Below, one piece after another: positions 1 to 64,000 of a stretch of 64,000 bases of DNA. This DNA comes from an uncultured archaeon (GTDB lineage: Archaea > Thermoplasmatota > Penumbrarchaeia > JASLWR01), in the NCBI GenBank assembly GCA_964423515.1, contig CAYRFL010000002.1:14657-78656 (forward strand), written 5' to 3'. Positions within the stretch are counted from its first letter, which is position 1, and every line of letters begins with the position of its first letter. A program made the translations under genes and the position numbers. The notes beneath the pieces were generated by a model that worked only from the letters and a program-made list of their open reading frames with translations, did not search any database and had not been told where the DNA came from.

Positions 1-36
1 GTACCGTGATCGTAATGGAGAAGTGAGGTGATGAAA

Positions 37-576
37 ATGGCGAAAGAGATAGAAGGATATCCCAAATATGCACCCGGAACACATGTCTCCACAAAGGACA
101 TCGTAGATAACAAGGTCTCGTATACCTGGTGGGAACCGGAGGTCCAGTATTCGTGGAGTTTAGGTCCGGCAATGAGCAAGTTTCTTCAGGAGCTCAAAAA
201 GGGACAGCTCGTGGGGAGGAAATGCAGAAAATGCAGAAGGGTGCTGGTTCCTCCCAGAATGTTCTGCGAACTCTGCTACGGGCCCACCAGCGATTGGGTG
301 GACCTCCCAGATACCGGAATGGTGGAAACATTCTCAATCTCATACCTTGATGCGGACGCCAGAAGGATAAAGGACCCAATTTTAATAGGGGTCATATCCA
401 TCGATGGTGCCGCTCCACTACATGGTTTCATGCACTATTTCGGCGAGATGAAACCCGAGGAACTTCACATCGGAATGAAGGTGAAGGCAGTGTGGAAACC
501 TGAGGACGAGAGGGAGGGCTCCATCACCGATATAAAGTATTTCAAGCCCCTTAAGAAGAGAGGTGGTAAAAAATGA
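37..576 (+). CDS. Zn-ribbon/OB-fold protein (DUF35/ChsH2-like, acyl-CoA-binding)
   Basis: CRKC...PPRMFCELC Zn ribbon followed by an OB-fold (GMVETFS...IGMKVKAVW). GAGGTG RBS at 25-30 favours ATG 37; ATG 31 is an alternative. Confidence 0.85.
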   Translation: MAKEIEGYPKYAPGTHVSTKDIVDNKVSYTWWEPEVQYSWSLGPAMSKFLQELKKGQLVGRKCRKCRRVLVPPRMFCELCYGPTSDWVDLPDTGMVETFSISYLDADARRIKDPILIGVISIDGAAPLHGFMHYFGEMKPEELHIGMKVKAVWKPEDEREGSITDIKYFKPLKKRGGKK

Positions 577-1046
577 CGTTCCTGGAGAAACAGACCGATC
601 CCACCTCGCCAATGCACTGGCGCGGCGATATGCAGGCGGATTATCTTTATCCCAACGGCTTCGCAGGGGACAAGTTCTTCCAGCACATCAAAAAGCACGA
701 CAGCTTCCTCGCCTCACGCTGCCCCAAATGTGAAAAGGTATTCTGCCCGCCGAGACTTTACTGCGAGGACTGCTTCTGCGATATACCCGATGGGGAGTGG
801 AGAAAGGTTCCCGCGGAAGGGAATGTGAGGCTCTGGACCGTGGCCATGATAAACGCGCACGGGGAGAAGATGGAAGAACCCAAGATCATCGCCCTGATCG
901 ACATCAAGGAGACAGACAGCGCCATGCTGGGGATAATCAAGACCAAGGACCTCGAAAAGGACCTCACCGATAAGAAGGTAAAGGCGGTGTTCAGGTCCAA
1001 AAAGAAACGCGAGGGAACGCTCAAGGACATACTGTATTTCAAGTGA
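573..1046 (+). CDS. Second Zn-ribbon/OB-fold (DUF35-like) protein
   Basis: CPKC...PPRLYCEDC and KVKAVF; start overlaps the upstream stop (ATGA). Confidence 0.85.
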   Translation: MTFLEKQTDPTSPMHWRGDMQADYLYPNGFAGDKFFQHIKKHDSFLASRCPKCEKVFCPPRLYCEDCFCDIPDGEWRKVPAEGNVRLWTVAMINAHGEKMEEPKIIALIDIKETDSAMLGIIKTKDLEKDLTDKKVKAVFRSKKKREGTLKDILYFK

Positions 1047-1054
1047 GGCGTCCC

Positions 1055-1072
1055 CTTTTTTATTTTATTTTT
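1055..1072. terminator. T-rich tract at the junction of convergent genes (likely terminator for the + strand operon)
   Basis: cttttttattttattttt directly after the DUF35 stop; archaeal oligo-T terminator pattern. Confidence 0.45.
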
Positions 1073-4000
1073 CCAGCTCATCCCAGATGTTCTTATGTTC
1101 ATTTTCAGATATGCTGTAGCGCTCCCTGAAACCCTCCAGCATCTCCTCCTCCTCCGGTGAGATCATACCGTCCTTGAGAGCCCTTCTGAGCATGTTCTGA
1201 TAGTGTTTGGTGTTCTTTTCCCTCTCCTTCAGGCTGTCCTCGAGCTTCGAGAGCATGGTATCCGCGCTCCTGAAGCGGTCAGCCTTGTCCTTTTCGAGGG
1301 CGCGCAGTATCACCGCGTCTATCTCCGGCGGTATGCCCGGCCGCAGCGAGCTGGGGGGCGCCGGTATCTTCTCGATGATGTTGTGCATGATCCCTATGGG
1401 GTCTTCGGCAACAAAGGGATTCTCGCCGGTCAGCATCTCGTAGAAAACGATGCCGAGCTGGAACACGTCGGTGCTCCAGTCCACGTCACCGTACTTGGAC
1501 TGGCTGATCTGTTCCGGCGAGCTGTATATGAGGGTTCCCTTGGTGCCGATGGTCTTGGAGGCGCTCTCCGATGCCATGAACTTGCCGATGCCCCAGTCGC
1601 TGATCTTGGGTGTGCCGTCGGAGGTGAACAGGATGTTCTCGGGCTTGATATCGCGGTGTACCGATGCCATTCGATGGGCATAGGCGAATCCGGACATGAT
1701 CCCCTGTATGAGCTCGATGACCTTGTCGATCGGCAGGCGCCCTTTCTTGAGGACCTCGGCCAGGTTGCCTCCTTCCATGTATTCTATGACCATGAAGGGG
1801 ACCGGCCTAACGTCGCCGGAATAGAATTTTACGATATTCTTGTGCTTGAGCTTCTTCCAGATGTCGGCTTCCGCCCTGAACTTGTTGAGGATGGAACTGT
1901 CGATGGTCTCGTCCATGAACTTGGGCAGCTTGATTGCCACCGGCTCGCCCATGGAGTCCAGAGCCTTGTAGACCGTGGCGAACCCCCCCGAACCCAGCTT
2001 GCTCGTGATGATATAACCGGGTATAAGACCCTTCATGGTGGAAGGGACCGGAGTGAGCTCGGGTTCCTGCGGGGCGAAATCAGCGTCCTCTTCCTCACCC
2101 TCCTCATCCCAGTCGTCCTCCTCATCCCAATCATCCTCGCCGTCATCGGTTCCCCATACCTCCATCGTCTCCTCGCCGCCCCCGTCCTCATCCCACTTCT
2201 CTTCCTCATCTGCCTCTCCTTCATCCCATCCCTCCACGTCGTCGGCTGGCTCTTCATCGTCCTTTGAAGAGCTTCCTTCCGTTTCCTCATCGTCTCCGTC
2301 GACATCCTGATCCTCCTCCTCTTCACTGGCATCCTGCCCCTCCTTGTCGATGTCCATATCGCCTTCCCCGCCCTCCTTGTCCTCGGTCTCTTCTAGAGTG
2401 TCCTTCATGCCATCGTCATCCGGTCTCTTCTTCCTTTTCAGAAGGATCAATGCCACGATGGCACCGGTAACCAGCACGATCACGACCACCACTATGATGA
2501 CGGTAGACGTATTGTCGTCCCAGTCGTCCTTCTCATCTTTCGGATCTTTGGTATCGTCGTCGTCTCCCGGGGTTATATCGTCATCATCGTCATCGTCGTC
2601 TCCCGGCGTTTCCGGGGGAACATCCCTGGGTGCGAAAACGGTGAGATGGGTGACCTTTCCCCAGACTATCCTGTTCGCCGTGTCCACTCCGGTCTCCTCC
2701 GCCACCACCCAGTCCGAGCCGTTCCAGTAGTACAATTTCAGATTGCTCTCGTTGATACCCTGGGGTAGCGCGTCGTAGGCCACCTCTATATAGACCCAGG
2801 AATATGTGCCGGTTCCATCGAATGTCACGTCGATGAAGATACCTAATGTTCCCTCATCGCTTGCGCTGGTCGGTTTGCTGACCGATACGATCTCGAAGCT
2901 GCCGCTGCCGTTTATTTCTCCGTTCACGCTTACTGATACGTTCTCACCAAGGTCCACTGTTACGGGATCGGATATCACCGGGCCCGTGGAAGGGGGCGAT
3001 CCGGATTTTAGCGTGAGTGCAATGCTCGCCACCGTATCGGCGTAACCGTTCATGATGACATCTATATCGAAATCAAGGGTGGTCTCCTCGCTCACGTCGG
3101 GGGCGGCATACTTCGCTGTGAATATTCCCTTGGCTGTATCCCCGTCGGCGGTGAAGTTACCGATGCTGTGAACCAGGGTGATGGTGACCTGTGCGCCGGT
3201 GATGTTCGAGGTGGCGTTCCTGACATGAACCATGAGGGTGGTGGATTCGTTGGAATAGAGGACTGCCGGGTCTGCACTGGCCGTGACGTTGAGGGGCAAG
3301 AGAGGTGGAAGCAGGGTCAACGAAAGAGTAAAATTACCCTCGCTCCCTCCGAATATGGCCCTGAAAGATATCCCTATCTCCGTCATTCGGTCCATAGATG
3401 CGGTGGAATCGGTCAGGAGGGTGAACGCGGCCACTCCCGTCGCGTTGGTATTGGCCGCCGATGGCGTTATGCTCGCGACCCCGCCAGGATTGGAGAGAAA
3501 TGTGAATGATACGTTCGCATTCTCAAGGGGTATGTCATCCTTATCGGCCACGCTAACCTCGATGTACGCGCTCTGGCCCTTGTGGATATACTCCTTGTCC
3601 GACTCTACGGAAAGGCTCAGGTGATCCCCGGGTCGGCTGCCCTCGTGAACGAGGATGCTGAAGAACTCCACGGTGGATTCGTACTCGATGTGTGACACGT
3701 TCACCGAGAACATGAGCATTTCCTCGTCATCCACTTCCGGTGCATCGAATTCGGTAGTGAAGCGGCCTTCCATGGTCAGGCCGAACTCCGTATAGTTGAT
3801 GTCCTCGCAGGTGATACGGACCTCCGCCCCGGTGACGTTGAGATCTCCATCGGTGACCATGACCGAGATGTTGGAGCTCTCTCCGAAGTATAGCTCGTCG
3901 GGATCGGCGAACACCTCCACGAATGGCGGGAACTTCATGGGGAGTACCGTTACGGTGGCGTTGGTACTGTTCCTCATCTGGTCCTTGAAGGCGTTGAACG

Positions 4001-5372
4001 TCAGATATACCGTTTCCATCTCAAGAAGAGGAAGCTCCATACTCGTGGTGAGGTTGAACTCGAACTTTCCCTCCGCCGATGTAACACCGCTGCCGGGCTC
4101 GATATCAACGATAGAATCATTGCCCGCACTGAAATTCAACGTGGCGCCTTGGACGGGATCGCCATAGCGGTCCGATACGTTGACGGTGAGCTTCAGTTCC
4201 TCACCCTGATAGATGGTAGAATCATCCGGATCGACCTGGACGTTCATCCAGTTCGGGGGCTCGGGTACGTATGTGAACAGTTCGGATGAGGCATGCTCAT
4301 GGGCGTGGTTCTGGCCGCCGGATATGAGGATCGTACCGTTGGGCAATCGGACGGAGGAGTGATTGTACCTGAAACGGTCGTTCATCCGCCCCGCATCGGT
4401 CCAGGTGTCGGTATCGGGATCGTATATCTCGATCTGGCTTGCCAGCCAATCGTCGGTCAGGCTCGAAGAACCGCCGAAAACCGCCAACTTCCCGTCGTCC
4501 AGCTTGTGCATGGTGAAGCATTTCCTGGCCTCGTTCATCGGGCTAGCCAGGGTCCAGCTCTCCATGAGCGGATCGTATATCTCCGTGGAGTTCAACACCC
4601 CGGTCTCATTCTGTCCGCCAGCCACGAGGATCCTCCCGTCGTCCAGGATCACCGCTTCGTGCCACCACCGGGCACGGTTGAGCCTTCCCGTCTCGTTGAA
4701 CGCATCGGTTATATTATTGTAGATTTTCACAGAATTCATGGCAGCCCCGTTCTTGTTCATACCGCCAATGAGCATCGGGAATCCGTCGTGTTCCATCAGG
4801 ACCTGATGGGTCCGATAACTCTCCACCGCGTTCCCGCTTGCCTGAGCGTAATCCCATGGCCCCAGGTGCTCCTCGACCTCGACGAATCCGTAGGATACGT
4901 TGTACTGCCCCGATATCCAACCGAATATCAACACCGTTCCATTGGTGAGCATCAGTAGATCGACGTAGGTCCCGCCGCCCCAATCCGCCTGCTGGGAATT
5001 TCCGGTCAGAATGTTTATGGTGAATGTGTTCATACCCTGCTGCACCAAGGCATGAGTATCGTTGATCATTGCCCCGGAAAGGTACCCGCCCCATAATGGC
5101 GTCCCGGTCAGGGTGCGGTTGATCCATCTATTGGTCTCGTTTTTGTATACGATGGGATCGAGCGTCGACGCGTTATCGCCAAGGAGCATCACGGTTCCGT
5201 TCGGAAGTAACAGGGATATGTGCCCGCTGCGGCTAGCGGTCATATCATCTATTTCAATATTGTATAGGGTACCTATCCCTTCAACTTCCCTTGCTACAGC
5301 ACTGGGGCTGAAAACCGGAAAACCATGGCAAATCAATATTAATATCAGTATAACGGGGAGCATCCTTCTCAT
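1065..5372 (-). CDS. Transmembrane receptor-type Ser/Thr protein kinase (signal peptide, Kelch propeller, Ig-like repeats, TM, acidic linker, Hanks kinase, short C-terminal helical module)
   Basis: Kelch motifs (RWWHEAVILDDGRILVAGG, SSTEIYDP-like); TM VIIVVVVIVLVTGAIVALILL followed by KRKKR; kinase motifs GSGGFATV, VAIK, HRDIKPEN, DWG, SPE, DVFQLG. Confidence 0.9.
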   Translation of the reverse strand: MRRMLPVILILILICHGFPVFSPSAVAREVEGIGTLYNIEIDDMTASRSGHISLLLPNGTVMLLGDNASTLDPIVYKNETNRWINRTLTGTPLWGGYLSGAMINDTHALVQQGMNTFTINILTGNSQQADWGGGTYVDLLMLTNGTVLIFGWISGQYNVSYGFVEVEEHLGPWDYAQASGNAVESYRTHQVLMEHDGFPMLIGGMNKNGAAMNSVKIYNNITDAFNETGRLNRARWWHEAVILDDGRILVAGGQNETGVLNSTEIYDPLMESWTLASPMNEARKCFTMHKLDDGKLAVFGGSSSLTDDWLASQIEIYDPDTDTWTDAGRMNDRFRYNHSSVRLPNGTILISGGQNHAHEHASSELFTYVPEPPNWMNVQVDPDDSTIYQGEELKLTVNVSDRYGDPVQGATLNFSAGNDSIVDIEPGSGVTSAEGKFEFNLTTSMELPLLEMETVYLTFNAFKDQMRNSTNATVTVLPMKFPPFVEVFADPDELYFGESSNISVMVTDGDLNVTGAEVRITCEDINYTEFGLTMEGRFTTEFDAPEVDDEEMLMFSVNVSHIEYESTVEFFSILVHEGSRPGDHLSLSVESDKEYIHKGQSAYIEVSVADKDDIPLENANVSFTFLSNPGGVASITPSAANTNATGVAAFTLLTDSTASMDRMTEIGISFRAIFGGSEGNFTLSLTLLPPLLPLNVTASADPAVLYSNESTTLMVHVRNATSNITGAQVTITLVHSIGNFTADGDTAKGIFTAKYAAPDVSEETTLDFDIDVIMNGYADTVASIALTLKSGSPPSTGPVISDPVTVDLGENVSVSVNGEINGSGSFEIVSVSKPTSASDEGTLGIFIDVTFDGTGTYSWVYIEVAYDALPQGINESNLKLYYWNGSDWVVAEETGVDTANRIVWGKVTHLTVFAPRDVPPETPGDDDDDDDDITPGDDDDTKDPKDEKDDWDDNTSTVIIVVVVIVLVTGAIVALILLKRKKRPDDDGMKDTLEETEDKEGGEGDMDIDKEGQDASEEEEDQDVDGDDEETEGSSSKDDEEPADDVEGWDEGEADEEEKWDEDGGGEETMEVWGTDDGEDDWDEEDDWDEEGEEEDADFAPQEPELTPVPSTMKGLIPGYIITSKLGSGGFATVYKALDSMGEPVAIKLPKFMDETIDSSILNKFRAEADIWKKLKHKNIVKFYSGDVRPVPFMVIEYMEGGNLAEVLKKGRLPIDKVIELIQGIMSGFAYAHRMASVHRDIKPENILFTSDGTPKISDWGIGKFMASESASKTIGTKGTLIYSSPEQISQSKYGDVDWSTDVFQLGIVFYEMLTGENPFVAEDPIGIMHNIIEKIPAPPSSLRPGIPPEIDAVILRALEKDKADRFRSADTMLSKLEDSLKEREKNTKHYQNMLRRALKDGMISPEEEEMLEGFRERYSISENEHKNIWDELEK

Positions 5373-5621
5373 TATCTCACCTTGTTTTCATCGTACCTGT
5401 TGGAAGAGATATATATGTGATAATATGAAAAACAACATGCGTTTGATGATATTTATTTTAATCGGCAGAGGGGGCACATCAGTTTAGGTAGAATGGCGAA
5501 AGTGTATGGCGATAATGTGTGAAAATGATGGGAAAACGAGATAGATCAACCGCAGAAATCTGCTGGATGAACGAAGAAAAAAACAGGTTTGGGAGGAATC
5601 TCCCCCCAAACCGCAGTCGTA

Positions 5622-7340
5622 TTAGAAAAGACCCAGCGTCTTGCCGTTCTCATCGATGTCCACGTACTCGGAAGCGGGATGCGAAGGCATTCCGGGCATG
5701 GTCCTCATCTCGCCGCAGAGCGGATAGAGGAAACCCGCACCGGCCGCCGGCCTTATGTCCCTCACGGGCAGTATGTAGCCGGAAGGCGCTCCGGTCAACT
5801 TCGGGTCATGGGATATGGACAGATGGGTCTTGGCTATGCAGATGGGAAGCTTGTCGAGGCCCCACTTGGTGTAGAGCTTTATCTTTTCCTCTGCCAGCTC
5901 GCTGAACTCAACGCCGTCCGCCCTGTATACCTCCCTTGCCAGCGTTTCGATCTTCTCCTTGATCGATGCGTCGTCCGGGTAGAGAAGTCGGAAGTTGTTG
6001 GGCATCTCGCAGGCTTCAACTACCGCCTTTGCAAGCTCCGTTCCTCCAGCGCCGCCGTCAGCATGCACCGTGACCGGTATGCAGCTAGCTGCGCCGGCCT
6101 TCTTTGCCTCCTCGATGACCGCTTCCACCTCTGCGTCGGTATCGGCCGCGAACCGGTTCACACAGACCACCACGGGCACGCCGAACTTCTTCATGTTCTC
6201 TATGTGCACCGCAAGGTTGCAGCATCCTTTCCTGACCGCCTCGACGTTCTCTCCCCAGAGTATCTCCGGAGGTGGCGTCTTGCCCGGTGGGAACTCGTAG
6301 CCTCCGCCGTGCATCTTCAATGCCCTGATGGTGGAGTTGAGAACGACACAGTCGGGTTTCAGGCCCGAGGACCTGCATTTAATATTGAACAGTTTCTCCG
6401 CACCGCAGTCGGCCGCGAAGCCGCTCTCGGTGACCACGTAGTCGGCCAGCTTCAGGGCGATCCTGTCCTCGATAACGGAGTTGTTGCCGATGGCAATGTT
6501 CGCGAAGGGGCCGGAATGCATGAAGCAGGGGCCGCCTTCCAGCGTCTGGATCAGGTTCGGTTTGATGGCTTCCTTCATGATAACGGTCATTGCGCCGGCT
6601 GCCTTGACCTGTTCTGCAGTTACCGGTTCGCCGTCCTTGTTCGTGGCAACGATGATCCGGCCCATTCTCTTCCTCATGTCCTGAAGGTCGTTGGCAAGTG
6701 CGAGTATTGCCATGACCTCGGAGGCCACCGTGATGTCCACGCCGGTCTCCCGGGGATACCCTTCGATATCATGCCGGGATTGCGTACCGATCGTGACGGT
6801 GGTCTGGGCGGAGTCGTTCAGGTCCACCACGCGTCTCCAGGATATGGTGCTCGGATCGATATTAAGCTCGTTCTTTCTCCTGAACCGGGGATGGAATACC
6901 TGGTTGTCGATGGCTGCGGCCAGTAGATTGTTGGCTACACCCACAGCGTGAATATCTCCCGTGAAGTGCAGGTTGATATCCTCCATCGGGAGAACCTGGG
7001 AGTATCCTCCTCCGGCGGCTCCCCCCTTGATGCCGAACACGGGTCCCATTGATGGTTCCCTCAGGGCGCATATCACGTTCTTGCCGATCTTCCTGAGTGC
7101 CTGGCTCAGGCCAACATTTATGACCGTCTTTCCCTCACCCAGCGGTGTGGGTGTAATCGCGGTTACGTCGATGTATTTTCCGTCGGGCCGGTCCTTGAAC
7201 TTCTCGAGGACCTCGAGCTTGACCTTGGCCTTGTACTTGCCGTAAAACTCGATATCATCCTCGGTAAGCCCCAATTCCTTGGCCACGTCAATAATTGGCC
7301 TCATTGTAGCTTCCTGTGCGATCTCTAGATCCGATTTCAT
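5622..7340 (-). CDS. fhs: Formate--tetrahydrofolate ligase
   Basis: TAITPTPLGEGKT, GIKGGAAGGGYSQV, INLHFTGDIHA, GPFANIA, TMPGMP signatures; GGAGG RBS. Confidence 0.97.
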   Translation of the reverse strand: MKSDLEIAQEATMRPIIDVAKELGLTEDDIEFYGKYKAKVKLEVLEKFKDRPDGKYIDVTAITPTPLGEGKTVINVGLSQALRKIGKNVICALREPSMGPVFGIKGGAAGGGYSQVLPMEDINLHFTGDIHAVGVANNLLAAAIDNQVFHPRFRRKNELNIDPSTISWRRVVDLNDSAQTTVTIGTQSRHDIEGYPRETGVDITVASEVMAILALANDLQDMRKRMGRIIVATNKDGEPVTAEQVKAAGAMTVIMKEAIKPNLIQTLEGGPCFMHSGPFANIAIGNNSVIEDRIALKLADYVVTESGFAADCGAEKLFNIKCRSSGLKPDCVVLNSTIRALKMHGGGYEFPPGKTPPPEILWGENVEAVRKGCCNLAVHIENMKKFGVPVVVCVNRFAADTDAEVEAVIEEAKKAGAASCIPVTVHADGGAGGTELAKAVVEACEMPNNFRLLYPDDASIKEKIETLAREVYRADGVEFSELAEEKIKLYTKWGLDKLPICIAKTHLSISHDPKLTGAPSGYILPVRDIRPAAGAGFLYPLCGEMRTMPGMPSHPASEYVDIDENGKTLGLF

Positions 7341-7717
7341 CGTTTCCCTCCTTGTCTAGTTCATTGATTTCCGCAAAATTCGATTCTCTGATAATAGATA
7401 TTCAGCTGAGTGGCGCCCATTATTGCCCAAATGATATTTAAGATTTTATACATCATGGCATATGTATACTAACCACGGCGTAGTGACGTAATGGCATCCG
7501 GGGATTTGTTCTTTTTTTTCCGCGCCAGAGCGCTTATCAAAGCTCAACAAAGATTAAATAAGAAGATACGATTCATGTTCGGGAAAGGTCCGAACGCGAG
7601 CGACAAGCGGTAAATAGACGGTCCGACCGATCGTTTGACCGGCTGAGCTTGCCCGAATATCGGGGATCCCGATCCGCGCTCGGAAATGAAATAGCGAAGC
7701 TACAGTTGGCGGGAAAC

Positions 7718-7987
7718 ATGGTAGAAAAGAAAACGAAGGATGAAAAGACGCAAATCGTTTCGTTCAGGAAGCCGTTCCTCATTGGATTGTTCATCTTCTC
7801 CATAGTCTGCGTGCCCATTCTGGTGATGGGAACGCTCATTCTTCCACTCAATGACTGGTTATCCCTGTCCGAACCGTTGGAACTTTCTCGATGGGTGTTA
7901 TACGGCGCCATTACAGGTCTTCTTCTGGCGTTCGTTCTGTCCATTCTTTTTGCACGAAGCATCTCGCCCGAGAAGAGGAAGGAATGA
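7718..7987 (+). CDS. Small hypothetical membrane protein (2 TM)
   Basis: Two hydrophobic stretches; start uncertain (TTG 7649 or ATG 7718). Confidence 0.55.
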   Translation: MVEKKTKDEKTQIVSFRKPFLIGLFIFSIVCVPILVMGTLILPLNDWLSLSEPLELSRWVLYGAITGLLLAFVLSILFARSISPEKRKE

Positions 7988-8196
7988 GTTGTCGGTCGAC
8001 CTCTTTCCGTTAGTCGGTATGATCTTGGTGTGATCGTAATCCAATATCTCCAGCGATGCCGCTGAAAAACAGTGTGTATAGGTGGCCAAAGAACAGATGG
8101 ACAACATTTTAAATAGTACGAATTGATTAATGGAAAAATCCAAAATCCGAAGGAATGATTCTGGTATTAATAAAAAGGTATATACGAGGTGAAAGG

Positions 8197-11142
8197 ATGG
8201 ATGAGCGCCTGTTTTCAAGAAGGATAACGATAGTTACCATAACTGCATTACTGATCTTCTCAGGATTCATGCTGGGGATAAGTTTGCCTGCAAAGAGAGC
8301 GAGGGCGGATGCGCCGATTTTTGCGACCATTAATTATAACAATCCACCCACCGGTGGCGACAGCTTCTGGGTCTCTGCCAACATATCGGAAGTTCCGGGA
8401 GCACATCAGGTGTTCTTCAACTGCACCATTGTCAGCCTGTCCTCCGAGTCGCATGCGCGGAATCTGGCAGTGACCAACCACACGGGAACATCGTGGCTCA
8501 TCGAAATGTTCGTTCCCATACCCAATGACGGAACCACCATCGATTTCAATTTCACCGCCCACAATACCACGGACGGCGGAATGGCCCGATCCAACAACGG
8601 AACCATCTCAATAACCGATACCCTGAAACCCACAGCCATTGCCAAGTGCAACACCACGGCCCAACCGACCTTGAAGGATGCGATAACGGTCGTAGAGGGA
8701 ACCACGGTGAACTTCGACGGCAGCGGCACCACGGACAACCTGCTGACGGATTCCTGGGCGAACTCGAAATGGAAGTGGGAGATACTTCCCGCCCTTACCA
8801 AGCAGGGGGAGACACAGACGCATACCTTTGCCGACGAAGGCGTTTACATAGTTACCCTCAACGTATCCGATGCCGCCGACAACTGGGACACGGACACCGT
8901 TACCGTGACGGTTGAACCCGCGGACATGCCCCCGGTACTGGCGCCGCAGGCCGTGACATATATCGCCGGGCTCAAGGACCTCGTGGAGGATTCGGACTAC
9001 ACGAACATAACGCTTCTCGACAACGGGACAGGTACGGATTACCTGTTCAACTACACCGGTCCGGGCGTCATCACCTTCAAGGTGAACGCAAGCGGAACCA
9101 TGCAGGATACCTACGAGAGCGACAATCTCACAGGTGAGATAGCCGACGTCAACGGAACGAAGATATTTACGATAAAGCCCAAGGAGAACGTCTATTTCAA
9201 GACGGACGTGGTGGAGAACGTGACCATAAATGCGACGACTGCCGTGGGTTCAATAGAATATATGATCCAGTTCAAGATAACCAGCGTTAACGATGCTGCC
9301 GTGTTCGTGCAGCCGTCGGGGGATACTGCCAGTGTGAACGAGGGTGCGGAAAGGACAATAACGGTGGTGGCAAAGGACTCCGCCGATCCGGAGGACACCC
9401 TTACGCTCACCACGAACATCACCACGGTGATACCTGCCCTAACGGCCACGGTTGTGGACACCATCAGGGACAATGCAACGAACACCCATACCTTCAAACT
9501 CAATCTGACACCGACGAACGACATGGTTGGCGATTACAACGTCAGCCTCATGATCACCGACGATGATGCCGGCTCCTCGACGAAAGCACCCCTCGTTGTC
9601 CAGAAGAACATCACGCTCTCCATCAAGAACACCAACGATGCTCCCTCGTTCGGCGGTTTCAAGATAGGGGATAAGGAGGGGAAGGAAGGTGATGATGGTG
9701 CGATCCTCTTCGATATAGACGAGGATGAGGAGGTCGTTATCAATATCACCATCGAGGATCCTGACCTTCTGCACGATGATGTCGTTTTCACCGTGGATAT
9801 CGAGGAGAAGAAGAACTACAGCAAGGAGAGTACCAAGGACAATGTGAAGATCGAGTTGGTTGGCAATAAATATGCCAACCTGACCTTCCTTCCATTGGAG
9901 AATCATAATGGCCCCGCCATGGTGAGGATCAGTCTTTCGGACGGTACGGACGTCGTTTATCAGTACATCAATTTTACCGTGAAACCCATGAACGATGATC
10001 CCAATTTTGCTACCATGAAGATCGAGCCGGGCTATAGGCTCATTGATGAGGCCACATACACATACAATCTCTGGATCAACGATACTGCGAAGAAGACCAT
10101 GTTAAAACCTGGGGATAAGACAGACATTGATGGGGATAACATAACATTCCACTGGTTTTTCAGGGCCGATCCCACCGGCAAGCTGATTTTCAATGAGAGT
10201 TGGAACTCCACGATAACCGGGATGAACATCACACACCAGTTCCCCTTCAACGGTAGCCACTCGGTATGGCTGAAAGCGACAGATGGAAAGGGAGGCTCGG
10301 CTGTAAAGAAATTCATCACAGAAATGGAAATAGTGGAGTTTATTCCTCCCTCGAAAAACGGGGACGACGGACTCGGCATATGGCTCTTCGTGATCATCGG
10401 TGCCGTTGTTCTGGTCGTGATCGTGGTAATAGTGGTTATCATCCTGATGAAGAAGAAGGGCGGTGACAAGGAGGAAGAGGACGAGTTCGGTGACATGACC
10501 CCTCCGGACCAGCAGATGGGAATGCCCGGCGGACCCGGCGTTGACCAGTTCGGTCAGCCAATTCAGCCGGGAATGCCCGGACAACAGCAGCCCGCCGTTG
10601 ATCAGTTCGGCCAGCCGATCCAGCAGGGAATGCCTGGACAACAGCAGCCCGGCGTCGATCAGTTCGGCCAGCCGATCCAGCAGGGAATGCCTGGACAACA
10701 GCAGCCCGGCATGGACCAGTTCGGTCAGCCGCAACCCGGAATGCCTGCCCAGCAGCCCGGCATGGACCAGTACGGCCAGCCTCAGCCTGGAATGCCCCAG
10801 CAGCCCGGCATGGACCAGTACGGTCAGCCTCAGCAGGCCCCGCAGCAGCCCGGCATGGACCAGTACGGCCAAGCGCAGTACGGGATGGCCCCCGCACAGC
10901 CTCAACAGCCCCCGCAGCAGCCTCAGCAGCCTGCCGTGGATCCGTACGCTCAGCAGCAGTACGGTGGGCAGTATGCACAGCCTCAGCAACCTGCACAACC
11001 GGGGCCGTACGGGCAATATCAACAGCCGCAGGCCCTCCCGACACAGGGAGCGCCCATGGGCGGCGGAAGCTCTTGTCCCTCCTGTGGCGCACCGGTGGAG
11101 CCCGGCTGGTTCCTCTGCCCGAACTGCAAGAACCAGATATGA
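8197..11142 (+). CDS. Surface protein with PKD/cadherin-like Ig domains, TM, Gln/Pro/Gly-rich repeat tail and C-terminal Zn ribbon
   Basis: Signal peptide; PKD motif (VNFDGSGTTD...HTFADEGVYIVTLNVSD); VND/TNDAP cadherin-like linkers; TM followed by KKK; ends CPSCG...CPNC. GAGGTG RBS at 8186. Confidence 0.85.
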   Translation: MDERLFSRRITIVTITALLIFSGFMLGISLPAKRARADAPIFATINYNNPPTGGDSFWVSANISEVPGAHQVFFNCTIVSLSSESHARNLAVTNHTGTSWLIEMFVPIPNDGTTIDFNFTAHNTTDGGMARSNNGTISITDTLKPTAIAKCNTTAQPTLKDAITVVEGTTVNFDGSGTTDNLLTDSWANSKWKWEILPALTKQGETQTHTFADEGVYIVTLNVSDAADNWDTDTVTVTVEPADMPPVLAPQAVTYIAGLKDLVEDSDYTNITLLDNGTGTDYLFNYTGPGVITFKVNASGTMQDTYESDNLTGEIADVNGTKIFTIKPKENVYFKTDVVENVTINATTAVGSIEYMIQFKITSVNDAAVFVQPSGDTASVNEGAERTITVVAKDSADPEDTLTLTTNITTVIPALTATVVDTIRDNATNTHTFKLNLTPTNDMVGDYNVSLMITDDDAGSSTKAPLVVQKNITLSIKNTNDAPSFGGFKIGDKEGKEGDDGAILFDIDEDEEVVINITIEDPDLLHDDVVFTVDIEEKKNYSKESTKDNVKIELVGNKYANLTFLPLENHNGPAMVRISLSDGTDVVYQYINFTVKPMNDDPNFATMKIEPGYRLIDEATYTYNLWINDTAKKTMLKPGDKTDIDGDNITFHWFFRADPTGKLIFNESWNSTITGMNITHQFPFNGSHSVWLKATDGKGGSAVKKFITEMEIVEFIPPSKNGDDGLGIWLFVIIGAVVLVVIVVIVVIILMKKKGGDKEEEDEFGDMTPPDQQMGMPGGPGVDQFGQPIQPGMPGQQQPAVDQFGQPIQQGMPGQQQPGVDQFGQPIQQGMPGQQQPGMDQFGQPQPGMPAQQPGMDQYGQPQPGMPQQPGMDQYGQPQQAPQQPGMDQYGQAQYGMAPAQPQQPPQQPQQPAVDPYAQQQYGGQYAQPQQPAQPGPYGQYQQPQALPTQGAPMGGGSSCPSCGAPVEPGWFLCPNCKNQI
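10540..10900 (+). repeat. Intragenic tandem repeat, seven DQ[FY]GQ units
   Basis: Units start at 10540, 10597, 10654, 10711, 10762, 10810, 10855 (periods 57,57,57,51,48,45 nt). Confidence 0.9.
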
Positions 11143-11162
11143 TATAGTCATTGACGCTTGAG

Positions 11163-11204
11163 AGGCGGGCCATAGGCGCCCGCCTTCTTTTATCTGTTTT
11201 TTTT
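11163..11204 (+). terminator. Hairpin plus oligo-T terminator
   Basis: AGGCGGGC...GCCCGCCT followed by T runs, after the stop at 11142. Confidence 0.65.
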
Positions 11205-11233
11205 CTACGATCGATAGCCCCGGGTGGTTACTC

Positions 11234-12691
11234 ATTTTCATAGCCATGGATGATACGGACTCGAGACAGGGAGGATGTACGACATACCTTCTGAGCCGGG
11301 CCCTGGAGCTGGCTTCAGCGGCCGGTTATTCTTGTGTGGGATTCCCCGGATTGGTCCGATTGAATCCGAACATACCCTTCAAGACCAGGGGCAACGGTGC
11401 GGTGGTGGCCCGACTCGCACGAAGGGAGGATATGGACGGCCTGGAAACGTTCACGTCCGGCGGTGTCGGGAACACACACATAGAATCCTTGAGAGAACGG
11501 TCACCGGAATACGATGCTGAAACGCTCTCGTCGATGGCCTCCCTCTTCGGGGAGTTGAGAAACCTTGTTTCCTCGGAATCCCATCTGGATGACGTGAACA
11601 CGAATCCGGGCCTGGTGGTCAGCCTTGACCGCTTCGATGTTTTTCAGTACCGGAGGGCGGTTCGCGAGATGTATCCTATGGAGAAGGCATTGTCTGTACT
11701 GGCATCAAAAGAGCTTACGCTTCATAAGGGCTTTGGCAACGGTCGGGGCCTCGTCGGATGCCTTGGTGCCCTCGCCTGGTTACAGAACCTCGACCTCCAT
11801 GGAATGGACCGGACATTCGAGATCATCACATACCGGAGACCGGAGTTCTGGGGAACGCCGAGGGAAGTGGATGCAGGGACAGCAAAGGAACTGGATGCCC
11901 TTCTGCCCGGAACGTTCAACAATTATGATACTGTGAACCGGAAGGCGCTGGTCTATCCCAATTCGCCGTGCCCGGTGCTTTTCGGTGTTCGGGGGGATGA
12001 TTGGCGCGAGCTGCCGGAGGTCCTGAAGATCCTGGATGTCTCCCAGATGGAACGTTGGCAGCTCTTCGTCACGAACCAGGGCACGGACGACCATCTCGTT
12101 AGCAAGGAGATGCCCGGGATCGAGGAGTATGATTCAGTGATAACCGAGGGCATCGTTGTCCGGGAGCCGTGGACGATAAAGGGGGGTCATGTCTTTTTGG
12201 TGATCGAGGGAGCGGGTGCACGGATGCTGGCAAGCGCATTCGAGCCTACCAAGGATTTTCGGCATACCGTCAGGGAGCTTCGAGCAGGTGATTCCCTGCG
12301 CCTGTACGGCGGTGTGAAGGGATCGGAGGCTTTAACAACGCAAGAAGGAGGCGAATGCCGCGGTGGAGGCGAACGGCATGAGGACCTCGACGGCCTTGCA
12401 TCGAGCGGCGGGGTAAGATCACTCTGTATCAATATAGAGAAGATGGAGATCCTGGGATTGACACATGCCCCAAGAAAGCTAGGGAATCCCATCTGTACCG
12501 GTTGCCGGAGAAGAATGAAATCCGCGGGAGCAGGCCAGGGTTACAGGTGCAGAAGATGCGGAACCACGGCGGGGGAGGATGATGCGGAATACGGCCCTGC
12601 GACCAGATCTCTTCGTCTGGGAGCGATTTACGAGGTGGATGGCGTGGCCAGGAGACACCTGTCAAAGCCACTAAGGAGAATGGGTAAATGA
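11234..12691 (+). CDS. tiaS: tRNA(Ile2) 2-agmatinylcytidine synthetase
   Basis: DDTDS...CTTY, LVRLNPNIPFKTRGNGA, PCPVLFGVRG, TNQGTDDH, FEPTKDFR, C-terminal Zn ribbon and ARRHLSKPL. First ATG is 11246; the ATT 11234 start is inferred (see findings). Confidence 0.95.
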   Translation: MFIAMDDTDSRQGGCTTYLLSRALELASAAGYSCVGFPGLVRLNPNIPFKTRGNGAVVARLARREDMDGLETFTSGGVGNTHIESLRERSPEYDAETLSSMASLFGELRNLVSSESHLDDVNTNPGLVVSLDRFDVFQYRRAVREMYPMEKALSVLASKELTLHKGFGNGRGLVGCLGALAWLQNLDLHGMDRTFEIITYRRPEFWGTPREVDAGTAKELDALLPGTFNNYDTVNRKALVYPNSPCPVLFGVRGDDWRELPEVLKILDVSQMERWQLFVTNQGTDDHLVSKEMPGIEEYDSVITEGIVVREPWTIKGGHVFLVIEGAGARMLASAFEPTKDFRHTVRELRAGDSLRLYGGVKGSEALTTQEGGECRGGGERHEDLDGLASSGGVRSLCINIEKMEILGLTHAPRKLGNPICTGCRRRMKSAGAGQGYRCRRCGTTAGEDDAEYGPATRSLRLGAIYEVDGVARRHLSKPLRRMGK

Positions 12692-12716
12692 TCCTCGTAG
12701 AAGTAAAAATAAAAAG

Positions 12717-12788
12717 AGCCACCGGCGGGGATCGAACCCGCGATCTATGCCTTACCAAGGCATCGCTATACCTCTAAGCCACGGTGGC
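12717..12788 (-). tRNA. tRNA-Thr (GGT)
   Basis: Reverse strand GCCACCG...ATGCC-TTGGTAA-GGCAT...GGTTCGATCC...CGGTGGC-T forms a cloverleaf; no intron, CCA not encoded. Confidence 0.95.
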
Positions 12789-12998
12789 ATCACCGTACTT
12801 GTGTGTGAGAATCCGGAAACGTTAGCGAATAGCCTTATTATAAAAATATTTTACCTTCCAATTGACCCACTTTTACCTGCACTGGCGCATTGCATGGTCT
12901 GTTGGCATCGCTTCAGGGAATTGGTGAATGCCAGATGATGCGTACCTCCTCTTGAATGTTGTGTAATTAGGTGAAAAACAATTAATAAACAGGGCGTA

Positions 12999-13985
12999 TT
13001 GATATCCCCGATGATAGTTACCGATGAGCTCACGAAGAGGTATCCCGTAAAGGTTTCACGGTGGAAGAGACTGGTGGGACGGAAGGGGAAGCCCCGTGAA
13101 GATTCCATACTTGCGGTGGATCGGCTTCGGCTCGAGGTTAAGAAGGGCGAGGTCTTCGGTTTTCTCGGTCCCAACGGTGCCGGGAAGACCACCACCATCA
13201 AGATGCTCATCGGGCTCATGCCTCCCACATCCGGAACGGCAAGGGTCGCCGGTCACGATGTAGAGAGGGATAAGGTCGAGGTACAGGCGTGCGTCGGCTA
13301 TATGCCGGAGTCCCCTTCTTTCTACTCCAGGATATCCGTGGAGAGGACCCTGGGCTATTATTCGCGCCTCTATTCGATCTCCAAGCATGAATCGACCGCC
13401 CGCATAGCGGAGTGTCTCGAGACGGTGGGGCTGACGGGAGAGAGGGGGAAGCCCTGCGGGAAACTATCATTTGGAATGAGAAAACGTTTGTCCCTGGCCC
13501 AGGCACTCCTCCACGAACCGGAACTTCTGATCTTGGACGAGCCCACCGGGGGGCTGGACCCACAGGGCAAGAGGGATTTCCAGGACCTCCTGAGAACTCT
13601 ATCCGGAGATGGCATTACCATCTTCATGTCCTCGCATCTTCTAGGCGAGATGCAGAAGATATGTTCTAACGTCGGGATCATCAACAGCGGAAGGCTCATT
13701 GCAGATGGTTCTCTGTCCGACCTGCAGCGAAGATTGTCCAAGAAGGCAAAGGTCAGGATCGCAATACGGGTCAGATCCCCCGCATCCGTGCCATTGGAGG
13801 AGATCCGGGCACGACCGGAGGTGGCCGATGCGACCCTCAGAACGGATATTCTCACCATAATGGCGCATGACGAGGATGTCTCCTCGGAGATAAATCGACT
13901 GCTGGTCTCCAGGAACTGCCAGGTCCGATCCATGGTCATCGAGGAACCGGAACTTGAGGATATCTTCTTCGATATCACGTCCTGA
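12999..13985 (+). CDS. ABC transporter ATP-binding protein (ABC-2/multidrug type)
   Basis: GPNGAGKTT Walker A, LSFGMRKR signature, LILDEP Walker B, SSH; start TTG 12999 or ATG 13011. Confidence 0.92.
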   Translation: MISPMIVTDELTKRYPVKVSRWKRLVGRKGKPREDSILAVDRLRLEVKKGEVFGFLGPNGAGKTTTIKMLIGLMPPTSGTARVAGHDVERDKVEVQACVGYMPESPSFYSRISVERTLGYYSRLYSISKHESTARIAECLETVGLTGERGKPCGKLSFGMRKRLSLAQALLHEPELLILDEPTGGLDPQGKRDFQDLLRTLSGDGITIFMSSHLLGEMQKICSNVGIINSGRLIADGSLSDLQRRLSKKAKVRIAIRVRSPASVPLEEIRARPEVADATLRTDILTIMAHDEDVSSEINRLLVSRNCQVRSMVIEEPELEDIFFDITS

Positions 13986-14433
13986 GAGTCCTGCGGGTCC
14001 TTCTTACGGGAGTGGTCTTGCGGGATATCGTTTCCCAGGATTCCTTCATCTCAACCAGAGCCATTCCCTTTCTCTCGAAAAGCTCCATGAACTCCAGTTC
14101 GCTCAGGTATGGTGTGTCCAGAGGATCCCTTCCCAATCTTGTCGAGAAGGCCCTCATCAATCGATGGAGGGACTGATCCTTTCCCGGACTCTGCGGGGAT
14201 ATGATTATCACGGACTGCCAGTTGGATCCGCCGATGACTTCGCTCTCGAGCGAAAGGAGGAGGCCGTCGAGATCGACACTGATGGACCAGGGATAGTAAT
14301 CCCGTACCCACCGCAGACCGAATTCCGACCTGCCCTTCCTCGACCTGAGAGCATCGAAGAAAGCCTCGCCCACGTCGGTCAGCATCAGACGGTCCTTGAA
14401 GTTCTTGGGGGACTTGAGCCAGCCCTTCTTCAA
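13975..14433 (-). CDS. Hypothetical protein (possibly truncated or degenerate)
   Basis: Open frame with no recognisable motif; it extends to a TAA near 14542 without a canonical start upstream of TTG 14433. Confidence 0.3.
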   Translation of the reverse strand: MKKGWLKSPKNFKDRLMLTDVGEAFFDALRSRKGRSEFGLRWVRDYYPWSISVDLDGLLLSLESEVIGGSNWQSVIIISPQSPGKDQSLHRLMRAFSTRLGRDPLDTPYLSELEFMELFERKGMALVEMKESWETISRKTTPVRRTRRTLRT

Positions 14434-14740
14434 TCCGCTCTTGGAGACGCTGGGTCGGAGATGGTTCGGAAAGGCGATATAGATATAGAATCCCCCGTTC
14501 TCTGTGAAGCTACTGCCGTTCGGGCAAGGAAAACAGCTCTGTTACACGTGATTCTTGAAATCCTTGATGCATCAAAGATACACCGAAGCTTCGCGCATAT
14601 GACAATACGCTGTGGGTATTGTTGAGAGGTTACTACGATATAAAATTAATCATGACCATGAGTGAAAATATAAAAACCGATGCGTCATGGAATTGTGGAA
14701 ATATTACCAAACGAAGCAGACCGATGAATAGAAATTGAAA

Positions 14741-14824
14741 TGCGAGGGCTGGGATTCGAACCCAGGAACCACTCAGGACTAGACCCTGAATCTAGCGCCG
14801 TTGACCTGGCTTGGCTACCCTCGC
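14741..14824 (-). tRNA. tRNA-Leu (CAG)
   Basis: Reverse strand GCGAGGG...CTAGA-TTCAGGG-TCTAG, long variable arm, GGTTCGAATCC, CCCTCGC-A. Confidence 0.95.
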
Positions 14825-15105
14825 ACCTGTTTCGATATCGTCCCATCTGTCCCCATTCGTCATCTTTCTGCCAGGTCAACGGGGACCGGCGCGCAACACA
14901 CCTGTTGCGCGCTGAGTTCAGCCCGCAGGGGTGAACGCTATTGACCTGGCTTGGCTACCCTCGCACCTGTTTTGATATCGCCCCGTCTGTCCCCATTCGT
15001 CATCTTTCTGCCAGGTCAACGGGGACCGGTGCGCAACACACCTGTTGCGCGCTGAGTTCAGCCCGCAGGGGTGAACGCTATTGACCTGGCTTGGCTACCC
15101 TCGCA
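14801..15105 (-). repeat. 140-bp tandem repeat (2 units plus 25 nt) containing the 5' 24 nt of tRNA-Leu
   Basis: ttgacctggcttggctaccctcgca recurs at 14801, 14941 and 15081; the two full units differ at 4 of 140 positions. Confidence 0.97.
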
Positions 15106-15196
15106 TCCATCGTTTACTACTATAGGTCCCCAGATGTTCTGGATAATCTAGATTTGGGATTCGAGAACACCGGGCTGTGCCGAGAATGGAAGAGCC

Positions 15197-15577
15197 CTAT
15201 TCGGATTCCTCTTCCCCTTCTCCATCTTCCTTCTTGTTTATCTCATCCAGGATATCCCACGTCTGATCATATATCCTGTCGTCCAGCTGTGTAAGCTCCA
15301 ATCTCACCCGCAGCTTACCCTTGTCGAAAAAGATGTAGGCGGATTTAACCTGTGAACGGAAACATCGGACGCTCTTCCCCTTGTTCGAGAGCTTTGTATC
15401 CACGCACTTGATAAGGCCCATGGATACCAGCTTCTTTATCTTCTTGTAGCACACCGCCACCGGGATGTCCAGCTGTTTGCTGAGCTCCTGTGCGGTCTTG
15501 GGATATTTAAAGGAAGCGGCCAGAATCCTCAGTACGACCTCATCTGCAAAAAGTTTCGCCATTTTAAGTGCTTCCAT
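15197..15577 (-). CDS. Winged helix-turn-helix transcriptional regulator (ArsR/Lrp-like HTH)
   Basis: RIL...PKTAQELSKQLDIPVAVCYKKIKKLVSMGLI; GAGGTG RBS before ATG 15577. Confidence 0.85.
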   Translation of the reverse strand: MEALKMAKLFADEVVLRILAASFKYPKTAQELSKQLDIPVAVCYKKIKKLVSMGLIKCVDTKLSNKGKSVRCFRSQVKSAYIFFDKGKLRVRLELTQLDDRIYDQTWDILDEINKKEDGEGEEESE

Positions 15578-15880
15578 CGAGATACACCTCTCCCGGCACG
15601 GTCCGACCATTGATGACAATCATCTCTCCATGCCGTTAAAAACAGACTTTCCTCCCATATCGAGTATCGTCCGTCGTGATATGATGAGCCAAGTCTACCA
15701 TTTATACCGGGCACAATCGACGGCCCCTGTAATATAAAATACTATATAAATAGATTTCGCCAGGCAACCGAAGCGGGCCCCCTTGGCGTTGAGGTCGCCG
15801 GTGCGGACGGTCTGTATGCAGATTCTTTTCGAAGGGGGGACCCGGGGATCGGAACGGTTCTTTCCCGGTCCCTTCCAGAT

Positions 15881-18800
15881 CTACCTTTCTTCATCAGATT
15901 CACGTTCCATCCCCCTCTCAGCCGCTCTTCTCCTGCATCGCCACCGCAACAATGCAGCCAGGGCCGAAAGGATGACCGTGAGAAGGATTATCCAGGGCCA
16001 CGGACCTTCTGACCATGTGCGATCATCGACGTCCTCGGGCACAATGAACCGCATTCCCTCGAGGTACTCCTCCGTTCCATAGAAATTAAACCTGCCCGTA
16101 CTTCCGGTCAGATTGATATGCCAGCGGCCTCCGGTCAGATCGGATATGTCCAGAGGGGCCAGTTCCCAGCTCGACGATGTGGAGTTGAACGTAAGCTCCT
16201 CTGTGGAAATGACGCCATCCCGGCCCGTGAGCGCAGCTCGTACTTCCAAAGCGTCGGCCTGGGGATACTCGCTGGTAGAACCGATGGAGACATTGGCGAT
16301 GGCCAGGGTCCTTTCCATCTCTCCCCTTACCACGGTCTCCTCCATGAGAACATCTGCATCCCCCTCGAACCAGTAGATATGATCTATGGTGATCGATGAG
16401 TTGTGCAAATAATTTGCATAACTAATCCAGTTGCCTCCGAACGGAAACTCATAGATATAACGCATGCTCAGTGACAGCCGTATCTCACCCGAGGGGAAGT
16501 GCGACAGTTCCAGATCCACCCGATCCATGGTCCGATTCGAATTTGTCAGGGTTTGTGTAAATGAACTGCATACCCGAGTGCTCCCCATTTCCAGGAGCAC
16601 GGATACGTTGACATTCTCCAGGTATTCCGAATATCTGTTGAATGAATCCCATTTTGTTCCATCGGGAGAGCGTCCTTCTATTCCCGTTAGGGATAACACC
16701 TGTTCCATTCCGCCGCTGTAGAGAACATCGTTCACGGATATCTCGGGTGACGGGGGGCCGGTTATCTCGAGCGGGGTCAATTCCCCTTCTATCAGGTGAG
16801 AATCGAAAATGGTATGAACCCTGAAGGAGAACCCGTAGAGACCCGGCCTGACGCCGCCGAGGTCGATCTCGCAACGATATCGTCTGGACAGGTTGATAAT
16901 ATCCTCATTGGACGTTGCGTCAGCGTTATCCCCGGCGCCGATCCCCGCGGGCTCCAATGGAACGTTGTCCAATACGATGAGGGGGAGAGAGGAATTTTCG
17001 GGATGGAGCAGAAGACCACATCCGGTTCCGGGCTCCTGGCTCATGTTCAGCCACTGCGCGTAGGAGGATGTCATCATCAGTTTCTCGAAGATCAGGGTTA
17101 GGTCGTCCAGGAGAACGTGGTCGGACCCGTAAAGACGCGTTATGTGATCCACCGAGAACAGCGATCCCTCAGATGCCGGGGAGGAAAGATTCTGGGACCC
17201 GTAGCGAAAGTCGATCCTTACGTTGTGATCTCCCTCCGGGAGCGATGAGACGTTGATGCCGTGAGACCGCCACGCGTTTCCCGTGTCGTCGAATTCCAGA
17301 GCGCCCGAGAGCCCGGGTGTTTCGTTATCCGTCCCTGTCAGGGTATATCGGACGTCCGTTACGTTTTCGGGGTTGAGAAGGCCGGGTTCATCGCCGTTGG
17401 TGCCGATGGTGACATTCTCGATGTTAAGAAGCTGATGGAAACCGCCAGTATAATCGACGCTTATGCTGTGAACTCCCGCATGGTCCAGGACCTCGATCTC
17501 TCTTGTCTCCGAGCGGAATATCTCCGGGGAGCCGTCAACTCGGGCCTCCGCTCCGACGTACAGGGTTCCGGGTGTATCGGGTATCTCGAGCGTGGTCCGA
17601 AAAACGGTCTTCGCTCCTGTGAACGGACCAAGGCTAAGAAGGGTATCTGTCCACGGGTCCGGCGACCGGGAGACACGAAGATAAGCGGCATCCACAGTGT
17701 CGGCCCCGCCGACGGTCCACTCGATATCCACGGGGCTCCCCCTCACGGCCATATCCGGCGAAACGGTTATCTCCGCGTACGGCCTGGTCTTCACGTACAA
17801 TGTATCGGAACTGAAAACCGTACCGCTCTCGTTCTCCGCAACGGCCTGGAAACGGAAGGTCCCCCACTTGTCGGGCAGCTCTATCACGGCCCCATACGTT
17901 CCTTCCTCCTTTATCGTTCCCGGGACCATACTGTCGGGTCCGGCGTCGGGTTCCTCCTCCCCCCATCGAAGATAAGAATGGTTCAATTCCCCGGGAACGT
18001 TCACCCTCCATTGGAGAACGAGCTCATCCCCCTTCTCCGCATGTGAAGGCAGGGACGACATCTCCACGGTACCGTTGACCACCAGGAGACGGGAGATCAG
18101 GGTGACGTTCCTTTGGCAAATGAGGCGATTGCCGCCGTTCTCGATGACGGTCCCGTCCTCCGTTCTCATCCTGACATAGAGGCTCTGGGGAATAACGGCC
18201 GGTTCGGGATTGTCCTGCTGAGACAGATGTCCATCCGGAATGACCCGGATCTCGACATCGTACGAACCCGACACTTCGGGAGCGGAAAACCTTCCGGTGA
18301 ATCTCTTGAGGCTGAGAGGATTGCCGCCCTCCTCCATCCCCTCCCATGAGCTCGCTACCGGGGAGTCGTTCAGGCTCCAGGCGATGCTCTCTGAGGTCGA
18401 GAGCTTATCCCTCAGGACCACCTGGCAGGAGTCCACGTTCTCGCAGCCACCCACGGTCCATTCCATCCCTATCTCAGTGCCAGGATCGGCGTATAGGGTA
18501 TCCTCATCTGTTTCTTCCATGTGGATATAAGGGGAAACGGTATCGATCATGTAGAGGGCCATGCGTATGTTCTTTGGTATGTATCCGTCTCCTGCGCCGC
18601 CGGGAACGTATATCTCCTCGTCCGTACCCAGCCTGTCCGCCGCCGGACGATCCTCACCGGATATCTCCACGGTATATGCCAGGGACCTGCACCCTTCCGT
18701 GGGCCAGCCCGGGGAGACGTGATCGAGGTCCCACGATGCGGCATACGCATAATCGGAGAAGGCCCCCCTGGCGTGGTATATCACCTGATTGTTCCTTCCC

Positions 18801-19684
18801 GTCCTGTAATGCCCTCTGAAGTCTCCGGCGTATGTTCTCATCCCCCATCCCTGGCTGGCGAAGGCCGCATCGTCGGGAGACTCGTCGGATTCCGTGTTGT
18901 GGACGGAACAGCCCCAGGCGTACCCGATGGCCTCGACCCCCGAGTGCCAGTTCACCGATGAGATGAAAAGGTGTTCCTTCATCAGTTCGTGCACCGCTCT
19001 AGCTCCAACAGTTGTGAAGGGCTGCCCTTCCTGGTCATAGGAGAAATCCCGGTTCAGGTCCTCTCCGTTGCCGTCGGTTCGGGTCCCGTGCTCCAGTCCG
19101 TAGGGATTCAGGCTCGGCAGGATGTATATCTCCCTTGAATCCACGAGAAATCTCACGTACTCGTCATGGGAATAGCTCTCGACCAGAAATCGGGCCAGGC
19201 CCATGGCCGCTGTGACCGAGATGGTCTCATCTCCGTGAATTCCCCCCAGAAAGAGTATCTCCGGCCTCTCCGGGGTAAGCGTGCTCTCGTTGGTTATTCG
19301 CAGGATGTGGACCTCATAGCCTTCCGCGCAATCCGGGATGCCGTACTCTTCCTGAGCGGTGGTGATCTCAACGATGGAAGGATGCTCGTCATTCATACTC
19401 TCGAGACCGTCCACCACGGATTGATAATCGTAATAATCGTACCCTACGGCCCCGTCCCTGGTGTTCCTGTTGGGGGAATCTATCGTTCCATTCTTCTCAT
19501 GTGATGACGGGAACAAAGTGACCGTCTTCGAAAGTAAATACGTGCCAGAATGGGACGGATTTACACGTCCATCCGGAATATAATCACTCGCCGGGGCCAG
19601 GATTATAGTGGAAAGGAGAAGTACCGCTGTGACCAACAGCGATATGGCACATAACCGGCGGCGGAGCATAAGAATATGGTTCAT
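15881..19684 (-). CDS. Membrane-anchored M14 zinc carboxypeptidase with C-terminal beta-rich domains
   Basis: GGIHGDE (HxxE), DLNRDF, NWHS and TVEIS catalytic motifs; signal peptide; C-terminal TM followed by a basic patch. Confidence 0.88.
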   Translation of the reverse strand: MNHILMLRRRLCAISLLVTAVLLLSTIILAPASDYIPDGRVNPSHSGTYLLSKTVTLFPSSHEKNGTIDSPNRNTRDGAVGYDYYDYQSVVDGLESMNDEHPSIVEITTAQEEYGIPDCAEGYEVHILRITNESTLTPERPEILFLGGIHGDETISVTAAMGLARFLVESYSHDEYVRFLVDSREIYILPSLNPYGLEHGTRTDGNGEDLNRDFSYDQEGQPFTTVGARAVHELMKEHLFISSVNWHSGVEAIGYAWGCSVHNTESDESPDDAAFASQGWGMRTYAGDFRGHYRTGRNNQVIYHARGAFSDYAYAASWDLDHVSPGWPTEGCRSLAYTVEISGEDRPAADRLGTDEEIYVPGGAGDGYIPKNIRMALYMIDTVSPYIHMEETDEDTLYADPGTEIGMEWTVGGCENVDSCQVVLRDKLSTSESIAWSLNDSPVASSWEGMEEGGNPLSLKRFTGRFSAPEVSGSYDVEIRVIPDGHLSQQDNPEPAVIPQSLYVRMRTEDGTVIENGGNRLICQRNVTLISRLLVVNGTVEMSSLPSHAEKGDELVLQWRVNVPGELNHSYLRWGEEEPDAGPDSMVPGTIKEEGTYGAVIELPDKWGTFRFQAVAENESGTVFSSDTLYVKTRPYAEITVSPDMAVRGSPVDIEWTVGGADTVDAAYLRVSRSPDPWTDTLLSLGPFTGAKTVFRTTLEIPDTPGTLYVGAEARVDGSPEIFRSETREIEVLDHAGVHSISVDYTGGFHQLLNIENVTIGTNGDEPGLLNPENVTDVRYTLTGTDNETPGLSGALEFDDTGNAWRSHGINVSSLPEGDHNVRIDFRYGSQNLSSPASEGSLFSVDHITRLYGSDHVLLDDLTLIFEKLMMTSSYAQWLNMSQEPGTGCGLLLHPENSSLPLIVLDNVPLEPAGIGAGDNADATSNEDIINLSRRYRCEIDLGGVRPGLYGFSFRVHTIFDSHLIEGELTPLEITGPPSPEISVNDVLYSGGMEQVLSLTGIEGRSPDGTKWDSFNRYSEYLENVNVSVLLEMGSTRVCSSFTQTLTNSNRTMDRVDLELSHFPSGEIRLSLSMRYIYEFPFGGNWISYANYLHNSSITIDHIYWFEGDADVLMEETVVRGEMERTLAIANVSIGSTSEYPQADALEVRAALTGRDGVISTEELTFNSTSSSWELAPLDISDLTGGRWHINLTGSTGRFNFYGTEEYLEGMRFIVPEDVDDRTWSEGPWPWIILLTVILSALAALLRWRCRRRAAERGMERESDEER

Positions 19685-19782
19685 AGCGGCATAATTATCG
19701 ACCTGGATGTATTTATTTATAACCCCTCGTTGTTCTCCGACCCTTCGGTGTCCGGAATCCGTCTTCCCGGTTTCGACAGGGT

Positions 19783-22700
19783 CTATGCTTCCTTCGCCCT
19801 TCTCACCTTCTTGACCCTTCTCACAACCCTGGCCGGTGGAGAAACCTCGTTGGGGGCCTCCGTCACCCCTTCTTCCGACGCGGACGCCACGGGGGCCGCC
19901 GATATCGCCTCGTCGCCTGCGATGGGTGCAGGTTCGGTCACTTCCGCTTCCATCTCCGGCAGCGGTTCCAGCGAGGGAAGCGACGATATAACTATTTCCC
20001 GGGCCATGGGAGGCTGTACGGGAGGCGCAATCATATCTGTGTTGGCATCGTCCCTCCCCAAAGAGGGGTAATCATATACCATAGGTCCCTGCCCCGTTTC
20101 TCCGGGTGCGGACCTTCCGAGATCGTCTTCACCCGCGAGGTCATCGACATCTCCCTTTCCCTTCTTTCTCCTGATGATAATGATCACGACCACGGTTCCT
20201 ATTATCAGTAGCAGCACTGTGCCGGAAATGGCCAGGATGTTCCCGACGGCACCCTCGGGCCCCAGGAGCCCCTCCTCGTCGTTTTCCCTTTCACCCTCCT
20301 CGATGGAGATCCTTCCGCGCTCATCGATCTCCGTCCCTTCATCATCGATTATCGTGAGAGTCACCTGATAATCTCCCGGTTTCGAATAGGTATGTTGGGC
20401 CACGATCCCCAATCCCTTTTCTCCGTCACCGAAGTTCCATTCGAAGGTCGCTTCCTCGTCGGAAGCCACAAGGATGCTGGCGGATGCATTGAAGGTGATC
20501 ATCGTTCCTGTCTTCGGCCTTTGGGGCTGGAAGGAGAATACGGCAACGGGCTCGACGTCCCCGACGTCGATGTTCCTGCTCACCGAGACGGTGGACATAT
20601 CGTCGTCCCGTACATCCAGGGTCACCCTGTTTCGGCCCACGTCCGCAAGGGTGACGTTCACGACCTTTCCGTAGAGTTTTTCACCTCCGGGTAACTTCCA
20701 CGTGAAATTCAGCGAAGGGGCATCGGACGGGGTATCCGAGGACGCAGAGGCATCCAGGGTCACCTGCTGGCCTTCGTACACGTACCGCCCCTCCTTCAGT
20801 ACCTTGAAGTCTGCCCTGGGCTGCACGTTGAACACCTCCACCCTCACGTCGTGGTAGGCGGTATCGCCATCGTCGTCCCGGATCCAGCCTCTGATAACGT
20901 GCTCGCCGGAGGTGTTGAACGAATGGCTGTGAGATGTTTCCGATGACCAGTTGCTCAGGGTCCCGTCACCGAAATCCAGCCGGTACTCGAGGTAGGCAAG
21001 ATCGGAATCGGTATCATCGCCGTACATCTCGAAGGCGACGGAGAGGTCCTCATCGGCAACGGAAATGTCGGATACCAGCGTTATCTCCGGGGCAACGTTT
21101 CGCACCCATACCGTAACGTTGGCAGCTCCCTTGCCGCCGTCCTCGTCCAGCACGTTGAGTACCGCCGAATAGTTACCGCTTCTCTCGTATGTATGCATGG
21201 CATCCCCCATAATGCCGGGAAGTGAGTGGTTCCCGTCCCCGAAATCCCAGAAATACGAAAGGCCCGACGTGTCGTTCACCGTATCCTCACCCGAACCCGA
21301 GAACTCGATCGGCTCGTCCTCGTAACCCTCCAGATGGCGGGGTACTGTTGCCTCGGGAGGAACGTTGAGGACGGTCAAAGTGAGCTCATCGGCGGATACA
21401 GCACCGTCGTCATCCCTGACCTCCAATCGGATCGTGTAGTTCCCCATGAGCGGATACACGTGATTCGTGCGGTTGCTGTTGCTCCAATCCACGCTCTCTC
21501 CGTCCCCGAGGTCCCACCTGTACTCGAGACCCCGCCCCATATCCGAAGGAGTATCGTAGCTACCGCCGGCATCGAAGATGACCACGGAATCCTCGGCAGC
21601 GGCAATATCATTGCCGACCACGGCCACCGGAGCTCTGTTCATTATCGTGAGGTTCACTGTTCCGCTGATCCCCGTATGATCTTCTTCATTGAATATGCGG
21701 TATGATATGTTATAGTCGCCGTTATCCACGAATGAGAACGGAGGGCTCACCACTTCCCGGCCTCCCGGGGGGATAGTTTCCTGCTCGAATATCCCGTCAT
21801 GATCAAGGTCCCATTCCACCCGATGGTCGGGCGATAGGGGCTCCGATACCGTAATGGTCAATCCTATCACGTCGTCCTCAAGCAGCTCGCTCGGACTGGT
21901 GACAACGGATTCGATGTAGATGCTCTCGGACTGTGTGATATGTAATCTCCGGTCTGCTTCCACGTGGAACAGCTCGGTCCTGGTCCGATCGGGCCATCTT
22001 ATCTCTATCCGGTCTGCGGAATCCGCACCTTCCAGGCCGAAATGGACCACGGGGGAGTTCTGGAATCCGTGACCGCCGCTATCGCCGCCGATGATTCTTG
22101 ACATGAAGGTTCCATTCGACTCGAGTATCACCCTGGCCCCGATGGCCATTCGATTTGCATCGGTCCCCTCGAGCTCCAGCTGCAGCCAGTGGTTGGAATT
22201 CCCGTCGTTCCTGAAAAGATGCAGCTCCCTTGCCCCCTTGAACGGGTAGGTGCCTTCCGTAATGAGGTCCAGATCGCCGTCGTTATCGTAATCGCCCCAG
22301 GCAGCACCGGTATTGGACCATACGCGTATCCCCAGCGTCTCGGCCTGGTCGGTGAAGGTCCGGTCGCCGTCGTTGCGCCACAGGTAGCACCAATCCCAGA
22401 AGGAGTAGGTCTTCACCTGGGGTATCCAAAGGTCCAGGTCGCCGTCGTTATCGTAATCTCCCCATGCGCATCCGAAATAATCCTCGTCCTTCCAGTAGCC
22501 CTGACCCTCGTTATCGTATATGATGGTTCCCGAGGGTGTGACGGGGATTCCCACTTCGCTCCTGATGTCCTGGAAATGGTAATCGGGCCACCCTGATGAA
22601 TCCAGAAGCTGGGCGTCGTCGCAGAACGCTCCCCGGTTCATCCCCGACCGTTCGTCATCCTTGTGTGCCAGATTGCTCACCCAGAGGTCCATGTCGAGAT

Positions 22701-23691
22701 CGTTGTCGAAGTCACCCCATGCGCATCCCGCACTGTGCCCGTAATAGGGCCCCGAGCCCTGGTAATAGTCCGCATCGCCGTCGACATCGGCCCATTCCGG
22801 TCCGGCCTTGTCGACAAAGGTGCCGTCCCCCTGGTTCTCCCACAGGTAATTCGGGCAGAGATGATAGTTTCCGACGTAGATGTCCTGCCACCCGTCGTCG
22901 TTGTAATCGCATACAGCTATGGACATTGCGGCATGGGCGGGATTGTCCCGGAATACCCCGGCTGCCACGGTTGCATCGGTGAAGGTTCCATCGCCCTCGT
23001 TGTGCCACAGATGGTCCACACCGCCCCAATTCGGCCAATTGTAATCCTGCCAATCCTCCTTCTGCCAGGCCGTGCAGAAAATATCCAGGAAACCGTCGTT
23101 ATCATAGTCCACCCAGGCAGCGGCTTCCGATGGGCAGTTGTCCTTGAAGTACATCTCCTCCGAGGTGGCGTTGGAGAATCGGTAATCCGGGGGCCCCTCG
23201 TTGTGCCACAGGGAATCCTCCCTTGCGGCGCAGAAGAAATCGAGGTTTCCGTCGTTATCATAATCCCCCCAAATGCCGTAACCCCTGCAATCGATGCCCT
23301 TGCTCTGTGTAACGTCGATGAAATCGAAATTCGGGGCCCCCCTGTTCTCGAACAGCAGGGTTCCCGATGTTGTATTGCCTCGAACCAGAAGGTCTATAAA
23401 GCCGTCATTGTTGTAATCCCCCCAGGCAAGATTGTCCCCAATTATGCCCGCAAGGCCGACCTCTGGCGAAACGTTGGTGAAAGAAACCTGTTCGTTATCT
23501 CGAGAGCGGGTAATTTCTCCCATGGAGCTCCCATCGCCGGACATTGGTTTCCCGGATTGATCGTCCTTCATGGGAACATCAGTGGGAACGATGACGGATC
23601 GATTAGCGTTTGCGAGGTAAAAAGGGGTCAGGATGAGTAACGAGGATGCGATCATAACCGCAAGAAGAACCAGGTTGTTCCTTTCTCTCAT
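19783..23691 (-). CDS. FG-GAP/ASPIC-UnbV (CRTAC1-like) protein with multiple PKD domains and TM anchor
   Basis: Repeated WGDYDNDGxLD; NHWLQLELEG...NRMAIGARV...VHFGL...IEIRWP; several WDFGDG PKD motifs. Start 23691 or 23733. Confidence 0.9.
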   Translation of the reverse strand: MRERNNLVLLAVMIASSLLILTPFYLANANRSVIVPTDVPMKDDQSGKPMSGDGSSMGEITRSRDNEQVSFTNVSPEVGLAGIIGDNLAWGDYNNDGFIDLLVRGNTTSGTLLFENRGAPNFDFIDVTQSKGIDCRGYGIWGDYDNDGNLDFFCAAREDSLWHNEGPPDYRFSNATSEEMYFKDNCPSEAAAWVDYDNDGFLDIFCTAWQKEDWQDYNWPNWGGVDHLWHNEGDGTFTDATVAAGVFRDNPAHAAMSIAVCDYNDDGWQDIYVGNYHLCPNYLWENQGDGTFVDKAGPEWADVDGDADYYQGSGPYYGHSAGCAWGDFDNDLDMDLWVSNLAHKDDERSGMNRGAFCDDAQLLDSSGWPDYHFQDIRSEVGIPVTPSGTIIYDNEGQGYWKDEDYFGCAWGDYDNDGDLDLWIPQVKTYSFWDWCYLWRNDGDRTFTDQAETLGIRVWSNTGAAWGDYDNDGDLDLITEGTYPFKGARELHLFRNDGNSNHWLQLELEGTDANRMAIGARVILESNGTFMSRIIGGDSGGHGFQNSPVVHFGLEGADSADRIEIRWPDRTRTELFHVEADRRLHITQSESIYIESVVTSPSELLEDDVIGLTITVSEPLSPDHRVEWDLDHDGIFEQETIPPGGREVVSPPFSFVDNGDYNISYRIFNEEDHTGISGTVNLTIMNRAPVAVVGNDIAAAEDSVVIFDAGGSYDTPSDMGRGLEYRWDLGDGESVDWSNSNRTNHVYPLMGNYTIRLEVRDDDGAVSADELTLTVLNVPPEATVPRHLEGYEDEPIEFSGSGEDTVNDTSGLSYFWDFGDGNHSLPGIMGDAMHTYERSGNYSAVLNVLDEDGGKGAANVTVWVRNVAPEITLVSDISVADEDLSVAFEMYGDDTDSDLAYLEYRLDFGDGTLSNWSSETSHSHSFNTSGEHVIRGWIRDDDGDTAYHDVRVEVFNVQPRADFKVLKEGRYVYEGQQVTLDASASSDTPSDAPSLNFTWKLPGGEKLYGKVVNVTLADVGRNRVTLDVRDDDMSTVSVSRNIDVGDVEPVAVFSFQPQRPKTGTMITFNASASILVASDEEATFEWNFGDGEKGLGIVAQHTYSKPGDYQVTLTIIDDEGTEIDERGRISIEEGERENDEEGLLGPEGAVGNILAISGTVLLLIIGTVVVIIIIRRKKGKGDVDDLAGEDDLGRSAPGETGQGPMVYDYPSLGRDDANTDMIAPPVQPPMAREIVISSLPSLEPLPEMEAEVTEPAPIAGDEAISAAPVASASEEGVTEAPNEVSPPARVVRRVKKVRRAKEA

Positions 23692-23841
23692 GGAAAACAC
23701 CAGGCTTGAATTGGTGCGGTGGTACAAAAACATTATCCAAAGAAAGATACGGACTGATTAAAAGGGCAGAGAAAAAGGATACAGGAAAAAAGGAAAAAAA
23801 TAAAAAAAAAAGGAAAAATGGTGATGTCCGGTAAGAGACAC

Positions 23842-24414
23842 CTACCATGGGGCTTGGTATTTGAAAGATTCTCTGGCAACTATGTCGTTATTGGGGCTTT
23901 TTATTGTAACCTCGTAGTTATTCCCACTAACGATGCTTATACCAGTCCCCTCCAGAGGCATATCGAAGGCGAGATATTCTCCGTCATTCCACCTCTCGCG
24001 ATCCTCCTCCACGGGCATATCGGGCCATCGACCCGCCTTGATGGCGCTGTCATATCGATAGGATGCGTTCCTGTCGCCTCCCTCGGGCCTCTTCATTGCG
24101 TCCTGGGAGTAGTCCCTGAACTTGGAGTCCAGTTTTACGGGGGATCGTCCCTCTTCCGCTACCCAGAAAGTATGGGTCTTCGGGTTGATGTCCACGCCCT
24201 TCTCGGCTCGTATCCGGAAGAAGCATCCCACGTTGGCGTCCTCGTTGGTTCCATCCTCGACCGTGAACTTCATGATACTGACATCTCCTTCAGTATCGGC
24301 CAGGGATATAACCCACATATACAGCACCCCAGCGAGTACCACCGTGATTGCCACCATCAGGATGATGGCGATGACGGGAGATACCGCCTCGTCGTTGTTT
24401 TTCATTCGCTTCAT
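23842..24414 (-). CDS. Archaeal type IV pilin (class III signal peptide, DUF1628-like N-terminus)
   Basis: MKRMKNNDEA|VSPVIAIILMVAITVVLAGVLYMWV; GGAGG RBS. Confidence 0.9.
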   Translation of the reverse strand: MKRMKNNDEAVSPVIAIILMVAITVVLAGVLYMWVISLADTEGDVSIMKFTVEDGTNEDANVGCFFRIRAEKGVDINPKTHTFWVAEEGRSPVKLDSKFRDYSQDAMKRPEGGDRNASYRYDSAIKAGRWPDMPVEEDRERWNDGEYLAFDMPLEGTGISIVSGNNYEVTIKSPNNDIVARESFKYQAPW

Positions 24415-24467
24415 GTTTTTGTCCTCCTGTACACACTGTGTACGAACATCTCATATTAGTTGAGTTC

Positions 24468-24484
24468 TATATAAACCTTTTTCA
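24468..24484 (-). promoter_or_regulatory. BRE plus TATA box upstream of the pilin gene
   Basis: Reverse strand GAAAAAGG-TTTATATA about 55 nt upstream of the ATG. Confidence 0.6.
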
Positions 24485-24750
24485 GAAAGTTGCCCATGGG
24501 GAAGCAAGTCCAAGTATAATGGACACATACACATTGTATGAGATACTTAGAAATGTAAAATTTTCGGACCGAAGGCCGCCCCGATGAAGGCGGCAATGGG
24601 ATAATGCGCCTCAACATTGAAGGTAGAAGTATTCCCGGATCATTCTTCTTGATAGAATTCAACGGAATCGTACCACTCAAAGGAACCTTTGGTTTCTCAC
24701 CTAATGGGCCAAAATATTTATTATCTCATTATAACAATAAGGCAGCTGAT

Positions 24751-26673
24751 ATGAGGTATAGGTTCTTCACATCCGTGGTCGCCGCAATTCTGCTCGGGGT
24801 AAATCTGGTACCCGTCCTGGCCGCAGGTTTCCCAGTTGTCGATGATTCCATGTCCGATCCCGGGATCCACGGGGCCGGGCAATCCTTGTCCGAGTTCGAG
24901 GGGGACGATCAAGAGAACAAGTCCACACCTTTCTCCGCCTTCGATCCCCGGTTCCAGGAGTATCATACGTACGAGAGCATGGTCGAGGAGCTTCGATCTC
25001 TCGAAGGATTCTTTCCCGACATCATCCGTCTCTACGATCTGACCGAGAAGAGCAAATTGGGCCGTACCTACGGCGGCAGGGCTGTCTGGGCGGCAAAGGT
25101 CACCAAGGGAGTTGACAGGGAAACGGAATATCACGATGATCCGGACAGGCCCAACATACTCCTGATCGGAGCTCATCACGGCCGGGAATGGATGAGTTAC
25201 GAGGTCTGCCTCTATACCCTCTATTATCTCGCCTATAATTACGGGAGGGAAAATACTGACGACGACGGCGACGGTCTCATCAACGAGGACGTCCTCGATG
25301 GTGTGGACAACGATAATGACGGAAGAATCGACGAGGACCCATCGGAGGGGAGGGTGAACTTCCTTCTGGATAATCGCGAGATATGGATCGTCCCCATGTT
25401 GAACCCGGATGGAGTGGCATACGATCATACCATTTCCGAGCCAGGTCGTGGGGGTGGATGGAGGAAGAATATAAGGGATAACAACCGGAACGACCAATTC
25501 GACCCGGATTCCGACGGAGTGGACCTCAATCGGAACTATCCTTTCATGTGGTGGGCGAACAGCAAAGGCGTGGTCAACCGTGACGGAGTGTTGGTGACAC
25601 AGGATTCGACATTGCCTACCTCCGACCTGTACCGGGGTCCCCTGGACCTAACCAATCAGGACGGTGATTTCGGTCCGGTGGGGATAGTACCGAAGATAGA
25701 TGAGGATCCGGTCGACGGCCTGGACAACGACGGTGATGACAGATTCGACGAGGACAGGGACGGGGGTTTCTCGGAGCCGGAGACCCAGGCGATCCGATCG
25801 CTCGTGAAAACCTACGATGACCAACCCGATACGGGAAATATGCCCTTCTCCACATCCCTTTCCTATCACAGTACCGGAAGCCTCGTTCTCTGGCCCTGGG
25901 GGTATTCACGGAACGATGCCCCGCATACCCCGCTCTTCGAGGAAGTGGGTGGCAGAATGGCCGAAATGACGGGGTACGAGGGAAGGAGGGCGGTGGACCT
26001 CTACCCGACATCGGGTGACAGCGAGGACTGGTTGTACGGAACCGGAAACGTGCTTGCCTTCACCATCGAACTGGAGGGTCCCGACGGAGGTTTCCATCCC
26101 AAGACGGAGCACATCATACCAATTTGCAGGAAGGTCCTGGGCCCCAATCTGTACCTTGCCAGTGAAGCCGACAAGATGGACGTGGCCAAGCAGTACTATC
26201 TCAACATGGAACAGTCTGTGTTGGGCCTTGAGATCGTTGAGCCGGAGACGGTTATCGGTGCCGATGAGGCCTACACCGTGAAGGTGGCGGTCAGGCATCC
26301 CGAGAAGATGATCCCCACGACCCTTACACTCCATTACAGCTATGATGGTGAGTATTATCATCACATGCCCATGGAAGTCGATCTCTCCTCGGGTTATTAC
26401 ACGGCAACGCTCAGGGAGATCGCTCCCGATTCGGTCCTTCGGTATTACGTGAGCGCCAGGGACGTCGGCGGGATATCCGTGAGGGCGCCCGAATACGGCA
26501 GTTACGATCCCATGATATTGACGGTGCGGAAAGAAAGGGGATTATCCTCCCTTGAAAGCGTCATCATGGTCATGATGATGATGATAATCCTGACCATCGT
26601 GTGGGGCGGTTTCATCGGCCTCATCATGAAGGCGTACCGGATCGAGAGGGTCAAGGGTGCTTCACAGGGTTAG
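24751..26673 (+). CDS. M14 carboxypeptidase (carboxypeptidase T-like) with DxDxDG inserts and C-terminal TM
   Basis: GAHHGREW, WRKN, GVDLNRNY, FSEPETQA, SYHS, PWGY, FTIEL; signal peptide from ATG 24751. Confidence 0.9.
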   Translation: MRYRFFTSVVAAILLGVNLVPVLAAGFPVVDDSMSDPGIHGAGQSLSEFEGDDQENKSTPFSAFDPRFQEYHTYESMVEELRSLEGFFPDIIRLYDLTEKSKLGRTYGGRAVWAAKVTKGVDRETEYHDDPDRPNILLIGAHHGREWMSYEVCLYTLYYLAYNYGRENTDDDGDGLINEDVLDGVDNDNDGRIDEDPSEGRVNFLLDNREIWIVPMLNPDGVAYDHTISEPGRGGGWRKNIRDNNRNDQFDPDSDGVDLNRNYPFMWWANSKGVVNRDGVLVTQDSTLPTSDLYRGPLDLTNQDGDFGPVGIVPKIDEDPVDGLDNDGDDRFDEDRDGGFSEPETQAIRSLVKTYDDQPDTGNMPFSTSLSYHSTGSLVLWPWGYSRNDAPHTPLFEEVGGRMAEMTGYEGRRAVDLYPTSGDSEDWLYGTGNVLAFTIELEGPDGGFHPKTEHIIPICRKVLGPNLYLASEADKMDVAKQYYLNMEQSVLGLEIVEPETVIGADEAYTVKVAVRHPEKMIPTTLTLHYSYDGEYYHHMPMEVDLSSGYYTATLREIAPDSVLRYYVSARDVGGISVRAPEYGSYDPMILTVRKERGLSSLESVIMVMMMMIILTIVWGGFIGLIMKAYRIERVKGASQG

Positions 26674-26719
26674 ATGGTAACTGTAAATTGACGAGAATGA
26701 TCATTCAAGGAGACGGTGT

Positions 26720-28315
26720 ATGGCAGCAAAGGGGGAAAAGGATCAATTCTCGTCACGGTGGGGATTGGTGCTGGCAGCGCTGGGTGCGGCGGTGGGGACG
26801 GGGAACATCTGGAGATTTCCCAAGGAGGTCGCCTCCAACGGCGGCGCCACCTTCATCATCATCTACATACTCTTTCTCTTTTCCTGGTCCATCCCCCTTC
26901 TCATCGCCGAGTTCGCCATAGGAAAGAAGATGCGGATGGGCACTGTTGGGGCCTTCAGGAAGATGCTGGGCAGGAACTACGTCTGGATGGGCGTCTGGAT
27001 GATGATCGTCTCTGCGGCCATCAATTTCTATTACGCAGTGGTAATGGGCTGGACGGTGCATTATTTCTGGAAATCGCTCACGGGGGGATTGTCGGGAGAC
27101 ACGTTTGGCCTATGGCATGATTTCATATCTTCCTGGCATATCGTGGTCCTGTTTCAGGTCATATCCCTGGCGGCGGGATTCATAATAGTGTATTACGGTG
27201 TCGCAAAAGGGATCGAAAAGGCCTCCAAGATCATGATCCCCGCGCTCTTCCTGCTTCTCGTAATTGCCATGGTATGGTCCTGGTTCCAGCCGGGAGCCTG
27301 GGCGGGATTGAGGTTCATGTTCATGCCCGACGGCAGCGCCTTTCTCCGGGGTGAGACGTGGATAAGGGCACTGGCGCAGAGCGCCTGGTCCTGCTCGGCG
27401 GGAATGGGTATGGGTATCACATATGCGGTATACATGTCCAAGAAGGAAGACATTGCCCTCAACAGCTTCCTTACGGGTTTCGGGGACACCGCCATCGCCC
27501 TTGTCGCAGGCATGGCCGTGATATGCACGGTGTTCGCCTCCGCCCAGACCTACGATCAGGCCACCGGTTATATCCAGGAGGGCGGCACAGCCCTGACGTT
27601 CATATATCTGACGGACCTCTTTATGAAAATGCCCCTGGGTCGGCTTATAGCTCCCATATTCTTCCTGGCCATGTCCTTCGCCGCTCTGACGTCCCTCATA
27701 TCGGGACTCGAGATCACCACCAGGAACTTCATGGATTTCGGTTGGTCGAGAAGGAGGTCCATCGGGATAGTCACACTGGGCACGTTCCTCCTTGGACTTC
27801 CATCGGCGGTGATCATTCTTGACATGAACGGAGCTCCGGTGACGGCGTTCCTGGACAACCAGGACCTCGTATGGGGCATCGGCCTCATCGTGAGCGGTTT
27901 CTTCGTGGCCTTCTCCATATGGAAATACGGAACATCGAGATTCCGCCGGGAGCTCGTGAACACGCGGTGGAACGATCTGAGAGTGGGGCGATGGTGGGAC
28001 ATCGTGATCAAATACCTGTTCCCAATTCAGTTCGTCGCCCTCTTCGGTTGGTACTTCTATCAGACCTGGACCGACAGTTCACATGAGTGGTGGCACGAGG
28101 GTTCCTGGGCAGTCATTATTCTACTTCTGGAATGGGCCGTTGCACTGATCATATCCATATTGCTCAACAGGTTCCTGGGCAGAAAATTGGATGAGGCCGA
28201 AAGGAAAAGAGAGATGGATGAGAACGGAGGAATGACGGAGCCCGAGAGTGTGGAAGTGTTGACGGAAGGCTCACCCAGCTATGAGATCATCGACTTCGGC
28301 GAGGGGACGGAATAA
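26720..28315 (+). CDS. Sodium-dependent transporter, NSS/SNF family (probable amino-acid symporter)
   Basis: GAAVGTGNIWRFP, NGG, AALTSLIS; about 12 TM segments. Confidence 0.93.
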   Translation: MAAKGEKDQFSSRWGLVLAALGAAVGTGNIWRFPKEVASNGGATFIIIYILFLFSWSIPLLIAEFAIGKKMRMGTVGAFRKMLGRNYVWMGVWMMIVSAAINFYYAVVMGWTVHYFWKSLTGGLSGDTFGLWHDFISSWHIVVLFQVISLAAGFIIVYYGVAKGIEKASKIMIPALFLLLVIAMVWSWFQPGAWAGLRFMFMPDGSAFLRGETWIRALAQSAWSCSAGMGMGITYAVYMSKKEDIALNSFLTGFGDTAIALVAGMAVICTVFASAQTYDQATGYIQEGGTALTFIYLTDLFMKMPLGRLIAPIFFLAMSFAALTSLISGLEITTRNFMDFGWSRRRSIGIVTLGTFLLGLPSAVIILDMNGAPVTAFLDNQDLVWGIGLIVSGFFVAFSIWKYGTSRFRRELVNTRWNDLRVGRWWDIVIKYLFPIQFVALFGWYFYQTWTDSSHEWWHEGSWAVIILLLEWAVALIISILLNRFLGRKLDEAERKREMDENGGMTEPESVEVLTEGSPSYEIIDFGEGTE

Positions 28316-29121
28316 TGTCGGTCGGAGGCTTCGCGGATGCGGCCTTGGAGAATGGAAATCTCATTCAAACGGAGGAAATAGTTGCTCTCGTCTCAAAGGG
28401 CAAGTGCGTTCTCGTCAAAGCCCTGCCTGGTCTCGGAAAGGTGGACGGACTCGGGGTCTTCGATCCTCGAACCCTTATAGGCAGGGAATACGGATGCGAG
28501 ATGAAGATAGGCCCCCACAAGTTCATCCTCCTTAGACCCGATCTACCCCTTTTTCACATCGCCTTTCGGAGGGGGGCCCAGGTCATCACATTGAAGGATG
28601 CCCAGGACGTCGTGGTGGAGCTCGGCATTCGCTGCGGCAGCAGGGTTCTGGAGATCGGGGTCGGCTCCGGTTTCATGAGCTCGGTCCTTCTGTGGTTCGT
28701 AGGAGAGGAGGGCGAGTTGGTTTCCTACGAGCTGCGACGGGATTTCGCAGATACCGCAAGAAGGAACATAGAGGCGGCGGGGCTTCATGGCAGATGGAAG
28801 CTCTTGGTGAAGAACGGGGAGGAACTAGACGAGGCTGATGATAGTTTCGACTGTGCCGTGGTTGATGTGCCTGAGCCCTGGAAGATGATAGAAAAGCTGG
28901 ATGGGGCGGTACGTCCAGGAGGAAAGATAGCTTTCTTCGTTCCAACCTACAACCAGCTTGAAAGGTCGCTGGATGGATTGGGCAATAGCTCTTTTTCACA
29001 ACCTCGTGCAAGGGAGATATCGGTACGTGAGATCACCACCTCTCGAGGGGCGATCCGACCCGCTTCGAACATGCTGGCACATACCGGTTTCCTGCTGTTC
29101 GCAAGAAAACTGCCCCGATAG
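28315..29121 (+). CDS. trmI: tRNA (adenine-N1)-methyltransferase
   Basis: RGAQVITLKD, VLEIGVGSG, SYELRRDFA, VDVPEPW, RP...HTGFL. Confidence 0.9.
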   Translation: MSVGGFADAALENGNLIQTEEIVALVSKGKCVLVKALPGLGKVDGLGVFDPRTLIGREYGCEMKIGPHKFILLRPDLPLFHIAFRRGAQVITLKDAQDVVVELGIRCGSRVLEIGVGSGFMSSVLLWFVGEEGELVSYELRRDFADTARRNIEAAGLHGRWKLLVKNGEELDEADDSFDCAVVDVPEPWKMIEKLDGAVRPGGKIAFFVPTYNQLERSLDGLGNSSFSQPRAREISVREITTSRGAIRPASNMLAHTGFLLFARKLPR

Positions 29122-29239
29122 AACATCGTGGTCATTCATGGTGATAATTGTACATCAATGGAAGGCCCTTTTCGTATACCGTGTTACTGCAGCGAATAAT
29201 TTAAATTATAGTTGGCTGATACGGCAGCGGGTGCATATC

Positions 29240-30016
29240 ATGAAGATAATCAGTGAGCGTATAAACGGACAGTTCAATGATGTTTCCCGCGCCATCGACC
29301 AGGGGAACAAGGAGATAATCCACGAACTCGCGAAGAAGCATGTTGCCAAGGGAGCGGACGTGCTGGATATCAATACCGGCCCCGGCAGAAAGAATGCGGA
29401 CGAGGTCATGAAATGGCTCGTGGAGACGGTACAGGAGGTCACCGATGTCCAGCTGGCCATCGATTCACCGAAGGTGGACGTGATAGAGGTGGGGCTGCGG
29501 GCCAGCAAGAATCCCCTCATGATCAATTCGACCACCGCAGAGCAGGAGAAGATGGATGCCCTGTTTCCGCTTGCCAAGGAATTCAACGCCGATATCATCT
29601 GTCTCACCCTCGACAAGGAAGGCATTCCCTCCGAACCGGACAAGAGGGCCGAGCTGGCCATGATAATGCTCTCCAATGCCATGATGCACGGCATTGGTAC
29701 GGAGAAGATATACATCGATCCCCTGGCCATTCCGGTGAGTGCTTCCCAGCTGCAATGTGTCAATCTCTTCAAGGCGATGGACATGTTCCAGATGCTCTGC
29801 GACCCCGCACCCAATACCGTCGTGGGCCTCAGCAACGTATCGAACAATACCAAGGAGAGGTCCCTCATCAACCGGACCTATCTCGCCATGCTGATGTCCC
29901 ATGGTCTCACCGCAGCCATCATGGATCCCGAGGACGAGGCCCTGATGAACGTGATGAAGACCTCGGAGATACTTCTCAATCAGAAGCTCTATGCGGATAA
30001 CTACCTGATGGGATGA
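29240..30016 (+). CDS. acsE: Methyltetrahydrofolate:corrinoid methyltransferase (AcsE/MeTr, pterin-binding)
   Basis: MKIISERING, GADVLDIN, LAIDS, MINS, YIDPL, GLSNVS, LINRTYL, GLTAAIMDP. Confidence 0.82.
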   Translation: MKIISERINGQFNDVSRAIDQGNKEIIHELAKKHVAKGADVLDINTGPGRKNADEVMKWLVETVQEVTDVQLAIDSPKVDVIEVGLRASKNPLMINSTTAEQEKMDALFPLAKEFNADIICLTLDKEGIPSEPDKRAELAMIMLSNAMMHGIGTEKIYIDPLAIPVSASQLQCVNLFKAMDMFQMLCDPAPNTVVGLSNVSNNTKERSLINRTYLAMLMSHGLTAAIMDPEDEALMNVMKTSEILLNQKLYADNYLMG

Positions 30017-30315
30017 AGCGGAATAGACACCTTGGATATGGCCCTCACACGATCCGGGGGCCTTCTTCCCATAATACCTGGAAGATGCTCTTGGCAACAG
30101 TTGCATTTACAGTTCGGGAGGGCTGGTTTTCCTTGATTTTCCGTCAGTATCGGTGTCGTAGTCCAATATTAATATTTAAATCAAAAGAAATTTATAATTA
30201 ATAATTATACGAATGAGAAGCCAAACCTGGCCATTCTGAAATCATGGTAATGGCGGAAAATATCAAATCACAAAACTAATATACCGAGCAAATCGATATT
30301 CAGTGGGGATATGTC

Positions 30316-33048
30316 ATGTATAGAAACTCTTCGTTCTGGTTAAACTTTCTGGGATCATTCACCTTTATAACGGTCATCTTGTTGGTCGCTGTATCGTACG
30401 GGGCCAGTGCCACCAGTGCCTCGGCGGACCCGAACCTTACGGGCAACCCAAACGGCGGTGTCGATATGTGGTACATGAGCCCTCAGAGCTACAGGAAGGC
30501 CGGGCTCAACATCGAGAATCCATATCACAATCCGTACATCGTTGTGGGCGTTCAGATGATGTTCAATCTAAGCGAGGCGCCCGGATACAAGGCCAAGGTC
30601 GTGGCGCAGCGAGGCTCGCTGGGAGAGGACCAGGACGCCATGATCGAGCATCAGATAACGGGATTCAGATACGGCAACGAGAAGACCCAGCAGTTCCTAT
30701 TCACGGAGGAAGAATATCTTATCGTGGACACGGATTACAACATACAGATGAGGCCCCTGCGCGCCGATCATCTCACCCTTCAGCATACCGAGGACGACGG
30801 GGCCCACTCGTATTACTGGGACCCCGGCACCGGTGACTGGGCGACCGACGACCCGTCAAAGCCCTCGTCCCCCAACATAGACGGACTGGAGTGGAAGATG
30901 GACGCCCTGGTGGAGCCCGTATCCCCGCTCATCAAGAACATGCCCAAGCCCGAGACCATCGTGGCGCCCGACGCGGTGGATGCCTTCTATGCAGACCTCA
31001 CCCTCGGAAAGACATACGTGTTCTTCCTCGACCATTCTGAGCAGACGAACTTCCAGATGTACGTCTACCGTGATAGGGATGTACTGGGAGTTCCCGGAAA
31101 ACTGACCGAGGATACCCTCGTGGCAAGCACATCCGGTTCCGAGGATGAGAAGCGCCTTACCATCACAGCGTCGTACAATGGAAGGCATTACATCGTGGTC
31201 AGGCCGAAGACGGGGAGCGGAACATATGAACTGGAGTTCCGGGAGAACCGCGCTCCCGAGGCGTATGCCGATGAGGACGTCTATGCGAACCTTCCCCTGG
31301 ATGGCAGCGTCAAGGTCAGCTTCACGAACACCGAATCCTTCGACCCGGACGACGATACCAACGGGAACGACAGGATCGACGAGACCGAGGATAACAATCT
31401 CCTGTATTACTGGGATTTCGACGATAGCGTCGACAGGGACAGGGACGGGGATCCCGCCAACGACAAGGATGCCACCGGCCAGACGGTATTGAGAACATTC
31501 AAGACCGGGGGTACTTTCACCGTTACCCTGACCGTGGAGGACCCGTTCGGAGCCAGCGATTCCGCCGAGTTCACGCTTTACGTCAACTACATACCCGTGG
31601 TCAAGATAACCATCGACGTTGATGGAGAGGCCTTCGTGGACAAGAAGATCACCTTCAACGCCGAGGGCTCATACGACCCGGACGACGATCTGGACGGCAA
31701 CGGTATCATAGACGGCTCCGAGGTGGATCACCTGACCTACAGCTGGGACTTCTATGATAATATAGACAAGAACATGGACGGCAACTTCACCAACGATACC
31801 GATGCCAGCAACAAGATGTGGCTGATGAAGTACCCCAAGGAGGGTGAGTACACCATCACTCTGAACGTCTGGGACAATCCCGAGTCGGCGGACAGGGCAT
31901 ACAACTTCACCCAGGTGGTGGTGGATGTGGTGCCGGAGCCGCCGGAATGGCCCGAGGAAATGATAGATGCAGAGGGGGATATCGTAAGGGACCCAAAGGC
32001 CAAAGAGAACAAGGACCTTACAAACGACGTATTTATCCGCACGAAGAGAGGTGCTGCCAAACCAACAATTGAGGTCAGCGCCTACAGCCAGAACTCCTAC
32101 GATACAGTGAATCTGGTCAGGATATCCACCGAGAACGATGACAACGTCCTAATAATGAAACTCATCACCAAGGGACTGATAATGCAGGAGGCCACGAAAA
32201 CGGAGAGGATATTCTACTCGTTCTACATAGTTGGCAGGGGTTACGCCGAGCCGGCGTTGGATGTCAATGGAAATGCGGAGGACATCACATATTTCTACAA
32301 TCTGACATACTATAACGGCGTCATGACGGCAAGGGACAAAAACGGTGAGGTGGTCGAACTAGATGGACTTACAGGAGAGATAGATGAGGAGGATGGCACT
32401 ACCCTCACTATCACAGTACCGATGCATCAGCTTACCACCCTCATCGAGGAGGTGGATGAAGAGGGCGGGGATGCCGACATCTTCGATATATTAGCGGTGG
32501 CGCTCTATACCTCCAGCAAGACCGAGGCGGCGGAGACCGTGAAGATATATGCCAGGGACTCCATGGGCACCGGGGGACCCGAGGGGACAAAGTCTGCGAC
32601 CTATCCTAAGGATTGGTTCCCGGAGCCGGAGGTACCACCAGACATCATTTCAAACGGAAATGGTGGTGACGATAACATGATGATGATCCTCCTTATCGTC
32701 CTCGGCAGCGTGGTGGTGCTTATCGTGGTCATCTTCGTGATCGTCGCGATCCTCCGGCGAAAGAAGAAAGGAGACGGATACCGCGAGTACACCATAGCAA
32801 AGCCCAGCGCCGCCTCATCCGGCTTCTCGGTGGGCGGTGGAGGAGCTCCCCCCGCGTCCGGGCCCCCGCCATCGGCAGCCCCCCCTTCGGGTGCTCCCGG
32901 ATGGCCGCAACAGGGAGGTTATCCTCCGCAGGGCGGGGGTCAGCCCGCTCTCTGTCCATCCTGCGGCGGCATATGCCAGATGAACCAGATGGGGCAGATG
33001 CAGTGCATGAGATGCGGCAGCATCCTTCCCCAGTACGGCGGTTACTGA
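30316..33048 (+). CDS. Surface protein with PPC/PKD domains, DxDxDG loops, TM, Pro/Gly-rich tail and C-terminal Zn ribbon
   Basis: Signal peptide; YYWDFD/YSWDFY...VTLTVED PKD motifs; TM followed by RRKKK; CPSCGG...CMRCG. Confidence 0.85.
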   Translation: MYRNSSFWLNFLGSFTFITVILLVAVSYGASATSASADPNLTGNPNGGVDMWYMSPQSYRKAGLNIENPYHNPYIVVGVQMMFNLSEAPGYKAKVVAQRGSLGEDQDAMIEHQITGFRYGNEKTQQFLFTEEEYLIVDTDYNIQMRPLRADHLTLQHTEDDGAHSYYWDPGTGDWATDDPSKPSSPNIDGLEWKMDALVEPVSPLIKNMPKPETIVAPDAVDAFYADLTLGKTYVFFLDHSEQTNFQMYVYRDRDVLGVPGKLTEDTLVASTSGSEDEKRLTITASYNGRHYIVVRPKTGSGTYELEFRENRAPEAYADEDVYANLPLDGSVKVSFTNTESFDPDDDTNGNDRIDETEDNNLLYYWDFDDSVDRDRDGDPANDKDATGQTVLRTFKTGGTFTVTLTVEDPFGASDSAEFTLYVNYIPVVKITIDVDGEAFVDKKITFNAEGSYDPDDDLDGNGIIDGSEVDHLTYSWDFYDNIDKNMDGNFTNDTDASNKMWLMKYPKEGEYTITLNVWDNPESADRAYNFTQVVVDVVPEPPEWPEEMIDAEGDIVRDPKAKENKDLTNDVFIRTKRGAAKPTIEVSAYSQNSYDTVNLVRISTENDDNVLIMKLITKGLIMQEATKTERIFYSFYIVGRGYAEPALDVNGNAEDITYFYNLTYYNGVMTARDKNGEVVELDGLTGEIDEEDGTTLTITVPMHQLTTLIEEVDEEGGDADIFDILAVALYTSSKTEAAETVKIYARDSMGTGGPEGTKSATYPKDWFPEPEVPPDIISNGNGGDDNMMMILLIVLGSVVVLIVVIFVIVAILRRKKKGDGYREYTIAKPSAASSGFSVGGGGAPPASGPPPSAAPPSGAPGWPQQGGYPPQGGGQPALCPSCGGICQMNQMGQMQCMRCGSILPQYGGY

Positions 33049-33077
33049 GGGGAAAAAGCAGTTGTTGTGTTTTTTTT

Positions 33078-33300
33078 CGAGGACGAGCGAGCGATAGCAA
33101 ACGCTCGTCCTCGCAGAGTTCTAAAATAATAAAATGATATGGGGTCGGCGTCCGCCGACCACGAGGGGTTGCCATCGTTCTACCTTGTGAAAACTCGTTT
33201 TTTATTGTTGGTGGCGGGCCTGCATGCGCCCTTTACCCCCCGATACCCCACCCTGGCTATCAGGCCCGCTTTACCTGGTCTCAACGGTTATGTCAGATTG
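33078..33300. repeat. Structured intergenic element, copy A (homologous to 38729-39060 in opposite orientation)
   Basis: Stems 33078-33089/33102-33113, 33143-33149/33154-33160 and 33214-33222/33261-33269 align with the reverse complement of copy B. Confidence 0.8.
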
Positions 33301-33308
33301 AGAGTTGC

Positions 33309-34028
33309 TCAGTCTCCCAGCTCGTCGATGGTACGCAGAATTGGCTGAAGGATGGAGTCGAGGCTGGCGGCGATGAGTTCGATGGGCTCCTTTGTGAGCT
33401 GGCTGGCATCCCCGTAGCTGTAGTTGATGAGCATCTCGAAATCGTCCCTGGCTGCGGGGAAATCCCTGTAGAACTGCTCCTGCAGCTCATCGGGTGATTC
33501 GAACTGTTTTCCCAGTACCCGGTAGTACAGCTGCATTCCGAGCTGGCAGTAGAAAGCCAGAGAAGTGAGGAATCCCTCCAGGTCCTCCGGGTCGCCCAGC
33601 GAATGAAGCAGCTGGCTTCGAAGGATCAGAACGTATCTTCTTACCGCCAGTTCCGCCTGTGCTCTGGCGTGCTCGTAGTCCATGTCCGGTAATATCCGAA
33701 GGATGTCGTTTCCACGGACTATCTTGTAGTTCATGGTCACCTCGATAAGCTCGTCCGGTACACTGTCGGACATTCCCTCCAGATCCACGAGCTCCACGAC
33801 CTGAGGTCCTCCGATGCCCTCGTGTTTCCATTTCTGGACAATATCGGCCAAGGCCTGTATAGTATCCGGATCATAGTGGTTGAGAGCTATGAATATGGGT
33901 ACCTTGGTCTTCCCCTCCACGTAATTCCCGACAACGGGGGGGCCGTATACCGCCGTGCATATGTGATTCTTTCCCAAAGCTTCCGCCACTTCATCGGCGA
34001 AGGCTGCAGCTTTGATGATAGGGTCCAT
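33309..34028 (-). CDS. Nucleotidyltransferase-fold protein, probably catalytically degenerate
   Basis: LGKNHICTAVYGPPVVGNYVEGKTKVPIFI resembles the pol-beta-like LYGS..G.Y....SDINLL motif; helical C-terminus. Confidence 0.55.
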   Translation of the reverse strand: MDPIIKAAAFADEVAEALGKNHICTAVYGPPVVGNYVEGKTKVPIFIALNHYDPDTIQALADIVQKWKHEGIGGPQVVELVDLEGMSDSVPDELIEVTMNYKIVRGNDILRILPDMDYEHARAQAELAVRRYVLILRSQLLHSLGDPEDLEGFLTSLAFYCQLGMQLYYRVLGKQFESPDELQEQFYRDFPAARDDFEMLINYSYGDASQLTKEPIELIAASLDSILQPILRTIDELGD

Positions 34029-34244
34029 TTTCTACCACCTATTATCCTCATTATTTAAAAATATAGGCAAGTCTCAATAGCGAATACCCTTAATGGTTAT
34101 AATACTTGCTATTCATCTATCCTTATTATCTCTGTTTTTGCTTTAGCGATGCTCTCGCTTCGCTCCCTCGGTTTCTTGCATCTCTGGAAAATTACGGAAA
34201 ATCGTTATATTTCATTAACCTCATTTCCGATCGCCGTGTGATAT

Positions 34245-36218
34245 ATGTCGGAAAATGAGGAAGTCCCTCCCGTACAGAAGGCTCTCGTTCTAGGAACGAT
34301 AGGTATACTCCTTGCCGGGGCCTTTTTCACGCTGGCATATTACTCCTCCAGGAAACAGATGGCGTCGGATGAGGCTGCAGCCGAGAGGATAAGAAGGGAG
34401 CTTCCGGACAATTTCGTGATGCTCATCGATGAGCCCCGCGACGAATGGGAGCACACATTCGCGGCAACCCTCTCGAGTCTATCCTGCCACAACGGATACA
34501 ATCCCCTCTTCGTCCTGGAGGACGGTGCGCTGGACGGGCATCAGCTGTGGACCCTGCGGAACTCGGCCATGGGCGATTGGCCGGTCCTCCTGTTCTCCAA
34601 CGATTCCTCGGTGATGCACAACGTGTCCCGTCAGGTCGAGAACGTGACCGCATACGATATGGACCCGGACGTGGTCTCGTCCTTTCTGGGATTCGACGGC
34701 CGGATTAGCGTTTCCTCCTACAGGGAGGCACTGTGGGCCTCGTCCGTGTGCTCCAGGGAGAACAAGCTCATGGTCATGGGGGATGCGACCTTCTCCACCC
34801 AGGAGGAATGCTACTGGCGCCTCCTTGGGAGCGGCAGGAATGCGGAATACGTGATATTGACGAACCCGCGGGATTATCGGGACGGCATATACGGCGAATT
34901 CCTGGATCCTTTCAACATCCGGTCGCTATCGCTCATGTCGTCTCAGCTGGCGGCACGTCACGAGGCCTATGTTATCACCGACGTCATCCCATCTGGAGAA
35001 CCGGTAGGCGACCTGTATCCGGAGGATTCCGGGGAAGCCCACTGGAACGACTGGCAGATAGGTGCCCTTGGCAAGATCAAGGAGCTCGATTTCCGTTTCG
35101 GTCCCGTGGAGTATGTCGCACTGGTGGGTTCGGTGGCTGCGGTGCCCCACTTCTTCGTGGCGGACTATTCCGGCGGAGGCAACGTTTCCAGCGACATTAT
35201 CTACGGATTTCTGGACGACGATCCATATTCCATGGACGCAGCCGTGGGCAGGATCATCAATTTCAACGTTCAGGGTGCATCAAATCAGATGGTGCGGACC
35301 CTTGGCTATGACCTGGTGGACGATGAGATAGAGGTGCTGAAGTCGGCCGGAGGTGCGGAAAAGGTCCGATGGCGCCAGCACGGTTCCGTATGGAACGGCT
35401 TCGAGGTGGCGGACCAGCGACTGCAGATGAGTCCCGGCTGGTACATGAAGGACGATCTGGAGGACGAGGGATTCTCCTGGGATTACATGCGGACCACCGG
35501 CAACGAGGGTTACAGGGACGTCATGACGGGAAAGGAGATAGACTTCCAGCCTATCATGGAATCAAGCGGCGTCGTATTCTACAGGGGACATGGCTCTCAT
35601 CACGCCACAATGTACGTCTATGAGCCCGACGAGACATACGACAAGGGCAGGCTGGAAGGCTACGTGGAGGATCCCGACCTCTCATCTTCGGTATATGACG
35701 TCGATTCGGTCCACCATTATCAGCTGCCTCCGCAGATAGGGGCTTTCATCTCCTGCCTGAACGCGAAGGCGCACGGTTACGACAGTGACGGCCCCATCGA
35801 CATGAAGGAGTTCTTCTCTATCAATTACATGTACGGCGGGGCCATCGGACTGTTCGGGGCGACGGAGGTCAGCTATTCCAATCTGGGGCAGGACGTGCTG
35901 CAGTTCCAGGGCCCGGTCACCGGTAACTATCACTGGGACAAGAACAATGCCTGGTACGCCTTTCTCGCAGACGGCCTTCTTGACCACGAGGAGGAGCACG
36001 GAAGCCTTGGAAAGATGCTGCAGTGGGCCGAGAACAGGTACATGAACAATCCGAACAAGGACTATCGCGTCAGCCCCCTGGTGCATGGGGGGGACAGCGT
36101 CGACTGGAGGGAGGTCACCTTCTTCTGTCTTCTTGGAGATCCGGCTTTCCGGATGCCCCAACCCAGGGCCGGCGCCAATGATTTCGATCCCTGGCATAAC
36201 GGCGAGGAAGACAAGTGA
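34245..36218 (+). CDS. C25 (gingipain-like) cysteine peptidase, N-terminally anchored
   Basis: YVALVG, SDIIYG, AVGRI, YRGHGS (His), FISCLN (Cys), GGAIGLFGAT, LLGDPA. Confidence 0.8.
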   Translation: MSENEEVPPVQKALVLGTIGILLAGAFFTLAYYSSRKQMASDEAAAERIRRELPDNFVMLIDEPRDEWEHTFAATLSSLSCHNGYNPLFVLEDGALDGHQLWTLRNSAMGDWPVLLFSNDSSVMHNVSRQVENVTAYDMDPDVVSSFLGFDGRISVSSYREALWASSVCSRENKLMVMGDATFSTQEECYWRLLGSGRNAEYVILTNPRDYRDGIYGEFLDPFNIRSLSLMSSQLAARHEAYVITDVIPSGEPVGDLYPEDSGEAHWNDWQIGALGKIKELDFRFGPVEYVALVGSVAAVPHFFVADYSGGGNVSSDIIYGFLDDDPYSMDAAVGRIINFNVQGASNQMVRTLGYDLVDDEIEVLKSAGGAEKVRWRQHGSVWNGFEVADQRLQMSPGWYMKDDLEDEGFSWDYMRTTGNEGYRDVMTGKEIDFQPIMESSGVVFYRGHGSHHATMYVYEPDETYDKGRLEGYVEDPDLSSSVYDVDSVHHYQLPPQIGAFISCLNAKAHGYDSDGPIDMKEFFSINYMYGGAIGLFGATEVSYSNLGQDVLQFQGPVTGNYHWDKNNAWYAFLADGLLDHEEEHGSLGKMLQWAENRYMNNPNKDYRVSPLVHGGDSVDWREVTFFCLLGDPAFRMPQPRAGANDFDPWHNGEEDK

Positions 36219-36239
36219 TCCTCTTAAAACTGAATAACG

Positions 36240-36893
36240 TCAGGCGAAACCGATCTTCGGAAAGGGTTGGTATATCGCAGTACATATGTTCGACAGGTGG
36301 GCGTTGATGCGCCTGAGGAAATTGGCCAGGAGAGCAAATATTATAGCCTCCTGTCGGGTCACTTCCTTGTCCATGTCGATCTCCTGTAAAATCCGCAGAT
36401 GAAGTCTCTTCACCTTCTCATGGATCCTCACACCTTCCTTTGCTTCCTCCTCGTTCTCCAGGGAAAAGGCTTTTCTCGTTATGCCGAATAGAGTGATGAG
36501 CATTTCATACATCTCCTCAATCAGCTTGGTATAATTGGCGTTCGTGAGCCTTCCCTGCACAACCGATGGGAGCTGGGCGATGTTCTTCGAGTAGTCCCCT
36601 ATCCTTTCGTAGTCGATAACGATACTTGTCAGGGACAACACCGTGGAAAGGTTCGGATCGGATGACGAGGCAGTATAGTTGAAGAGATGCCTTCTGATCT
36701 CAATGATCTCCCTGTTGATGTCCTTGTCCTTTCTGATGACCGATACATCGCAGGAGATGCTGCTATCCATGACACATTGGAAGGAGCTTTCGAACATTTG
36801 TCGCGTGGAACCGTGTATCTCTTCTACCCGGGTGTAGGTTTTTTCCAGAAGGGACGTTCCCGACAATGCACTGAACAGGTTTGCGAATTTCAT
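36240..36893 (-). CDS. PhoU-domain protein
   Basis: DKDINR...DYERIGDYSKNIA, LRRINAHLSNI; lies downstream of an Na/Pi symporter. Confidence 0.85.
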   Translation of the reverse strand: MKFANLFSALSGTSLLEKTYTRVEEIHGSTRQMFESSFQCVMDSSISCDVSVIRKDKDINREIIEIRRHLFNYTASSSDPNLSTVLSLTSIVIDYERIGDYSKNIAQLPSVVQGRLTNANYTKLIEEMYEMLITLFGITRKAFSLENEEEAKEGVRIHEKVKRLHLRILQEIDMDKEVTRQEAIIFALLANFLRRINAHLSNICTAIYQPFPKIGFA

Positions 36894-36960
36894 CTCTTCA
36901 CCCCCGATGATATGATCAATGGTCTTTCTCCTTTATCAATCGTTTCCAATATAAATGAGC

Positions 36961-38100
36961 TCAGCCCGTAAATCGTGATATCACCACTGCTATGATCGGT
37001 ATCAAGAAGAAGAAAACCAATATGATCAATATTGAAAGGTATCTCCGCTCCATCACGATATCTCCGAGCCTCTTTGCCAGGGATATGGGTATCTTTCGCA
37101 GGGGATAGAACACTACCACTGCGCTGACGTTGAAGATCAGATGAGCAAAGGCCAGAGCCACCGCCTCGGTGGATCCCGTAACCATCGACGAGAGTATGGC
37201 TGTAATGGTGGTCCCGATATTCGCCCCCAGCGTGAATGGAAATAACTGTTCGATCGTGATCATCCCGCTGCCAACGAACGGGATAGCCATGGACGTCGTT
37301 ACTGAGCTGGATTGGATCGTGGCCGTGAAAACCAGACCAAAGATGAAACTTATTATTGCGGTTCGAAAGAAATATCTGTCGATGACCATCTGAACCTTTG
37401 TTTCCATCATGCTTTTGATGATCGAGGTCATCACCTTGAGCGCCACGAACATCAGGAGCAATGATATGATGGCCCAGATCCAGCTGGCATCGGTAATGGA
37501 GAAGGCCCGTTTGATGATGGGTTCAGTGATCACCTTGATCGGACTCAAGAATGTCATGCCTTCCGCGCTGGTACATCTATCGGCCATGAGGAGGGAAATC
37601 TTTTCAAGGTATCCTTTCCCAAACACGCTGCGGGTAATGATCTCCAGGGGGAGAAAAAGAGATGCGGCCATGATATTGAAAAGATCATGCACGGTGGCAC
37701 CGGAGAATGCCCTGCGGAATTCTCTTCTCCTTGACATATGCGCAAGGGAAACGAGAGTGGCGGTAACGGATGTACCAATGTTTGCACCGATTATTATGGG
37801 GATCGCCAGATGCAAGGGCAGTTTCCCGCTTCCCACGGCAATCACGGCAATGGACGTTGTCGACGAGGAGCTCTGGACGATGGAGGTGGCAAGTATGCCG
37901 ATAAAAAGACCGGCGATCGGATTGGACACGAGTTGTATCAATTGTTCCGATGTGCCGGACCCCATGTTCTTGAAAGCACTACCCATCATGCTGATGGCCA
38001 GGAAGAAGAGGTACAATGCTGCGAGGAGCGTAAGTATTTTCTTGATCCTTGAAAGAGGTCGATTTGGGTCTTCGTCCGGTTTCCGTCGAAGCCCCTTCAT
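36961..38100 (-). CDS. Na+/phosphate cotransporter (NptA family)
   Basis: Two QSSS motifs and two GANIGT motifs, GATVHDLFN; start 38100 or 38166. Confidence 0.92.
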   Translation of the reverse strand: MKGLRRKPDEDPNRPLSRIKKILTLLAALYLFFLAISMMGSAFKNMGSGTSEQLIQLVSNPIAGLFIGILATSIVQSSSSTTSIAVIAVGSGKLPLHLAIPIIIGANIGTSVTATLVSLAHMSRRREFRRAFSGATVHDLFNIMAASLFLPLEIITRSVFGKGYLEKISLLMADRCTSAEGMTFLSPIKVITEPIIKRAFSITDASWIWAIISLLLMFVALKVMTSIIKSMMETKVQMVIDRYFFRTAIISFIFGLVFTATIQSSSVTTSMAIPFVGSGMITIEQLFPFTLGANIGTTITAILSSMVTGSTEAVALAFAHLIFNVSAVVVFYPLRKIPISLAKRLGDIVMERRYLSILIILVFFFLIPIIAVVISRFTG

Positions 38101-38308
38101 CCGGTCGTTTATACCGCTGTACAGTACGATCAGGATCCCGGGAATATGTTTGAAATTTCGGGTCATTTCAGATACATGTTATGATGTACTGGCTTATATA
38201 CTTGCTCGAAGTACAATATAGACCCCTATTTTCCAGCATAATAAATATATAGATATATGAAAAATATGGATCGGACCGAATATAAATCCATGGGAAAGGA
38301 CGTGAAGT

Positions 38309-38662
38309 TCAGCCGTCGTAACACTTGTTACATCCTTTTCTGTGTATGAGAGAAGCATCCGCGGCCCCGCATTTCGGGCATACCCATGCACCTCCCGTGG
38401 ATCTCGTCTCCTCCTTCAGTTCACTCTCGTCGAACAGAATGGCGGGGGACACTATCTCCTCCACCGGTGGGAATAGATCCGAGTAGGAAGGACGGCGTTT
38501 AGGTGGAGTGTAGGTGGGATATCTCTTCACGGCGGACAGCGCCTCGGGGGGGAAGCGACGGAATCGGTTCTTTCGGAGATTGTTGATGAGAAGACCGACT
38601 ACCAGACCGAAAACGAACACGGCTATAATGAGCAGGATCTCCAGCACATCCAGGTTATCCAT
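38309..38662 (-). CDS. Small single-TM protein with C-terminal Zn ribbon
   Basis: N-terminal hydrophobic helix followed by a basic patch; WVCPKCG...CNKC. Confidence 0.7.
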   Translation of the reverse strand: MDNLDVLEILLIIAVFVFGLVVGLLINNLRKNRFRRFPPEALSAVKRYPTYTPPKRRPSYSDLFPPVEEIVSPAILFDESELKEETRSTGGAWVCPKCGAADASLIHRKGCNKCYDG

Positions 38663-38728
38663 GAGGATAAATCCAACAATAACCAGATATTTATATATTT
38701 CTCCCCGTATAGAATTCCTTCAATTATA

Positions 38729-39060
38729 AACTGATGTTTTGCGTTTTGGACATTTTGGAACGATGAGATGACCCATCAAATCCGATACAACCATTCGATA
38801 AACCATAGCGCGGGCTCGATAGCGGGGGAGGGGAAAAGGGGTGGTGTACGCGCACGCGAGCCCGCAACAGAAAAATGGAATGCACGACAATATGTGGGGG
38901 CCGGTTTCCCGGCCCCATGGGTCGGCTTGCCGACCCTTTGTTTTCATCTTCATTTTATAGGACTCTAGCGAGGGCGAGCGTTGACTGTCGTTCGCTCGCC
39001 CTCTACTCCCTTCTATATCATGGGTTGTATCGAATCGCTCGAAAACGCAAAACTTCAGTT
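38729..39060. mobile_element. MITE-like non-coding element, copy B, with 19-bp terminal inverted repeats
   Basis: AACTGATGTTTTGCGTTTT (38729-38747) vs AAAACGCAAAACTTCAGTT (39042-39060), 18/19 match; inner IR CGATACAACC/GGTTGTATCG; ATA on both flanks. Mobility is inferred. Confidence 0.6.
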
Positions 39061-39137
39061 ATATATATTACAACGAAAAGAAAAGAGGGATACCGGCCCC
39101 CCGATAAGGACCGGTATCGTTACCCGGCGACGCTCCC

Positions 39138-42100
39138 TCAATACCTGTTCTTGAAGTGATATATCGCATAGGCTATCGCGGAGCCCGCAAGCCCCACGAG
39201 GATGAACGCCAGCATCGCCCATGATCCGGATTCGCCACTGAGGGAGATGAACGATTCATCGCTCTCCACGTTCAGGTTCTTCTCCATGTACTTGTAGTTG
39301 TTGGTCTCATCGGTTTCCGCTATCACGTTCTCGGGATCCACCGCAACCTTGACCTTGTGATTCCCTTCGCTCACAGGCCATACGAAGGTGACGAGCTTCT
39401 TGTCTCCGACGACGATCCTCGGAAGCCTCCTTGTGTCAACCTCCCTCTCGTCCACGAACAGGGTGATGCTGACGTCCTCGGCCAGGAGTTCGCCCTTGTT
39501 TCCCACCGTGGCGGTGAAGGAGGCGATCTTTCCCACCGTCATTGACGTGGCGGAGATCTCGCCGAGAATGAGCAGGTCCGGCATGATTATCTCTATACTG
39601 AAGGTGAGCACATTGTCCGAAAGCTCCTTCTCCCCCTCGCTTTGGGCGAGGATGGAGAAGGTCACGTTCTCGCCGCTGTCCACATCCGGAACCTCGACGT
39701 TCACGGCGATATAGATGCAATGGCCAACGTCCAGCATGATGGCGAGTTCCTCGAAATCGTCCTCCCGGGGTATGTAAAGTGTGTCCCTGTCGAAATCCCT
39801 GGTATCGATCACACCTGTGAAATTGGCTGCTTTCATGGTGGAGAGGCTGTCCATCTTGTGGTTGAGCGAAAGGTACGGGAAGTACAGTTTCCAGTCCTCG
39901 TCGAGAAGGTCGCGCGATATGTTCAGGAAGCCCGTATCTATGGCATTCCCGAGGTTCTCCAGCTTGAATATGAAGTCCACCGTGCTTCTCGGAGATGCGT
40001 ACTTGCCCGCCTTTATGGTGGTCAACCGCATATCCGATATCTTCTCCACCCATATGTGGACGTAGAGTGTCTCACCATAGTTGAGCAGTTTCTCCCTGCC
40101 GGAGATATTTATGCCTATCTTGTAGGGATCCATCTCGGGCGTTTTCGGGTTTGCGTCAGCCATGGCGTTCTCCGGTACCATGACCTTCAGGTCCACCGAC
40201 ACCTCCTCGAAGGGGTTGAGATAATTGGATGTGGATGAGAACTCGAAGGACCATCCGAGGGGCAGGTCGTAGATTGCCAGGTCGGCGATGTCGTCCCCGT
40301 TACCCTCGTTCTTCACGGATATTGTGTAGTTGACATCCTTTCCGGGATAGCATTTGTGGGACTCGGGCGCCGCCTGGGCCGATATCTTTGCCACCAGATT
40401 TGCAATGGCCGTTACCGATATGGGCTGGGCTTCGTATTCCATTCCGAAATTGTCATATCCGGTCGCGCCGACCTCCACCACCTTCCGCGTTCCCGCGATG
40501 GCGTAGGTGGGGGCACCTATCTGGAACACCACCTTTATCCTCTCCCTGCTCTTTATGGCGAAGTTCTTCGTTGGGAATCCGGCGGACCAGTTATTTGCGA
40601 AGATCTGAAGGGAATCTATTAGCGTCCCGGTCCCGAAGAACGAGAAGGTCACATCCAGTGTTGAGTCGAAGTTGTTGATTATGAAAACCTCGAACTTCAC
40701 GGTGCTGCCCGGGTTCACGTGCTCGTTGTCCTCGGGGCAGGTCATGACCAGGGCAGGCAGACCGGTGACGGTGAGGGATAGCTGATCTATCCTCTTCAGC
40801 GTCCCGAGACCCAGCATGCCGAACATGGTGGATGTGGCGAGAATGGTGATGTCTACGACCTCTCCCTTGGACGCGGTTATAGGCGATTCGATCGTCACGT
40901 TGATGACAGCCGTGTCGGGTTTCAATCCCTCCTTGCCGAGCGACAGGTTCCAGCTCTCGCCTCCGTTGTCGAACAGGACCTTCCAGTTGGAGGGTGATAC
41001 AAGGCCCACGTCGTAGCTGTCGTTGACGTTTCCCTTGTTATGCAGCATTGCCTGGAACACCTTTCTCTCCCCCGGAGCGATGCTGCCTATCTTGTGGCCC
41101 GTGAACTCGTCCTTCTCCGCCAGGAACTCCAGGCCGAAGTCCACGTCGATATCCAGTATGGAAATTGTAGCGATCTTGGCCTGCGTAACGCCGTACTCGT
41201 TCTCGAGCTTGGCCTTGACGTTCACAACGCAGGGTTCGCTCATCTTTCCCAGAACGGGGGCGGTCACCGTCAGGGTCACGTTGTCCATCTCCATGAGACC
41301 CAGCTCCACCCACCAGAGCATACTGCCGTCGGGTCTCTGGATCCCGTCATCCGGCGTATTGGGCGTATCCAGCTCCGCCTTCCATCCCGGCAGCGGCTCA
41401 CTGATGGTAAGCTCCACCTTGTCCTTGCCCTCGGAGGGACGCGCCAGGGGATTCTCCACGAAGCCAAGCTCCGAGCCCACGGTTACATTGAAGGTCACCG
41501 AGTGTTCGGGCTCCACGAGCTTGACCATGGGCTCGTCCTCTCCCGTCTTGGGATCCTTCTTAGGATTGAGCGACACCTCGTTCGGTTTGCTAATGCCGAG
41601 GTTGAGCGTGTTGATGGCCATGGCAGTACCCCAGCACGTGCCGTAGCTCCCGCTCCAGCTCCCGTCATCCCTCTGGGAGTCCAGAAGACCGGTCTGAACC
41701 CCCTCGTTCCAGTCCCTCCATTCCTCTCCCCCGTGAAGGTACATCGCTATGGTCGCGTGATAGGTGTAATAATGTCTCGATATCTGGTATGTCGGCCCCC
41801 AGTTCAGGAGGGAATTCGTCCCACCGCGGGTGGATGCCTTGTCGGGTTTGCCCAGGAGATACATACAGTAGGTTCCCACCGCAGTGTTGGTATTGGACGT
41901 GTATGCCCCGCTGTACCCGAATCCGCTTCCGCTGGAACAGTGATCGAGCCATTTCTCGGCATACTCGAAAGCGTAATCGGGAACGTCGTAGATGCCCGAG
42001 GATTCCGCAAGGACGATGGCGTGAATGTTCCATCCGGAAAGGGAGGTGTCCGATGAGGTCGTGTGTGGTTCGTACCTCCATCCTCCCTGGCTCCTGGGTC

Positions 42101-42713
42101 CGCCCAGCGTGGATGGCTTCTGCGGAGTGTTCTGTGCCCGTATGATCATCTCCACGGAAGCGTTGATGTAGGGTAGAAGGGCGATATCCTGGGTGTGGAA
42201 GAAGTAATCGATGAGTGATGCGGTAGCGGCACCGTGGGAGTACATCGAGCCGTGAGTATATGGTGGAGCGAACCTATCGTTATTGAGCATCCCGCCATTC
42301 CTGTCCCTGTCCGAGCCCGGAGAATAATCCGCGGGATCGTGCCATACATATCTCATGAACCTGACTACACCCTCGATGGCTGTCTGCCAGCGAGGATCGG
42401 TGGCGTTGTAGTCCACGAAGGCCCTCAGACAGTTGCCCGCCGTGTTGCAGTTCTTGCCGTACCTGTCATCGGCCCAGCCGCCGTCAGGGGCCTGGGACTC
42501 GTTAAGGAATTCGAGGCCCTTCTCGATGGCGGCCTTAACGTCGTCTACGGTATACTTGGCACGAGTGCTCTTCCTTTCGGCTTCCGTCTTGACGGACATC
42601 CTCGTAAAGCTCTCGCTCTCGAATATGCCGGTTCCGGCCATCAGACCCGAGCCCACGAATAAAAATATCAGCGAAACTATCAAAATTCTTTGAAATGCGG
42701 TTTTCTGTATCAT
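39138..42713 (-). CDS. Surface protein: prenyltransferase/squalene-oxidase-repeat (alpha-alpha toroid) head, NEW3-like Ig stalk, CARDB, TM
   Basis: QW-like motifs (SQAPDGGW, SQRDDGSW, GGWRY); repeated NxGNxxD Ig motifs; VDPENVIAETDETNN CARDB motif. Confidence 0.82.
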   Translation of the reverse strand: MIQKTAFQRILIVSLIFLFVGSGLMAGTGIFESESFTRMSVKTEAERKSTRAKYTVDDVKAAIEKGLEFLNESQAPDGGWADDRYGKNCNTAGNCLRAFVDYNATDPRWQTAIEGVVRFMRYVWHDPADYSPGSDRDRNGGMLNNDRFAPPYTHGSMYSHGAATASLIDYFFHTQDIALLPYINASVEMIIRAQNTPQKPSTLGGPRSQGGWRYEPHTTSSDTSLSGWNIHAIVLAESSGIYDVPDYAFEYAEKWLDHCSSGSGFGYSGAYTSNTNTAVGTYCMYLLGKPDKASTRGGTNSLLNWGPTYQISRHYYTYHATIAMYLHGGEEWRDWNEGVQTGLLDSQRDDGSWSGSYGTCWGTAMAINTLNLGISKPNEVSLNPKKDPKTGEDEPMVKLVEPEHSVTFNVTVGSELGFVENPLARPSEGKDKVELTISEPLPGWKAELDTPNTPDDGIQRPDGSMLWWVELGLMEMDNVTLTVTAPVLGKMSEPCVVNVKAKLENEYGVTQAKIATISILDIDVDFGLEFLAEKDEFTGHKIGSIAPGERKVFQAMLHNKGNVNDSYDVGLVSPSNWKVLFDNGGESWNLSLGKEGLKPDTAVINVTIESPITASKGEVVDITILATSTMFGMLGLGTLKRIDQLSLTVTGLPALVMTCPEDNEHVNPGSTVKFEVFIINNFDSTLDVTFSFFGTGTLIDSLQIFANNWSAGFPTKNFAIKSRERIKVVFQIGAPTYAIAGTRKVVEVGATGYDNFGMEYEAQPISVTAIANLVAKISAQAAPESHKCYPGKDVNYTISVKNEGNGDDIADLAIYDLPLGWSFEFSSTSNYLNPFEEVSVDLKVMVPENAMADANPKTPEMDPYKIGINISGREKLLNYGETLYVHIWVEKISDMRLTTIKAGKYASPRSTVDFIFKLENLGNAIDTGFLNISRDLLDEDWKLYFPYLSLNHKMDSLSTMKAANFTGVIDTRDFDRDTLYIPREDDFEELAIMLDVGHCIYIAVNVEVPDVDSGENVTFSILAQSEGEKELSDNVLTFSIEIIMPDLLILGEISATSMTVGKIASFTATVGNKGELLAEDVSITLFVDEREVDTRRLPRIVVGDKKLVTFVWPVSEGNHKVKVAVDPENVIAETDETNNYKYMEKNLNVESDESFISLSGESGSWAMLAFILVGLAGSAIAYAIYHFKNRY

Positions 42714-42899
42714 ATAACAACACCCTTCCTGTCAATTACTTCTCCTTGCTGGTGAGTATAACGGCAATATTAACATATTATTGATATAAATAAATATTGA
42801 TACATATCTTGAATCGAATATGAAGTTTTTATGTTCGATCGAAAAGATCCTGAACGCGGTCCGGAAATCCGCCACATCACTGTCGAAAAGGAATCCTCC

Positions 42900-44225
42900 T
42901 CATGGTCGAAGGATCTCTGTCCTTTCATGGAACCGTATATCGAGTGTCTGAAGCTTGTCGAGTATGGGCTCGTAGATATCCGGCACGATGGGAATGTGTA
43001 CTCCCCTGGCCGATATTCTTTCTCCCAGGATCATGTCCGCGGCGATGGCGGCCGGAAGCGCAACCGTACGGGAAATGGCAGTGTCCGCTCCGGGTACGCC
43101 ATGGTCGACCAGAGTCGATGTGATGTATTCGTGCTTGCCGCCGGGGAACGCCGCCCGGAACTCATGGAACAGAACGCAGATGTCCACGTCGCCCTCATCC
43201 ATGGCCATCTTCCTCTGCATGGCAGTTGCGAGCACGTCAAGGTACGTATCGTCCGATTCCGGTATCGCATCGTCGGAGGCAAGACCCAGCCAGCATAATC
43301 GTTTTATCAACGTGCTATGCGGCTCCACGTTCAGATGTTTCGCCAGGGCCTCCGCCATATCTTCCTCGTCACCAATGAGTCTCCGGATCAGCTGCCCGTA
43401 GGTCATCCCCCCGATATCCGCACGCTTCGTCTCGTCCAGGAATCCGAGCTCCGCGATCTTCCGGAGCGTTTCGCACCACCCGGGATACCTCAGGGTTCCC
43501 CTGTAAACGGTAAGTGCCCTTTCGATCCCGTATAGCTCCGCGTATGGTATGGAATCCCGGTTCGGGTAGTTCTCGAAAACTCCGACACCGGGTATGGTCT
43601 TGAACTCGTAATTCTCGAATAGCTCCGGCCCGGGGATCACTATCTCTTTCCCGTCCTTGCGGTATTTCGCCGGATTCTTCCCTGCGAGGACCACCCCTCT
43701 GGGCGCCCATGAGAACTTGTAACCGAAGGGATTGTTGTTCGATACATGGGCCGGAAGCGCCCCGCAGCAGGAACTGAAACTGGTTATCTCTCCTCCCCGC
43801 TCCTGGACATCGTGAATGATGCGCATGGCCGACATGTGGTCTATGCCCGGGTCCAATCCGCATTCGTTCAGAATGATGATGCCCTCGTCGACCGCTCGAT
43901 CATGAAGCTGTCTCATTGCCTCGCTCACATAGGATGTGGTCACCATGTTCTTTCCGTGTTTCAGGCAGAGTTTTGCGACCTTCACGTGGTAAACGTACGG
44001 GAGAAGGCTTATAACGAGATCGGAGTGCATGACGAGTTCATCGAGCCTGGTATCCTCTTTCACGTTCAGCTTCAGTGCACGCCCCCGGGCATGCCCGTCG
44101 ATCAGTCTCTCGGCCTTCGCAACCGTTCTGCTTGCCACGACAACGTCGTAGGTCCCTCGCTCCAACAGATACCGGACGAGGGGGCTCGATACCAATCCTG
44201 CACCCAGCACAAGTATTGATTTCAT
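42900..44225 (-). CDS. Saccharopine dehydrogenase (Glu-forming, SDH/Lys9-like)
   Basis: LVLGAGLVS, ISLLPY, ECGLDPGIDHM, GYKFSWAPRG, YPNRDS, RGTLRYPG. Confidence 0.93.
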   Translation of the reverse strand: MKSILVLGAGLVSSPLVRYLLERGTYDVVVASRTVAKAERLIDGHARGRALKLNVKEDTRLDELVMHSDLVISLLPYVYHVKVAKLCLKHGKNMVTTSYVSEAMRQLHDRAVDEGIIILNECGLDPGIDHMSAMRIIHDVQERGGEITSFSSCCGALPAHVSNNNPFGYKFSWAPRGVVLAGKNPAKYRKDGKEIVIPGPELFENYEFKTIPGVGVFENYPNRDSIPYAELYGIERALTVYRGTLRYPGWCETLRKIAELGFLDETKRADIGGMTYGQLIRRLIGDEEDMAEALAKHLNVEPHSTLIKRLCWLGLASDDAIPESDDTYLDVLATAMQRKMAMDEGDVDICVLFHEFRAAFPGGKHEYITSTLVDHGVPGADTAISRTVALPAAIAADMILGERISARGVHIPIVPDIYEPILDKLQTLDIRFHERTEILRP

Positions 44226-44248
44226 CTTTTTTCACCTCGCAAGCGTTT

Positions 44249-45577
44249 TCAGTTTGGACCTCCCGCGGTCCCGTCAATGAATTTTGACATATATCCAAAG
44301 GTAGGGGTGAACTCACCCCGATACAGAATGATGGCTTTCTTGATCTCATCCGGAAGACCTATCTCTTCGAAAGAACCCTGAAAATCCGCCCGGACAATAT
44401 CTGGCAAATAGCTCTTCAGAACACCGGAGAAATACATTGACGATTCCCACGGGAACTCTGCGGGCAGATTATCCACGGCAAGGATAACAGGGCCTCTACC
44501 CTTCCATCCGTCCACGGCCTTCATGGTCTCGACGTCGAAAACGTAAACCGGATTGTCCGGTTGAGTGCATTTCAGGGTGCACTCTACTCCTCCTTCGATA
44601 TCACAGCTGATATCTCCTATCACCTTCAATCTCGTTTTCATATCGTCCGAGTACAGACGTTTTACGTAATCCTTTGTGAGGAGGCGTGGGTATCTGTCGT
44701 CCCAGTAGTTGCAGTTCATCAGCACCGTTAGATGAGGTACGTATCTTTCGAAAACCGGGCGAAATCGTTCGGGATGCTTGTAGTATTCGCCAAGATCGAA
44801 TGCCTTTTCCGTTCCGGCCGGCTCGACAATGTGCTCCTCCTTGAATATGACCTTGTAGAGGCCAGCACCTTCATTGCCTTCCTCGATTTCATCCAGCTGG
44901 CCCGGCTCGATCTCCCGCGGTTCCAGTATGTCAAGGATGACCTGTGCCCCCTTCGATACGTTTCCGTATCCCGCAAAGCCGAATATCATGGGCCGAAGTT
45001 CTCGAGGTAGAGGGTTCCTTTCAAGTTCATGCATAAGCTCCCGAACTGCCTCCTTGGCCCTTCCGAGAGAGAGGTATTCATATGCCTGTTTCATCATGGA
45101 GAACGGGGTCCGGAATCCCTCGTATTCAAGTCTCCTTCCCAATGTCCACAGCGCATCCATCATCCCGGCCCTTCCCGCATAATGACCGAAGAAGATGAGG
45201 CGCCGCCCCATCTCATCCTTGACGAGTTCATAATCTATCAATGTGCATTTCATATCGACGAGGCGCCTGAGCAGGTCCATGTTGTAAGGCTGGCCCTTTA
45301 TTGTATGGGAGAAGAACATATAGATCCCCCCCGGCCGCAAGAAATCCTCCGGGAATTCCTTCACTCCAAATACGATGTCGCACGAGGATAGATCCTCTGC
45401 GACCTGCGCCCCGATGCGTGTGAACTCCTCATCCGCATGCGCCCTGTTCGTGGCGGTCTGGATGGTGAAATCTATGCCATGATCCCTTATCAGTTCCTCG
45501 ATGTCCAGCGGCACCAGTGGGCTTCTTCGCTCCCATCTGCTCTTGTGCTCCCGGCGGATCCCTATACTGTTAGTCAT
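44249..45577 (-). CDS. Lysine-ketoglutarate reductase (LKR domain of AASS)
   Basis: IRRE...WERRSPLVP, GVKE, FFSHTIKGQPYN, LIDYE, DISCD, VDNLPAE. Confidence 0.9.
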   Translation of the reverse strand: MTNSIGIRREHKSRWERRSPLVPLDIEELIRDHGIDFTIQTATNRAHADEEFTRIGAQVAEDLSSCDIVFGVKEFPEDFLRPGGIYMFFSHTIKGQPYNMDLLRRLVDMKCTLIDYELVKDEMGRRLIFFGHYAGRAGMMDALWTLGRRLEYEGFRTPFSMMKQAYEYLSLGRAKEAVRELMHELERNPLPRELRPMIFGFAGYGNVSKGAQVILDILEPREIEPGQLDEIEEGNEGAGLYKVIFKEEHIVEPAGTEKAFDLGEYYKHPERFRPVFERYVPHLTVLMNCNYWDDRYPRLLTKDYVKRLYSDDMKTRLKVIGDISCDIEGGVECTLKCTQPDNPVYVFDVETMKAVDGWKGRGPVILAVDNLPAEFPWESSMYFSGVLKSYLPDIVRADFQGSFEEIGLPDEIKKAIILYRGEFTPTFGYMSKFIDGTAGGPN

Positions 45578-45888
45578 GCATTTGCACCCTTGATTATCAG
45601 ATGACTCTACCGAAGCATCTCCTCCGGTCTGAACATCGAATATAAATAAATCCTTTCGGGGATATTATTGAATTGGATGAAATAATCGTATAGAAGGCCA
45701 GAATCCCCCTGGAATATACACATCTGGATACACTTGGACATGGTGATGGTCACTTGATAAAAAAGTCCCAAATTGTTTAGGCAAATGAAGTATTCCAAAA
45801 CGTTTATTATGGACGATATTATTAGTCTCCACGCGCTGTAGTATACGTTCTTTCCAGTTCGATCGGGAGAAGGGAATGAGGCATTTCA

Positions 45889-46854
45889 ATGAGTGAAAAA
45901 GCGATGAAACGGATACTGGTCACCGGATCGGTGGGCCAGATCGGGTCCGAACTGACGATGGCCCTGCGGGAGAAGTACGGCAATGATAACGTCGTGGCAA
46001 TGGGTCGAAAGACCAGACCCTCGGCCGACCTCATGGAGAGCGGCCCCTTCGTATGGGGAGACGTTACCGATATGGGATCGCTGGAGAGGATCGTGGACGA
46101 ATACGACATAGATACCATCTATCATATGGCTGCCATACTTTCAGCCGTGGGAGAGAGGAATCCCCAACTTGCCTATCACGTGAACATGAACGGGCTGTAC
46201 AGCGTACTGGAAGTAAGTCTCAAGAAGGAACTGACCAGATTATTCTGTCCGAGCTCCATTGCAGCCTTCGGTCCCGAGACACCCCGGGAGAGCACACCGC
46301 AGGAGACCGTTCTTCGTCCGAAGACCATGTACGGCGTGACCAAGGTGGCGGGAGAACTGCTCTGCGATTACTATTTTCACCGGTTCGGGCTCGACGTGAG
46401 AGGTGTGAGATATCCCGGTATAATCAGCTACAAGACACTTCCGGGAGGCGGGACCACGGACTACGCCGTGGCCATCTACTATGAGGCGATCCAGCACGGG
46501 AGGTACACCTGCTTCGTAAGGCCGGATACCGCTCTACCGATGATGTACATGCCCGACTGCATCAAGGCCACCATGGATCTGATGGAGGCCCCCCTGGAGA
46601 ACCTGGTGCATCATTCGGATTTCAATCTTGGGGCCATGAGCTTCTCCGCACTGGAACTTGCCGATTCCATCAGGGAACACATGCCGGATTTCGAATGTGA
46701 CTTCGAACCGGATTACCGGCAGAAGATAGCCGATTCATGGCCAATGGCGGTGGACGATTCAGCAGCCAGGGAGGAATGGGGATGGGAGCCCGAGTACGAT
46801 CTGGCGGCCATGACCGCGGACATGCTCGAGAAGCTCGGGGAGAAGCTGCGATAG
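45889..46854 (+). CDS. tdh: L-threonine 3-dehydrogenase (SDR/epimerase type)
   Basis: GSVGQIG, LSAVGE, PSSIAAFG, YGVTK, PGGGTTDYAV, LPMMYMPD, RQKIADSWP; upstream of kbl. Confidence 0.9.
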   Translation: MSEKAMKRILVTGSVGQIGSELTMALREKYGNDNVVAMGRKTRPSADLMESGPFVWGDVTDMGSLERIVDEYDIDTIYHMAAILSAVGERNPQLAYHVNMNGLYSVLEVSLKKELTRLFCPSSIAAFGPETPRESTPQETVLRPKTMYGVTKVAGELLCDYYFHRFGLDVRGVRYPGIISYKTLPGGGTTDYAVAIYYEAIQHGRYTCFVRPDTALPMMYMPDCIKATMDLMEAPLENLVHHSDFNLGAMSFSALELADSIREHMPDFECDFEPDYRQKIADSWPMAVDDSAAREEWGWEPEYDLAAMTADMLEKLGEKLR

Positions 46855-46895
46855 TTACGGAGAAAATAACGATCAGGAAACAGCAAGGAGTGATA

Positions 46896-48089
46896 ATGAT
46901 GACGAGAGATCCAACAGCTTTTTTGAAGGAAGAGTATCAGGCATTGGTTGACAAAGGCTTCAACTGGGACCTTCGAACACTGGTGGGAGGCTCGACCCCC
47001 CGCTGCACGGTGGATGGAAAGGAGATGATAATGCTCTGTTCCAACAATTACCTCAACCTGAGCAATCATCCGAGGCTGATAAAGGCCGCAAGGGACATAC
47101 TCGATACCCACGGGGCCGGGTCCGGGTCCGTGAGGGCCATAGCCGGAAACATGGACATCCACACGAAGGCGGAGAAAAAACTGGCCGAATTCAAGGACCG
47201 GGAGGCCACGCTCATCTATCAGACCGGTTTCGCCGTGAACGCCGGCCTTATCCCACAGCTCGCACCGGCCAAGGAGGACGTGATCATCTCAGACGAGCTC
47301 AATCACGGCTCAATCATCGACGGCGTGAGGCTCTCGAAGGCCGGAAGGGACGTTTACAAGCACAAGAACATGGGGGAACTGGAAAGGGTTCTACAGAAGG
47401 CCGATCGGGAGGGAAGGCGCAGGATACTGGTGGTGACGGACGGTGTTTTCTCCATGGACGGAGACGTCGCACCCATGGACAAGATATGCGAACTGGCAGA
47501 GGAATACGGGGCCATGACCTACGTTGACGACGCTCACGGAGAGGGAGTTCTCGGACATCACGGAAAGGGCATAGGACATCACTTCCACGTACAGGATAAA
47601 ATAGACGTGGAGATGGGAACCTTCTCCAAGGCCTTCGGCGTGGTGGGGGGACTCGTTGCCGGCACCCAGGACCTCATCAATTTCGCATACAACAAGTCCC
47701 GGACCTGGCTTCTCTCCGGTTCACACCCCCCCCAGGTCGCCGCAGCCCAGCTTGCAGCCGTGGAGGTGCTCTCCGAGGAGCCCGAGCACTGGGAAAGGCT
47801 GTGGGAGAACACCAATTACTTCAAGAAGGAATTGAACGGCATGGGCTTCGATACGGGCGAGTCCGAGACCCCGATAACCCCGGTTATCTGCGGGGAGTCC
47901 CATAAGGCCAAGGCACTGTCCACGAGGATAATGGAGATGGGCGTGTTCGGTCTTCCCATAGTGTTTCCCATGGTGGCAAGGGACAAGGCCAGGATAAGGA
48001 CCATGATGAACGCCGGCCTTACCAACGAAGACCTGGACGAGGCCCTTTCGGCCTTCGAGAAGGCGGGCAGGGAACTGGACATTATCTGA
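46896..48089 (+). CDS. kbl: Glycine C-acetyltransferase (2-amino-3-ketobutyrate CoA ligase)
   Basis: CSNNYLNL, SDELNHGSIIDGVRL, TDGVFSMDG, VDDAHG, GTFSKAFG; GGAG RBS. Confidence 0.9.
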   Translation: MMTRDPTAFLKEEYQALVDKGFNWDLRTLVGGSTPRCTVDGKEMIMLCSNNYLNLSNHPRLIKAARDILDTHGAGSGSVRAIAGNMDIHTKAEKKLAEFKDREATLIYQTGFAVNAGLIPQLAPAKEDVIISDELNHGSIIDGVRLSKAGRDVYKHKNMGELERVLQKADREGRRRILVVTDGVFSMDGDVAPMDKICELAEEYGAMTYVDDAHGEGVLGHHGKGIGHHFHVQDKIDVEMGTFSKAFGVVGGLVAGTQDLINFAYNKSRTWLLSGSHPPQVAAAQLAAVEVLSEEPEHWERLWENTNYFKKELNGMGFDTGESETPITPVICGESHKAKALSTRIMEMGVFGLPIVFPMVARDKARIRTMMNAGLTNEDLDEALSAFEKAGRELDII

Positions 48090-48248
48090 ATCAGCCGTCA
48101 GGGTTCCTTCAAGGACGAGCCTGCGATTGCTCGGGAAGGGGGCAGTAACGGTTTACCCGACGTTCGCCGAACGTATCATATCGATAGGTGTATTCCCAGG
48201 TTGATGGTCCGAGAGCCAATATGATTAACACCAAGGGAAACCTGAGAA

Positions 48249-49025
48249 TCAATCCTCTGTATTCACATCCAGCATTGTGATCTCGAATATCAGGGCCTTC
48301 CCGTCAACGTGTTTCGGGTCATCCTTCCCGTAGCCCTTCTCCGGGGGAACGGCGACCACCTTGGTCTGCCCCACCCTCATACCCTTCACGGCTTCCCCGA
48401 ATCCCACAATAACGCTTCTTGCTTCGAACTCGCTTCCCTGGTTGTGGTACCAGCCCGGATTCCCTCCTTCCGCTCCGCCCCCGTAATAGACAAGGTTGTA
48501 GTCCACCTTGGCAGGATGCCGATCGAGGTCGGCCTTTGCCCCTGAGAAGGTCACCACCTCGTTCTTCGCTATGATGCTGTCCGATTTGGTCGGATCGCCC
48601 TTTGACGTGGCTGTTATCGTTATCTCCTGATACGTGTCGGACGCACTGAATTTAAGCCGTATGGTCACGGCCTTGTACATCCATTCTCCCTTGGGAACAT
48701 CCGTGCACTCCGCACCGTCGTCGAAGGTCACGGTCCAATTGGATGGTGCGTTCGATGTGAATCCAAAGGTATCCGTGACATTCCCTCTGTTCTTCACCAG
48801 AAGCAGGTACTGGGTTCCCACGGTGGGATCCACCTTGTGAGTGCTGTGATTGAAGGGTTTGTGATTTCCTTCGCCATCTGTCTTGGTGCATACCAATAGA
48901 GATACACCATATATTTTCTCGGTCACATCATCGGAAGAAGTAGGTGAATCCGTCCCATCAAGGCAACCCATGAAGATAATGACTATCAATATCGTTATCA
49001 ATCCGATTGTGATTGGTTTCTCCAT
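48249..49025 (-). CDS. Lipoprotein with Ig-like domain and C-terminal FKBP-type peptidyl-prolyl isomerase
   Basis: Lipobox IFMGC; VIVGFGEAVKGMRVGQTKVVAVPPEKGYG...LIFEI. Confidence 0.8.
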   Translation of the reverse strand: MEKPITIGLITILIVIIFMGCLDGTDSPTSSDDVTEKIYGVSLLVCTKTDGEGNHKPFNHSTHKVDPTVGTQYLLLVKNRGNVTDTFGFTSNAPSNWTVTFDDGAECTDVPKGEWMYKAVTIRLKFSASDTYQEITITATSKGDPTKSDSIIAKNEVVTFSGAKADLDRHPAKVDYNLVYYGGGAEGGNPGWYHNQGSEFEARSVIVGFGEAVKGMRVGQTKVVAVPPEKGYGKDDPKHVDGKALIFEITMLDVNTED

Positions 49026-49397
49026 AACAAACCTCCTTGGAAGGTAGTTATATCAACGTGGTCGTGGTATTATAAAGTGATGGAATATCTACTCCTATAT
49101 TGTATAAACAATCAGTATTGAACAAGGACCATGAAACTCCAACGTAACGATCTCCATCGGAAAGGCGGATTTACACGATGTGACATATTTCTTTTCATGG
49201 GGCTTTTTAGGTAATCATAAAATAGAGTAAAGGAGATTGCAATATCATTATAAGGGCGGGATCCACTAAGATCCCAGGACAGATCTGGTTGTAAAAGGAT
49301 CGAGTGGGATTGGAGGAATCACTACCCTCTAGATAGAAATGCTTACACGGATGATAGCCCGGATCAAATTCGATTCGAGTATGGGAGGTGACCGGAG

Positions 49398-50783
49398 ATG
49401 GGAACTGCTGTCACGATATTGCTGCTAGTTATACTCTTCTCCCTGATAGGCGCATTTCTCGGGATTATAACCGGCCTCATTCCCGGACTCCATGTCAACA
49501 ATCTATCCATAATCCTGCTGTCCATGTCCGGGGCGATAATGGCGGGGATGACCTCCCTCCTCGGGGATCGACTCGGGGCCGTTTTCATCTCGGTTCTCCT
49601 GGCGGCGGTCGTCGTCTCGATCTCCATGTCGCATACGTTCCACGATTTCATACCCTCGACCTTCCTGGGCGCTCCCGACCCCGATACCGCCCTCAACGTT
49701 CTCCCGGCACATGACATGCTCCTTCAGGGCAAGGGCTACGAGGCCGTCAGGCTTTCTGCAATGGGCTCCATGGGCGCGGTGATGGTGGCACTGCTCCTGG
49801 TACTTCCATTCCGACTCCTGGTGGGAAGCCCGGTCATGGGCTACGAGATACTCAAGGAGTACATGATATACGTCCTCATATCCATATTCGCCATTCTCAT
49901 TATCACGGAGACCCGGGAAGTGCGGTACGGCGTGACGGGAAAAAAGAAGAGATCCCGCACTCTTGGTATATTACTCGCCCTCCTAGTGTTCTTCATGGCG
50001 GGTATATTCGGTTTCGTGGTACTCTCCATGGATTATTACAAGCCCTTCTTCTGGCCTGCCCCCTGGCTTCTCCCGGAATCAATGATGCCGCCGGCGGTGC
50101 TCTTCCCCATGCTGTCTGGTATTTTCGGTCTTTCGACCCTCCTGGACTCCCTGGGCTCGGACGAGAGCGCGCCCCCGCAGCGCATTACGAAGCCCGATGT
50201 GCCCGGAAAGGAAACTGCCAAATCCATCCTCTCGGGCACCATCGCGGGGAGCGTGGTGGGCTTCCTCCCGGGCATGACATCCGGTATCGCCACCATAATG
50301 GCCATGATATTCCGGAAGGACACGGAGAAAAAGCAGGTCATCGTCACATTGAGCGCTATCAACACAGCCAACAGTCTCTTCGTCCTTGTGGCACTCTTTC
50401 TCATACTGCGCCCCCGCTCGGGCGCTGCCATCGTGGTCAACCAGCTGATATCGGTGGAGCTGTGGGATTCCCTTCTCATGCCCGGCTCGCTCATCTATCT
50501 GCTCATGGCCGTTCTCATCTCCTCCGCCGTGGCCTTCCTTTCAACGTGTGCAATAGGGAGGATAGCAGCAAGGCATTTCCACCGGGTACCCTACAAGAAG
50601 CTCATCAAGGGCATCATCGGCTTTATAATCGTCATGGTCTTCGTCTTCACCGGCTGGATCGGTCTTTTGATTCTCGCTGTGGGAACCCTGGTCGGGATGC
50701 TGCCCATACGGCTGGGTGTGAGGCGGTCTCACGCCATGGGATGTTTGTTGTTACCGGTGATACTGCTGATAATGAGCGTTTAA
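49398..50783 (+). CDS. Tripartite tricarboxylate transporter permease (TctA/DUF112 family)
   Basis: GLIPGLHVN, HTFHDFIPSTFLGAPD, LPAH...G+GYEA, GVRRSHAMG. Confidence 0.88.
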   Translation: MGTAVTILLLVILFSLIGAFLGIITGLIPGLHVNNLSIILLSMSGAIMAGMTSLLGDRLGAVFISVLLAAVVVSISMSHTFHDFIPSTFLGAPDPDTALNVLPAHDMLLQGKGYEAVRLSAMGSMGAVMVALLLVLPFRLLVGSPVMGYEILKEYMIYVLISIFAILIITETREVRYGVTGKKKRSRTLGILLALLVFFMAGIFGFVVLSMDYYKPFFWPAPWLLPESMMPPAVLFPMLSGIFGLSTLLDSLGSDESAPPQRITKPDVPGKETAKSILSGTIAGSVVGFLPGMTSGIATIMAMIFRKDTEKKQVIVTLSAINTANSLFVLVALFLILRPRSGAAIVVNQLISVELWDSLLMPGSLIYLLMAVLISSAVAFLSTCAIGRIAARHFHRVPYKKLIKGIIGFIIVMVFVFTGWIGLLILAVGTLVGMLPIRLGVRRSHAMGCLLLPVILLIMSV

Positions 50784-51048
50784 TTCAAGTGGATCCTTGG
50801 AGAGGTTGGATCAGGGATAAGTTGTGTGGGTTTTCCGGGGTTTTAAGGTTTGGTTGTCGTCCATTTCTCATATGAGCTTTCAAACATAGTTATTCCTGGT
50901 GCGACGTCTTGAGGTAAGCAATAGAATACTGGGAAACTTCTATCCTCGATCTCCATCCGCCTTCCCCATTCATCGAAATGCGGAGAAATTAAATATAAAG
51001 GATGAAATAACTACTGTAGACTACATTGGTTCCGGATAGTGATAGCAT

Positions 51049-54000
51049 ATGAAACGAATTCTCACTTGCTTTGTTCTGTTGTGTCTGATCTTCTCGGCAT
51101 TCCTGGGTATCAAATCCCTCTATTTCCCGGCTCCCGGGAGCGCCAGATTCCATATGTCTGAATCGGATGATACGGTCGGCAACCAGGAGGTAAAAATACC
51201 CTCATCCTCACGGAACGGTGACGTCATCAAGGTCATGTTCGACGACGCACATCTGCCTGCATTCTCCGTGGATCCCGCCAACGAGGCGGACGACGTCCAC
51301 GGGTGGTTCGGATCGGGCGAGGGAGGGCACAGCAGTTTCGCGGACGTCCTGAGGGACCCCGCCGGCATGGAAGCATCCCATCCCGGGCACACTTTCGAGA
51401 CGGAGAACACCTATGAGATCGTCCTTCTGAACGAGGGAGAGAAGATAACGAAGGAAGCGCTGGAAGATATCGACGTTCTGGTGGTTCCCATGACCTTCAA
51501 CGGCCGCTACCAGACGTCGGAGATCGACGAGATAGAACAATTCGTCAAGAGCGGTGGCGGACTTCTCCTCATAGCGGACCATTCCAGCTTCCCGGTACAG
51601 ATGGACGAGATCGCCCTCCGGTTCTTCGTCAGGTGGGGCAACAACGTTGTAACTGATGTCAACGATTACACGGGGCCTCACAATTACTGGATAGTGTACG
51701 AGGACAATGGAGTTCCGGGTGACGACAACATGCCCACCAACGACGTTCCCAACTTCGAGGACGATCCCGACCGAATATTCATGATCACGCAGAATGCACC
51801 CACGGTCCAGTATTACTGCTCCAATGCTTATACCCTGGAGAACCCCACCGAATCGCGCAAGATCATAATCACGGATACCGACGGCTCCAGCAATTATAAC
51901 GGGGAGCCCGCCTGCCTTGCCATACCCAACGGTAACTGTACCGGGGCGGGTCGCGCGGTCTTCATACCGGACTGCAACGTGTTCGGGGACAGCTACGACT
52001 GCGACGAGGACGGCAAGGTGGACTTCTGGGACGAGCACAACGCGGAATTCGGTCTGGGCATAATAGACTGGCTGGCGCCGCGGGCCTACGAGGTGGCGCT
52101 CATATCGGGAGAGAAGGACCCCCACACGGGTCTGCCCAAGCCCCTGGTGCACATTTACGAACCGGGAGAGAGACACACCTTCGAGATAGAGGTATGGAAC
52201 CTGGGACTGAGAAACGACGTCATAGAGCTGGAGATCCCGGAAATGCCGGAGAACTGGTCGGCACAGCTGGATATCGAGGAGACCGAGGAGCTCGAGACCA
52301 GGGAGTTCGAACTGGTCTATCTCACGGTAACGGCACCGCTGACCAACGTGACCGACGGGGATTATGCCCTGATCAACGTGACCGCCACCTCCTCCAACGA
52401 CCCCGAGAACGCAACGGCGAAGATCACCTCCACCAACGTGATAACGGTTGACATCGGCTTCAACGTGAACTGGGCCGTCCAACCGGATGTCAATGACGAG
52501 AAGAGGCTCGTACTGGACCCGGGAAAGGTCACAGTCACCACCCTTGGGATAAACAACATAGGCAATATCAACGATACCTACAGCATCACCCTTAAAGGCA
52601 TACCCGGCGGCTGGGAGGTCTCGCCCGATTTGACCCTTCATCCGGAGTGGAGCTATGATGAAGAGAAGAAATGCCTGAGCGGGATACATCTCTCGTCCTA
52701 TCATTTCGAAGAGAACACCACGGGTATCAGCTTCCTTTTCACGCCTCCCCTGGATGCAAAAGAGGGAGATACCGCCATCGTCACCGCAATAGGGGAATCA
52801 TACCTTTCCATCCTCACGGAGCAGGATGCCCGGGGTAAGCACGACGACGACGTCATCCTCGAGGTTAGCGCCAACAGGGCCATGGAGATATCATGCTCGG
52901 AGCCCCTCAAGTACATCGATCCCGGAAAAACAGTGAGCTTCCTCGTATCGGTGCAGAACAACGGGAACAGCCGCGAGCAGGTCCAGATAGAACTCGGGCC
53001 CATGATCCCGGGTTGGACCGCCACAGTGGACTCGCCCACTGTGATCCTTCAGGCCCGCCAGAAGAAGACGGTGACGGTGACCATGTGGGCCCCGGAGGAT
53101 GCGCTTGAGGGTTCCCGTGCCGTGCTGGAGGTCTCCGTGGAGCTGCCCTCGGTGGGAAAAGTGGTGGATTCACTGGCCCTGACCGCCATCGTAAACCGCT
53201 ACTGCCAGATCAACGCCAGCCTCCTCGACGACGAGTTCCATTTCGTGGACCCCGGTGAAAAGGTATCACTGAACATTTCCATCGGTAATCCCGGGAACGG
53301 CCCCACGTCGGCGTTCCTGACCATGGCCAACCTTCCCTCGGGCTGGGATTTCGAGTTCCTGCTTATGGGCCAGCCCGTCACGAACAAGAACCTGGAAGCA
53401 GGGGATAACTATCAGATCCGCCTGGACATATCCGTTCCCCACGATGCCCTGGCCGATGCCGATCCGGACTCACCCGGATTCGATCCCTACTCCCTTCTCA
53501 TCAACGTCAGCGGGGAGGAGAACCACATCGCGCTGCCTCTGTCGTTCATGGTGAACAGGAAGGCCGCCATCAGCGTTTTCACAGGTGACGACCTCGAAAT
53601 AACCGAGCCCGGTTCCTGGGCCGTGTTCTACGTCTGCGTCAAGAACGAGGGTAACGCCTGGGACGAGATTCTCGTTAGCCTCGACGATATACCGGTGGAC
53701 GAAGAGGGCAGCAGCGGCCTTGCGAAGGAATGGGAGGTCTTCTTCACGTCGGTGGCCCTCATCGAACAGGCATCGGGAGTTGCCGAATTCTCCAGGGCCG
53801 ACTTCTCCAGATTGATCGATACGTCCCCGCTCACGGCCGACATGGGCTTCGAACCCAACAATTCCCATTCTGATCTTGTGAACATCAGGGAGCTGACGCT
53901 ACGATTGCCGATAGGGGGGATTGCCTGGGTCGGGATCACCGCCGAGGTTCCCCATTATGCCGCATCCAGGGATACCAGCTTCAATATCTCATCCGAATGT

Positions 54001-54507
54001 CTCTCCTCAGCGAAGGTCAGGCCCCCGCCCATAGAGTGCAGGGTGAGCATCAGGAACGCGGACCTGGGAATATCGGGGGGCATCAGCCTTTCCGCCCCTG
54101 CAAAGGCCGGAGAGCTTATATCGGTCATGGTGCACATCAAGAATGTGGGGGATATCAGGGCCGAGAACGTTCAGCTGCGCCTTTACGAGGACGACGCCGT
54201 GATAGCTACCATGCCCATACGCACCATACTTGCCGGGAAGACCCAGTTCGTGGCCTTCACGTGGAAGGTACCGAACAAGGACAGCTGCAAGCTGAAGGTC
54301 GTCATAGATCCGGACCATCACATTGCTGAGAAGAGCCGTCATAACAACAAGGCCGAGACCGACGTTAATATATCGGGCTCATCCATTCTTTTCTCCCTGG
54401 GTTATGAAGGGATCCTGTGGGGGGTCCTGGGGGCGATAATACTGGCCCTTCTTGCCCTTGGGATCAACATGTTCCTGAGGCGTCGGAGATTCAGGAGGTC
54501 CCTGTAG
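51049..54507 (+). CDS. Surface protein: class I GATase-like (DUF4350-like) head, NEW3-like Ig stalk, CARDB, TM
   Basis: VMFDDAH...DVLVV...EIEQFVKSGGGLLLIADH...GRAVFIPD; NxGN Ig repeats; IDPDHHIAEKSRHNN. Confidence 0.8.
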   Translation: MKRILTCFVLLCLIFSAFLGIKSLYFPAPGSARFHMSESDDTVGNQEVKIPSSSRNGDVIKVMFDDAHLPAFSVDPANEADDVHGWFGSGEGGHSSFADVLRDPAGMEASHPGHTFETENTYEIVLLNEGEKITKEALEDIDVLVVPMTFNGRYQTSEIDEIEQFVKSGGGLLLIADHSSFPVQMDEIALRFFVRWGNNVVTDVNDYTGPHNYWIVYEDNGVPGDDNMPTNDVPNFEDDPDRIFMITQNAPTVQYYCSNAYTLENPTESRKIIITDTDGSSNYNGEPACLAIPNGNCTGAGRAVFIPDCNVFGDSYDCDEDGKVDFWDEHNAEFGLGIIDWLAPRAYEVALISGEKDPHTGLPKPLVHIYEPGERHTFEIEVWNLGLRNDVIELEIPEMPENWSAQLDIEETEELETREFELVYLTVTAPLTNVTDGDYALINVTATSSNDPENATAKITSTNVITVDIGFNVNWAVQPDVNDEKRLVLDPGKVTVTTLGINNIGNINDTYSITLKGIPGGWEVSPDLTLHPEWSYDEEKKCLSGIHLSSYHFEENTTGISFLFTPPLDAKEGDTAIVTAIGESYLSILTEQDARGKHDDDVILEVSANRAMEISCSEPLKYIDPGKTVSFLVSVQNNGNSREQVQIELGPMIPGWTATVDSPTVILQARQKKTVTVTMWAPEDALEGSRAVLEVSVELPSVGKVVDSLALTAIVNRYCQINASLLDDEFHFVDPGEKVSLNISIGNPGNGPTSAFLTMANLPSGWDFEFLLMGQPVTNKNLEAGDNYQIRLDISVPHDALADADPDSPGFDPYSLLINVSGEENHIALPLSFMVNRKAAISVFTGDDLEITEPGSWAVFYVCVKNEGNAWDEILVSLDDIPVDEEGSSGLAKEWEVFFTSVALIEQASGVAEFSRADFSRLIDTSPLTADMGFEPNNSHSDLVNIRELTLRLPIGGIAWVGITAEVPHYAASRDTSFNISSECLSSAKVRPPPIECRVSIRNADLGISGGISLSAPAKAGELISVMVHIKNVGDIRAENVQLRLYEDDAVIATMPIRTILAGKTQFVAFTWKVPNKDSCKLKVVIDPDHHIAEKSRHNNKAETDVNISGSSILFSLGYEGILWGVLGAIILALLALGINMFLRRRRFRRSL

Positions 54508-54605
54508 CATGGTATATAAAGCGCAAGGGAACTGGATGATTTGAATTTCCTAAAAGATAAAAAATAATATATACCCTCCCATCGAATAGATAACAAGGTG
54601 ACGCT

Positions 54606-54839
54606 ATGGCCATTGGATACGTTTTGATAAGCACTGCTCCGGCAAAGGAGCACGACGTCTACAACCAGCTCAAGGAACTTCCGGACATCATAGAGCTTCA
54701 TCCTCTGTTCGGCGAATACGATCTCATTGCAAAGCTCGAAACGGAGGATTTCAACGAACTTGGCAGGATCGTGGTCGATGGGATCCGGTCCATCGAAGGG
54801 GTCATAGATACCAAGACCCTGACCGGTATCAAGTTCTGA
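54606..54839 (+). CDS. Stand-alone Lrp/AsnC ligand-binding (RAM) domain protein
   Basis: GYVLI...LFGEYDLIAK...IRSIEGVIDTKTL. Confidence 0.9.
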   Translation: MAIGYVLISTAPAKEHDVYNQLKELPDIIELHPLFGEYDLIAKLETEDFNELGRIVVDGIRSIEGVIDTKTLTGIKF

Positions 54840-55035
54840 TGGTATCACGCCAGGGGGATCTTCTCGCCAGGTTCTTCCGATACAGGCGACCCTGACGGTC
54901 CACCAGGCCATCGATTCGAACCAGATTGATTCGGCTATACACGGTAAGTCCGTGGATTGCGCGTGGTAGAACGAAAAACAAAGTTAATATATAGTATCAA
55001 TCATTACCGGGTCTGTTACTAATTGGAGGAATAGA

Positions 55036-55332
55036 ATGTCCCTGTTGTCCCTGTTCATTGTGACCCTGCTTCTGTGGTTTGGCGTGATATCTCTCATCAG
55101 CGGACTTTTCGCAGCATATTTTGGTGCTGGCAAGAGCAGGACCATCGGGGTGATTCTACTGCTCTTTGGGGTCATTTTCATCGGCTTCGTCATCGCCACC
55201 CAGTTAGATGTTTCCGCCGGTCTGGGCCTCAGCAAGGTACCCCTCGGAGAACATCTCATGGGCATTCTCGGCGCTTTCGTGGGTTCCATCGTCGCCCTGT
55301 TGTTGTTCCTTTACTGCATAATGAAGGCGTGA
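55036..55332 (+). CDS. Small 3-TM hypothetical membrane protein
   Basis: Three hydrophobic helices, YFGAGKSR loop; GGAG RBS. Confidence 0.75.
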   Translation: MSLLSLFIVTLLLWFGVISLISGLFAAYFGAGKSRTIGVILLLFGVIFIGFVIATQLDVSAGLGLSKVPLGEHLMGILGAFVGSIVALLLFLYCIMKA

Positions 55333-55359
55333 ACCTTCAGATCATCCCCCCGTGATGAT

Positions 55360-56406
55360 ATGAGAATATCACAGCTCGGAGAGAAGGAACTAGTGAGAAT
55401 ATCTCGGAGCATATTCGAGAAACAGGGGCATCATGCACGGGTGGTCATCGGAATAGGGGACGATGCTGCCGCAATAGAGGCCGACGATGGTCTTATCCTG
55501 GTCTCCAGCGACATGGTCTTTTCAGCCACTCATTTCCCCGAAGGATCACCACCGGGGCTCTGCGGATGGTATGCCGCCGCCGTCAACCTGTCGGATATCG
55601 CTGCCAAGGGCGGGAAACCTACCTGCATGGTCCTCGATATCGGCCTTCCGGGGGATTTCCCTCTCCGTTGGTACGAGGAGGTCCTCGGCGGCTTTGCTGA
55701 ATGCTGTCGCCAATATCGGTTGCCCGTTGTGGGCGGCGATACGAAATCCGCTCCCGCCCTTATGATGGCTCCGACGATAATCGGACGCATCGGGAGAGGA
55801 CGGTTCATGGCACGTAAGGGGGCGGATGCGGGCGATGTGCTCTGCCATGCGGGAACCCTTGGCGGAAGCCACGGAGCACTGGTTGCGGTAAATGAATATC
55901 TCTCCCAGAGCAGTAACGTAACTGAGAATGCCGGATCCCGTTACTGGCAGGTGAACGCTGAGGATGATATCTACGGGGATTACGAGGCTCTGCTGCGTGT
56001 CAGGCCGCACATCAAGGCAGGAAGAACTCTGGCCAAGAGCGGCCGGGTGACCAGCTGCATGGACGTTTCCGACGGCCTTGCCCTTTCGATGTACGAGATG
56101 AGCGCGGCCGGCGGGATCGGGTTCCGGTTGAAGGCGGATGCCCTGCCCCTGCATGACCGTCTGTATGAAGAAGGGTTTGATGGGGAACGGGCCATGGACA
56201 CAGCCCTGTACACGGGGGGTGATTTCGGCCTCCTGTTTACCGTGAAGCCTAAGCATGCAGCAGAGCTGTTGGCCATGTTCGACGAAGGGACCTCTCGGCC
56301 GCCAGTGTCCGTCATCGGCGAGGTGGTGGAGATGGGCATAACCATCGTGATCGACGGAAAAGAAAAAAATGTGGAAAGGAGGGGATGGGAGCACCTGGTG
56401 GAATGA
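55360..56406 (+). CDS. thiL: Thiamine-monophosphate kinase
   Basis: GIGDDAA, NLSDIAAKGG, VGGDT, CMDVSDGL, GGDFGLLFT, GWEH. Confidence 0.93.
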   Translation: MRISQLGEKELVRISRSIFEKQGHHARVVIGIGDDAAAIEADDGLILVSSDMVFSATHFPEGSPPGLCGWYAAAVNLSDIAAKGGKPTCMVLDIGLPGDFPLRWYEEVLGGFAECCRQYRLPVVGGDTKSAPALMMAPTIIGRIGRGRFMARKGADAGDVLCHAGTLGGSHGALVAVNEYLSQSSNVTENAGSRYWQVNAEDDIYGDYEALLRVRPHIKAGRTLAKSGRVTSCMDVSDGLALSMYEMSAAGGIGFRLKADALPLHDRLYEEGFDGERAMDTALYTGGDFGLLFTVKPKHAAELLAMFDEGTSRPPVSVIGEVVEMGITIVIDGKEKNVERRGWEHLVE

Positions 56407-56409
56407 ACA

Positions 56410-59400
56410 TCACCTGTTCAGGACCGCCAGCAGCTCCCGGTGCTGCTCCGCCGTGATGCCAAGGTTCTTCCTGCTCTCCGCCAGCATCCTTTCCTCGTTC
56501 TCGTCGATGACGCCGTCCTCGAGTACCATCAAAAGAAGGTTTCGGTAAGCACTGAGGTTCGATTCCACCGGTGCTCCCACGGAGGAACGCGTGATGACCG
56601 AATCCGACACGTTCACCGTTCCCGGGGCACCCGAGGCCAAGGTCCCGAAATCGAGGTTGGAGCGCTGGATAATGGAATCCTTTATTTCCACGTTGACCTG
56701 GGTAACTGGCTGAAGCTGGCGCCACCTCTTTCCCAGCTTGTCGGTGACCCTGCGGGAGATGTCGACGAGGACCGGTGCAAGATGCTCCCTGCGGCTGCAT
56801 GCCGCGAATATCTCCAGGGTACGTGTGCTCGTCATCACCGAGGCCCGCACTATCACCTTGTCCGTCCTGTCCTGTGAAGTGGCGAAGAACCAGGAGGATT
56901 CCATGTCCCTGCTCCGTGTGTCCCGGACCTTGGTGAAGTTCGTCTCCAGAATGGCCTCCTTCGCGATTCCCAGCACCTCGGCGATTGGAACCTTGGGATC
57001 TATCCCGTAGATGCGGGAATCCTGGTATCTCGCCTCGGTCACTATTATTCCCTTCAGGGCGGCGATGTTCACGTTGGCATCGCTCATGACGCTGGGGGGT
57101 TCTATGTTGACGTTCATCCGATCGATGGAAGCGCTGCGGTATCTGCCGCCGTTGTCGACGTAGATAAGGGAAGTGTCCAGATATGTACCCGTGGAGATCT
57201 GGGGATCGAAATAGACCCGGGTCCTCCTCTCCGCCCCCTTGGGTATGAGACCCAGCGACACCGAGTTGGCGGATACGGGAAGCTGGGGGCTCGTATGGGA
57301 CAGCCTGATGACGTTCTCGTCGAGGCCGACCCTCAATTCGCCCGAGCGTACGTCGAAGAGCGTATTGTTCCTTATGGTCAGGGATTGGACGACGTATCCT
57401 CCCTCGTACTCCAGTTCTCCGTACAGGGACACGTCCGAGGCCATGACGTCCGAGCCGCCGCCCACGTCGGGGCCGCTCCCCGGCGATACGGTCTCCACAC
57501 CCTCCGAGAGCTTCATATCGGCAACGTTGACGTTCTCGCGGACCTTGACCTGGAATCCCCGCAGGTTCTTTATGGCCTGGGTGAAGTTCCTGCTCTTGGC
57601 CACCGTGATCAGCTGCTCGACGTTCCGGGAGATCTCCATGAGCTCGCGCCTGGCCTCGAATATGCGGTCGTCTCCCAGCTTCTTTACCGCAGAGTCGAAA
57701 TCCGATCGGCCTTTCCGGTAGCCTTCCTCCACCGTTCTCTTGTCCAGCGCCACCTCCGCCGATACGATGTTGCTCCGTACGCTGGTCAGCATCCCCTCGA
57801 TATTGGCCGACAGCGCTTCGTCCCGGTCCCTCCTTGACGACTGAAGCGCCATCTCCAGGTTACTGAGAGCTGTACGGTACTCCCCCAGCGCCCTTACGTA
57901 TTCACCACGGTTGAAGAGGTCGCTGCCGCGCTTGGACGCACCCTTCCCGGTATCGAAGGCCCTCTGGGCCGTATTGAGCCGCTGCACCTCGATATTCTTA
58001 TTTGCCTTCTTCCCTGCCGACCTGTTCTTCACTACCGAGACTATGACGGCGATGATTATTATGACCACGAACACCCCCACGCCGGCATACATCAGACAAA
58101 AGTTCCAGAAAGAGGAGATGGGGGACTCCTCGTATTCGAACTGGGGTATTTCCCTGTCGTCCGATTCCCACGTTATCTCATCTCCGTCGTCCTCAGCTGT
58201 GATGACGATATCCTCCGGAAAGGTGCTGACCTCCAGCGTGAAGTAGGCATAACCCTCGGAGTCGGTGTGGTTCTCGTATAGCTTTCCGTTTAGCTCGAAG
58301 CTGACCCTGGCCCCCGTCACGGGTTCATCGAGCCAGCCGGATTCGTCCTGATCGCGCTTTACCGGGCCGAGCTTGTAGATTATCCTCACGAAGTCCGGGA
58401 GAGTATCCCCGGACAGCCAATCTATCTCCTGTCCCTGGGAGATGGCGTTCATCATGGTCCCGTCCGGCAGGTCCTCGAAGTTGAAGGGGCCGAAATATGC
58501 GTAACCGTACTCGTCGGTCAGATTCCGGTACTCCTTTCCGTCAAGGGTGAAGCTGACCTCTGCTCCCTGGACATAGTCACCGTAATAGGAATCCTCCTCG
58601 GTTATGCGCTCAAGGGAACCCACCTTGATCATGTACCGTTTGAAACTGGGCTCGTCATCTCCGGCCAGCCAGTGGAGCGTCTCCCCATCATAGGTCGCTC
58701 TGATCTCCGTACCCTCCGGGATCCAACTTACCCGTCTTCCATCCCGAACGATTATGAAATCCACATACCCTTCCGCGTCCGTCAGGTTCTCGTATGTGAT
58801 CCCTCCGAGCTCGAAGCCGACGAGAGCTCCGGCGAGACCCGCGCCCCAGCTCGATCTCTCCGTCATGAGCTTGATGGAGCCGATCCTCAAGACGTCATCG
58901 GAGAAGTAAGCGGGAGAGTAATATGAGTTCCAAGTGACCCATTCGGCGCCGATACTGGCATTGATCTCAGTTCCCGACAGCTTACCCACGGGCAGAACGA
59001 AGGTGGCATAGCCATCGTCGTCCGTGAGGTTCTCGTAATATACTCCACAGTATTCGAATGAGACCATGGCACCCTCTATCGTCTCGCTGTTGTAGTCTCC
59101 CACCCGCCGCCTGACGGGACCTACCTCGACCTCGTAGGTTATCCTGGCCTTCTCGGCGGTCCAGATCCTGAGATAACTGCCGTAGTCCCCCTTGGACGAA
59201 TATATGACCTTCACGTCGCTCAGGGAATCAAAGGGCGGACAGAACCGTATGTACCGCCCCTTGATCTCATCCTCCACATCATCCCCGTCCTCGTCCACCG
59301 TCTCGGCGGTGAGGTAATTCCTGCTCCCGTCCCCGAAATCGTAAAGGACGGCATAAGCATCGTAGCTTGAGCTGGAACTGCGGTAGTTGTACAGAAGATA

Positions 59401-60165
59401 CTTTCCATCGGGTGAGAAGGAAGGATAGGTCTCGTCCACCGATTCCCCGACGATGAACTGCCTGTCCCAGCTGCCTCCGTCCTCGTCCATTATGTGAATG
59501 TCGTAGTCGTCATCGTTCTCCTCCGCCACGAAGGCGATCCTCTCACCGTCCGGGGAGAACGTGGGCGATGATTCGTCCCAGGCATGATCGGTCAATTGAT
59601 CCTCATCGCTGCCGTCTATCTCGCATTTCCATATGTCGAAGGGTATGCTGTCGATATATCCCCAATCACCCCAGTTCTTCGTGGTGTCGTTGTCCATGTT
59701 GGAGGAAAAGACCACCCAGTCGCCGTCGCTCGAGATGAAGCCCTCCTTGACGCTGAATGTGGTATCGATCAGCTTTGTGTGAGACCCTCCGTTGAAGTTC
59801 ATCACGAACACGGCAGGGACACCATCGGGATATCCCGTATACACGATCTTCGTTCCCGCGTCATCGCCCGTAGGTAATAATTCATCGAAATCGTTGTCGG
59901 TGAGCTGAACGTGGCCCGTGCCGTCCAGATTCATCCTCCATATATCTCCGTAGGAACCTCCGTCCTCCTCGGAGGAATAGAGTATCGTATTCTTTCTGGC
60001 AACCACGAAGGGATATTCATGATCGTATTTCAGCGCCCCTATCTCCTCTCTCTCCCATATTTCACCGGCTTCCGCTCCGGGAATGGCGAACAGGAAAGAC
60101 GAGAATAGAGTCAGTACCAGTATCAGAGCGGCGAAGTTGTTTGCTTTCATTGCTTTCCGGTGCAT
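56410..60165 (-). CDS. TolB-like (PD40) propeller receptor with four Ig-like repeats, TM, helical region and large cytoplasmic domain
   Basis: PTFSPDGERIAF and PSFSPDGKYL; four repeats of GAxVSF...YENLTDxxGYAxF (about 58140-59130); TM near 58040-58110. Start 60165 (GGGTG RBS) or 60150. Confidence 0.82.
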   Translation of the reverse strand: MHRKAMKANNFAALILVLTLFSSFLFAIPGAEAGEIWEREEIGALKYDHEYPFVVARKNTILYSSEEDGGSYGDIWRMNLDGTGHVQLTDNDFDELLPTGDDAGTKIVYTGYPDGVPAVFVMNFNGGSHTKLIDTTFSVKEGFISSDGDWVVFSSNMDNDTTKNWGDWGYIDSIPFDIWKCEIDGSDEDQLTDHAWDESSPTFSPDGERIAFVAEENDDDYDIHIMDEDGGSWDRQFIVGESVDETYPSFSPDGKYLLYNYRSSSSSYDAYAVLYDFGDGSRNYLTAETVDEDGDDVEDEIKGRYIRFCPPFDSLSDVKVIYSSKGDYGSYLRIWTAEKARITYEVEVGPVRRRVGDYNSETIEGAMVSFEYCGVYYENLTDDDGYATFVLPVGKLSGTEINASIGAEWVTWNSYYSPAYFSDDVLRIGSIKLMTERSSWGAGLAGALVGFELGGITYENLTDAEGYVDFIIVRDGRRVSWIPEGTEIRATYDGETLHWLAGDDEPSFKRYMIKVGSLERITEEDSYYGDYVQGAEVSFTLDGKEYRNLTDEYGYAYFGPFNFEDLPDGTMMNAISQGQEIDWLSGDTLPDFVRIIYKLGPVKRDQDESGWLDEPVTGARVSFELNGKLYENHTDSEGYAYFTLEVSTFPEDIVITAEDDGDEITWESDDREIPQFEYEESPISSFWNFCLMYAGVGVFVVIIIIAVIVSVVKNRSAGKKANKNIEVQRLNTAQRAFDTGKGASKRGSDLFNRGEYVRALGEYRTALSNLEMALQSSRRDRDEALSANIEGMLTSVRSNIVSAEVALDKRTVEEGYRKGRSDFDSAVKKLGDDRIFEARRELMEISRNVEQLITVAKSRNFTQAIKNLRGFQVKVRENVNVADMKLSEGVETVSPGSGPDVGGGSDVMASDVSLYGELEYEGGYVVQSLTIRNNTLFDVRSGELRVGLDENVIRLSHTSPQLPVSANSVSLGLIPKGAERRTRVYFDPQISTGTYLDTSLIYVDNGGRYRSASIDRMNVNIEPPSVMSDANVNIAALKGIIVTEARYQDSRIYGIDPKVPIAEVLGIAKEAILETNFTKVRDTRSRDMESSWFFATSQDRTDKVIVRASVMTSTRTLEIFAACSRREHLAPVLVDISRRVTDKLGKRWRQLQPVTQVNVEIKDSIIQRSNLDFGTLASGAPGTVNVSDSVITRSSVGAPVESNLSAYRNLLLMVLEDGVIDENEERMLAESRKNLGITAEQHRELLAVLNR

Positions 60166-60199
60166 ATGCGACACCCGTTTTCCATGGATCGAAAATAGA

Positions 60200-61645
60200 T
60201 CAATAGGTCTTGGCATAGGTTACCCAGTGTTTGGCCGGCCCTCCGCATTGGCCGCATCTGGCCCCGGAGGCGTCCCTCGTGGTATCGATGCCGAGCATGT
60301 TCATGTCCAGGGTCTCCACTATTCTGTCGTCGCAGCCCGTATCCCCGCACCAGCCTATGTTGACCAGGCCCTTTTCCACATCGTACGCCTCGTCCGCGTA
60401 GGTGACATCACGGGTGTCGGCCTTCATGAGCTCCTCCGCCCTGGCGAGCAGGTGAGCCTTCACCGCCTTGAGCTCTCTTGCGACCCCGGGGACGAGATCA
60501 TCGAATGGAACGGCGACCTTGCCGCCGTCCGTTCTCCGGACCATCATCACCTGTCCCGAATCCACGTCGCGGGGTCCTATCTCGATGCGCAGGGGCACCC
60601 CCTTGAGCTCCCAGTGATAGAACTTGCTCCCCGGCCTCAGGTCCCGGAGGTCCAGTTCCACCCGGTAGCCATTGTCCCTGAGCGTTTCCGAGAGCTCAGT
60701 GGCCTTCCGGACTATATCATCCTTTCTCTTCTTCATTATTATGGGGACCATGGCGATCTGGATTGGGGCCACGTCCGGGGGCATGATGATACCCCTGTTA
60801 TCGCCGTGAATGCCCACGATGGCACCAACCAGCCTTTCGCTCATGCCGTAGGTGGTCTGGTGAACGTGTCTGTGCTCTCCGTTCTCGTCCTCGTATCTGA
60901 TATCATAGGGTATTGAAAAATTCGTCCTGTACTGATGGACCGAGCCCAGCTGCAGGGTCTTTCCCGAGGGCATGTAGCAGTCGATGCCTATGGTGTAATC
61001 CGCCCCGGCGAACTTGTCCCATTCGGGCCTCTTTCGCTTGAGGCAGGGAAGGCACAGCCGATCGCCGAGACGGTCCATTATCTCGAGGTCCTCCCCTATC
61101 TGGCGCTCGGCGTCCTCGAAATCTCTGTGGCACGTGTGGGCCTCGAAGAAGTGGATCTCGCGCACCCTGATGAAGGCCCGTGTCTGCTTGGTCTCGTACC
61201 GAAACGTATTGACTATCTGGTAGGTCTTCAGAGGAAGGTCCGTGTGGGACCGCACCCAGAGGGAGAACATGGGATACATGGCGGTCTCGGACGTGGGCCG
61301 CAGCAGCATCGGGACGTCCAGCTCGTTGAGGCCTCCGTGTGTGACCCAGTAGACCTGGGAATCGAAGCCCTTGATGTGATCGGCCTCCTTCTGGAACTCG
61401 GATTTCGGTATCAGAAGTGGAAAATTGACCTCGCCGTGCCCGGTTGAATCCAGCTCCCGGCGGATGTGCTCGTCTATAAGGCGCATGATCTTCCATCCGT
61501 AGGGCGTCCATACGTTCATGCCCTTGATGGGGTACCTCTTGTCGCACAGATCGGCGTACTTGAGAACGTCGTTGTACCACCTGCTGAAATCCGACCTGTC
61601 CAGTTCTATCTCCATCTTGCCTGCTATGTCCCCCTTCTTGCCCAA
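60200..61645 (-). CDS. proS: Proline--tRNA ligase (archaeal/eukaryotic type)
   Basis: FSRWY, LRPTSET, FRYETKQTRAFIRVRE, QTTYGMSER, WELKGVPLRIEIGPRD, terminal AKTY. Confidence 0.97.
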   Translation of the reverse strand: MGKKGDIAGKMEIELDRSDFSRWYNDVLKYADLCDKRYPIKGMNVWTPYGWKIMRLIDEHIRRELDSTGHGEVNFPLLIPKSEFQKEADHIKGFDSQVYWVTHGGLNELDVPMLLRPTSETAMYPMFSLWVRSHTDLPLKTYQIVNTFRYETKQTRAFIRVREIHFFEAHTCHRDFEDAERQIGEDLEIMDRLGDRLCLPCLKRKRPEWDKFAGADYTIGIDCYMPSGKTLQLGSVHQYRTNFSIPYDIRYEDENGEHRHVHQTTYGMSERLVGAIVGIHGDNRGIIMPPDVAPIQIAMVPIIMKKRKDDIVRKATELSETLRDNGYRVELDLRDLRPGSKFYHWELKGVPLRIEIGPRDVDSGQVMMVRRTDGGKVAVPFDDLVPGVARELKAVKAHLLARAEELMKADTRDVTYADEAYDVEKGLVNIGWCGDTGCDDRIVETLDMNMLGIDTTRDASGARCGQCGGPAKHWVTYAKTY

Positions 61646-61796
61646 TGGCTCACCTCGTGATCCCGAATGTCATTTTATAACGCATCGGCATGAAATTATG
61701 CCAAATCGAACCATTCGAGGATAAATATTTGCCAAGTATAAATAACGTTTCCCGAAAGAGGGGTCGGGGTGGGGAATATGAGGTTTGAATCCGTCC

Positions 61797-62306
61797 CTAC
61801 AATTCAAAACTCCACAGCTCGTCACCGACGTAGTGAATGGTCCTTATCACCTTTCCCTTGTCAAGGGAAACCAGCTCTTCCCCCGCATGTTTCGATAGGC
61901 CCAGGGACAGGGGTCGGAGGTTCCTCTCGTCCCTCACCCAGATCACATCACCCTCGGCTATGGACGGATCCGCATCGATTATCCCCGGCGCCATCACATC
62001 CGCTCCATTGGCCAGATAGGGAACGGCGCCCATGTCCACGGTAACGTACTTTCTCTCCACCTCGAAGCGGTCCAGCCCCCGAAGCGTCAGGAAATAATCG
62101 CCCTCGTGCCTGAAGAACACCGGTATCTTGTCGATTATCAGGATATCCCATTGGCGGGAGACCGCATTCTCCACGGAGAGGGAGGACAGGGAAAAGGGGC
62201 GATCGTAATAACGTGACAGGTCCCGGTCCACCTTCTTCAACTGCTTCCTTCTCAGAAAATGCCTGGTCGAGAAAGACAGGTCCTTCAAGAATCTCACCCC
62301 ATTCAT
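61797..62306 (-). CDS. PUA-domain RNA-binding protein (DUF1947/MCT-1-like)
   Basis: VTVDMGAVPYLANGADVMAPGI...KGKVIRTIHYVGD. Confidence 0.9.
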   Translation of the reverse strand: MNGVRFLKDLSFSTRHFLRRKQLKKVDRDLSRYYDRPFSLSSLSVENAVSRQWDILIIDKIPVFFRHEGDYFLTLRGLDRFEVERKYVTVDMGAVPYLANGADVMAPGIIDADPSIAEGDVIWVRDERNLRPLSLGLSKHAGEELVSLDKGKVIRTIHYVGDELWSFEL

Positions 62307-62349
62307 ATACTATAATTGATCATAAGTGATCATCAATATTCATCAGCTA

Positions 62350-64000
62350 TCATGAGTAATATCCTCTCTGCCTCAGGTTGTTGTAGCACAGAACCCGGTT
62401 CTTCTCGGCAAGATCGTTGAGGGGATTGATATTCAGGGTCATCTCGAAACATTGGATGGCGTCGCGGTATCGGTTGAGATTGATCAGCGTGTTGCCCTTG
62501 TTATACCACGCGGTCTCGTCGTTCGGGTTCAGCTGAATGGCCTTGTCGAAGCATGTAATGGCCTCCTGGTACCTTCCAAGGGTATCGAGGATGTTACCCT
62601 TGTTGCCCCAGGCCTGCCACATATCCGGGTCGATGGAAAGCGTGTTGTCGAAGCATGACACAGCCTCTTCGTACCTTCCGATGTCCGCCAGCGCATTGCC
62701 CTTGTTATACCAGGCATCCTGGTCGTTGGGGTTTATCTCCAGCACCTTGTTGAAGCACAGTACCGCGTCCTCGAAACGGTTGTAATAGCTGCAGAGCACG
62801 ATCCCCTTGTCGTACCAGGCCAGGTCGAAATCGGGATTCACCTTGGTGGCCTCGTCGAAGCAGATGAGCGCTCCCTGGGGATCGTTGAGGTTCTGGGATA
62901 ATATGAGGCCCTTATCGTACCAGGTGTTCTCGCTCTTGGGGTCCAGCCGCAGGGATTTATCGAAGCAGCATATCGCATCGCTGTACTTCTCGAACTGGCT
63001 GGCGAAGATATGTCCCTTCTCGTACCATGCCTTGGCGTTCTTGGGATATTTCCGAGTCACCGTATCCAGTATCTTCAGGGCCTCGTTGTGCTTGCTCAGC
63101 ATTCCCGTGAGTATGTGGGCCTTGAGGTAAAGTGCCTTCTCGTTTTCCTTCTCGAGGTTCAGGGTTTCGTCGAGGACCCTCAGGGCCTCCTGGTACTTCT
63201 CGATGGTTACCAGTATCTTTGCGATCCCCACCAGGGCCTCCGTATTCCCTATATCCTTCGAGAGTACCTTCTTGAAACAGCCCAGCGCCTCATCGTATCT
63301 CGAATGGGCCTTGTAAAGGACGTTTCCCTTCCCCAGGAGCGCCGCAAGCGAATCCGGTTCCTCCTTGAGCGCATTTTCGTAGAATTCCAGCGCATCACCG
63401 GGATTTCCATCCTCCTCCAGGACCTCGCGGATCAACTCCAGGGCATCCTCATTGGTGGAATCCTTCTTCAGCACCTTTTTCAATACCTTCAGAGATCCCT
63501 TGGAATCACCCTTCTCCTTGAACAGTATCCTGGCCTTCAGGTTCTGAACATCGTAATTCTCTGGGTTTATTCTGATGGCCCCCTGAAGGTATCTCAGGGC
63601 CTCATCGACCTTGTGAAGGTTCTCGTAGAATATCTTGCCTTTCTCGAGCCAGGCAACATCCAGATAGGGTTCGAGCTTTATGGCCATGTCCAGGCATTTG
63701 ATGGCGTCGTCGTACTTCTTGAAAGCCCTTGCCAGAAGAACGCCCTTGTAATGCCATGCTTTCTCGTTGTCGGGATTGATCATGGTAACCTTGTCGAATG
63801 CCTCCAGGGCATCGATGTCCTTTTTCCTGTCGTAGTTGATCATACCCCTGTAAAAATGTCCTTCCTCATGATTCTCGTTTACGTCCACCAGCGTGGTGAA
63901 AGCCACAAGGGCTCCGTCCAGGTCTTCTAGGTTCTCGTAGAGGAATTTTCCCTTGAGGTAATTGCCCCGTACGGATTTCGGACCGATGGCAAGAGCCTGA
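62350..64000 (-). CDS. Tetratricopeptide repeat protein (5' end outside the window)
   Basis: Many 34-aa AWYNKG...A..CFDKA...P repeats; the frame stays open from GTG 63906 to the window edge. Confidence 0.9.
   Translation of the reverse strand, partial: QALAIGPKSVRGNYLKGKFLYENLEDLDGALVAFTTLVDVNENHEEGHFYRGMINYDRKKDIDALEAFDKVTMINPDNEKAWHYKGVLLARAFKKYDDAIKCLDMAIKLEPYLDVAWLEKGKIFYENLHKVDEALRYLQGAIRINPENYDVQNLKARILFKEKGDSKGSLKVLKKVLKKDSTNEDALELIREVLEEDGNPGDALEFYENALKEEPDSLAALLGKGNVLYKAHSRYDEALGCFKKVLSKDIGNTEALVGIAKILVTIEKYQEALRVLDETLNLEKENEKALYLKAHILTGMLSKHNEALKILDTVTRKYPKNAKAWYEKGHIFASQFEKYSDAICCFDKSLRLDPKSENTWYDKGLILSQNLNDPQGALICFDEATKVNPDFDLAWYDKGIVLCSYYNRFEDAVLCFNKVLEINPNDQDAWYNKGNALADIGRYEEAVSCFDNTLSIDPDMWQAWGNKGNILDTLGRYQEAITCFDKAIQLNPNDETAWYNKGNTLINLNRYRDAIQCFEMTLNINPLNDLAEKNRVLCYNNLRQRGYYS

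Follow-up and report, generated by a model that had tools for sequence, protein, structure and literature searches.

A covariation-supported fold-back copy of the tRNA 5' region upstream of tRNA-Leu and tRNA-Ser genes in Thermoplasmatota

The window analysed here is a 64,000-nt stretch of DNA from an uncultured archaeon (GCA_964423515.1, CAYRFL010000002.1:14657-78656), and positions are counted from its first letter. An intact tRNA-Leu(CAG) gene of 84 nt, without an encoded CCA, lies on the minus strand at 14741-14824. It was placed at 14740-14825 by ARAGORN and at 14741-14824 by the Rfam tRNA model (50.7 bits), and its sequence was checked. A second minus-strand tRNA gene, tRNA-Thr(GGT), was found by ARAGORN at 12716-12788, in agreement with Rfam. 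The tRNA-Leu gene is preceded on the same strand by two units of 140 nt, unit 1 (distal) at 14965-15104 and unit 2 (proximal to the tRNA) at 14825-14964. Tandem Repeats Finder reported a period of 140 at 14801-15105, with 2.2 copies, 97% matches and a score of 582, and the covariance model R1 (see below) gave 111.1 bits for nt 1-95 of unit 1 and 114.2 bits for unit 2. Scripted comparison showed that tRNA nt 1-24 are present in identical form at the start of both units, that 116 nt lie between these 5'-end direct repeats, and that exactly four positions (75, 120, 124 and 132) distinguish the two units. The preliminary description of this locus, made from the sequence, had reported two 140-nt units before an intact tRNA-Leu, each opening with the tRNA 5' end, and the coordinates, Tandem Repeats Finder and the script all agree with it.

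The possibility was considered that the repeat continues 5' of unit 1. Local alignment gave a score of 14, against an average of 13.8 for shuffled sequences, and this score was equalled or exceeded in 255 of 500 shuffles; an extension of the repeat in the window was therefore rejected. Six neighbouring ORFs were searched against Pfam. An HTH regulator lies upstream, and a 223-aa ORF without a Pfam family, an ABC ATPase and TiaS lie downstream; an M14 peptidase and a PKD protein were also found. None of the six encodes an integrase, a transposase or another mobile-element protein.

Read from 5' to 3', each unit opens with tRNA nt 1-27 in direct orientation, interrupted after nt 24 by a module of two hairpins. 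A UCC triloop comes next, then tRNA nt 27-15 in inverted orientation and finally a tail that varies. In unit 1 the copy of nt 1-24, which includes the 5' strand of the acceptor stem, the 5' strand of the D-stem and the D-loop, occupies 15081-15104 (this and all following features are on the minus strand). The module is made up of hairpin hp1 (15056-15076) and hairpin hp2 (15029-15052), the latter with 10 bp, a GGTG loop and a closing pair, C-A in unit 1 and C-G in unit 2. The triplet CGG (nt 25-27), with which the tRNA sequence really continues, sits 3' of the second hairpin rather than directly after nt 24, and there forms the 5' strand of hp3, a 3-bp hairpin CGG-UCC-CCG at 15020-15028. The 3' strand of hp3 runs into the 3' strand of a further helix, P1, and the two make up a 13-nt 'anti-D' strand (15010-15022) that was found by script to be the exact reverse complement of tRNA nt 15-27. 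In P1 itself the D-loop copy (unit nt 15/16-24) pairs with TTGACCTGGC (nt 86-95), and hp3 abuts it. Together P1 and hp3 constitute the closing helix of a four-way junction, 13 bp in all, in which the spare D-arm copy pairs with its own mirror image. The 45-nt tail of unit 1 (14965-15009) belongs to a part that varies in length and sequence among relatives.

Unit 2 has the same anatomy. The direct copy of nt 1-24 (14941-14964) and the 13-nt reverse complement of nt 15-27 (14870-14882) were identified by script, and hp1 (14916-14936) and hp2 (14889-14912) by alignment, folding and a sequence check. Its tail, at 14825-14869, is also the immediate 5' leader of the tRNA. The order from a unit into the tRNA gene is therefore direct (nt 1-27), inverted (nt 27-15) and direct (nt 1-84).

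Single-sequence folding recovered the four-way junction in four of five units of 95-103 nt, with z-scores from -2.3 to -5.6. In the fold of unit 1 from the window only P1 and hp3 were retained, and the full 140-nt unit 1 likewise gave P1 and hp3 with a z-score of -0.64. The two hairpins named in the preliminary description are present and conserved, and correspond to hp1 and hp2. The third helix it proposed, GTCCCCGTT/AATGGGGAC, exists in the window; however, comparable pairing was seen by eye in only some relatives, with a single compensatory case (L053), and is missing from the genomes G001 and G003, so that it was rejected as a defining feature. This helix also competes with the conserved P1, which had been missed. 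Moreover, the 'tRNA-like register' said to follow the copied segment (TAGCG versus CGGCG) is not conserved, and relatives have TTTCG, TTCCG, TCTCG or CCTTG there. A different two-hairpin insert in the same scaffold, called type 2, was seen by eye in genomes of genus g17 that have no model matches. The idea that P1 and hp3 form a tRNA-like 12-bp 'ruler' was dropped since, by eye, that length is not kept in type-2 units, where an extra hairpin caps the helix.

A BLAST search with the unit covered its own genome (G000) and 60 relatives. The core was unique in G000 and long matches were confined to the sister genomes G001 and G003, so that a covariance model was needed to reach further; this model, R1, was built from 8 units. 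In both sister genomes the upstream gene is the same as in the window and is followed by 2 or 3 units and then tRNA-Leu(CAG), and one further unit, preceded by a gene resembling that for RNA polymerase subunit D, was found where a contig ends. Units matching R1 came from every one of the order's four genomes and, in the class as a whole, from 17 of 37, distributed as 3/3 in family f1 besides the window's own genome, 13/24 in family f7 and 0/9 in seven other families. The phylum sample, scored under stricter filters, contained them in 17 of 151 genomes and added three genomes of family f34.

The linkage to tRNA genes is close. A Leu or Ser tRNA gene lies 18-353 nt downstream on the same strand for 30 of the 33 aligned units, and the remaining three are at contig ends. 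Sixteen of the 18 loci in f7 continue into a same-strand tRNA gene for Leu (GAG, CAG, TAA) or Ser (TGA, GCT), the other two again being contig ends, and the f34 units precede tRNA-Ser(TGA). The design is an old, heritable family that accompanies class II tRNA genes (Leu, Ser), on their 5' side, in no fewer than three families belonging to two classes of Thermoplasmatota. By BLAST the core is unique in its own genome, and the covariance model shows it to be conserved across related genomes. The earlier characterization holds in that the repeat is structured, amplified in tandem and linked to a tRNA gene whose 5' end it copies, which is atypical; it also recurs in related genomes.

The inverted copy follows the sequence of the local tRNA, and three independent variants bear out the anatomy given above. 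At L064 the tRNA has AAG at nt 25-27 and hp3 is AAG-UUC-CUU; in f34 the tRNA has AGG and hp3 is AGG-AAA-CCU, so that hp3 has changed together with tRNA nt 25-27 in both. The D-loop variants CCAGG, CCTGG, CTTGG, CTTGGCC and CCTGGTAC each have their complement in the unit. At 28 of 32 Leu/Ser loci, a set biased by its composition (loci with model matches plus Leu loci from genomes without them), tRNA nt 19-27 are covered by an exact inverted copy, 9 nt or longer, that lies no more than 450 nt upstream; by our own estimate chance would give such a copy with a probability of about 0.06 per locus. At three loci (L077, L087 and L088) the inverted copy reaches acceptor nt 1-14 as well. As a control, an inverted 12-mer was found upstream of only 1 of the 36 tRNA genes of G000.

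Base pairing is strongly conserved across units. In the alignment of 33 units standard pairs occupied 91.9% of cells, compared with 24-48% when the partners were slid, and P1 was paired in 90.2% of cells. Double changes were found at 26 of 30 pairs, including all 8 pairs of hp1 and all 10 pairs of hp2. The covariation score was 0.51 versus 0.155 in shuffles and was reached by none of 500 shuffles; this control is inflated by the relatedness of the units, whereas the slid control and the per-helix counts are clear. In RNA under selection GU pairs are usually more frequent. Among 972 cells, 15 were GU/UG and 26 were AC/CA, so wobble pairs are not enriched and the wobble asymmetry was discarded as proof of an RNA. 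Because of this lack of enrichment a constraint at the DNA level is possible, and the pairing may be held by a constraint on DNA hairpins rather than on RNA.

The two parts of the tRNA copy have had different fates. The acceptor part (nt 1-9) is mutated, interrupted by insertions or deleted at several single-unit loci (L049, L061, L042, L057, L054 and L067), and the D-loop part persists as a helix strand where the acceptor part decays. Since it is the acceptor part that decays in older units, tRNA mimicry is not what is kept, and in the sequences compared the mimicry of the acceptor is a relic of duplication and not a selected feature. The suggestion that the units are a source of tRNA-mimic small RNAs released by RNase P is not supported, on these grounds. 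Furthermore, nothing in the unit resembles an RNase P substrate, because the unit lacks a 3' acceptor strand.

Units have been gained and lost. Their number per locus varies from 1 to 3, and G000 carries a Leu-type unit at the window locus only. The site between rpoD and tRNA-Leu(GAG) is empty in G000 (C44, with a 60-nt spacer) and filled in G001 and G002, and three further loci (L081, L084, L086) are also empty. One genome that is 97% complete has no match to type-1 units, and its sister genome has them. The unit at the GAG locus of G001 is nearly identical to the units at the CAG locus of the same genome (120 versus 116-118 bits), whereas the orthologous unit of G002 scores 33.7 bits, which indicates transfer or conversion between loci. 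Vertical descent is indicated as well, since GAG-locus units are alike across f7 genera, with compensatory changes.

In family f1 the module was also found in other contexts. The tRNA-Val genes are preceded by one or two units in which a related two-hairpin module separates tRNA nt 1-22 from nt 23-37 (G000:C20, G000:C27, G003:C20, G002:C15 and G001:C92), and at one tRNA-Val locus three modules stand in a row. Additionally, the module occurs inside the long closing hairpin of multi-hairpin intergenic elements of about 300 nt, and an 'empty' form of that long hairpin adjoins the tRNA-Val array at G000:C27. The presence of the two-hairpin core in Val copies and in free intergenic elements implies that some spread between loci is real. 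At all of the tRNA loci the duplicated tRNA segment has the module in its interior, which means that the duplication did not arise as a target-site duplication of the module.

The explanation tentatively preferred, with somewhat less than even confidence, is that the units are a recombination-spread fold-back repeat of the tRNA's own 5' region, carried in the pre-tRNA leader and kept folded so that the real tRNA is not trapped. Unequal recombination between the tRNA-5'-end repeats would multiply the units, and ectopic recombination or gene conversion would spread or remove them among similar tRNA-Leu and tRNA-Ser loci. Transcription from the tRNA promoter would include the units as a long 5' leader, which cleavage by RNase P at the real tRNA 5' end would remove. 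Purifying selection would keep the base pairing, since the real tRNA could be trapped through pairing with a spare 5' strand or an anti-D strand left free. The distribution of T-runs weakly favours a single transcript of units and tRNA: between the first unit and the tRNA the longest run is at most 4 in 19 of 20 loci, and runs of at least 5 occur within 40 nt after 8 of 20 tRNAs.

Folding calculations were used to evaluate the trapping hazard. When unit 2 and the tRNA are folded together without constraints, nt 15-27 of the real tRNA are bound by the anti-D strand and the tRNA 3' end by the spare acceptor strand, at -95.1 kcal/mol compared with -87.2 kcal/mol for the two folded apart, and the fold of the whole locus behaves in the same way. 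The test is soft because RNAfold gives no cloverleaf even for the tRNA alone. Nevertheless, mis-pairing with the real tRNA is energetically plausible in these models, and a trapping hazard does exist in silico. The predicted equilibrium favours the trapped over the 'locked' state; a lock would therefore have to be kinetic, acting during transcription. Several observations count against this explanation. If a simple lock were all that was needed, a hairpin without interruptions would do better, and the conserved two-hairpin module and a very conserved CCGGUCCCCG stretch in the units are left unaccounted for. Persistence with a conserved architecture over two classes is long for a passenger element. 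Moreover, wobble pairs are not enriched, so that the constraint on the units may act on DNA hairpins.

As to origin, the direct-inverted-direct order would be consistent, by analogy, with template switching during replication, and the turn-around point at nt 27-31 is only suggestive of a pre-existing short interrupted inverted repeat. Inverted triplications, also termed tandem inversion duplications or DUP-TRP/INV-DUP, are described by Brewer et al. (2015, PMC4689423) as recent amplicons on the kb scale. They share with the present units the succession of a direct, an inverted and a direct copy in which the inverted arm is later variably shortened. Here, however, about 30 nt of a tRNA are involved, the arrangement is long-conserved and a module has been inserted.

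An alternative that we regard as possible but unlikely is that the units are functional cis-acting leader RNAs. The anti-D strand would pair either with the decoy D-arm (10 + 3 bp, split) or with the real D-arm (13 contiguous bp), and the junction would act as a sensor or protein platform that gates the folding and maturation of class II tRNAs; in a variant, the junction would be released as a stable small RNA. The strong covariation and the architecture conserved in three families and two classes, including the CCGGUCCCCG stretch, are what such a leader would be expected to show, as is its long persistence. Because the module splits the decoy, the real tRNA is the longer contiguous target in the units checked (window, L064 and f34), and it is on the real tRNA that the predicted equilibrium fold puts the anti-D strand. 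The unrelated type-2 insert in the same scaffold gives the impression that the scaffold rather than the insert matters. On the other hand, the units are patchy among orthologous loci and within genera, as the empty sites at G000:C44, L081, L084 and L086 and the 97%-complete genome without type-1 matches demonstrate, and their variable number and the lack of wobble enrichment also weigh against a functional leader. Hairpin loops and stems vary freely, so that no conserved core resembling a ligand pocket is evident.

A more specific form of this alternative, a leader-encoded folding switch for class II tRNAs, is considered rather unlikely. The antisense strand would be held by the decoy D-arm until a change in temperature, a protein or a metabolite released it to invade the real D-arm and block maturation. 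If it were true, it would represent a previously unknown regulation of tRNA-Leu and tRNA-Ser supply in archaea through the folding of the precursor. The decoy, antisense and target arrangement would provide a testable model for control of tRNA supply at the level of the precursor.

It is quite unlikely that the units are small non-autonomous mobile elements that target the D-loop/D-stem boundary of tRNA or tRNA-like DNA, with anti-D as a guide and with insertion either creating or requiring the duplicated 5' end. A tiny tRNA-targeting mobile unit had been proposed in the preliminary description, and of that proposal the occurrence of the core in other contexts and its spread between loci have stood, but no transposase, integrase or transposon-type target-site duplication was found. 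In spare copies of Leu/Ser and of Val genes alike the module follows the last D-loop base of the tRNA, and both the run of three modules at a Val locus and the insertion in the hairpin loop of the free elements of about 300 nt, opposite the 'empty' hairpin at G000:C27, have the appearance of mobility. Loci are alike within a genome, and the near-strict Watson-Crick pairing would suit DNA hairpins. The duplication, however, is not of the target-site type, as the module sits mid-segment (nt 1-24 / 25-27 in Leu/Ser, nt 1-22 / 23-37 in Val). Terminal inverted repeats and short target-site duplications are absent from the units, a transposase and an integrase from the neighbouring genes of the window, and the adjacent modules at L069 can be explained by tandem duplication and compensatory change.

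A connection with a Y1 transposase, as in hairpin elements derived from IS200/IS605 (PATE), was also considered. Only two of the order's four genomes contain PF01797, and inverted repeats flanking the copy in G000 did not, by eye, look like hp1 and hp2, so that neither the genome distribution nor the flanks support the connection. A MITE or transposon-derived repeat was rejected; the arms of P1 can be read as 10-bp inverted repeats, but the left arm lies in a longer direct tRNA copy and there is no flanking short duplication. In REP/BIME, MITE and PATE repeats, short modules with hairpin stems of near-strict Watson-Crick pairing are found repeatedly, and next to one another, in intergenic DNA. 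The present modules resemble them in being short, in their near-strict Watson-Crick pairing, and in recurring and accumulating side by side. They differ in having no terminal inverted repeats or target-site duplications, in being tied to one position of tRNA 5' copies, and in that the stem sequences vary freely while the pairing is kept.

It is very unlikely that the direct repeats are att scars, left by repeated integration and loss of viruses or plasmids that used the tRNA as attB. Partial tRNA gene copies that flank integrated elements are common in archaea according to van der Gulik et al. (2023, PMC9897764), who attribute such copies to mobile-element integration or CRISPR spacers and in whose cases the repeats bound elements of 9-23 kb with integrases. 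The likeness is a direct repeat of part of a tRNA beside the intact gene. Additionally, the f7 repeat runs into about 25 nt of leader, as att identity segments often do. In contrast to those elements, only 116 nt of conserved folded sequence lie between the repeats here, and no integrase or other mobile-element gene is nearby. The intervening sequence is structurally conserved across families with covariation and holds an inverted tRNA copy, which would be unexpected for a decayed element, and no full-length integrase element bounded by unit sequences was present in the loci examined.

Archaeal non-canonical introns have been reported in the D-loop/D-stem region. The break in the copied segment is at just this position, and in the fold of the whole transcript the distal acceptor copy pairs with the tRNA 3' end. 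Nevertheless, it is highly improbable that the upstream 5' copy serves as an alternative exon, with the DNA in between being excised from the D-loop as an intron by the archaeal splicing endonuclease, since P1 and hp3 are continuous on the 3' strand and do not form a bulge-helix-bulge (BHB), and an intact, uninterrupted tRNA gene is present. A scripted scan of the 386-nt Leu locus yielded no BHB (hBHBh') motif whose removal would give a tRNA; the matches spaced by 140 nt were trivial self-pairings inside hp2. At the tRNA-Val locus two D-arm copies give a wobble-rich hBHBh' around a CTAG core, which was judged to be near chance and set aside. A split-tRNA 5' half was likewise rejected, since a complete tRNA gene follows and has no need of the 5' piece. 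Archaeal tRNA genes that are split or carry several introns (reviewed in PMC4033280 and PMC3978253) resemble the present loci in having a separate 5' piece followed by a complement to another part of the precursor, with a break in the D-arm region, and differ from them in the points just given: the intact gene, the redundant 5' piece and the failure to find a BHB motif here.

That the tandem arrangement is an assembly artefact is scarcely credible, because the units differ by exactly the four substitutions that the preliminary description had invoked against an assembly duplicate, one 170-nt Logan contig (X7) spans the unit 1/unit 2 junction, and homologous arrays of 1-3 units exist in independent genomes. 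The unit and its junctions were recovered in independent Logan contigs from two studies. A one-unit form carried by two of the contigs, X1 and X4, would speak for an artefact but may represent k-mer collapse, copy number not being resolvable from Logan contigs.

The nearest named system is that of the tRNA-linked repeats of E. coli, the tyrT-distal 178-bp repeats with RtT RNA (Rfam RF00391), which are tandem, lie downstream, copy the tRNA 3' end and are co-transcribed. The likeness lies in tandem repeats beside a tRNA gene, each with a piece of the tRNA. The units described here instead lie upstream and copy the 5' end and the D-loop; moreover, they carry an inverted D-arm copy and a covariation-supported four-way junction, and are conserved across archaeal families. 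Rfam searches at E up to 1 returned only tRNAs in the window between 12000 and 18000, and, with 8 related loci included, tRNAs and two chance sub-threshold matches. A full-text literature search, which covered the main text of articles (Supplementary Table S3 of PMC9897764 may list similar fragments), returned no description of such units, and the design has apparently been undescribed so far.

If the preferred explanation of a folded, recombination-spread leader repeat is right, the units would represent a conserved, covariation-supported family of structured pre-tRNA leader elements tied to Leu and Ser tRNA genes in Thermoplasmatota. Essential single-copy tRNA genes could then carry long-lived direct and inverted partial copies of themselves in their own transcripts. 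The family would offer a concrete case for asking how such passengers stay harmless or were turned to the control of tRNA folding. It also bears on annotation, as neither tRNA finders nor Rfam detect the spare 5' pieces or the free multi-hairpin elements. Among the matches listed in a 16-mer scan of genome contigs, most were to bacterial records and were taken for chance; three records titled 'Thermoplasmatota archaeon' were checked, and units together with a tRNA-Leu were present in two of the three.

In Logan contigs from two runs and two studies, position 14890 of the window is joined to position 15031, giving a form of the tRNA-Leu locus with one unit. This one-unit form reflects either true variation in copy number or collapse of the repeat during k-mer assembly.

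Spare-copy units were also found upstream of tRNA-Val genes in f1, the family that includes the window's own genome. These genes are preceded by one or two units, in each of which a related two-hairpin module is set between tRNA nucleotides 1-22 and 23-37; the inverted copy is absent. In the own genome, these units lie outside the window at 37730-37946 of contig C20 and 18001-18329 of contig C27, and further examples occur at loci L069, L070 and L071 from related genomes, the first of which has a run of three consecutive modules. In f7, a further family of the same class, a second two-hairpin insert (type 2), unrelated to the first, occupies the same scaffold of spare copy and inverted copy upstream of tRNA-Leu and tRNA-Ser (L077, L079, L080, L087 and L088). 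Type 2 makes up part of the array at four other loci, as the proximal unit in L064 and as distal units in L050, L056 and L060. At some type 2 loci the inverted copy reaches across the acceptor strand. Except for the table of inverted and direct matches, type 2 was assigned by eye.

Intergenic elements of about 300 nt, in which a long closing hairpin encloses three to five hairpins, the hp1/hp2 module among them, and is accompanied by a second hairpin-rich domain, were located in the own genome (C11, 52153-52400; C47, 12159-12450; C53, 7441-7800) and in sister genome G001 (L044 and L047). These elements had no Rfam match and frequently adjoin tRNA-Val genes. On contig C27, the tRNA-Val(TAC) gene has an 'empty' closing hairpin some 340-375 nt upstream, at about 17880-17915. 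A distinct repeat, made of a small hairpin (CCCGTAGGC...GCCGAGGG) and another hairpin after it, is found repeatedly: within such elements, with a copy inside L044, and 3' of tRNA-Leu, on the minus strand at L029 600-760 (sister genome G003) and L030 600-725 (G001).

The tRNA-Leu gene at L042 (G003, C12, 12249-12680) has an intron of 34 to 37 nt in its anticodon loop; it is called by Rfam and, only with intron search, by ARAGORN. Upstream are two 184-nt units with a 55-nt AT-rich insert between the acceptor copy and the D-loop copy. Immediately 5' of position +1, tRNA-Leu leaders in f1 contain repeated GGATG(C/T)AT motifs (own genome, C44, 20051-20110; L029 and L030 leaders), and f7 leaders have CATCCGC about 25 nt upstream; the motifs may serve as promoter elements or in processing. 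In the window, about 2 kb away from its tRNA-Leu locus, the gene encoding TiaS (tRNA-Ile2 agmatidine synthetase; 11246-12691, plus strand) adjoins tRNA-Thr(GGT) (12716-12788).

Follow-up and report, generated by a model that had tools for sequence, protein, structure and literature searches.

Why a tRNA gene should be preceded by two antisense copies of a piece of itself is the question raised by the tRNA-Leu(CAG) locus of the window, i.e., the whole 64,000-nt stretch of archaeal DNA analyzed in this study. The intact gene lies on the minus strand (14740–14825 by ARAGORN; 14741–14824 by Rfam RF00005). Upstream of it are two 140-bp units with a mutual identity of 96%, each ending in nucleotides (nt) 1–24 of the tRNA. 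The sequence GCCAGGTCAACGG was found on the plus strand at 14870–14882 and 15010–15022 and on the minus strand at 14798–14810, in the D region of the tRNA. With one mismatch allowed, the window contained no match beyond these three (chance mean 0.05), which confirmed the exact inverted copies claimed by the sequence-only reading. The target site consists of 10 duplicated nucleotides plus CGG (14798–14800), the latter lying past a breakpoint at 14800/14801, which is standard position 21/22 in our numbering. Both upstream 5′ fragments read ...GCCAGGTCAA followed by TAGCG, where the intact gene has CGGCG, the split falling after GGTCAA. It was likewise correct that the 13-nt copy, here called the arm, pairs over 13 nt with the intact tRNA and over 10 nt with the duplicated fragments.

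On the plus strand, each unit runs in the order tail, 13-nt target copy, GGA loop, 3-nt direct copy, hairpin X, hairpin Y, linker and tRNA fragment. In the proximal unit, the tail (14825–14869, no strand assigned) is followed by the arm (14870–14882, +), which is antisense to the tRNA in the transcript. The last 3 nt of the arm, a GGA loop (14883–14885) and a cis copy of the junction bases (14886–14888) make up a 3-bp mini-hairpin (14880–14888, +) in the DNA fold and the family parse. The 52-nt two-hairpin insert (14889–14940, +), which folds and has compensatory stems in relatives, comprises hairpin X (14889–14912, with a stem of 10 bp), hairpin Y (14916–14936, with a GCA triloop) and a 4-nt linker (14937–14940). 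The unit closes with a second tRNA 5′ fragment, nt 1–24 (14941–14964, −). The distal unit repeats this arrangement, with the tail at 14965–15009 (no strand assigned), the arm at 15010–15022 (+), the mini-hairpin at 15020–15028 (+), the insert at 15029–15080 (+) and a tRNA 5′ fragment, nt 1–24, at 15081–15104 (−). The first 24 nt of the present tRNA-Leu(CAG) were apparently supplied by the proximal unit, and the distal fragment would be the original start of the gene, still beside its native upstream DNA, as we infer from the filled and empty Leu(GAG) flanks in G001 and G003. An AT-rich, TATA-like stretch (15117–15124, −), aligned in G000, which is the genome of the window, and in G001 and G003, is a candidate promoter; a consensus scan gave no match to TTTAWATA in it. 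An Rfam search at E ≤ 10 over 14500–15300 returned the tRNA plus one chance match (E = 6.1) outside the units, and nothing else. One of four sequencing runs gave a contig holding a single unit, which might represent a genuine allele or a collapsed assembly.

The genes flanking tRNA-Leu(CAG) were unchanged in relatives. A winged-helix regulator (15197–15619, −) lies upstream of the tRNA, and an unannotated 152-aa ORF (13975–14433, −) lies downstream. The window also contains a TiaS-family gene (11246–12691, +) and a gene (8155–11142, +) for a 995-aa secreted protein with PKD-like repeats, the cytoplasmic tail of which has Gln/Gly/Pro-rich repeats and a zinc ribbon at its end.

The sequence-only reading had offered two explanations for the arm, namely a guide or inverted core site for its own target, and a folding switch in the leader. 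The first was examined through covariation in homologues. Among 58 Leu tRNAs sharing the D-loop type of the window, 42 arm-like rows were found, and at 77 variable positions the arm agreed with its own tRNA at 56, with the window's tRNA at 10 and with neither at 11; the 42 rows include several insert hairpins or chance matches, and kin were counted separately though they are not independent. At the core variable positions, the agreement with the own tRNA was 13/15. The antisense segment thus co-varies with the adjacent tRNA, the exceptions being L061 and L109. After a mismatched middle, many arms pair again towards nt 1 of the tRNA. The overhang of the arm past the breakpoint, counted in 56 units without demanding the presence of a mini-hairpin, was 3 nt in 30, 2–4 nt in 49, 7 nt in 6 and 1 nt in 1, and perfect pairing on the duplicated side of these units mostly covered 7–10 nt. 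Of the guide explanation, the tracking of the adjacent tRNA and the near-fixed 3-nt crossing of the breakpoint therefore stood; guiding proper, as against a copy made during insertion, is a conjecture, and the enzyme search found none.

Units at Leu(CAG) were also present in G001 and G003 and had decayed in G002. Leu(GAG) had a unit in G001 and G002 but none in G000 or G003; in G001, the Leu(CAG) and Leu(GAG) genes carried a nearly identical insert and arm. In the alignment of G000, G001 and G003, the insert and arm were conserved with compensatory stem changes, and the tails diverged. A scan of a genome collection gave 18 loci, of which 17 were labelled Thermoplasmatota or a subgroup and one was an uncultured archaeon. 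Among nine loci from a metagenome scan, L109 and L112 were true units, L113 and L115 were false, and L108, L111 and L114 had poor arm matches only. The patchy presence at Leu(GAG) and the near-identity of the two units of G001 count for mobility. The best reading is a non-autonomous insertion element that would rebuild the target junction with its folded strand; the 13-nt arm is, on balance, probably the targeting arm of such a 140-bp gene-less element, which would insert in and rebuild tRNA genes and work on single-stranded DNA. Against it count the armless units at Val genes, the variable junctions and the lack of a tracking enzyme, and it leaves unexplained how arms are rewritten to suit new tRNAs.

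The layout of a tRNA end, a two-hairpin insert, a mini-hairpin and an antisense arm was found upstream of some and downstream of many tRNA genes in this class of Thermoplasmatota, the downstream units having been recognized by reading most tRNA loci of three relatives. The downstream units are the reverse complement of the upstream ones, and the hairpin modules are common to both. Antisense stretches of at least 10 nt lay downstream of 25/38 tRNAs in G009, 18/42 in G017 and 0/41 in G001; the corresponding numbers for sense copies of at least 12 nt were 27/38, 20/42 and 2/41, respectively. The best-scoring tRNA for an arm was its own one in 19/25 cases in G009 and in 6/18 in G017. A T-loop pattern was present in 19/401 genomes of the phylum, among them 17/24 of family f7, and its reversed control in 0/401. 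In G055, which belongs to another class, it gave two loci, both real units on reading, and in G293 one candidate match. The units are 110–200 bp long and have no ORFs, and their junction sequences vary, with none conserved. The unit ends are not inverted and the duplication is 12–66 nt, on which grounds a MITE (TIR plus short fixed TSD) was rejected.

Several other arrangements were seen at tRNA genes. Upstream of tRNA-Thr(GGT) in G017 (L127), hairpin modules break up a tandem full-length tRNA copy at its anticodon stem and its T loop. Short upstream units occur in G000 on C100 (Ala TGC, where they are tandem), C82 (Ala GGC) and C119, and in G001 at L192 and L245; they combine tRNA nt 1–9 with a small hairpin and a tail, the opposite strand of which has a GCGAAGC-type motif. 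The tails of upstream units at L151, L218, L219 and L224 (Arg and Pro genes of G017) have a TATA-like element, and therefore the rebuilt tRNA may own a promoter. Downstream of tRNA-Ala(GGC) in G017 (L137), a unit array includes a 301-aa ORF resembling an integrase-core transposase, which we take to be IS481-like. In addition, the tRNA-Lys(TTT) gene at G000:C108:1844-2070, called Arg by ARAGORN, has a 141-nt D-loop intron with a possible bulge-helix-bulge on inspection.

The downstream units bear on the second explanation, in which the leader would pair with the pre-tRNA in its D region and control tRNA-Leu maturation, masked by an alternative helix or the upstream fragment. The overlap between the arm and an alternative helix, pointed out earlier, was verified: the minus-strand GTCCCCGTT (14878–14886) pairs with 14849–14857 in the proximal tail over 9 bp including one G-U, and on the transcribed strand this helix can mask the junction-crossing end of the arm. 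Such a switch is energetically possible, with a modelled pairing between the proximal arm and the D region of p = 0.97 at 37 °C and a blocked state of −154.6 kcal/mol against −143.6 and −145.0 kcal/mol, about 10 below the forced cloverleaf folds, although the models leave out tertiary structure and modification. Until the tRNA has been transcribed, the arm is engaged in upstream pairing (0.85), and in a model lacking the upstream fragment, both the masking helix and the acceptor stem are formed. Moreover, the wobbles of the masking helix favour the transcribed strand (4 G-U, 0 A-C), and 4/4 f1 genomes have retained the unit at Leu(CAG). However, the switch fails to explain why the units exist, because most f7 members lie downstream in the opposite orientation, many orthologous Leu genes are empty and the masking helix occurs in 6/17 upstream Leu/Ser units, being missing in G001 and G003; the decay of the units in G002 and the absence of an Rfam family also speak against it. 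A switch cannot account for downstream, inverted or intergenic members, and as the explanation of the arm it is improbable. Control of maturation would be at most secondary and is probably a side effect, and the masking helix may be a secondary adaptation that protects the tRNA from its own leader.

Known RNA classes were also considered. A C/D-box guide RNA was rejected, with no Rfam match and with box-like words that were not conserved in the alignment. An HDV-like ribozyme was rejected, with no Rfam match and only 2–3 nt between the P2 and P1 strands. An archaeal tRNA intron or split tRNA was rejected on inspection, as no central helix can be formed at the insert end, which only 3 nt of a 3′ exon follow. 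Inspection for the known motifs spoke against the HDV-like, twister, hammerhead, C/D-box and BHB-intron readings, which were dismissed.

The predicted plus-strand fold of a unit, obtained with DNA energies, was a four-way junction, with the arm paired to the tRNA fragment of its own unit. The plus and minus strands of two units gave −34.2 vs −31.1 and −30.9 vs −27.2 kcal/mol, respectively. For 30 non-redundant inserts, which were drawn from 39 and chosen for having a mini-hairpin, the better-folding strand was set by the element and not by tRNA transcription, being antisense to the tRNA upstream and sense downstream. This held in 27/30 with DNA energies (11/13 upstream, 16/17 downstream) and in nearly as many, 25/30, with RNA energies, and G-T pairs numbered 23 on the element-defined strand vs 4 on the other. 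The loop of the mini-hairpin was GNA in 17/30 (11/13 upstream, 6/17 downstream), and the last hairpin had a triloop in 19/30; GNRA or UNCG tetraloops were found in 0/13. The perfect-stem triloops of downstream inserts had no GNA bias (4 GNA, 4 TNC). In the window, the mini-hairpin is closed by a G-C pair, which is the less stable closing pair for such mini-hairpins. According to PMC13037366, the stability of GNA mini-hairpins is far greater in DNA than in RNA. Since triloops dominate, single-stranded DNA is the simplest reading of the working molecule, and an element-borne RNA is also conceivable.

If the working molecule were RNA, the units might be mini-retroelements, in which a unit-length RNA would pair with the target and enter it as a copy made by target-primed reverse transcription, the tRNA-end duplication being a TSD. 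The product geometry fits this scheme, the strand bias persists with RNA energies, and the duplications often stop close to the mature tRNA ends, a few bases away at most. However, some upstream duplications take in 20–60 nt of genomic leader, and the loops are triloops, with GNRA or UNCG loops absent. Furthermore, reverse transcriptase (RT; PF00078) was found in only 10/37 genomes of the class and did not track the family, the hairpin modules were at none of the RT loci, and the two RT loci with their flanks read are, presumably, group II intron-like, judging from the end motif. For a mature-tRNA template, the CCA test gave 12 in the proximal vs 6 in the last copy, which is no clear asymmetry and was unpersuasive. 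A mini-retroelement is accordingly highly improbable.

Beyond the observed layout, covariation, 3-nt overhang, strand asymmetry and patchy, shared presence, the steps of the preferred single-stranded DNA element may be proposed. In the predicted fold, the 3 extra arm bases would be kept in the mini-hairpin while the arm pairs with its own fragment, and the folded single strand would serve as the attachment site. With an enzyme provided in trans, one strand would be swapped between the insert/fragment junction and 14800/14801 of the intact gene. The 3 extra bases would pair with the incoming target end and fix the register, and replication would finish the insertion. The unit's fragment would restore the gene, with the old start pushed upstream. 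The target site would be regenerated by the insertion, and therefore units would accumulate in tandem.

A candidate for this enzyme was sought in 37 genomes of the class; most of the searched genomes are incomplete, and the negatives mean not found rather than absent. Y1 TnpA (PF01797) was detected in 6/37 and in 0/24 of f7, IS110 (PF02371) in 13/37 with none in G000, and Cas1 (PF01867) in 7/37, and none of them tracked the family. REP-type TnpA (NF047646) was above the cut-off in 0/37, no REPtron-like pair was found in G000, and the sole Y1 protein of G000 was an IS200 TnpA with its own ends. Tyrosine recombinases (PF00589) were present in 28/37, including 12/12 of the good-quality genomes, and were not linked to the units; the score of the G000 protein was slightly below the XerA and integron-integrase cut-offs. 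BLAST of the inserts beside 105 enzyme loci gave nothing but one tRNA-Val unit. No recurrent neighbour gene family was found beside the units, and the seven long-spaced loci that were read included no gene-carrying unit, barring the unrelated transposase insertion in L137. In viral contigs, two matches were tRNA-Ser genes, none of 89 matches had paired arms and no unit was found. Two kinds of enzyme would fit, a tyrosine recombinase if the minus strand is its substrate and an unrecognised HUH enzyme if it is the plus strand.

The XerA/integron-integrase-like genes have paired inverted sites at L247 (G000:C186), L248 (G000:C202), L281–L286, L292, L293, L306 and L307. Several of these loci have a small neighbouring ORF without a Pfam match, and the recombinase copy on C202 is truncated and lies beside two REP-like elements. 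The flanking sites, presumably dif- or attC-like, differ from the units.

The units at Val genes gave a different picture of the arm. Val(TAC) (L039, C27:17989-18329) and Val(CAC) (L040, C20:37729-37946) of G000 have upstream 5′-half copies (about nt 1–37) and two-hairpin inserts at the D-loop position used at Leu. The antisense arm is replaced by about 16 nt of tRNA sequence in sense orientation, and therefore the insert can arrive armless. Two to three inserts were stacked at the Val loci of relatives (L078 and L079). Related hairpin modules were also inserted singly, in tandem and nested within a REP-like intergenic family of G000, for which a profile from 16 seeds gave about 113 candidate loci (matches as scored), for instance C77:3080-3250, C23:9233-9541 and C8:59067-59313. 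A REP-like locus consists of two imperfect hairpins, the second of which receives the tandem or nested modules, and its hairpins are common with those of the Leu unit.

These loci favour the main rival of the preferred reading, in which the arm is a footprint or landing pad, i.e., a fold-back (template-switch) copy self-primed at the 3-bp mini-hairpin, and only the two-hairpin module is mobile, landing near the tips of single-stranded hairpins such as tRNA arms, fold-backs and REP-like stems. The Val units and the whole tRNA-Thr copy in G017 have modules and no arm, modules are tandem and nested in REP-like hairpin tips, and a near-empty hairpin with a 2-nt insert was found (L070). In addition, the three junction bases are ordered forward-reverse-forward, the arms often extend as far as the tRNA terminus and on into a palindromic tail, and the covariation is accounted for without reprogramming. 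However, most arms break about 8–10 bp from the junction, unlike random decay. The low own-tRNA agreement of the G017 arms (6/18 only) looks as if they had been brought from elsewhere, and the arm of L061 fits another D-loop variant. Moreover, the insert and arm were kept together over three genera while the tails diverged. We therefore consider a footprint rather unlikely.

A stronger version of the preferred element is natural DNA-guided insertion, in which a single-stranded DNA element of 100–200 bp, with an arm of 9–16 nt rewritten at each site, programs an uncharacterised recombinase and, in some archaea, has spread to the two ends of most tRNA genes. This version is doubtful. Should the arm indeed program insertion, the units would amount to DNA-guided integration that is retargeted in nature and uses a very small donor, and the enzyme behind it could be considered as a tool for genome writing. 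If the arms are by-products, the units would still represent an undescribed, active REP-like archaeal family that fragments, duplicates and rebuilds tRNA genes, affecting them in the D-loop, anticodon and T-loop. This would have a bearing on the origin of split and interrupted archaeal tRNA genes, and pre-tRNAs would be obliged to mature from behind long antisense-bearing leaders.

Among known systems, integrative elements of tRNA genes insert inside the gene, restore an intact gene and displace a fragment, as described in PMC8371274 and PMC3293823. Like these elements (pTN3-like integrases using the 5′ half; Caldiarchaeum tRNA-Thr-F), the units restore the tRNA and displace a fragment. However, they are 140 bp long and tandem, have a D-loop breakpoint, occupy both gene ends and both strands and contain an inverted target copy; an integrase gene was not found in or beside them. 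In PMC3293823, the word "inverted" occurs 0 times.

In CTXphi attP(+)/IMEX and integron attC, two inverted arms fold a single-stranded DNA site, one strand is exchanged and replication resolves the product, with specificity depending on a small number of bases beside the cut (PMC4246890). The folded single-stranded site proposed in our study is alike, but the arms of the units copy a locus-specific tRNA and not dif or GTTRRRY, and the units are without cargo genes and a linked recombinase. Xer/IntI-like recombinases are present in the class (PF00589, 28/37), but their flanking sites are unlike the tRNA-derived arms. An integron attC cassette was rejected, the G|TT occurring at the Leu site only and the T-loop, Ser and Val junctions lacking GTT/AAC.

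REP/BIME/REPIN sequences are short imperfect palindromes with many intergenic copies and G-T pairs on one strand (PMC3733652). The multi-copy intergenic imperfect palindromes of G000, tandem and nested at the candidate loci counted above, match this description. In contrast to REP/RAYT, a RAYT above the cut-off was found in 0/37 genomes, and the tRNA units are without a terminal GTAG tag and have target copies. Of the Y1 proteins, the IS200 subclass was the only one observed in Archaea according to PMC6006769. IS608 has single-stranded DNA hairpin ends, no classical TSD and a DNA–DNA target pairing that can be extended to 12–17 nt by design (PMC5934647). The natural guide of IS200/IS605 is 4 nt and fixed, whereas the arms of the units are 9–16 nt and locus-specific; the units also duplicate a 20–25-nt piece of the target, and a cognate TnpA was found in 0/24 f7 genomes. 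IMEX set aside, the units thus depart from each compared class in a defining feature. The layout is not described in the literature searched, subscription papers and supplements lying outside its scope, and the units apparently form an undescribed family of non-autonomous, tRNA-targeting hairpin elements.

Follow-up and report, generated by a model that had tools for sequence, protein, structure and literature searches.

What kind of element is the non-coding sequence at 33078-33299 (+ strand) of the 64,000-nucleotide stretch of DNA from an uncultured marine Thermoplasmatota archaeon that we analyzed (hereafter the window), and why are its hairpins repeated, partly in different letters, in a second sequence of the same window? 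An earlier note on this DNA had drawn attention to the pair, here called copy A and copy B, and had proposed an undescribed non-coding RNA or 3' UTR motif, or else a mobile unit recognized as single-stranded DNA. Inspection of the sequence and predicted folding delimit the parts of copy A as follows (all on the + strand). Stem 1 (33078-33089 / 33102-33113) has 12-bp arms and a 12-nt loop, and is followed by an A-rich linker (33114-33142) that opens with a CAGAG motif. Stem 2 (GGTCGGC at 33143-33149, GCCGACC at 33154-33160), the hairpin with the highest sequence conservation in the family described below, adjoins a weakened, GU-rich predicted hairpin that we designate stem 2b (33161-33188). After a T-rich linker (33189-33213) comes stem 3 (33214-33222 / 33261-33269), whose 9-bp arms enclose exactly 38 nt; this C-rich stretch contains an inner 3-bp helix that covaries, together with the near-invariant motifs TGCGC and GCTA.C. 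The tail region (33270-33299) ends in GGTTATGTCAGATT (33286-33299), which makes up the right-hand half of an inner inverted repeat characteristic of the family. Copy A carries neither the left half of that repeat nor either terminal repeat and is a core only, occupying nearly all of a 260-bp spacer that separates two convergent genes.

Copy B lies on the - strand and is a complete element of 332 bp (38729-39060). Its left terminal inverted repeat (39041-39060) is complementary to the right one (38729-38749) at 18 of 20 positions, and the 6-mers flanking the element, TATATA and TTTATA, are identical except at one position (5 of 6). Inside the terminal repeats are the left (39021-39035) and right (38779-38793) halves of the inner inverted repeat, and between these lie stem 1 (39003-38993 / 38980-38970, again with a 12-nt loop), stem 2 (38919-38936), a perfect stem 2b (38897-38916; GGGGCCGG gaaa CCGGCCCC) and stem 3 (38865-38857 / 38818-38810) with its 38-nt C-rich interior. 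Over the core of copy B (39003-38779), mean column identity to copy A is 75% in a pairwise alignment, with compensatory differences at one pair of stem 1 and two pairs of stem 3. Both copies have strong predicted folds: copy A reaches -82.3 kcal/mol (z -3.34; none of 200 shuffles as good) and the full copy B -137.1 kcal/mol (z -8.66; none of 100 shuffles as good). Copy B is close to the family consensus, and copy A is a diverged member.

The description of the pair in the earlier note agrees with the sequence throughout: the 12-nt loops of stem 1 and its single compensatory pair, the identical stem 2 in both copies, stem 3 with two covarying pairs enclosing 38 nt, and the tails (38792-38779 in copy B), which are in fact one half of the inner inverted repeat. 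Stem 2b, the terminal inverted repeats of copy B, the inner inverted repeat and a family of about 190 loci come in addition to what had been listed there. That the pair belongs to no known RNA family is borne out by Rfam, which gave nothing at the gathering score in the window and nothing even at E<=1 in the interval 32900-39200; ARAGORN found no tRNA or tRNA fragment at stem 3.

Copies A and B are members of a large dispersed family. The source genome assembly (4.4 Mb, 222 contigs) yielded 49 matches with BLAST, and 88 and 130 matches with nhmmer when copies A and B, respectively, served as queries. An iterated profile gave 96, 192 and 209 matches over three rounds, and the final profile 251 matches at E<=1e-3, which collapse to 189 non-overlapping loci. 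A covariance model of the core (R1; 145 positions and 21 pairs, built from 52 copies), the type of search by which the earlier note had proposed to look for further homologs, returned at least 141 matches in the source genome among 150 first-look candidates scored, and more in a sister genus (see below). The order of parts in the element is left terminal repeat, left inner half-repeat, stem 1, CTAGAG and A-rich linker, then stem 2, stem 2b, T-rich linker, stem 3, right inner half-repeat and right terminal repeat. Coverage by the profile is uneven, with ~150-190 hits over the core from stem 2 to stem 3, ~100-140 over stem 1 and ~30-60 over the ends; the left end is reached by ~50-60 of the 251 hits and the right end by ~30-45, so that the left end is visible in only about a quarter of copies and the right end in fewer. 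Module content differs among copies, with a GAGGGC-type hairpin on either side of stem 2 in some variants, a short-loop stem 3 in others, and further mini-repeats nested within stems 1 or 3. Indels of any length distinguish the copies, and no common ORF was seen.

The copies are old, judging from their divergence. Nearest-neighbor identity has a median of 81% and a maximum of 95% (151 of the 189 copies have a match of at least 100 nt), and no near-identical copies were found in this comparison within the source genome. Assemblies tend to lose, or to break at, near-identical repeats and 18-20 copies are located at contig ends, so young copies may be under-represented in these figures.

The earlier note's proposal that structure is kept despite sequence divergence holds on alignments of 52 to 76 copies. 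In the 52-copy alignment, with stem 2, stem 3 and the inner 3-bp helix marked (1062 cells), 89.7% of cells are standard pairs, compared to 25.6-45.9% when the partner column is slid by 1-3 positions. Changes on both sides of a pair account for 120 cells, against 49.9±7.2 after shuffling, and none of 500 shuffles reaches 120; the shuffle control leaves the kinship of the copies in place, and the counts of double change therefore describe coordinated change and are not a probability. Double changes are found in 14 of the 21 pairs. In stem 3, three pairs are split UA 25 / CG 23, CG 33 / UA 12 and GC 21 / AU 16, and a pair of the inner 3-bp helix is split CG 25 / GC 19. For stem 1, 719 of 852 cells are paired (84.4%, 76 copies; 34-58% with slid partners), and its pairs show splits such as GC 44 / CG 15 / TA 3 and TA 32 / AT 6 / GC 6 / CG 5; states compatible with G-U pairing are frequent there (GT 36 / GC 30 at one pair). 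Stem 2b is the most variable sequence of the element, with 29 distinct 5' arms, and its pairing is nonetheless kept: perfect hairpins of at least 6 bp occur in 43 of 56 copies, against about 10 of 56 in shuffles. Blind application of RNAalifold to a MAFFT alignment recovered only 4 pairs, all in stem 2, a shortfall that results from misalignment of the variable parts.

An internal control is provided by the inner inverted repeat, whose arms are ~240 nt apart, when it is scored in the same 27 copies that span all features. There the inner repeat is paired in 68.3% of cells at a mean column identity of 0.70, while the corresponding values are 85.6% and 0.81 for stem 1, 94.3% and 0.91 for stem 2, and 92.9% and 0.83 for stem 3. 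Many of the changes in the inner repeat are one-sided (e.g., CG 11 / CA 10 at one pair). The long-range repeats decay like independent sites, without compensation, and the local hairpins do not. This difference speaks against a single large RNA held together by pairing of the element's ends, and for something that acts on short-range hairpins, be it selection for single-strand folding or a mutational process of local reach, e.g., template switching.

To locate the copies relative to genes, the latter were defined crudely, as ORFs of at least 110 amino acids with the elements masked, and 142 of the 160 loci scoring >=40 could be classified. Convergent, divergent and tandem spacers hold 49, 23 and 70 copies, respectively, where the spacer counts lead one to expect 26.3, 26.2 and 89.6 (chi-square p ~5e-6), and the bias is similar after weighting by spacer length. 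In tandem spacers, the copies are a median of 47.5 nt from the upstream stop codon and 119.5 nt from the next start, with 29 in sense and 41 in antisense orientation (p 0.19). The preferred location is thus immediately downstream of a gene's 3' end, whichever way the copy points. Both copies of the window fit the earlier observation that they follow large surface-protein genes in the same orientation: upstream of copy A, on the same strand, is a gene for a 910-aa surface-type protein with PKD domains, and upstream of copy B, likewise on the same strand, a gene for a 1191-aa surface-type protein with CARDB (a Na/Pi cotransporter gene is also near copy B). This arrangement does not extend to the family, given the sense and antisense counts above, and a 3' UTR motif restricted to surface-protein genes and to one orientation is not supported, since copies occur in convergent, tandem and divergent spacers genome-wide.

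The center of the element is strand-symmetric, as in bidirectional terminators. The 25 nt before stem 2 are A-rich (A 36%, T 21%), with a run of at least four A in 29 of 56 copies, and the stretch after stem 2b is T-rich (T 45%, A 22%), with a run of at least four T in 40 of 56 copies. A GC-rich hairpin followed by a T-run and located after genes is a terminator-like layout that resembles SPRITE elements.

How the family could have spread is suggested by its ends. Among 10 copies aligned over both ends, 85.2% of the cells of the terminal inverted repeats are paired. With no more than one mismatch allowed, the 11-nt core of the end motif has 43 matches on one strand of the source genome and 28 on the other, against ~24 expected per strand; both end motifs are present in 13-15 copies, and 7 motif pairs are 301-493 bp apart. 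No motif pairs 0.5-6 kb apart, as sought for an autonomous element, were found in the fragmented assembly of the source genome. A pattern scan of public genomes with 16 specified bases gave at least 119 stretches, nearly all in unrelated bacteria, and was judged to be at chance level. An 18-nt end motif (no more than two mismatches) was sought across the 37 genomes available for the class, with a reversed-pattern control that gave 0-1 match per genome. It has 17 matches in the source genome, 22 in genome G014, and one each in G003 and G010.

G014 belongs to the same class and another family, and there the end motif bounds a different small element of 156-527 bp. The terminal 18-19 nt of the two elements are nearly the same; the interior of the G014 element consists of tandem ~12-nt repeats and contains none of stems 1-3, and the covariance model R1 finds nothing in this genome. 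Both ends are found at 13 of 15 loci in G014, and 10 of these 13 have exact, AT-rich direct repeats of 6-8 nt (read by eye). When the fixed frame derived from G014 is applied to the 13 source-genome copies with both ends, agreement at 5 of 6 positions is seen for three of them, including copy B, and for 1 of 156 pairings with mismatched partners, while a target-duplication test with free offsets in the source genome is not significant (mean 3.69 vs. 3.29). From these sequence comparisons, the ends are probably those of a cut-and-paste transposon family that is present in the class and mobilizes different interiors. In four public DNA runs from two studies, contigs bridge copy A unchanged, and none skips A or B.

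By DNA similarity, 3 of 41 genomes match, counting the source itself; the others are G001 and, through a weak match to the end motif, G014. The covariance model was applied to the sister genus, which is represented by the two genomes G001 and G003: at least 17 matches were obtained in G001 (same family, another genus) and at least 25 in G003, with 150 candidates scored in each. The model gave no match among 150 candidates scored in G002, from a third genus of the family, and none in five genomes of four other families. The sister-genus copies keep stem 2, the stem 2b hairpin, the T-rich linker and stem 3; in most of them the loop of stem 3 is short and the C-rich interior absent.

The spacer of copy A is bounded by orthologous genes in the sister genus, where neither G003 nor G001 has an element, and the spacers have diverged too far for a clean empty site to be recognized; in G003 the site is a 141-bp spacer with a small A/T-flanked hairpin. 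Five of 20 sister-genus copies adjoin genes whose orthologs in the source genome have a copy on the matching side. The members of these five syntenic pairs are not mutual best matches (one ranks 56 of 81 and four have no hit), and in view of this, inheritance of the copies in place, recurrent insertion into favored spots and gene conversion are indistinguishable here.

Together, these observations lead us to consider it probable that copies A and B belong to an old MITE-like family that carries REP/SPRITE-like hairpin modules and possibly acts in a bidirectional, terminator-like manner. Its members are small (332 bp in copy B, where MITEs are shorter than ~600 bp), non-coding and multi-copy, and a minority have terminal inverted repeats, as is typical of MITEs. 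Under this explanation, the ~19-bp terminal inverted repeats would be recognized by a cut-and-paste transposase circulating in this archaeal class, and would enclose a cargo of four GC-rich hairpins (1, 2, 2b and 3) split by A-rich and T-rich linkers. Most copies, including A, are cores that lost their ends or never had them. Pairing in the local hairpins would have been kept as a single-stranded form of the element matters, be it RNA, or DNA during transposition or replication. The series of A-tract, two hairpins and T-tract reads alike on both strands and may act as a bidirectional terminator or protect 3' ends, and such an action could explain why copies are tolerated, or useful, after genes.

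A terminator-like function is the most likely one, as suggested by position, symmetry and analogy. Terminator-like action or protection of 3' ends is the way in which REP/BIME, Correia and SPRITE elements are believed to work in bacteria. Termination in archaea is generally ascribed to oligo-T tracts, for which hairpins are not needed, and a terminator role for the hairpins of this family is to that extent an analogy.

A stronger version of this explanation, which we regard as possible and do not favor, is that the host keeps the copies through selection on RNA folding, either as strand-symmetric 3'-end modules spread by a transposon or as a multi-copy RNA with a C-rich loop. If this were true, the family would be an independently evolved archaeal counterpart of bacterial REP/BIME that works without a RAYT.

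That the copies are structured regulatory RNA genes or 3'-UTR modules, members of a multi-copy RNA gene family, seems unlikely to us. The C-rich interior of stem 3 (CACCACCCC...CCCCNCCCC) would in this case form a single-stranded loop that pairs with G-rich targets, e.g., ribosome-binding sites, as the C-rich loops of some bacterial small RNAs do. Covarying stems together with near-invariant TGCGC, GCTA.C and C-runs in stem 3 are typical of functional RNAs, and the strong folds of A and B and the persistence of the family in two genera point the same way. However, the copies have no orientation bias relative to their neighbors (29 sense, 41 antisense), and ~190 copies are implausible as paralogous RNA genes. 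Module content varies and other mini-repeats are nested in the stems, the C-rich interior is absent from most sister-genus copies, Rfam has no match, and no conserved promoter element was discerned by eye in the linkers.

Mutational upkeep, through template switching (quasi-palindrome correction) or gene conversion, could also produce paired hairpins in selfish DNA that is decaying and does nothing for the host; we judge this to be improbable. Compensation is limited to hairpins whose arms are no more than 56 nt apart and does not reach the repeat with arms ~240 nt apart, as template switching predicts; the family is old and without recent copies, and the finding that syntenic copies are not best matches is compatible with conversion. 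Yet the 29 well-paired arms of stem 2b and the frequent G-U states in stem 1 are better explained by folding of RNA from one strand, the loop sequence of stem 3 is conserved even though it is not palindromic, and the bias towards gene 3' ends requires selection or targeting in any case.

An archaeal REP/REPIN-RAYT system, in which the hairpins are folded single-stranded DNA copied by a domesticated, single-copy HUH tyrosine transposase, is very unlikely. The family does consist of GC-rich extragenic palindromes that are persistent, present in high copy number and vertically shared between genera, and a single Y1 transposase gene is present in the source genome. The four letters before stem 3 are usually GTAG, GTGG, GTTG or GTAA, reminiscent of a REP tag; they are not constant (GTAT also occurs), and some of them can base-pair with the 3' flank. 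Bacterial REPs likewise include sub-families whose stems carry alternative complementary residues (PMC3733652). Against this reading, the Y1 protein scores 99.5 bits with the IS200 model (cut-off 55) and only 24.2 with the REP-associated model (cut-off 80), and no copy of the family is located beside its gene. The protein has 6 matches in G001, 4 of them partial, where it behaves as an ordinary insertion sequence, and was not found in G003 (88% complete), although at least 25 copies of the family are present there. HUH transposition produces neither terminal inverted repeats nor target duplications, and the element has four different hairpins in fixed order instead of an inverted doublet of one REP. 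The RAYT/REPIN reading was accordingly rejected, the Y1 gene being of IS200 type and without flanking repeats. Of the single-stranded DNA mobile unit proposed earlier, a mobile origin is in keeping with the terminal inverted repeats and candidate target duplications, whereas the HUH/Y1 gene is of an ordinary IS200 type; the suggestion to look for copies flanking an HUH nuclease or transposase gave a negative answer, in that the single HUH/Y1 gene adjoins none. A search of the source genome for a TnpB partner (Cas12f1-like/TnpB domain, PF07282) gave nothing above the cut-off.

Integron attC-like sites, i.e., structure-conserved and sequence-variable palindromes after gene cassettes, share with the family the conserved hairpins placed after genes and are extremely unlikely: the copies are spread over many contigs beside conserved chromosomal genes, in mixed orientation and without cassette arrays, the genes on either side of copy A have orthologs in the sister genus, and the elements are 220-330 bp long with four hairpins and AT-rich linkers, in contrast to attC sites, which are single bulged hairpins.

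Returning to the MITE-like explanation, the closest parallels are in bacteria. The Correia elements of Neisseria, the enterobacterial ERIC and the BOX, RUP and SPRITE elements of Streptococcus pneumoniae (reviewed in PMC10969869) are likewise small, non-coding, present in many copies, mostly intergenic and strongly folding. They have terminal inverted repeats, as do a minority of copies here, and target duplications, for which the present family has possible counterparts. BOX, RUP and SPRITE elements are also modular and mutually nested; SPRITE is named there for its terminator-like hairpin. Archaeal MITEs are listed in the same review for Sulfolobus, Halobacterium, Haloquadratum, Desulfurococcus and "several other" genomes. 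The family described here differs from these prokaryotic MITEs in that its host is an uncultured Thermoplasmatota archaeon, most of its copies are without terminal repeats, the local hairpins are still paired although the copies are old, and there is no similarity to Rfam families.

The likeness to REP, BIME and REPIN-RAYT systems (PMC3733652; 10.1101/2021.07.10.451892), to the extent that these sources describe them, includes GC-rich extragenic palindromes that tend to follow genes, the division into sub-families by alternative complementary residues in the stems, the mosaic clustering of hairpins and long vertical persistence. The differences are the four kinds of hairpin, the transposon-type terminal repeats and the lack of a REP-associated tyrosine transposase. 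REPINs went undetected in archaea according to a statement in the preprint (10.1101/2021.07.10.451892), and generic REP-like palindromes are reported from some archaeal genomes, with no Thermoplasmatota mentioned in the passage concerned (PMC12306157, 2025). Our search of the full-text literature found no description of MITEs in Thermoplasmatota. The copies constitute a new family of structured MITE-type repeats, whereas MITEs and REP/SPRITE-like hairpins are themselves already known.

Bacteria offer many documented families of structured intergenic repeats and archaea hardly any, and none was found described for Thermoplasmatota. In practical terms, the repeats explain some of the places where assemblies of this lineage break or show spikes in depth. 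A transposase family active across this archaeal class is suggested by the shared terminal repeats, and the more than 150 natural variants of the four hairpins are a data set for asking if hairpins play a part at the 3' ends of archaeal transcripts.

Besides the main hairpin-cluster family, the genome that contains the window (G000) carries two further small repeats. The first is structured, is ~60-68 nt long and runs from CCCATTTCATTCCG through a covarying hairpin to CTGNGCCC, followed by a second hairpin and CTACGGG; a regular expression recovered 36 occurrences in this genome, including examples on contigs C18 (G000:C18:~11886, in the inspected stretch L039) and C36 (G000:C36:~3374, in L104) and in stretches L150-L155. 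It is nested within stem 1 or stem 3 of at least 11 main-family copies and is also included in three other repeat contexts. A comparison of this repeat with Rfam gave no match at E≤1. The other is a mini-repeat of ~65 nt containing CACGGAACACCTTCCGGGCAAC (e.g., at G000:C18:~12125 and on G000:C137), with 15 matches in the genome at ≤3 mismatches; in two main-family copies it interrupts stem 3, lying within the 3' arm.

Within the window, contigs from four public DNA runs reach a summed depth of 27-39 at 38675-38941, compared with ~4-8 elsewhere, and many loose contig ends also fall in this interval; at stem 3 of copy B, contigs from other copies of the family are stacked. ARAGORN calls an 86-nt tRNA-Leu(CAG) at 14740-14825 (minus strand), and the sole tRNA listed in an Rfam scan of the window at gathering score is that at 12717-12788, with 14740-14825 not among the hits.

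The genome encodes a single IS200-type Y1 transposase of 163 aa (G000:C1:9148-9639, positions 1465-1956 of stretch L043). AT-rich hairpins lie on both sides of the gene and are unrelated to the main family. G001, a sister-genus genome, has one full copy of the transposase that is 81% identical, along with four partial matches and a distant one at 32% identity.

In G003, also from a sister genus, the spacer orthologous to that of copy A (positions 2221-2361 of stretch L128) has a short hairpin in place of the element. This hairpin sits between T-rich and A-rich runs (TTTTAGGCC...GGCCTAAAG), and with these flanks it looks like a minimal form of the arrangement of the main element.

A genome from another family of the same class (G014) harbors a MITE (stretches L141, L146, L148 and L275-L286) with terminal repeats nearly the same as those of the main family, but its interior differs in consisting of tandem ~12-nt repeats. 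AT-rich target duplications of 6-8 nt accompany 10 of 13 copies. Many ends are identical, which suggests that this MITE was recently active.
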